Source of the DNA: Rhynchobatus australiae
Taxonomy: Eukaryota
DNA length: 64,000 bases
Direction of reading: 5' to 3'
Assembly (NCBI GenBank): GCA_034780895.1
Contig: JAUZTB010000118.1
Location: 40,853,200-40,917,199 of the forward strand
Numbering within the stretch: the first letter of the stretch is position 1; the number at the start of each line of letters is the position of its first letter. Below the pieces are notes generated by a model, which saw only the letters and a list, made by a program, of their open reading frames with translations, did not search any database and was not told where the DNA came from. Of the stretch, positions 1 to 64,000 are shown in pieces. Both the position numbers and the translations under genes were made by a program.

Positions 1-20710: not shown

Positions 20711-23700
20711 TACATTTTTAATGCATTGCATTTTCTTTGAAAATTATTTTAAATTTCATTAAGCATTTTATCTTAAATGTTGTTAACCACGTTGACCCTC
20801 AATTAATTTGAGCTACGCCAAATGAACCAAGGTCCAGCAAACAAGTTCAGATGCTGGGCTAGTGAGTCTGTGAGGAAAAGATGCAGAAGAGGCAGCCCTG
20901 GCTCATTGTTCTCCTGGCTGAATTTCAGCTCCTCCAAAATTCTGGTGCCTAGGTATGGGGTCCCAGATCACACCACATCCTGTTCATCCTCTGTTCCCAC
21001 CTTTTGTCCTTGCATTTGCTGATCTATATTGGTTCCCTCTGTCAGTCCACCATTTCCTCAGTTTAAGATTTGCATTGTGCTTAAATCCCTCTGTATTCTT
21101 GCCTGCCCTGGCTCAATCACTTCCTTCAGCTCTTCCACTCACTCAATCTCTGGACTCTTTCAATTCTGTACAATTCATGCATTTTCAGAGATAAGTGGTG
21201 CTTGGCATTTATCTCTGCCAATTGTTATTGTGTGTTCTTGGCCCCAGTGAACTACCCAAACACTTCAATTGGAATAATTTATTTATGAAACAATATAAAG
21301 TAAATGATCTCAATCTCATTTTCTCAGAAAATTTCTTCATTTTTCTATTTCATTTCTGTGTGGTCCAGTATTGAGGAAAAAGAGCGGCTCCCAGTTCCTC
21401 TTGCCTTCTGATCCCAATTTCTCTGACCTTCCAGTATGGAATATCTGAGAATCTGTGATTAGCTGCCAATTCTTTCTCCCACTCAGATGATGGCTGATTC
21501 ATGTCTTGATTCCATGTAGCCATTATGACTGATCAAGGCAGCTAGAGGGAGTCAAGGTGTAGATCAACCACCCTTTGATCAACAAAATTTACTGACCTCA
21601 GTTTTGAAATGTTCTGTTGGATCACCCCTATCTCCTCCAATCTTGCCACCTATCTCTGTGCAAAGAAGAGCTTCCTGACATAATCCCTGCTCAGCCTGGC
21701 TCTCAATGTAAGATTCTGTCGCCTGGTTCTGGATTCATATTTTTAATCACCTTTACATCTTCCAGCACATGGGAATGCAAGTTTTGTCTTTGCAATTTGC
21801 TCTTGAAGTTGAACCTTTTGACTTTGGATGTCTTCCTGGTAGATCCGTGTTTCAAGGCCAGTATACACCTTGACCACAGAGAGAATGCCTGTTTTCTGGC
21901 AATGGAATCCACCTGACTACTTCAGAACTGGTGGAAGGTCTGGCCATACCTGGTGGAGTGTGGTTACAGAGAGTGGCACAGCTCTCACATATCCAGGCAT
22001 GAGTCAGCAGTGATCTCCTGTACAATGTGAGAAGCTAGAAGTCATTAACAGTCTGTGTCTTGTACCTTGTCACTGGCTAAAGGCAGAGTGACCTGAAACA
22101 TTGCTGACAGAGTTGTTCTGTATGCATTAATAATCTGGAAGAAAGTTGGTGGAAACCCAGGCATTGTTGAAAGAATACCTATATGCAAACAATCACTGAT
22201 TACTGAGTTTCAAAGGTTTCATGGTCAACAAATNNNNNNNNNNNNNNNNNNNNNNNNNNNNNNNNNNNNNNNNNNNNNNNNNNNNNNNNNNNNNNNNNNN
22301 NNNNNNNNNNNNNNNNNNNNNNNNNNNNNNNNNACCTATTGAAATCTTGCCCCTGCTTCTCTTATTTGCACATCATTTATTGGTAGAGTGTAACTGGGTC
22401 CAGATCCTTGACAAAAATCAGCTGTTTAAAAACATTTTTTTTGCCTTTTTATTAATGGTGTTAAAGTAACTTCCCCCACACACAGGTTCCAATTCCTTGC
22501 TGTAACTTCAGTAAAACCGCAGCTGCCTCCTGCAACAGAATTTCCTTTGCAACTATCAGTGTGAAATGTTTTAATAAAGATATAAAATATCAAAAGAGGG
22601 AAAATAATTTAAAGAACTACATTTAAGAGCTATGTATCCCCCCTTTTTAACAGTGTCTGACTCCTGTATCAAGTGACAGCACGCCTCTGCTCATCCATGA
22701 GATTGTTCCTTCCCTGAAATTATGTTTTGGCATGAGCCTCCAGTGGGAAAAAGGGCAGAAGATGACACGTTCAGGATTTGAGCCACCAAGGAAAGACATA
22801 TTAGGTCATCTTCCCCAGCCTGTTGTGAATATAGCATTGATGCTAATAGCTGCTGGCTTATTAGTACTGGGTGACAGTGGGATGTGTCACTGTACAGGAA
22901 AGTGCTGCTGTCCTGTTCTCTAAAGTTGGCTGGCTTAGAGCAAAGACATACAGTAATTTACTCCCTCAGAATTATAACTGTGGGTATAAATTGAGGCATC
23001 ATCAAAATGTTAGGGCCAAGGTTTATCAAGGAAGGGTGCTGAAAACCTCTTGTGGCTTTCAACGCCCTCTTGGGATGCTAAGTCAAGAGGAGGTGTTAAT
23101 GCTACAGTTGATTTAATAGTCTGATGCTGAATGTCACCACCCCTCCTGTCAGCAGGTAATCAGAGGGCATTACCAACATTCCTTCCCTCATTAGTTGACA
23201 TTGCCCACAAGCTTTCTGCAGCCTGCAACGTGCCACTGTCGTCTGCTGGCTGTGGTCTTTGGAACCTGGCAGATCCTTTCTAATAGCTAGATCAAGTGAG
23301 GAATTTTTTTTTTCACTTGAGGTAGTTTTCTCTTCCCAAGGTCCCACTGTTTCTTGTTTCCTTGGTAAAGTTGGCACAATCCCGGACACACAAAAAGGCA
23401 TCTGTGATTGTTTGTATCTAAAGAGAGCTGGCACCTCCCCTTCCTCAAGTTTAATGCTAACACAGCTGCGACTTGCTGCTTTTAGAAACATTCCAACTGG
23501 GATTTAGGGAGCTATCTTTCCAGTGACGGATGCAGTTTCAGTTGCTATTAATTTCAGAGAAGTAGAATTTTTAACCTAAGGCTCCTGGCCCCTTCTCTCT
23601 TCTGACCAAATAAATAACTGAGAAACTAGTCAGCTTGGTTTGACTAAATGTACTGGAAAAGTCTGCCTTCAGTCCTTTTTTTTTCCCTCTGTGGGATTAC

Positions 23701-23879
23701 AGCATCTGACTTTGAGGGTGAAGTGTACAAGAGCTTTATATGATTCAGAATTAGGTGAACAGATGGAACTCCATCCCATCCCCATTAAGTTGATCCCAGG
23801 TACTGACAAACATCAGGGCTCAAAGCCGAGCTCAGTTGATAATGATATTGCAAATAGTGTTTTCATGCAATTTCACAGC

Positions 23880-24490
23880 TCAAGAAGAGGCCATTCATCC
23901 CATTGTGCCTGAGCTAGATCTTTGAAAGAGCAATCCACTTAATCCCACTTTCTAGTCTTTGCCCACAGTACTGCAATACTTTTCATTTTCATGAATTTAG
24001 CCAATTCCCTTTGGTAACTGTCTGTTCACACAGGATGTTCCAGATTGCAATAAAATGCTGAACTTTTAAAAGAAAACTCAACTCTCCTCATGCCCTTTAC
24101 CAATTATCTTGCATCTGTTCCTTCATTTACAGATCATCCTAACTGTATATATAGTTTGTATTTTATCAATGTCCATTTTGACTTTGAACACAAATCCAGT
24201 GTCCTTAACCTACTCTCCTGCAGAAAGAACCAGCCTAACTTCTCCAGTCTCTCCACATATCTGAAGCCCTTCTTCCCTGGTGTCATTCTAGTAAATCTGC
24301 TCTGAATCTTCTCCAAGGTTTGATATCTATACTAAAACTGTGGAGCTCAGAATGGAACACCATACTCCAGCTATGGACAAAACAGATTTATAATGATTTA
24401 GTGTAACTTCACAACTTACTTTCCAACAGCTTTCTCAACCTCTCAAGGATTTCAATACACATATCCATAGTACCCATGATTCCTTTAAAA
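23880..24490 (-). mobile_element. CR1-type LINE 3' fragment
   Basis: Minus ORF EKIQSRFTRMTPGKKGFRYVERLEKLGWFFLQESRLR resembles the CR1 ORF2 motif LERVQRRFTRMIPG...YEERL..LGLFSLE.RRLR; 3'UTR at about 23885. Confidence 0.85.
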
Positions 24491-25129
24491 TTGCACCTAC
24501 TCAGTTTACAAACAATTAAGATGATTCATAAATCCCACAATCTTTATTGTTCAGCTGCCTGTGCAGCAATCTCTTGACATCTCAGACAATAAGCCCTGAT
24601 GGTAGCCATACTTGTTCACTCTTTCCAGGTCTTTCAGTTCACCTCTGGACTGACTGGCTGAAGAATTGATCAGAGTATTCATGGTGCTTCGTTCTGTCTC
24701 TCTCCCAGCACTGTTTTATCAAGTGGTGGCTCAGAGGCGATGAGTAATTAACCAATTTGTTCGCAGTGAAGCCAACCATATTTTGAGAGAGGCATATGTG
24801 AGGTATCTGTTGGAGATGGGAAGAAGCTTCTCTGATGGAATCCAGTCCATTAATTGATCTTCCTTTGGATTTTTAACATTCCATTCTGTCCATGCAGGTT
24901 TGAATCTGTTGCGAAATTTTAGTTGGTGTGCTGTGAACTTTTGGCTGACTTGAAATTTCTTTTCAGTTGTAAAGGAGCAGGACTTTAGGCCCATTTTGAC
25001 AATGTTGCCTTTTTGTGAAAGGGCTCTCCAATTAGTTCCACTCCTCTACTCTTTCCCTGTGGCTCTGGAAATTTTCACTTTTAGATAATTCAAATTGAAA
25101 AAATTGCACCCAGTGATTAAAAATTGCCC

Positions 25130-28000
25130 TGTTGGTATTTGAAAGAAAACTCTGATTTGTTTGCGTATTAGTTTAAAGAGCGCACTGTTCAGCGATGCAT
25201 GTTGTAATTATTTGTTGCTGCGATGATTTCCTGAATTCAACTTTTGTCTGAATACGACAACGGAAACTGCTGCTCCAATCGCCATCATAAATTCTCCCTT
25301 TGCAAACTCTCCAGGTTGGGGGTTAACCCATGGATTGAACGGCTTGACAAAAATAACAGCAATGGTTCAGAGGTGTCTGCACGTTTACCCTTTTCCTTAC
25401 ATTTGCCATTGAGGCCACCTGATTCGGAGCATCCAGTAACGGCCTCGTAACAGGTTGTAGCCCTGCCCTGCGAAACCTTGATGTATTTTTCTTTCCCCCT
25501 TTAATGACTAACTCTGAATTAAATCTCAGCATTAGTGGGAATTGATATCAGCAGTAATGTGCCCTTATCTGAGATTTTGTTAAAATATTGTTTTATCGAG
25601 GGATAAGACGAAAGGCCAGTTCATGCAAACATTAAAAAAATAATGGCATCAACATTAGCCTGAAGCAAGGGAAAGATCTATTCAGCTTTTATTTGCAGAA
25701 CTGTTTTTGCAATCTTTCTGTGTGTCTGTGTGCGTGCACGCGCGCGCCCGCACGCGAGCGTTTTCTCTCTCTCCCTCCCTCTCTGCCAAACGCCTGTCAC
25801 TGCAGAGGGAGGGAGGGAGGGGTGTGGGGGGAGGGAGACTGCTAAAATCGTGTCACGTAGCACTAATTCATCTGCACTCATTAGAGTGAGCTGGGGACAG
25901 CAGTGATGGCCAAGAGCTCCACTCTNNNNNNNNNNNNNNNNNNNNNNNNNNNNNNNNNNNNNNNNNNNNNNNNNNNNNNNNNNNNNNNNNNNNNNNNNNN
26001 NNNNNNNNNNNNNNNNNNNNNNNNNNNNNNNNNNNNNNNNNNNNNNNNNNNNNNNNNNNNNNNNNNNNNNNNNNNNNNNNNNNNNNNNNNNNNNNNNTTG
26101 AAGGACCCAGGGTATTATATGTCATTGACAAGTCACAACTGTACCTCAGAGCTTTAACCCCTTAGGTGGCACGGGAGAGGATTGACTGTACAGGCACAGC
26201 AATTGATAAGAATAGCTAATTCCCATTAGGGAAAACCGTTAGCCGGGACAGCCAGGAATAGTGTGGCGTGGGCGGGGCTGAGCGTCAGACTGGACGGGCT
26301 GGTTTTTGTATAAAATGAGAAGGCTTTCTGGTCCATGTTGAAGGAGAGATTTGGTGTTGCTTGAAGCTGAGATTGTCATTCGGGTTAGCACGAAAGGGTT
26401 TTCATTACTGGGTGGTGAGAAGGGGGTTAATTTTGTTCCCACATTCGTATTTTATTGTTAATGGTTAAATGCCTATTATCACTTTTAACTTGTAGCGATA
26501 TTAACAGTTTCACATTTTTTTAAAACAGCCATGCAGTTTCTCTTTAATTCAACTCCTAGGGAGACATAGTTTCCATTCAGTACGGATACTTTGACAAAGA
26601 ATAGTAGCTAAATTGATACAAGAGAATTGAAATCCGCCTCCGCCATTTAGTGAGGTGTGCGGAAAAAAAGCCTTTCAACGATGGGATTGAAGTGACATTG
26701 ATAAAAGAAAAAAATGATCCCAGTGATAAAACATACAATTAAATGCTTTTCGTCAATTAATTAATCGGCCTTGTCAGTTGTAGGGTATTTGTTGATTTGA
26801 AATAATGATATTTACTTTGGGATCCACGCAATATAAACAATCCAGTTCATTGCGGAATACTGTGCCCGAGAACGGGTGTATATTGGAATATTGTGGTGGG
26901 TTAGCCCGTGTAATTCTCCCAGCGTGCAGCACAGTGTTCCACTCTTTGGATGAAAGGTTGGGTTGACTTTGGTTGAAGTATACAGCCGTGTTGTTTGCAA
27001 GGCCGCTGATACGGGCGCTTTCTTTGCTACGTACCCACTGGCAATTCAAGTGAAAGTTGTGGAAACGCCGTGACTGTCAGCGGACGCTCGCAGTTCAGAA
27101 ATCAAGGCCAAAATACTTCCCCTGGCAGCCGGTTGATCCCAGAGCAGGAAGATTTGGTCGGGAGTTGAAAGTTCCCTGAACCAGAAACGGGCGGCTGGTA
27201 ATTGTGACTGGTGGGTGTGGGCATCGGGGAGCGCGCAATAAGGTGAAACCGAGCGGGAAGCCTACTCCCATCTTCAAGTCAGCGGGATGTTACTTGGAGA
27301 CAGTGGACGTTATTTGTTTGAGCCCAGGCTGCAGTCCAGGGCTATGCTCAGTTCTTCAGGGGGAGCGGAGACGGGAAGCTGGACTCCAAAAAAGCCAAAT
27401 ATCTCCGTTCCATTCGAAGCACCAAGGTCGGGACCTATCCACCAGCCGCCAGCGAGTGGGGTCCTAGAAGGTGCCGCTCCGCACCACGCTCAATGCAAAG
27501 TGCGCAGGCAGCTGCCTCCGCTGACTAGTCCACTTCACTGACCAACCACACACAACCCATGCTTGAAGGAATCGAAAACTGCCGATGCTGGAATTCTGCA
27601 ATAAAAACAGAATGGTCATCGATCTAAAAAAAAAGCGAGCTCTATTCCTTCCTCCACAGATGCTGCCTGACCGGCTGAGAATTACCAGCGCTCTTTGTAT
27701 TTCCTTTTTAAGGGAAGGTGGTTGGGACCATTCTCTGGGCTAGGTCAGCTTTGACTGCTGATGGAACTCTCCAGTCGCTCTCAGTCTGTCAGGTCACTGA
27801 GAAGTGGAGAGATGGGCGACCGACGTTCGCGAGAGGCGATGTCAGTGGCGAAACCCAGCGAGACTGTAGCGGAGTTCCCCGCTCGCAATCTCCTCCCGCT
27901 CCGGCTCCGATTCAGCTGCACCACTTCCAGCTGATGCGCAGCTCTGCATTTGGCTTGGTCTCTCGAGGGTTGTTTCTGTAGGGAGAAAGTGCAGTGTGGA
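25130..28000. promoter_or_regulatory. Intronic CpG-enriched domain, candidate alternative promoter or enhancer
   Basis: CG-rich. gtgcacgcgcgcgcccgcacgcg at about 25734, GGGA repeats at 25806-25836, GC box gggcgggg at about 26270. Confidence 0.55.
27572..27705. mobile_element. Internally deleted palindromic Penelope-terminus element
   Basis: actgccgatgctggaa ... ccacagatgctgcctgaccggctgagaattaccagc. Confidence 0.7.
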
Positions 28001-29745
28001 TTTTAAGATGATAATAGAGAAGGACACAAGAATGACGAAAACCACGTTGATAGATTTATGAAAAGCCGAGTCTGAAAGACTGAACAAGGAACTTGGGAAG
28101 AAAAATGTGCAGCAACACTGACAAACAACGGGAGCAGCAATGGGAAATATTTAAAACCGTGCTCAGAGTGCAGGAAATATTTTTCTGAAAGGAAAAATTG
28201 AACTAAAGTCATGAGATTCCATGAATAAATAAAGGCAAGGGACCAATTGAGGGTGCGGAAAGAGGCAAACATTAAAGAGCGGCACAGAACAGAATTTGAA
28301 GGGATTAGAAGTAAAAGACATTAGGAGGCGAAAGAGGAACTGTGGGATTAAATGATCAGGGAAAAAAAGAGAAAATAGTAAAATAGAACAGGGGATATAT
28401 TCAATAAACGAATCAAACTCAAAGCTAAAACCTTTGCTCCAGACAAATCCACTCAATTTTGCCGAAATGTAATAATCGGTTTAAAAAAAAGTGTAGTGTG
28501 AGAGGACTGATAAATATCTAATGTAAAACGTACATTTAAGAAGGGAGATAGAACATGGTAAAGGAATTATGGACCAATGGGCTTAACATCGCAATAGGGA
28601 AAAAAAAAGCGGAAACCCTCCTAAAAGAGTAAAAACCAGAAGCTTTAGACATGAAAAGTCTAATAATGAATAGACTGTTTGGGTTTCAACGTGGTAGATC
28701 TTGCTGGACAAACCTTTATTGGCTGTTTTTTTAAGAAGAGGAAACAGATAGACTAGACAATGGTAATGTAATTAAAACCGAAGACTTTGGACACGGTCCC
28801 CATAAAAGACAAACGAATACAGTCAGAGAATGTGAAGTGAGAGGTGAAATAGGGAGTTGGAGCAAACGGTGGCTATTCCCAGTGGAAGTAGGTAAGTAGT
28901 GGAGTTCCACAAAGATTGGTGCTGGGACCACAGCTCTTCACAATTACAGTAACAAATCAGACTCCAATCCAGAGCACAATTTCTCGATTTGTGGATGTTG
29001 CTATATTTGCAATACTGGGGAAAACAGCATGTTAAAGAAGGACATTAACAAATTTACAGAATGGAAAATATAATTTAAAAAAATCAACCCAGATAAGTAT
29101 GAGGTAGCATGTTCTGGTAGGAAGATAGTGGAGCCACATTACCTGGACGGTCGGTGTGAGTCTAGGTGGGGTTAAAGGAACAAATCCACCAATCACTAAA
29201 AGTTGCACTCCAGGTTAGTAAGACCATAAAACAAGTAAAGCACGAGGATTTATTTCAAGATGGATAGGACTGAAAAGTACAGACGTTGTTAAATCTGCTT
29301 TGAACCTTGTTTAGACCACATTTAGAATAATGAGTACAGTTGTGATCAATGCAGCGGCACTGGGGAAGGTGCAAAGATGATACCAGAAATGTAAGGGTGT
29401 ACATATAACCTAAAGATGAACAGACTAGGTCCCTTTTCTCTTGGAAAAAAGGCTGATGGGTGTCCTAATAGAGGTCTTTAAAACGATGAACCATGTTGAT
29501 GAACGGAATGCAGAAGAAACACATATCCAGTGGCGGGGAAGAGTGTAATTAGATGGTGGTCNNNNNNNNNNNNNNNNNNNNNNNNNNNNNNNNNNNNNNN
29601 NNNNNNNNNNNNNNNNNNNNNNNNNNNNNNNNNNNNNNNNNNNNNNNNNNNNNNNNNNNNNAGAAAAAAGTCATATAAAGAATTCAAATAAAACCTCTTT
29701 ACTCAAAGAGTGTTGAGAATGTGGGACTTGGTCCCGTATGAATTA
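28000..29745 (+). mobile_element. Long decayed CR1-type LINE ORF2 remnant
   Basis: Collinear RT-region motifs: ggagttccacaaagattggtgctgggaccacagctcttcacaatt (GVPQGSVLGPQLFTI), gatttgtggatg (FADD-like), ttagaccacatttaga (VRPHLE), ttttctcttggaaaaaaggctga, tttactcaaagagtgttgagaatgtgg (FTQRV..W). Many frameshifts and deletions. Confidence 0.85.
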
Positions 29746-29767
29746 ATAGCTCAGTGCATTGAGTTTG

Positions 29768-30140
29768 TTAGCACAGTGGTTATGCTACTGAACGAGCAAC
29801 CAAAGTTCTGGGTCACTGATCAGACTTATGAGTTTGAATCTTCCCATAGTAGCTGGGAAAATTAAACACACGTAATTAAATAAATCTGGATTTTTTTTTG
29901 TTTTTGGAAAAAGCGAATCTCACCAATGGTAACCATGAAACCACTTGATTGTCCTGAAACCACTTCTACTTCACTAATGTAAAAGAAATCTACTATTTTT
30001 AACCAATCCGGCCCATATGTGATCGCAGACCCATCAATGTGGTTGACTCTCAACTGCTTTCTCGGTTAAGGGATGATGAGAGATAGACAGTAAACGCTGG
30101 CATTGGTAGCCTCGGCCACATTCATAGAATGAATAAAAGC
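29768..30140 (+). mobile_element. tRNA-derived SINE of an elasmobranch-type family
   Basis: A-box-like tagcacagtggtta, B-box-like gagtttgaatc, body atggtaaccatgaaacc...aatgtggttgactctcaactg, ending gaatgaataaaa. Confidence 0.7.
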
Positions 30141-32400
30141 AAAGGAGAAGAAGATCGAGGGTTATACTGTCATATTTATACAAGACTGGAAGAGGGTCGA
30201 GCGGAGCATAAATGTCGGCGATATCTTTCCAAATCAGAAAGGTGTGAGACTTGGAGGATAACTTCCCACAATGCCCACGTCCTTCTTGGTAGAAGGGGTC
30301 GTGGGTTTCTGAAGGAGCCGGTCCCAATCGACCCTTGGTCTTCTTCTTCCCCGAATTCTGTGCTTGGCATGTTGATTATTCAGATGAAGCCAGGATTCGT
30401 GCTCCCCATGTACTGCGCGCTGGATGTGATAGAATTTCTGCAGCATGCCATTCTCCATCACTTTTGGTGACAGTTAAAATACTTGTCATGGAAACCGAGA
30501 GATATTGTTACTTTTCCGCTTGTAGAAACTGGATAGACTCACGATCATGTACAGAGAATTGTACCAAGTAATTAAAAGTGGTGCAACATTAAACTCGTGC
30601 AGTAAATCAAGCCGAATTGCCACAGAGTTTCCAGTGCTTTATTTTTGGACAATCTAATGCAAATCCGCAAGTTGTTCCATTTTCACTATGTTGGACCTGA
30701 GATCTGGTCCATAAAGAGTTAACCAAGACTATTAACATTTCAGGTCCTAGATGCGCTCAGCTGATCCACTCAATGAAGCTTTCCAAAAATTACTCAACCC
30801 CCCGCTGGCTTGTGATGTCTTGCAACTCAATCAGTGTTTAATTACTGTCTTTGTGTCAGTAGCTAGTCTGCGGTAGTGGTGCCTGAGATTGTGTACTAGC
30901 ATGTAAATGTATGTTTGAATGAAAGTATGTGACTTGTATTTGTGAGTGTGTGTGTATTTAAGTAAGGGCGAGAATGCATAAATGTATATGAGAATGACTG
31001 GAACTGCTTGGATGCGTGTGAGGGAAAGTGTGCTTNNNNNCTTAAGACGGTGTGCGTGTACGCGCGGACGCGAATGCGTGAGTGGCTGAATTTGTAGACT
31101 TTCGAACTTTTCTGAAGTCTATTGCTGACAGCTTTGTCTACTGCATACTTCCCCCTCCTGTCATATGTGAAGGATGAGACCTGGTAGAACCGCCGCAGTG
31201 CGAGCAGCGCTCCCCAAGGCTCGGCAGCCTTTGTAACAAAGCTGAAGGGGCAAAAATGGGCTGCATCTTTTTTTAAGCACTATTCCCTGGTTCTTGACTG
31301 GAGGATGCCTTTCCCTTCTCTCTGTTTTTGATAAATTTACAAAGTCAAATCGCTGACACAGATGGATAATCCAAGTGTGCAGGGTGAAGAGTTATAAATT
31401 AACACATTATTCCCTCTTAATGTGAAATACTTGAGAATGCATTTTCCTAGTCCCTGGCGTCTGTACAGTGAGGGCTCACATTGTACTCTTCAAGTGGCAT
31501 TGATTTGCTAAAGCGCTGATTTAGCACGCCGACCCAGCTGCCTTGCCAATCCAGTGTTGCCGGGTTTGTTCTTCCCGCTGTCTGGGCCACACACACTGGA
31601 CTGCTGCTGGCTGCTTACGCCAGCTTTTCCTCCTCGTTGTTTCTCCGCACTGTCCCAAGCAATATGTCATTAAAACAGTAAGCGTAAGCAGCGCTTGCAT
31701 TTAAAAAAAAGTAATCCCCACCCCCACTGTTGGCTCCAAGAGATTCCTGAGAGCGTGCGGACAGAGCTATGCGGACAGGGAGGGGAACAGAAGGCTGTGT
31801 GGGGAGGGGTAGACGACTCCAGCCCAGGGAACAAGTCGTCAGCGAACGTTGGAAGGGCAGGCTGAAGGAATCAATTTGCACCGCCACAAACTTGCATCGT
31901 CAAGGGGGAGACGCGACCCTGAATGTCGGGGTGAGGCTGCGAGACTGAGCGATTCCTCACTTGCTATTGCACTGAGACCACGAGAGTGCTGTTTAAAAAT
32001 GTCGAGAGTCAGTCGAAGCTGTGGCGTTGTAATGGCTGGGTTCTCCGCGGCCGGCATGGAGCCAACTCAGATTGACAGCATTTCGTTCTTGCAGTGAATC
32101 GTAGTTTTATCCCATAACAGAACATGCTGGAGCGGCCGAGTGGACCACTCCGTTTCCCATTTGCCACTTGTAAGGGGTACCTTTGACAGGAATTATTTCA
32201 CCGTTTCAGACGGATTTACTATTTGAACACCTGCTTTCGTGGATTTTCTCACACACAAATACATGTACAGACACTATCGCAACATAGATACACAGCTACA
32301 GACGCACACAGACGCATACGCTATCACAGATACACGTGTACACATGTGGGTGAACACACGCAGAAGTAATTGCTGAATCTGATTTACAACCTGATACATG
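30100..32400. promoter_or_regulatory. Second intronic CpG-enriched domain
   Basis: Frequent CG (tacgcgcggacgcg at about 31059, ccgcggccggc at about 32045) in otherwise unique sequence. Confidence 0.5.
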
Positions 32401-33419
32401 AAAAAGGCGATCATTCAGAAACCAACTGGATCTGTTACATGGACAAATAATCTTGTATTTCCATCAGTAATGAGCAATTCACATAAGAATTTAGGGGTTA
32501 GCACATCTCTTAACCCGAAGTTCATTGTTATTTGGCATTTTCTTGTCTGTGTTCCACAATGGCCAGGGCAAAAGGCTAGCGTGTGTCTTGCCACCACATT
32601 CTTGCCAGTGCTGCTCTCTACCCGCTCATCTGCAGAGTATTTTCTTGGTGATTTGGAATAGTTCTTTCAGCTGTTGATGTTGGAATGCAGCAGGGTAGCT
32701 AACCAAGGTCGAATCTCTCTCTGCTGAGCGTGTGGTTAACAGAGATAATTGGAGTTTAAAAAAAAACATAAAATGATGAGGGAGAAGATGGAGGAGCTTT
32801 TACTTTAAGTAAATCATTCAGGATTAGCTATTGGCTCCAAAAGTAGTGGAGCAATAATACATACTCATATTACCAAATGTCACACACAATCATTGCAGAA
32901 GGCTAGAATATTCGCAGTTACTTGTGGCCGGACACATCAAATCACGATGTATATTCTCAAACATGGTATGTGCAGTGTTACTGCAGATATTGGCCTGCTC
33001 GCACCTGGCATAGTGGAGGTTCTCAGTAGGGTAGAGGCAGTTGCCTTTTCCTGGGCATCAGCGATTCATTGCTGTTGGGGATTGTGAAGGAGCGTTTCCA
33101 CTTATTGGTTACCATGTGGTTGGGATGTTGCTAATCTTGGATCTTGGACAAGCTGGGGAATTGAGAGTCGAGCTGATCGGGTGAATGAGGAACTTGTAGC
33201 CTGAAATTTTTAAGACTGAAATGAGTAGATGTGGTCTTTGAAATAAGGGTACAGGGAGATGTAAGTTACAGAGCAGAGATAATTAACTTGGTGGAAAAGG
33301 CTCAAGATACCGCATACCTTTGGTAGATTGATAATAATCTGGCCATACATATCTAAATCATCAGATTAATGTAAATAGTGGCCAATAGCTTCCAGCAGAA
33401 AAGACAATCAAAGCCATTG

Positions 33420-34440
33420 TTTAATATTTTGTTCAAGAGATGGCATAGTCTCGAGTGTGTTTGGATTTCAGTGATTCAGTAAGGTCCCACACTGGAGGCT
33501 GGTCTACAAAGTTAGGGCACATGGAAGTGAAGGTAATGTAATTAGTTATCAGGCAAACAGCAAAGAGTGGGGAAAAAATAGATCATTCACAGGTTGGCAA
33601 GATGTGACTAATGGAGCACTGCAGAGATCATTGCTTANNNNNNNNTAGGCTCCCACTTTTCACAACCTGCAACATGGAAAAATGTAGAATAGTACAGCAT
33701 AGGAACAGGTCCTTTGGCCCACCATGTCTACGTCACCCGTGATGTCAAAATAAAACTAACCCCATATGCCTGCATATGGTCCATATCCAGGTAACATCCT
33801 GGTGAACCACTTCTGCACCCTCTCCAAAGCTTCCACATCCTTCCTTCAGTGTGGCAACCAGAACAGCACACAATACTCCCAACATGGCCTGACCAAAGTT
33901 TTACACAGCTGCAACTAACCTGCCAACTTTTTTGCTCAACACCCTGATCAATGAAGGCAAGCATTCTGTATGCCTTCTTTATCACCCTATCTAATTTTGT
34001 TACTTTCAGGGAGCTCTGGACTTGCACCCCAGGATCCCTGGCTTTGGTCCCCTCCGCCACATCATTATAGACCAGTTGTAAAGCTGGACAGAGAAAATAG
34101 CAATTGGAGTTTACTTCACACAAGTGTGAAGTGCTGCATTTTAGGAAGTTAAATGGAAGTATAAAGTAAATGGTAGGACCCTTTGTGCTCATTGTCAGTG
34201 CTCCTAAGGGTCCTACCATTTACTGTATACTTTTGTCTAGTATTTGACCTCCCAAGATGCAGCACCTTTTACTTGTCTGGATTAAACTGCATCTGCTATT
34301 TCTCTGCCCAACTTTCTAACTGATCTCTAATGATGTGGCTGAGGGGACCAAATGCCATATTTTCCAGTTTGCCAGTGTTACGAAACTAGGTGGGATTATA
34401 ATTGGGGAGGTGGATGTTAAATGACTTCAAGGGACTACAG
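33420..34440. mobile_element. Nested CR1 cluster: older + strand copy (33420-33670, resuming at 34329-34440) interrupted by a - strand copy (33685-34328)
   Basis: Plus motifs ttggatttcag...aaggtcccacac and aatgatgtggctgaggggaccaaatgc...aaactaggtggg (ND.DEGTKC...TKLGG). Minus ORF LDRVIKKAYRMLAFIDQGVEQKSWQV and minus 3' tail at about 33690. Confidence 0.85.
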
Positions 34441-35303
34441 ATGTGTAGTGTTCACACAACCCTGTCCCCCTAACAGCGTGGCACTCCCTCCCTCAGTCCC
34501 GTCCCTTGACTGGGTGATGCTTCCTCAGTCCCATCCCTCTTACTCTCAGCTCTCAGTAACTTGATTATGTTGAATGTGAGTTTAAAAATCATCTCCTTGA
34601 TTTCTACGATTAGAAATTGAAAATACTGGAAATCCGAAATAAACGTTGAAATGCGCAATGAACAAAGATTGGTCATTTTGGTGGGAGATTTGCTGCTCCA
34701 CAAAACCACATGAAGCAAGCTCATTGCTCAGTCTGTGCTTCCCAGTTAGTGTGTCAGAACTGCTGGCAATGGATTCTTCACCTTCCTTTCACAAGTTTTA
34801 ACTTTACAGATCTGAGCTGCAAGAAATCTCTTTTTTTAATTTGATTCTCAAAAGAGATGAAATGTGTTTTACAGATTCTAACAAACGGTTAGCCAATGTT
34901 TACTGATCTGCAAGCCATTAAAACATTGATTCTGCAATTATTTTANNNNNNNNNNNNNNNNNNNNNNNNNNNNNNNNNNNNNNNNNNNNNNNNNNNNNNN
35001 NNNNNNNNNNNNNNNNNNNNNNNNNNNNNNNNNNNNNNNNNNNNNNNNNNNNNNNNNNNNNNNNNNNNNNNNNNNNNNNNNNNNNNNNNNNNNNNNNNNN
35101 NNNNNNNNNNNNNNNNNNNNNNNNNNNNNNNNNNNNNNNNNNNNNNNNNNNNNNNNNNNNNNNNNNNNNNNNNNNNNNNNNNNNNNNNNNNNNNNNNNNN
35201 NNNNNNNNNNNNNNNNNNNNNNNNNNNNNNNNNNNNNNNNNNNNNNNNNNNNNNNNNNNNNNNNNNNNNNNNNNNNNNNNNNNNNNNNNNNNNNNNNNNN
35301 NNN

Positions 35304-35490
35304 TGGAAGAACTCAGCAAGTCAGGTAGCATCAATGGAGGGACATAAACGTTTGATGTTTCAGGTCGAGACCCTTCATCAGGAAATGTCGACTGTATTTC
35401 CCTCCATAGATGCTGCCTGACCTGCTGAGTTCCTCCAGCATTTTGTGTGTGTTGCTCAAGATTCCAGCATCTGCAAAATCTCTTGTGTCT
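35304..35490. mobile_element. Palindromic Penelope-terminus-derived element; best-preserved copy, left end lost in a gap
   Basis: tggaagaactcagcaagtcaggtagcatcaatggaggga versus tccctccatagatgctgcctgacctgctgagttcctcca. Confidence 0.9.
35354..35381 (-). ncRNA. Minimal type I hammerhead ribozyme core, probably an inactive relic
   Basis: Minus strand CTGATGA-A-GGGTC-TC-GACCT-GAAAC-ATC. Conserved CUGANGA and GAAA boxes with stem II are present. Stem I is disrupted and the ACGT palindrome has decayed to ACAT. Confidence 0.7.
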
Positions 35491-36589
35491 TCATCATTCA
35501 TAATGAGTTGGAGAGACCCTGCTGAAACCAATTCTTTTATATTCTTGTGGCTGCTAATCTCTTCATGTGGGGAGAGTTGGGGGTGGGAGAAGATGAGGTA
35601 GTGTACAATCTGAAATGGGGGATTGAGCATCTACTGGACAATGATGTGCCATTCCTACAGTGTGAATGACCCTGACCCTTAATCCCCGGTGAATGATGGA
35701 GATCTAGGCACACTGAATCACTTGGGTTTGCAACTTGTTCAAGAACCGCACAGCACAGCTGGCAACCAGATGTTCCACTCATAATTTGGATGTTCTGAAG
35801 AGAAACAAAAGAAGTGTTTTGTGGGTAGAGGGGTCTGGATGTAGTTTATGATTTCGCTGCCACAGAGCAGAAGCTTGACGTGAAACAAATTGTATTCAGC
35901 TCCTGTGCAGAGAGCTTTATTAGGGCTTGTGGTACTGGAATTTCATCGTGCCTCTCTCACATCTTGAGAGCGATAACATTCACCAGCCATGTCCGATAGG
36001 GCCTAGCTCTCACATCTCTTTGCAGATCTGTGAATTTCCCACAAGATTACACTTGATTATAGAGAGAGCTAAACCAACCATGCAGGCTGTACTGGGCATT
36101 CAACTTCTCCAGGATGGGGTGACCCAGATCCCTACTGTTAATGAACTAATGAAAGCTATTGTATTGTGGATGTATTGAAAAGCCTGCTTGAGATTGTAGA
36201 TAACAAAATTCACACAGTCATATCATTAATGGACCAATAAATATGAAATAATCAAGTTGAGTGCAATAAGATTTGTGGCCCAAACAGCTCAGAAGGTAAG
36301 CAGAAGTTTCCTTAGGCTGCATTTCTTGCAGCAGAACTTGTTGGGAATGAAAATAGGATAACATATTCTGTTGCATACTTGCATCATTACAGTGCTTGAA
36401 GAGCCACTTTGTCATCATCGTTCTCACATCCACTAATCCACAGCAGTGAGCAGTGATCCTATTTATGTTTCATGAACAGTGAACATTGGCCAATGGGATC
36501 TAAGTGCAAAGGGATAGTCTGCATAAATCAGTTTTCAAGAGGCGTGTCAATTCTAGTCTTAGCCAGAGCACTGACTCTCCAGTCTGATA

Positions 36590-36850
36590 CCTTGTCCCAA
36601 ATCTACTTTTTGAACCCCTGCTTTGTTTCTACATCTATGCTCCTCTCTATCTTTTTGACCTTCTTCAACAATCCTTCAGTATCTGTGCTCTTTGAATTCT
36701 GATCTCTTGATTCACTGTGTTATTCCCTCCACTGCCAGAAGCCATGCCTTCAGTTGCAAAGGACATAAGCTCTGGATTCCCTCTTTCTTGGTGTTCCCTC
36801 TTAAAACCTACCTCTTTGACCAAACTCTTGATCAGCTCTCCCAATACCTC
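36590..36850 (+). mobile_element. L2-type LINE 3' remnant
   Basis: gccatgccttcagttgcaaaggacataagctctggattccct...cttaaaacctacctctttgaccaa (AFS...LWNSL...LKTYLF-type ending). Confidence 0.7.
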
Positions 36851-36990
36851 CTTGTAAATGTTGTTAGATATATTTTAAAATCAAACCACTNNNNNNNNNN
36901 NNNNNNNNNNNNNNNNNNNNNNNNNNNNNNNNNNNNNNNNNNNNNNNNNNNNNNNNNNNNNNNNNNNNNNNNNNNNNNNNNNNNNNNNNN

Positions 36991-37155
36991 CCTGTGTCTG
37001 TGTGGGTTTCCTCCAGGTGCTCCGGTTTCCTCCCACATTCTAAAGACATATGGGTAGGTTAATTTAGGGTTTAAAAAAAATGGGTGTCGTGGACTCGTTG
37101 GGTCGGAAGGGCCTGTTACCATGCTGTAAATAAAAAATAAATAAATAAAAAAAAA
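36991..37155 (+). mobile_element. V-SINE (HE1-like) 3' part; head lost in a gap
   Basis: V-domain gtgggtttcctccaggtgctccggtttcctcccaca, CR1-derived tail ggaagggcctgttaccatgctgta and an A-rich end. Confidence 0.9.
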
Positions 37156-38884
37156 ATTATTGCTGTGAAGGATTTAAGTAAATACTACATGTTCATATCT
37201 GTAAATACAGAAAACAACCGTAAACAACATGAATAAACAATGCTGTTTCATGTTTGACTTGGAGGTACATTGCGTTGCTCTCTTTGCAATTAGTAAAATT
37301 GAAAGGTGTTAAGAAAGCCCCATGAGCGATATCCATAATGAATATGAAGTAAAAAGACATGGCTTGCAGACATGGGGATAGTTTCTGTCCTAAAAAACTT
37401 TTGTGTTAGTGTGTCAGAAAATTGTTTGGTGCTCTTCCTTTTCCACCCCTTATTGATTTAGTGTTTATAATGCAGAGAATAATTCAAGTCGTGTTTCAAA
37501 GTCTGTTTTCAATGAGGCCCCTAACTTATTTGGCACGTGAAAGACTCTATCTCATCAGGACAATATACTAAAATTTATGTAGCCTTGCAACATTAAAATC
37601 CATCTCACTTGAGTAGATTTTACACATTTGAGTGTAGTCATTGATAATTCAACAAGCTAGGAGCAATGGAAATGATTAACTAAATCAAAGTGAACCATTC
37701 TGAAAGTATAACCAAAGCCGTCTTTACTGGGAAAAGTGTATGTACTGCATTTGCCCAAATTTTGTGTTGAGAATAACTATTGAGTAAGTTGGACTGCAAC
37801 TTAAGGCATCTACACGTACACATTTAAAAATCCACAAGCTGCTACCCCAGGTACCCTGGTTCTCCCAGTTGCTCTGTACTGTTATTTTGCTGAGAGTTAC
37901 CACCAAAATGCCTGGTGGATGAGAAGTTGCTGCACCTACCCACCAAATATGGCCAAATGCATTAAGTCTGGTGCATTCACATGTCAGTAATTTTTTTAGC
38001 AGCATTATGAATCCTAACACTTACTAAACAACTTCTCCAGCCTAGATAATTTAACTCTACAAGTGTGGTGTCTAATACGTAATTATTGTTTGAGATTCAA
38101 GAAACAACATATTTCCTAGCTTTTATTCCTTTCTTGATCCTACCTTACATTCCCTCTTTTTATGTTGCTTTCTGAACATGAATTAAATATAATTTATACT
38201 TTGTTCTTTACCCTTCCTGGTTTAGACTCAGCATGTCTCCAAGGATTCATTGATCTGATTGGTTGAAGAGCCTTGCTTGAGCTTTTTTCTGCTCATGTGC
38301 ACCACATGTTCCCTGCAGGGGGCAATGTGCTGTTTCAGCCTCCCAATAAAAGCCAGCTGCTGCTCAACAGCCCGAGGGAGTCGGCACCATGCAGAGAGGG
38401 CTGCTCCTTCACCGCTGGCTGCAAAACCACCCATGTGTTTTGAAAGCACATCTGTAAATATTTTCAAGACATTCTAACACTTTCTACAATACATATGACA
38501 TATTTCTACAGCATCCTTTTAATGTGGTAAAACAGGAGTACTAATAGACAAAAATGACATGACATTGTCACAGCAAATTTCTGCCCTACCTTATTCAGCT
38601 AAGGTACGTTGATCAATGTTAGATTTTGGCTTCAAAATGTGCAAATTTTAAATGGCCAGAGGCAATATTCAGGATGTCAGTGAGATTGTGTCAAGCATCT
38701 GAAGCACTTTAGTGAATTCATGAGGTAGCAGATGCAGTAAAATAAGACAAGAACATTTTGGACTCTTATATCACGGCCCAGATACTTTGTCTTCAAGACC
38801 TCATTATTTTAGCATGCATTTTCACATTTATGATTAAAATCTTTATTTTATAATTCATTTAGTTGGAGACACAATTACATAAAG

Positions 38885-39230
38885 CAGTCATAAAGTCTTA
38901 CAGGACAAAAACAAGCCTTTGGCCCACCAATTCCATACTGACCATCAAATACCCATTGATAATAACACCAGTTACCAACACTTGGTCTGAAGCCTACTGA
39001 CGATTCAAGTGCTCATCCAGAAACCCATAAAATGTTGGAAAGGTGTTCTAATTCTATTTCTATATTTCCCTATGATATAGAAGGAGATCATTTGACCCTT
39101 AAAGTGTCTGCCATTTCTCATAACAATCCCATTAATCCCTTTTCCCCACTTTTTTTCTCTGTAACCCATTCTCTCACACAGGCCAATTTACCCCACCATA
39201 TGCCCCACTGTGGTGCTCTGATCTGCTAGT
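38885..39230 (-). mobile_element. CR1 3' end plus SINE-tail remnants
   Basis: acaagcctttggcccacca...ttcaagtgctcatccaga; aggagatcatttgaccctt. Confidence 0.6.
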
Positions 39231-39364
39231 GTTAGATTCCAGCTTGATTAAAGACATCCATTTTCTCAACAATGACATCCTTCATGTTACTTATTGAGCA
39301 CAAAATATATTGCTATGTGAATTTTGATAATTCTACAATTGTGTGTAGTGGCCCTTTTTCACAA

Positions 39365-39641
39365 TACAGGTGACCTCATGTTGCAAGAGGTGGTGTGGGG
39401 TTTGTGTTCCTCGAAAACGGTCCGTATCTCAAATTTTCGTAACATGAAGCTGCGTCACTTGCAGATGTGTCAAAAAATGAGAATTAAAAATAATTGTGCA
39501 ATTTATTTACTTTTTTTACACATAACTTTCACAAGAGCAAATTTTGATTCCGCATCCCAGGTTTTTTGGTAGTGATTGTGAATTCCGTGAGGGTGAAATT
39601 TTCTGTTACCTGAACTGCTGTAACACAGGGGATCGCCTGTG
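39365..39641. mobile_element. Candidate Tc1/mariner (Tigger-like) non-autonomous DNA transposon
   Basis: Degenerate terminal inverted repeats ta-caggtgacctcatgttgc / gtaacacaggggatcgcctg-tg, about 275 bp, AT-rich interior. Confidence 0.5.
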
Positions 39642-42600
39642 TAATAACCACCTCCCACCCCTTCCTCTCACCCTACCACCAGATCCACCCTTCTGTGAGT
39701 TTCTCCAGCTTCCACTTAGACTTCCTGCTGCTTAACTCAACTGGCCACTGCAGAGAGGTCTCACCTGAATTCTTCAATAGATTTATTAGTGACCATCTTG
39801 TATTGATGGTCCCTTGGAGTTAATTACTTTCTAAACAAAATGCATTGGACCCTGGTTATAGAAGTTACATTTTCATTCACCTGCTCGATGGGATTGCTTC
39901 TCTACCATCAAATCCAAGAGTGCCACAGTGGAAAGGCATGGCGAGGGGCTACAAGAAGGAGCAGGAAGTGGGAGGAAAGAAAGGAAGGTGTCTAAATCGA
40001 AAGCAGTGGGGGGCGGGAAGCCAAGGATTGGGAACATGGCTGGACTTTTGACATTTCATTTGTTGCTGATGAAACTTTGATGTAGAAGTACCAATTAACA
40101 CATTCACAAGAACAAACCAAGGCATCAGTGAAATGAAATGGAAAACTTATTCCTTTTCATCTCTCACTTTAATCAGCAGAAAAAAATCACAGAATGTTTA
40201 GAAGTTAGACCTTTGCTCTTATTTCCTATATATCTCCATTCAAAGATTGGTAACTGGTATTCCTCCTGCTCCTAATGATTGTGTCTTCAAATATTCAATC
40301 TGACAGACTGTTCTGATCGACCTTCTTTTGCTATATTACTCCTTGTTTGCCCGATTCTCCATTTTCTTTAATAATATTGAGTCTTGTGTTTGTGTTATTA
40401 ATTAGAATCTTGGCATTTTTCCATTTTCTTTCAAAGCAGGAGCGACTTGTAGTCTTGTGGATTCGAAAAATTGAAGGAGGACATTTGGCCCATTGTGCCC
40501 ACCCCAACTCTATTAGCCTCATTATTTCTTCATAGCTTTCACCAGTGTCGTGGACTCACAACAAAGCAATGGCTGCTGACTTGAAGAGGAAAGAGAGATG
40601 ACAATGATGGGATTGTGAGATGTAAAACATTCTTTATCTATTGGGGAAACCACGCCTTGAGCATCCTCAACAACCTACACATTAGTCAGCTCTGTAGCAG
40701 CAAATCTGTACAGTAGAACTTCACTACCAGCGTTAGACAGCTTATTATTCTCTTGTCTTTCTTTGGATTACAATCGGCATTCTCTGGCATAGAAAAGTCT
40801 TCCCCTAAATTCAAGGTTTATGAAACTTAATTTACAAGCATAGCACACATCTGGAGCTAAAGAGAATGTGTGGGCTTCTGTGCATGTTTGTATTTTCTCA
40901 CTGGGCTCTCATACACTTCATTGCGTCCTTGTGAGCATGCAGGTCCTGTATACACAGTGGTCTGTGTATGGTTGTGTGTATTCATGCCGCTCACATAGCC
41001 CTTCTTTATTCCAATGAATTTGAGTTTTATTTTAAATTGTAATTGTTATTATTATTTGATGTATTTTTCCCTCTGCTTTACCAACAATATGCAGTGCAGT
41101 TTTCAACAGTGGTCTGAATGAGCAGCCCTCAACTGACTGAAAAGTGAAGGAAAAAAGGCTTACAGCAGAGAGTGGGCGTCTGAGCATTTAATGAGTTAAC
41201 TGAAAGAGAACTCGTCCAACAGTTCCCCACCATAGCTGGGATTAAAATCTGGTCACTCTGAGCAGTAGTGACTCCCAGACTACCGCTCAAGTCAGAAGTT
41301 CTGTGTAAATGATGCACATCACAGCTCTTGTGTAGGGCAAAGATCAGGACTGGGAGCAGGGTGGAGCTGCAGGAGGTCAGGGGGAGCAGCCACAGTTTCT
41401 CTATGCTGTGTGTCTGTGAACTGGTCTCTGGTGCACTGAGCGCAGTGTAGAGGCTTCTTGGCAGTGTTTAATGGCAGGATGATTTAGTCTGTTGTGACTA
41501 CTGCATTCCATTCAGGTTAAACCAGGGAAATGGCATTGTGTTAAAATTCCAAATCACATGAATATTTTATTGCCACATGTGTGCACAAATCTCGAGGGAC
41601 GAGGAGGTGGTGGTGGTGGGGATGAGGGTGGTGGGGTAGAGAAACAGACGAGTCAGAAACTGCAAGCAGAATACTTCCTTGGAAAATGTTACCACTGGTG
41701 CGTGAGGCTGATTTACTTTGACGGTCACTTAAGAGGATTTCACATTTCTTAACTGTGGCTGTTTAAAATCTTGCAGTTGAGACAATTAACTGCTGAAGGA
41801 AATATGACAAGACGCTTGCAAGGGACTTGGAGGGGGGGGGGGGGCGGTGGGGGNNNNNNNNNNNNNNNNNNNNNNNNNNNNNNNNNNNNNNNNNNNNNNN
41901 NNNNNNNNNNNNNNNNNNNNNNNNNNNNNNNNNNNNNNNNNNNNNNNNNNNNNNNNNNNNNNNNNNNNNNNNNNNNNNNNNNNNNNNNNNNNNNNNNNNN
42001 NNNNNNNNNNNNNNNNNNNNNNNNNNNNNNNNNNNNNNNNNNNNNNNNNNNNNNNNNNNNNNNNATTTAAAGGCAATAAAATAACAGGAATGCAAATGAA
42101 GAGATACATCAAAAATTTAAAGAAGCAAACTGAATTCATTAAGTTAAAAGTATTTAATGAATGCAATGTTTTGTATAACAGGGAATTGTTTGAAATTGGA
42201 CAAGTTTGGAATTCTCTTTGAGCTGTTGCAGAATTGGTTTTGTGAAAGTGAATAACATTTGCCTCACAATTCTCCATTTCTTTAGTGAATGTTTTGTGAT
42301 ACTTTTTTTAAGCGTGCATCCAGTTGTTTAAGTGAAACCTTGGCTTCTAAACTTTGAAAGCAGGTCTGTAAAGCAAAAGTCACTTGAGTCACTCGCTTTA
42401 CCGCAAATTGCTGCAACATTCACCATTCTTAATTTTTCCTTCAGTCGTTCCCTCTGCCCACTCCTCCCCCTCCACCCCTTATCTACTTTGATCTAACTTG
42501 GTTCTCCACTCAGTTGTTTGTCTACATGGTGCAGTATTTGTATGGCTACTTACAATATGGTATCTTTGGAGATATTCCTCACCTGTCCCAGGGTGGTTTC

Positions 42601-43589
42601 CCTGGACAAACATATCACTTTAATTGTGGTAAGGATGTTAAAGGATAATGGCTAGATGAACAGATCTCATTAATCCAATTATCCCATCTAACCAGAAGAA
42701 AGCTATTAGTCAAGAAATTGCTGGATTGGGACATCATGTAGAAGGACTCCTTTCCTCACCCTTCATTTTGAGGGGCATTTTTTTGGGAGTGAGCTGATAA
42801 TGACACATTAAATGATGATCTCAGGGATCATTTGGTAACCAAAGTGATTTAAGTTCGAAAGAAAAGTAAAAGGAGGTGAATTAGAATTTAAGGTTGGAGA
42901 AAGTGAACGGGAAAAGATTGGATAGGGAGAAGAACAGAAAGAAAGTCTCTTCAAGAACAATTAGTTAAGGAATAACGATATAATTTTCCCTCTCTGGGTT
43001 GGGAAGATTAAATGGCATAACTGGAACAGAAATCTCCTCAGTAAAAATTCCTTTTGCCGATAAGTACCATCCCTAACTTTCTGCAGGAGNNNNNNNNNNN
43101 NNNNTAAGACACACCTGCAACTTCAGGCATTTCAAATCCTTGCAGCATTTCTTCCTGGACATACATTCTGAACTTTTTGCACACCAGTAATAGTGAGTGT
43201 TAGTAGATGTGCCATTATATTGGTGGCAGACTTTCCTATCGAATATATAGGATGAAAAGAATCCAGAGTTACTACTCAGTATGTTGTGCCTTTCTGGGCA
43301 GCTTTAACTCAGCAGCTCTTGTTACTGCTGAGCATCAGCAATGTGCAGCTTTGCTTCTGTACATTGCATTGCTCTAGGGATTAATAAAGGATGGTTTGGA
43401 TGTGGAAGGAGGGTGGATGTGGCTCAGAATGTCCTTTGGGTGTCTTGCCATGCCATGCTTTCATATCATTGCATGTTTTCTTTCATTATGTTTTTGTTCA
43501 CTGAAAAGGACTGATGTTGACTTACATTCACTGCTTTGATAAGCAATGTTCCCGAAGAATATTTGAAAATCCTCAGGGTATGGGCATCT

Positions 43590-43800
43590 GAAGCAACAAG
43601 AACTTGCCTTGCAAGTGTCCTAAGATACTCTTGGGAGTCCTACAAGGAGGTGACCAAAAGCCTGTTCTGAGGTAATATTTAAGGAACATGCTGATGAATC
43701 AGAGAGACTGAGAAGTGGAAGTTTTAGAGAGGGAATTTCAGAACCTGGCACATGGCTGCCAATGGTGGAGTGATTAAAAACTGGAAATAGCCAGAACTAG
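43590..43800 (-). mobile_element. L2-type LINE 3' remnant
   Basis: ggtgaccaaaagcctg...gagagggaatttcagaac...atggctgccaatggtggag is the reverse complement of the 36.7 kb family ending. Confidence 0.6.
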
Positions 43801-46028
43801 TTGAGCATGGTGCTTCAATAAATTTGCCTGGTGTCAGGAACTCCTCTCTTCCCCACCTCACCTAATTTCTCTTTTTGTCTTTATTTTGAATGAAAACATG
43901 CAATAAAATGATTAAAAGTCAAGACTTTGCATTGTAAGTGAGATTGCAGATACAATAATTCGTCTACAAATAATGCTTCTTGCTCAGTAAGATTTTTAAT
44001 ACATTTTGCACAATTTGACCTCTTTTAGAATGCATCTGTGTGGTGACACTGCCCCTTTAAATGGGGCCACCACAAAGTTATGTCACTATTGTAGCTGGTG
44101 AAACTTTCAGTGTAGTTATGATGTCTTTGAAAGGAGGGAGATGGCCTATGGCCCATCTAGCCTTGGTCTTACCAAGAGAAGTATTTCTATCCCTTGTTGT
44201 GCTTTCACATACCCTTATGGTATAACATCTCTCGGAACAGGAAGAGGCAATTCAGTCAATCATGGATGTGCTGGCTCTTGGAAATAGCAACACATTTTAT
44301 CACACTTCCCAGTTTCTTCCCCATTGTTCAGCAAACCATCTCAGCCCTCGTCTCCAAACACTGCCTTTGGATATCCTGAAACCCTCAATACTAACACCCT
44401 TCATTAAGAATTTCTTGTAAAGCCAAACTTTTGGAAATCACCTGTATCCAAGTTTCCATTTTCATCTTTTATCTGAGATTTAATGTTCCCTGTCATCTCA
44501 GTACCAGTTGTACTAAGGTGCAATATCATGACTCAAGTCATGCAATGTCTCCACCCTACCATTGTGCCAACGGCATCTTACCAGCGTGCCGCTGCTGGTT
44601 ACAATTTGGCAACAGAGATTTGAAGTACTCTTGTGACATCATGAAATTTAATTTGAAGTAAAGTGAGGTACCACTTATTCCTGGTTGTGATGTTGCAATG
44701 ACAGATAAGGAGTGCCTCAGGTAACTATCTCCATTTGCATTTGTGCACAGCCCATACCTCTCCTTGTAATTTTGGTGAGCTGACTTCCATTTAAGGAACC
44801 TGAACATTGCTGAGTGGATAACATTCTTCAAAATATCTCCAACATGATGATGTATTCCTGAAATTAAATTTCTACCAGCCATTTGTTAAAACCTATTAGC
44901 ATCTGTCACAGATAATCACTTCACTTCTTGTACCTTTTTTTCTGGAGCATTCTTTCAAAAAAAATCATGTTCAACCTTAGTCACAATTATGATGAAAAGG
45001 TTTATGGGGTCATAAACGTAATGACCAATTGACTGTGAAGCAGAACCTATTTTATGAGCAACCTGCAGTATGTGGAGTGCACACTAGACCCTGTGGTCAC
45101 AGTAATTGTTCTGCAGACTGTTATTGTTAAGGGGTCATTTGCCTTTTATTTTTTGATTGTCTGAATTCAAAGGCTATTAAAACATCAGCTGATAAAATGA
45201 GAGGAATCCTAGTGTGTTATTTTGTCTCTGCTCCACATTAAATGGAGCATGGTNNNNNNNNNNNNNNNNNNNNNNNNNNNNNNNNNNNNNNNNNNNNNNN
45301 NNNNNNNNNNNNNNNNNNNNNNNNNNNNNNNNNNNNNNNNNNNNNNNNNNNNNNNNNNNNNNNNNNNNNNNNNNNNNNNNNNNNNNNNNNNNNNNNNNNN
45401 NNNNNNNNNNNNNNNNNNNNNNNNNNNNNNNNNNNNNNNNNNNNNNNNNNNNNNNNNNNNNNNNNNNNNNNNNNNNNNNNNNNNNNNNNNNNNNNNNNNN
45501 NNNNNNNNNNNNNNNNNNNNNNNNNNNNNNNNNNNNNNNNNNNNNNNNNNNNNNNNNNNNNNNNNNNNNNNNNNNNNNNNNNNNNNNNNNNNNNNNNNNN
45601 NNNNNNNNNNNNNNNNNNNNNNNNNNNNNNNNNNNNNNNNNNNNNNNNNNNNNNNNNNNNNNNNNNNNNNNNNNNNNNNNNNNNNNNNNNNNNNNNNNNN
45701 NNNNNNNNNNNNNNNNNNNNNNNNNNNNNNNNNNNNNNNNNNNNNNNNNNNNNNNNNNNNNNNNNNNNNNNNNNNNNNNNNNNNNNNNNNNNNNNNNNNN
45801 NNNNNNNNNNNNNNNNNNNNNNNNNNNNNNNNNNNNNNNNNNNNNNNNNNNNNNNNNNNNNNNNNNNNNNNNNNNNNNNNNNNNNNNNNNNNNNNNNNNN
45901 NNNNNNNNNNNNNNNNNNNNNNNNNNNNNNNNNNNNNNNNNNNNNNNNNNNNNNNNNNNNNNNNNNNNNNNNNNNNNNNNNNNNNNNNNNNNNNNNNNNN
46001 NNNNNNNNNNNNNNNNNNNNNNNNNNNN

Positions 46029-46486
46029 AAGCCTAATGGCATGAACATTGAATTCTCCCACTTTTAAATCCCCACACCCCTTCTCCACACCCACCCCCAA
46101 CCATGCCTCTTCCTTTCTTCCCATTTCTAGCCTATCTCTTTTTACTACCCTTGTTTTTCCTTTCTCTCCTTACCTTTGACCCATCCCCCGGTGAATCTAC
46201 TCTCCCCTTCTCCCCCACACCTGCCTATCACTATCTCTTACCTGCACCTACCCATCACCTCCCTGTGCCCACCCCGCCTCCCCTCTTTTGTCCACCTATC
46301 ACTGCTCTGCTTTTCCGTCCAATATATTGGGCTTCCCCTTTACTATCTTCAGTCCTGAATAATGGTCCTGACCCAAAATGTTGAACATCTGTTTTTCTCC
46401 ATGGATGCTGCCAGGCTTGCTGAGTTCCTCCAGCAACATAGTGTTTTTCATCTAGAGTCCAGCATCTGCAGTCCTTTGTTTCTCTC
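46029..46486 (+). mobile_element. 3' end of a Penelope-like retroelement: ORF terminus, pyrimidine-rich UTR and hammerhead-bearing terminus
   Basis: ORF ends PNGMNIEFSHF* (stop at 46065-46067), resembling the P.G.N ending of Penelope GIY-YIG domains. A C/T-rich tract follows, then cagtc-ctgaataa-tggtc-ct-gaccc-aaaatgtt (46350-46382) and the same terminal sequence as the palindromic elements. The upstream part is hidden in a gap of about 775 N. Confidence 0.8.
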
Positions 46487-46519
46487 ATTATGTGATCATC
46501 CTTTTGTTTACTCAGAATA

Positions 46520-46715
46520 ACATTGCATAAAAAGAAAAGAGCAGGAAGGAGTAGGCTACCTTGTCCCTCAAGCTGCTCCACCATTTAGTATGATCATACC
46601 CCAGGCCTTCTGTGCTAGTTCCCATAGCTCTCAATTGCCTGATCTTTCAAAAAGTTATCAACTTTCTCTTTACAGCCCCCTGGGATAGAGAATTCCAGAG
46701 ATTCATCACCCTTGT
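46520..46715 (-). mobile_element. CR1 3' remnant
   Basis: agcaggaaggagtaggc...ctgctccaccatttagtatgatcat...gatagagaattccagagattcatcaccct. Confidence 0.7.
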
Positions 46716-47009
46716 GTGGCAGGATTGCTGTATTAGAAACGTTAACATTTCTCTTTTAAGTTTTACCGGAGTCACACAAATATAAATGAAGTCATGGCAC
46801 TTTTAAATAGTTAGAAAATTGGCTTTTGCAGACTATATTTGGCAGTTTGCTTTTTTTTCTTTGCATTGTACACAGGTGGGGATAGTTTGGGGTGGGCCCT
46901 AATGAGAGTGTTATATTGTACCTATTGGAGATAGTCTTGAATGTGTACCAACACTCTGCCTGCTGTGGAGAATAACCTCCAATTGTGGGTAGGTGGGTAG
47001 CAAGCACAC

Positions 47010-60770: not shown

Positions 60771-63455
60771 CCTACGATACCATGTGTGTGTATTCTCTCC
60801 CACTATTTCCAGTATTCATTTAAATTTGGATATTGACAAGATTTTTTGCTGGTTGAGAGTATTGTGGAGGTGAATGGATGGAGTTGAAATCCAAATAAAC
60901 AATGGCTTCAAGGGGCTGGATGCCTTTGGTTTTACAGTGTAATCCTGCAAATGGCTGTGCGTTGAGAACACTGCATGAAAAGAATCATGTTTAAATTAAT
61001 TCAGAAGTGGGGACAGGCAATGAGACGTAAGGGAGCAGATCATGGTGTGCCTTCTAATTAAGCAAGAGAAGTTTTATCCATAGCTGGATAGTATGATTGG
61101 GTCCAGAAATGTGTCTCTGTACAGTTTAACAGTGAATGGCAATGGGTAATTGGTCTGCCATTCAAAGTGGTCAAAAATTAGGTTTTTTTTAGTTGGTATG
61201 CCATTGCAAGCGTTGGATGGGCTGTTTTATTCAGCAGCACTGAATGTCAGTGACATTCAATTACTCCAGCCGCCTAAAGTTCCACTCTGATGTGCCGTAC
61301 CTCTTAGTTCAAATAATTCTAAAGAAAGATTAACCTGAGGGTTTAAATNNNNNNNNNNNNNNNNNNNNNNNNNNNNNNNNNNNNCTCACTGAGAACCCTG
61401 ATGAAGGAACCTAGAGGAAAAATAGTTTTTATTTACTGCCAGATTCAGTGACAGATCTGACAAGGAAATTGCTGCTAAACAGGAGTTCTGTGCAAGGATC
61501 AGCATGTATCACTCCAACCTTCCCAGGACCATAGTGCTTCTCATATTGAAGACTCTAAAATTGGTGTTATGTAATGGATGGCAATGTTCACCTTTGTAAA
61601 GTTAGATTTGTTTTTAGTTGTTCATTTTAATGGAGATGATGGACAAATCTCTGGATAAAGAGCTCTTGAGATGGTGTGAAAGGTGGTGTGAAAGTTAGCA
61701 ATGAGTTCTCCAAAAATCATAATGTCTCTTAGTTTTATTGGACATCATTTGGACTAAAGTTCGCATTCAGTTTGTGGCATTGGGATCAAATGCAGGAGAC
61801 CATTCAACCCATTGACTGGCAGTTACTTGACAGAACTCTTCAATTAGTCCTTGTTCTTGCCACATAGATTTTTTTTTCCTTTTCAAGTATTTACCCTTTT
61901 TCCTTCAGAGAGTTACAGCTGAAATTCCCCATATCACAATACTGCATTTAAAAATAGTTTAAAGAGACTTAGATGTTGAGGTGGATTACTATTAGTGATT
62001 ATAAATAGAAAGAAATCTCACAGCCCCAATGTGATATTCACTGGAGTCAGACACTTATTTATTGATTGAGGAACAGGAGACCACCAGTTGCCCAATGGCT
62101 CTGTGTCAGTTTTCCTCGAATGATCTCAGCACTAATGTCTCTCTGCAGGATTGGAGGCTTGCTAGCTGGTCCTGCCTTCATCCCTGAATCTGGGATCTAC
62201 AGCTGTCTGTAGGACAGTAAACCTTTTCTTTGAGTGCATTGTATCCCATATATACTCTAGAACTCTAGATTGCTTCATAGCTGTGACATATCAAGATTCC
62301 CCTTTAAGCAATTTGCATAATCACAAACATGAAGCTTTCTTCCACGACCTGATGCAGTCAGCACTGTCACCATCACATGGCATTAACTGTTTGTCTTGAA
62401 ACATTTAAATGCAATAGCTTGAGGTGGATTTAATGGCAAGAAGTTTTAATAAAGCCCCCAGTCCTCCACCTGTGGGGAAAGTGATTTTAAGGTCCTTAAA
62501 AGTAACTGCAAAAAACCTAATTAATCATTAACAAAATATTAGGGAGCATTAGTCATTTTCTTAATTTAATGTCACTGGATATGAAACAACTTCAAAGATG
62601 TGCTGGGGAAGGCAGTGACCTGAGGAGAGATCACAGTTTGAGGAGTCTTGCAGACCTTTGACATTTTGACTGGGGTGGGGCCAGTGTAGGAAGGGCCTGA
62701 GCCAGATGGATTGAGTCTTCAACCAGGATGTGAAAGAGAATGGAGCACACGAATATCTGTACTTTGGCAGAATTAACCACCATTGAAAATCTGTGATTAT
62801 TTGCACTGGCCTGGTTGATCCCTCCTGGTGGAAATGCTATTCCAGAATATTAGTGAGTTTTCATTAATATTGTTGCTCAAAGGAATGAAGCAGCTAACTT
62901 GTAGACAAGGTCTTGAGAAACATGTCAGCCTCAGCAGATATGTGGTGTAGGTTCACCAGAATGACGCTGGGAATGAAAGAGTTAAATGATGGGAAAGATG
63001 GAGGTTAGGCTAATACACTTGTTCCTAAAATGTCAAACTCTGTTCCAGTTTATACCATGTCCAGGTCATCCAGCAGCTCTTTTCAGACTAAATGTGAATA
63101 ATTCTTCATGGAAGATCAAGCCCCATTGGATTGAAGCTTGGTTTAAAGCAATTTGGTACTGAAGTTACATTGGAACCTGATCCCAATAACATTCTTATTG
63201 TGGAATTTTAGTCAGATGGAGAGTGAGATAACAGTATGGTAGATGGCCCGGTAGAAATGTTGCATTGGTCAAATGGAATTCGTGTATCAGGAAAAGTCAT
63301 ATGTAAAGGCAGGACGCTGCTGAATCCTGCTGACTCAAATACTCATGGCTTGCTTTTTAATGATCTTTTTAAAGCCTAACAATGTCCTAAAAGTGCTTTA
63401 AAACCAACTTAAAGTTCAGTCACAGTTGTCATATAGAAAACAGAATAGGTAATTT

Positions 63456-63464
63456 GCGCGCATG

Positions 63465-63501
<37 letters not shown>

Positions 63502-63503
63502 AC
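63456..63503. repeat. Alternating purine-pyrimidine tract gcgcgcatgcgcgcg(ca)n
   Basis: Direct reading. Confidence 0.95.
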
Positions 63504-63604
63504 TTGTCAATTGGCAGGTAATGCTTTTTATTAAATTGACTAAGTGATGAATATTTACCCCAGAACATAGGGCTTTTGTTTAAAGTATCCTCCAAAAGAT
63601 GGCA

Positions 63605-63785
63605 ACTTCAACAGTGCCACACTCCCTCAGTACTGCCTCTCTGACAGTGTAGCTCTCCCTCAGTATTACTGCTCTGATAGTGTGGCCCTCCCTCAGTATT
63701 ACCCTTCTGACAGTGCAGCATTCTTTCACTACTGCCTCTTTAACGGTGTATCATTCTCTCTGTACCACTTCTCTAACAATGCAGC
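63605..63785. repeat. 33-bp minisatellite, about 5-6 units
   Basis: ccctcagta at 63624, 63657 and 63690; same unit as 978-1375. Confidence 0.9.
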
Positions 63786-64000
63786 TGTATTGTGGAGGGT
63801 CGAGGCCGTCACGTGACAGTGACAACACTGACCCCATCTAGTCGGATGACAGCACTGCACCTACCTGATTAGAAGACACAACACTGTCAATCAAGATTTG
63901 GCTCCACCCCCACCCATTAGTGCACACCTAATTTTGGATCTTTGAGCACCTTTGTTCCTGGCACACTTGACCATTGGCCCTTTTGAACTATCTGGGCTGG

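Follow-up and report, generated by a model that had tools for sequence, protein, structure and literature searches.

Head-to-head hairpins formed by the 3′ ends of a Penelope-like element, with hammerhead ribozyme relics, in Rhynchobatus australiae

Inverted insertions of EN+ Penelope-like elements, i.e., a 5′-truncated copy with an adjoining inverted copy, are described in the text to Fig. 2 of PMC8557442, for Adineta Pen2a (PMC3846280) and for D. virilis (PMC2377424). Such inserts have a 30−40-bp tail at one end, target duplications of the 8−10-bp class and microhomology at the joins. Metazoan pLTRs harbor minimal hammerhead ribozymes (PMC4209133) in which stem I is 5 bp long, the 5-bp stem II starts with a G-C pair, an extra base follows A9 and the minimal stem III is palindromic; opposite-strand hammerhead pairs 100−700 bp apart are already noted there for Schistosoma. 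With the Anolis Poseidon element PAc, both strands are extended, the two reverse-transcription (RT) starts are located a tail apart and uncleaved RNA is used (PMC11167929). In L1 twin priming, as outlined in PMC2912911, both target ends also prime, the products contain an inverted junction, and full-length copies carry an extra 5′ G. Non-LTR retrozymes, which are summarized in 10.64898/2026.07.22.740005 as non-coding, pLTR-derived units with a type I hammerhead, are found in Chondrichthyes as head-to-tail tandems with intact ribozymes.

The repeat family discussed here was encountered in a 64,000-nucleotide stretch of the R. australiae genome (the window). It consists of defunct ends of a retroelement class that is already known, and the inverted-pLTR arrangement is published as well (PMC8557442; review PMC6765202). 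The value of the family lies in the evidence it offers on the origin of inverted ends in Penelope-like elements, a process called undefined in PMC8557442. Its units share with inverted EN+ insertions the adjoining inverted copy, the one-end tail, the short target duplications and the microhomology joins, but comprise only the last 100−133 nt, number tens of thousands by extrapolation and are piled at one 5′ position. The hammerhead has the stem lengths, the extra base and the palindromic stem III given above for metazoan pLTRs, except that one large subfamily has A4, G8 and A9 are separated by a C in another, and the window copies are broken. As for PAc, two 3′ ends are found a tail apart and the template appears uncleaved; unlike PAc, the element is Neptune-type, the sense strand of its start region is GU-rich (AC-rich in PAc) and its open reading frame (ORF) appears to begin past the tail (locus L280) rather than in stem II. 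The likeness to L1 includes the inverted junction and the extra 5′ G, except that both arms copy the same segment, not different parts of one RNA. The units also resemble retrozymes in being pLTR-derived and non-coding with a type I hammerhead, but are arranged head-to-head. In a literature search outside repeat databases (Repbase, Dfam), subscription journals and supplements, neither a description of this shark/ray family nor one of the 5′ stop at stem I discussed below was found.

A repeat-model search across the window yields ten arm matches of one repeat. Head-to-head inverted arms, as described in the initial annotation, are verified at 648−762/773−865, 1944−2045/2057−2186 and 35304−35383/35382−35490. 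In the last of these, the focal copy, the left arm (35304−35383, minus strand) is a pLTR end covering model positions 4−83, with its outer end hidden by a run of N, and contains the hammerhead core (35354−35381, minus strand), composed of CUGAUGA, an extra A, stem II, GAAA and UC. The right arm (35382−35490, plus strand) begins with the GAAA box, ends with a ~33-nt tail and overlaps the left arm by a 2-nt microhomology (35382−35383); the copy holds one core, not two. The second unit is composed of a tail-less arm that begins at stem I and has decayed boxes (1944−2046, minus strand), a copy-specific centre filler (2047−2056) and a tailed partner arm with a decayed core (2057−2186, plus strand). 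This unit (1944−2186) is flanked by a degraded target duplication, and the insertion, at 1950, is also present in sequencing run X23, the flanks of which differ by 2−3%. The third unit consists of a tailed arm of an older subfamily (644−762, minus strand), in which stem II is closed by U-A and a C lies between G8 and A9, and a tail-less, decayed partner arm (773−865, plus strand). Where a further two-arm unit had been placed (27572−27705), an inverted left piece is indeed present, but it is only a tail end of ~40 bp (27572−27611, minus strand), and the right arm, decayed and of the older subfamily, runs from stem II onward (27610−27703, plus strand). The single arms reported near 48580 and 49925 correspond to a decayed fragment at 48589−48650 (minus strand) and a decayed arm beginning at stem I at 49927−50020 (plus strand). 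An arm with an upstream UTR and endonuclease end is an addition to the earlier list: this longer copy (46029−46484, plus strand) comprises the last endonuclease codons, a pyrimidine-rich 3′ UTR and a tailed arm with a broken core (46350−46484). All of the copies in the window are inert relics.

The arm corresponds to the 3′ terminus (pLTR) of a Neptune-type Penelope-like element that is abundant in the genome. A Penelope origin had been proposed from the window and is supported by long copies, in which RT, GIY-YIG, a ~350-bp UTR and the arm follow in this order. In four of 30 fetched loci with an exact 38-nt hammerhead motif, ~350 bp of pyrimidine-rich UTR and the GIY-YIG C-terminus precede the arm, and in 15 of 30 endonuclease loci, by our count, the arm lies 289−369 nt past this C-terminus. 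DKG, the RT motifs, the CxxC linker and CCHH are all present at one locus (L141), and a CX2-5CxxC linker is found ahead of the endonuclease in L138, L141 and L149. The DKG/CxxC/CCHH motif set is listed in PMC8557442 for Neptune and Nematis, and the label “Neptune-type” is to be read as a putative, motif-based assignment. The Atlas score for GIY-YIG is 0.97, and the GIY-YIG C-terminal peptide has 40,224 first-look candidates. For the RT piece, which falls below the Pfam cut-off (E 0.009), there are 86 relatives, the top ones from rays and sharks and the best (70%) from a ray. The endonuclease piece was unmatched in a Pfam search, a homolog search with linker and endonuclease gave none among 996 candidates, and a PDB sequence search also gave none. 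An intact full-length element was absent from 50 loci of the endonuclease search and its follow-up and from 30 N-terminal loci, many of which are gapped. The tail runs straight into the ORF N-terminus in one of these 30 N-terminal loci (L280, of a related subfamily), with the junction at ~560−800 in ORF orientation (C64:101521392−101524568). Separately, three annotated ray/skate host-gene isoforms (P0066, P0070 and P0078) contain pieces of the element RT, which suggests exonisation or annotation artefacts.

The 38-nt hammerhead consensus assembled in the initial annotation is real, i.e., it is found letter for letter in 81 genome copies (reversed control, 0). Core boxes, stems I and II and a minimal stem III are present in family members, in support of the minimal type I assignment, and the predicted fold of one copy (L075) forms stems I and II. 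As stated earlier, 35381−35354 (minus strand) is the sole core in the window: a two-strand scan finds the boxes together with stem II nowhere else. The earlier statement that no window copy is fully intact is borne out as well; this core has 0 stem-I pairs and has lost the stem III pair, and its predicted fold is without stem I. Motifs with boxes, stem II and at least four stem-I pairs number only two in 716 kb. An Rfam scan returned nine matches up to E=10, none of them a hammerhead, which is not counter-evidence because minimal hammerheads are poorly modelled. The stem covariation score, obtained from 33 of 35 position-picked segments (two were dropped for a register shift), was reached by 129 of 500 shuffles, and one pair changes from C-G to U-A in 8 of the 33; no covariation excess is expected because the copies decay neutrally. 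In the hairpin RNA, each core would be predicted to pair with the antisense arm.

Two variants of the core mark subfamilies. The large A4 subfamily has A, not U, at hammerhead position 4 (window example, 2007−2046), and in an older subfamily a C separates G8 from A9, frequently accompanied by a compensatory U-A pair closing stem II (window 726−765; L037, L070, L172 and L185). Intact hammerheads also occur as same-strand pairs 174−406 bp apart (C64:3329600/3330006, C94:12108875/12109056 and C118:8443230/8443404), which are candidates for active dimers, retrozyme-like tandems or local duplications; tandem arms are seen in L143 and L144.

A position-picked sample of 716,465 non-N bases (the window, 200 kb beside it and 60 spaced pieces) contains 135 arm matches, 36 of which form 18 head-to-head pairs. 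This number corresponds to about 25 pairs per Mb and extrapolates to tens of thousands of hairpins in the genome; judged from sequence, such a density would imply many intronic double-stranded RNA stretches in the lineage. The copies are old, the arms within one unit differ by 17.5% on average, and an empty insertion site was not found in the contigs of four sequencing runs.

Each of these hairpins probably arose as a separate insertion, now dead, of the last 100−133 nt, in which twin-primed cDNAs were joined head-to-head. The centres were collected with a pattern matching 115 times on one strand and 120 times on the other; of 61 loci, represented by the 100 matches listed, 57 were analysed. 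Together with 30 similarity matches, these 57 centre-picked units form a set of 87, of which 81 had both arms detected and six were dropped. Target duplications with a score of at least 9 and a length of 9−16 bp flank 35 of the 81 units vs 0 of 243 mismatched-flank controls, and in 51 centre-picked units a tail is present on one arm in 40, on neither in nine and on both in two. The 57 copies among the matches listed have 56 distinct centres, the sole identical pair being located 913 bp apart.

These centres bear directly on the two options offered in the initial annotation. That short insertions with inverted ends arose repeatedly holds, given the 56 distinct centres. An independent mobile family, in which the whole hairpin moves with its central ribozyme pair, would agree with the regular size, the target duplications and the ~25 head-to-head pairs per Mb, but it fails on the distinct centres and on the lack of private majority variants relative to long copies. 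A centre shared among dispersed copies, as expected of a MITE-like hairpin family, is absent from the 57 copies among the matches listed. Also the pairing of each core to an antisense arm in the hairpin RNA speaks against such a family, as does the finding that none of the 81 units has a one-strand A-to-G editing scar (largest 6 vs 1), and we regard it as highly improbable.

The joins themselves are informative. A copy of at least 5 nt of the ribozyme region is found in 31 of the 57 centres vs 16 in shuffles (maximum 22). At 73 loci, the arms are joined inside the ribozyme via microhomology, and the focal copy is of this type; among the 50 loci listed of the 73, no pile-up of joins at the cleavage site was seen by eye, and the joins are spread through the ribozyme. 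Because fold-backs with long centres also occur, the hairpins constitute the short end of a size range. An example is L305 (C11:37704610−37707783), where a tailed arm, UTR and endonuclease end are inverted against a 5′-truncated ORF.

For the separate-insertion reading we infer, by analogy with the systems described above, the following steps. A staggered target cut would let both ends prime reverse transcription at two internal start sites, the two cDNAs would run off the capped RNA 5′ end at stem I, and the cDNA ends would be joined head-to-head with a short fill copied from the ribozyme region. The template would be uncleaved because the arms span the cleavage site. Alternatively, one cDNA could make the second arm by snap-back self-priming, with the endonuclease trimming the tail from one side. 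Self-priming is proposed in PMC3846280 and tail resolution by the endonuclease in PMC8557442. Snap-back would be consistent with fillers that often copy the core region and with the subfamily letters shared by the two arms: among the matches listed, the letter at core position 4 is common to both arms in 53 of 57 units vs 54% expected, and subfamily letters are common in 66 of 76. Arms of one subfamily within a unit also fit the separate-insertion reading. The CpG sites of the two arms agree at about chance. On the other hand, both arms independently reach the same terminal base, the centres are mirrored beyond 2 nt in just 7 of 36 units, the base at −1 differs between the arms in 18 of the 36, and both-strand extension occurs in vitro (PMC11167929). 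Taken together, these data make snap-back unlikely.

The terminal base reached by the arms is the A that opens stem I. Among the matches listed, 112 of 114 fold-back arms retain no more than 3 native bases ahead of this A, where uniform breaks would put 37% of arms within 3 nt; the comparison covers the upstream side, because the centre pattern requires both arms to reach stem I. By our reading of the position-picked sample, ~30 of 59 ribozyme-reaching arms start at stem I, and these belong to at least three subfamilies. Genome-wide, the A is immediately preceded by a non-native base in 1,419 exact matches and by four native pyrimidines in 5,526, and 23 of 30 loci of the former kind lack the UTR. 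Among the matches listed, 33 of 45 fold-back arms with such a base have G there vs 29% expected. When solo and fold-back copies are taken together, only a weak excess of G is seen (10 of 23), and a hand count gave 39 G among the first 100 matches listed of solo and fold-back copies. The site matches YYANWYY, the initiator consensus, in 14 of 19 UTR-bearing arms.

For L1 and SVA, it is accepted that the extra 5′ G derives from a reverse-transcribed cap (PMC2912911). Judged from these patterns, the stop at stem I likely marks the RNA 5′ start. A more detailed proposal is that the hairpins are a fossil map of 5′ ends, in which the cap would sit on the first base of stem I, the ribozyme would stay uncut during reverse transcription and a protein dimer would prime both target ends at the two start sites closest to the RNA 5′ end; we consider this possible but put it forward tentatively. 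If so, the promoter position and the in vivo integration geometry would be recorded in tens of thousands of hairpins. The stem-I stop also predicts an exact transcription start. Because the stop is at stem I, not at the cleavage site, cleaved RNA is argued not to be the main template, in agreement with in vitro data (PMC11167929). A single capped RNA does not easily account for 9 of 36 units, where G at −1 on one arm is paired with the native C on the other. A pyrimidine run ends at the stop, which also coincides with a tract resembling a 3′ splice site; in D. virilis, helix I marks the end of an intron and the start site lies ~120 nt upstream of the ribozyme (PMC2377424, PMC4209133). Splicing of a fixed short exon to the CAG ahead of the core was rejected, since the bases preceding the G vary, and a template switch to a similar internal motif (arm position 72−80) was rejected by eye, as the fillers do not continue that sequence.

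The short arm, with putative promoter, ribozyme and RT start, could also be a non-autonomous, SINE-like master that forms a hairpin with a new centre at each insertion. About half of the 59 ribozyme-reaching arms of the position-picked sample are without UTR by our reading, A4 is found in 74 of 114 fold-back arms vs 31 of 100 UTR-bearing copies (hand count), and long/short labels are non-randomly distributed on the tree (19 changes vs 30.9; 0 of 500 shuffles). However, the majority sequences of long and fold-back copies are identical or one site apart within each subfamily, the largest clade without long copies holds 6 of 102 leaves, and the long set is biased to the U4 subfamily by the query. 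The skew in the tree labels is attributed to subfamily proportions and query bias, with some room left for short masters, and a SINE-like origin of the hairpins is on balance quite improbable.

As to the host gene, a BNC2 coding exon is located at 13069−13167 (plus strand), followed by an intron of ~145 kb; the next exon is found ~94 kb past the window end. The intronic location given earlier is correct for the copies to the right of 13167, but those at 650 and 1950 sit upstream of the first matched exon. Because the exon is on the plus strand and the focal core on the minus strand, the core is antisense to the BNC2 pre-mRNA. Hairpins within the BNC2 intron are plausible, the focal copy having a predicted −88 kcal/mol, and, as regards the ribozyme relics also expected in this pre-mRNA, no sense-strand copy in the window has an intact core. 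A separate, nested inverted repeat with arms of 54, 81 and 27 nt lies at 34043−34352, and the frame beneath it presumably resembles the 3′ part of a LINE.
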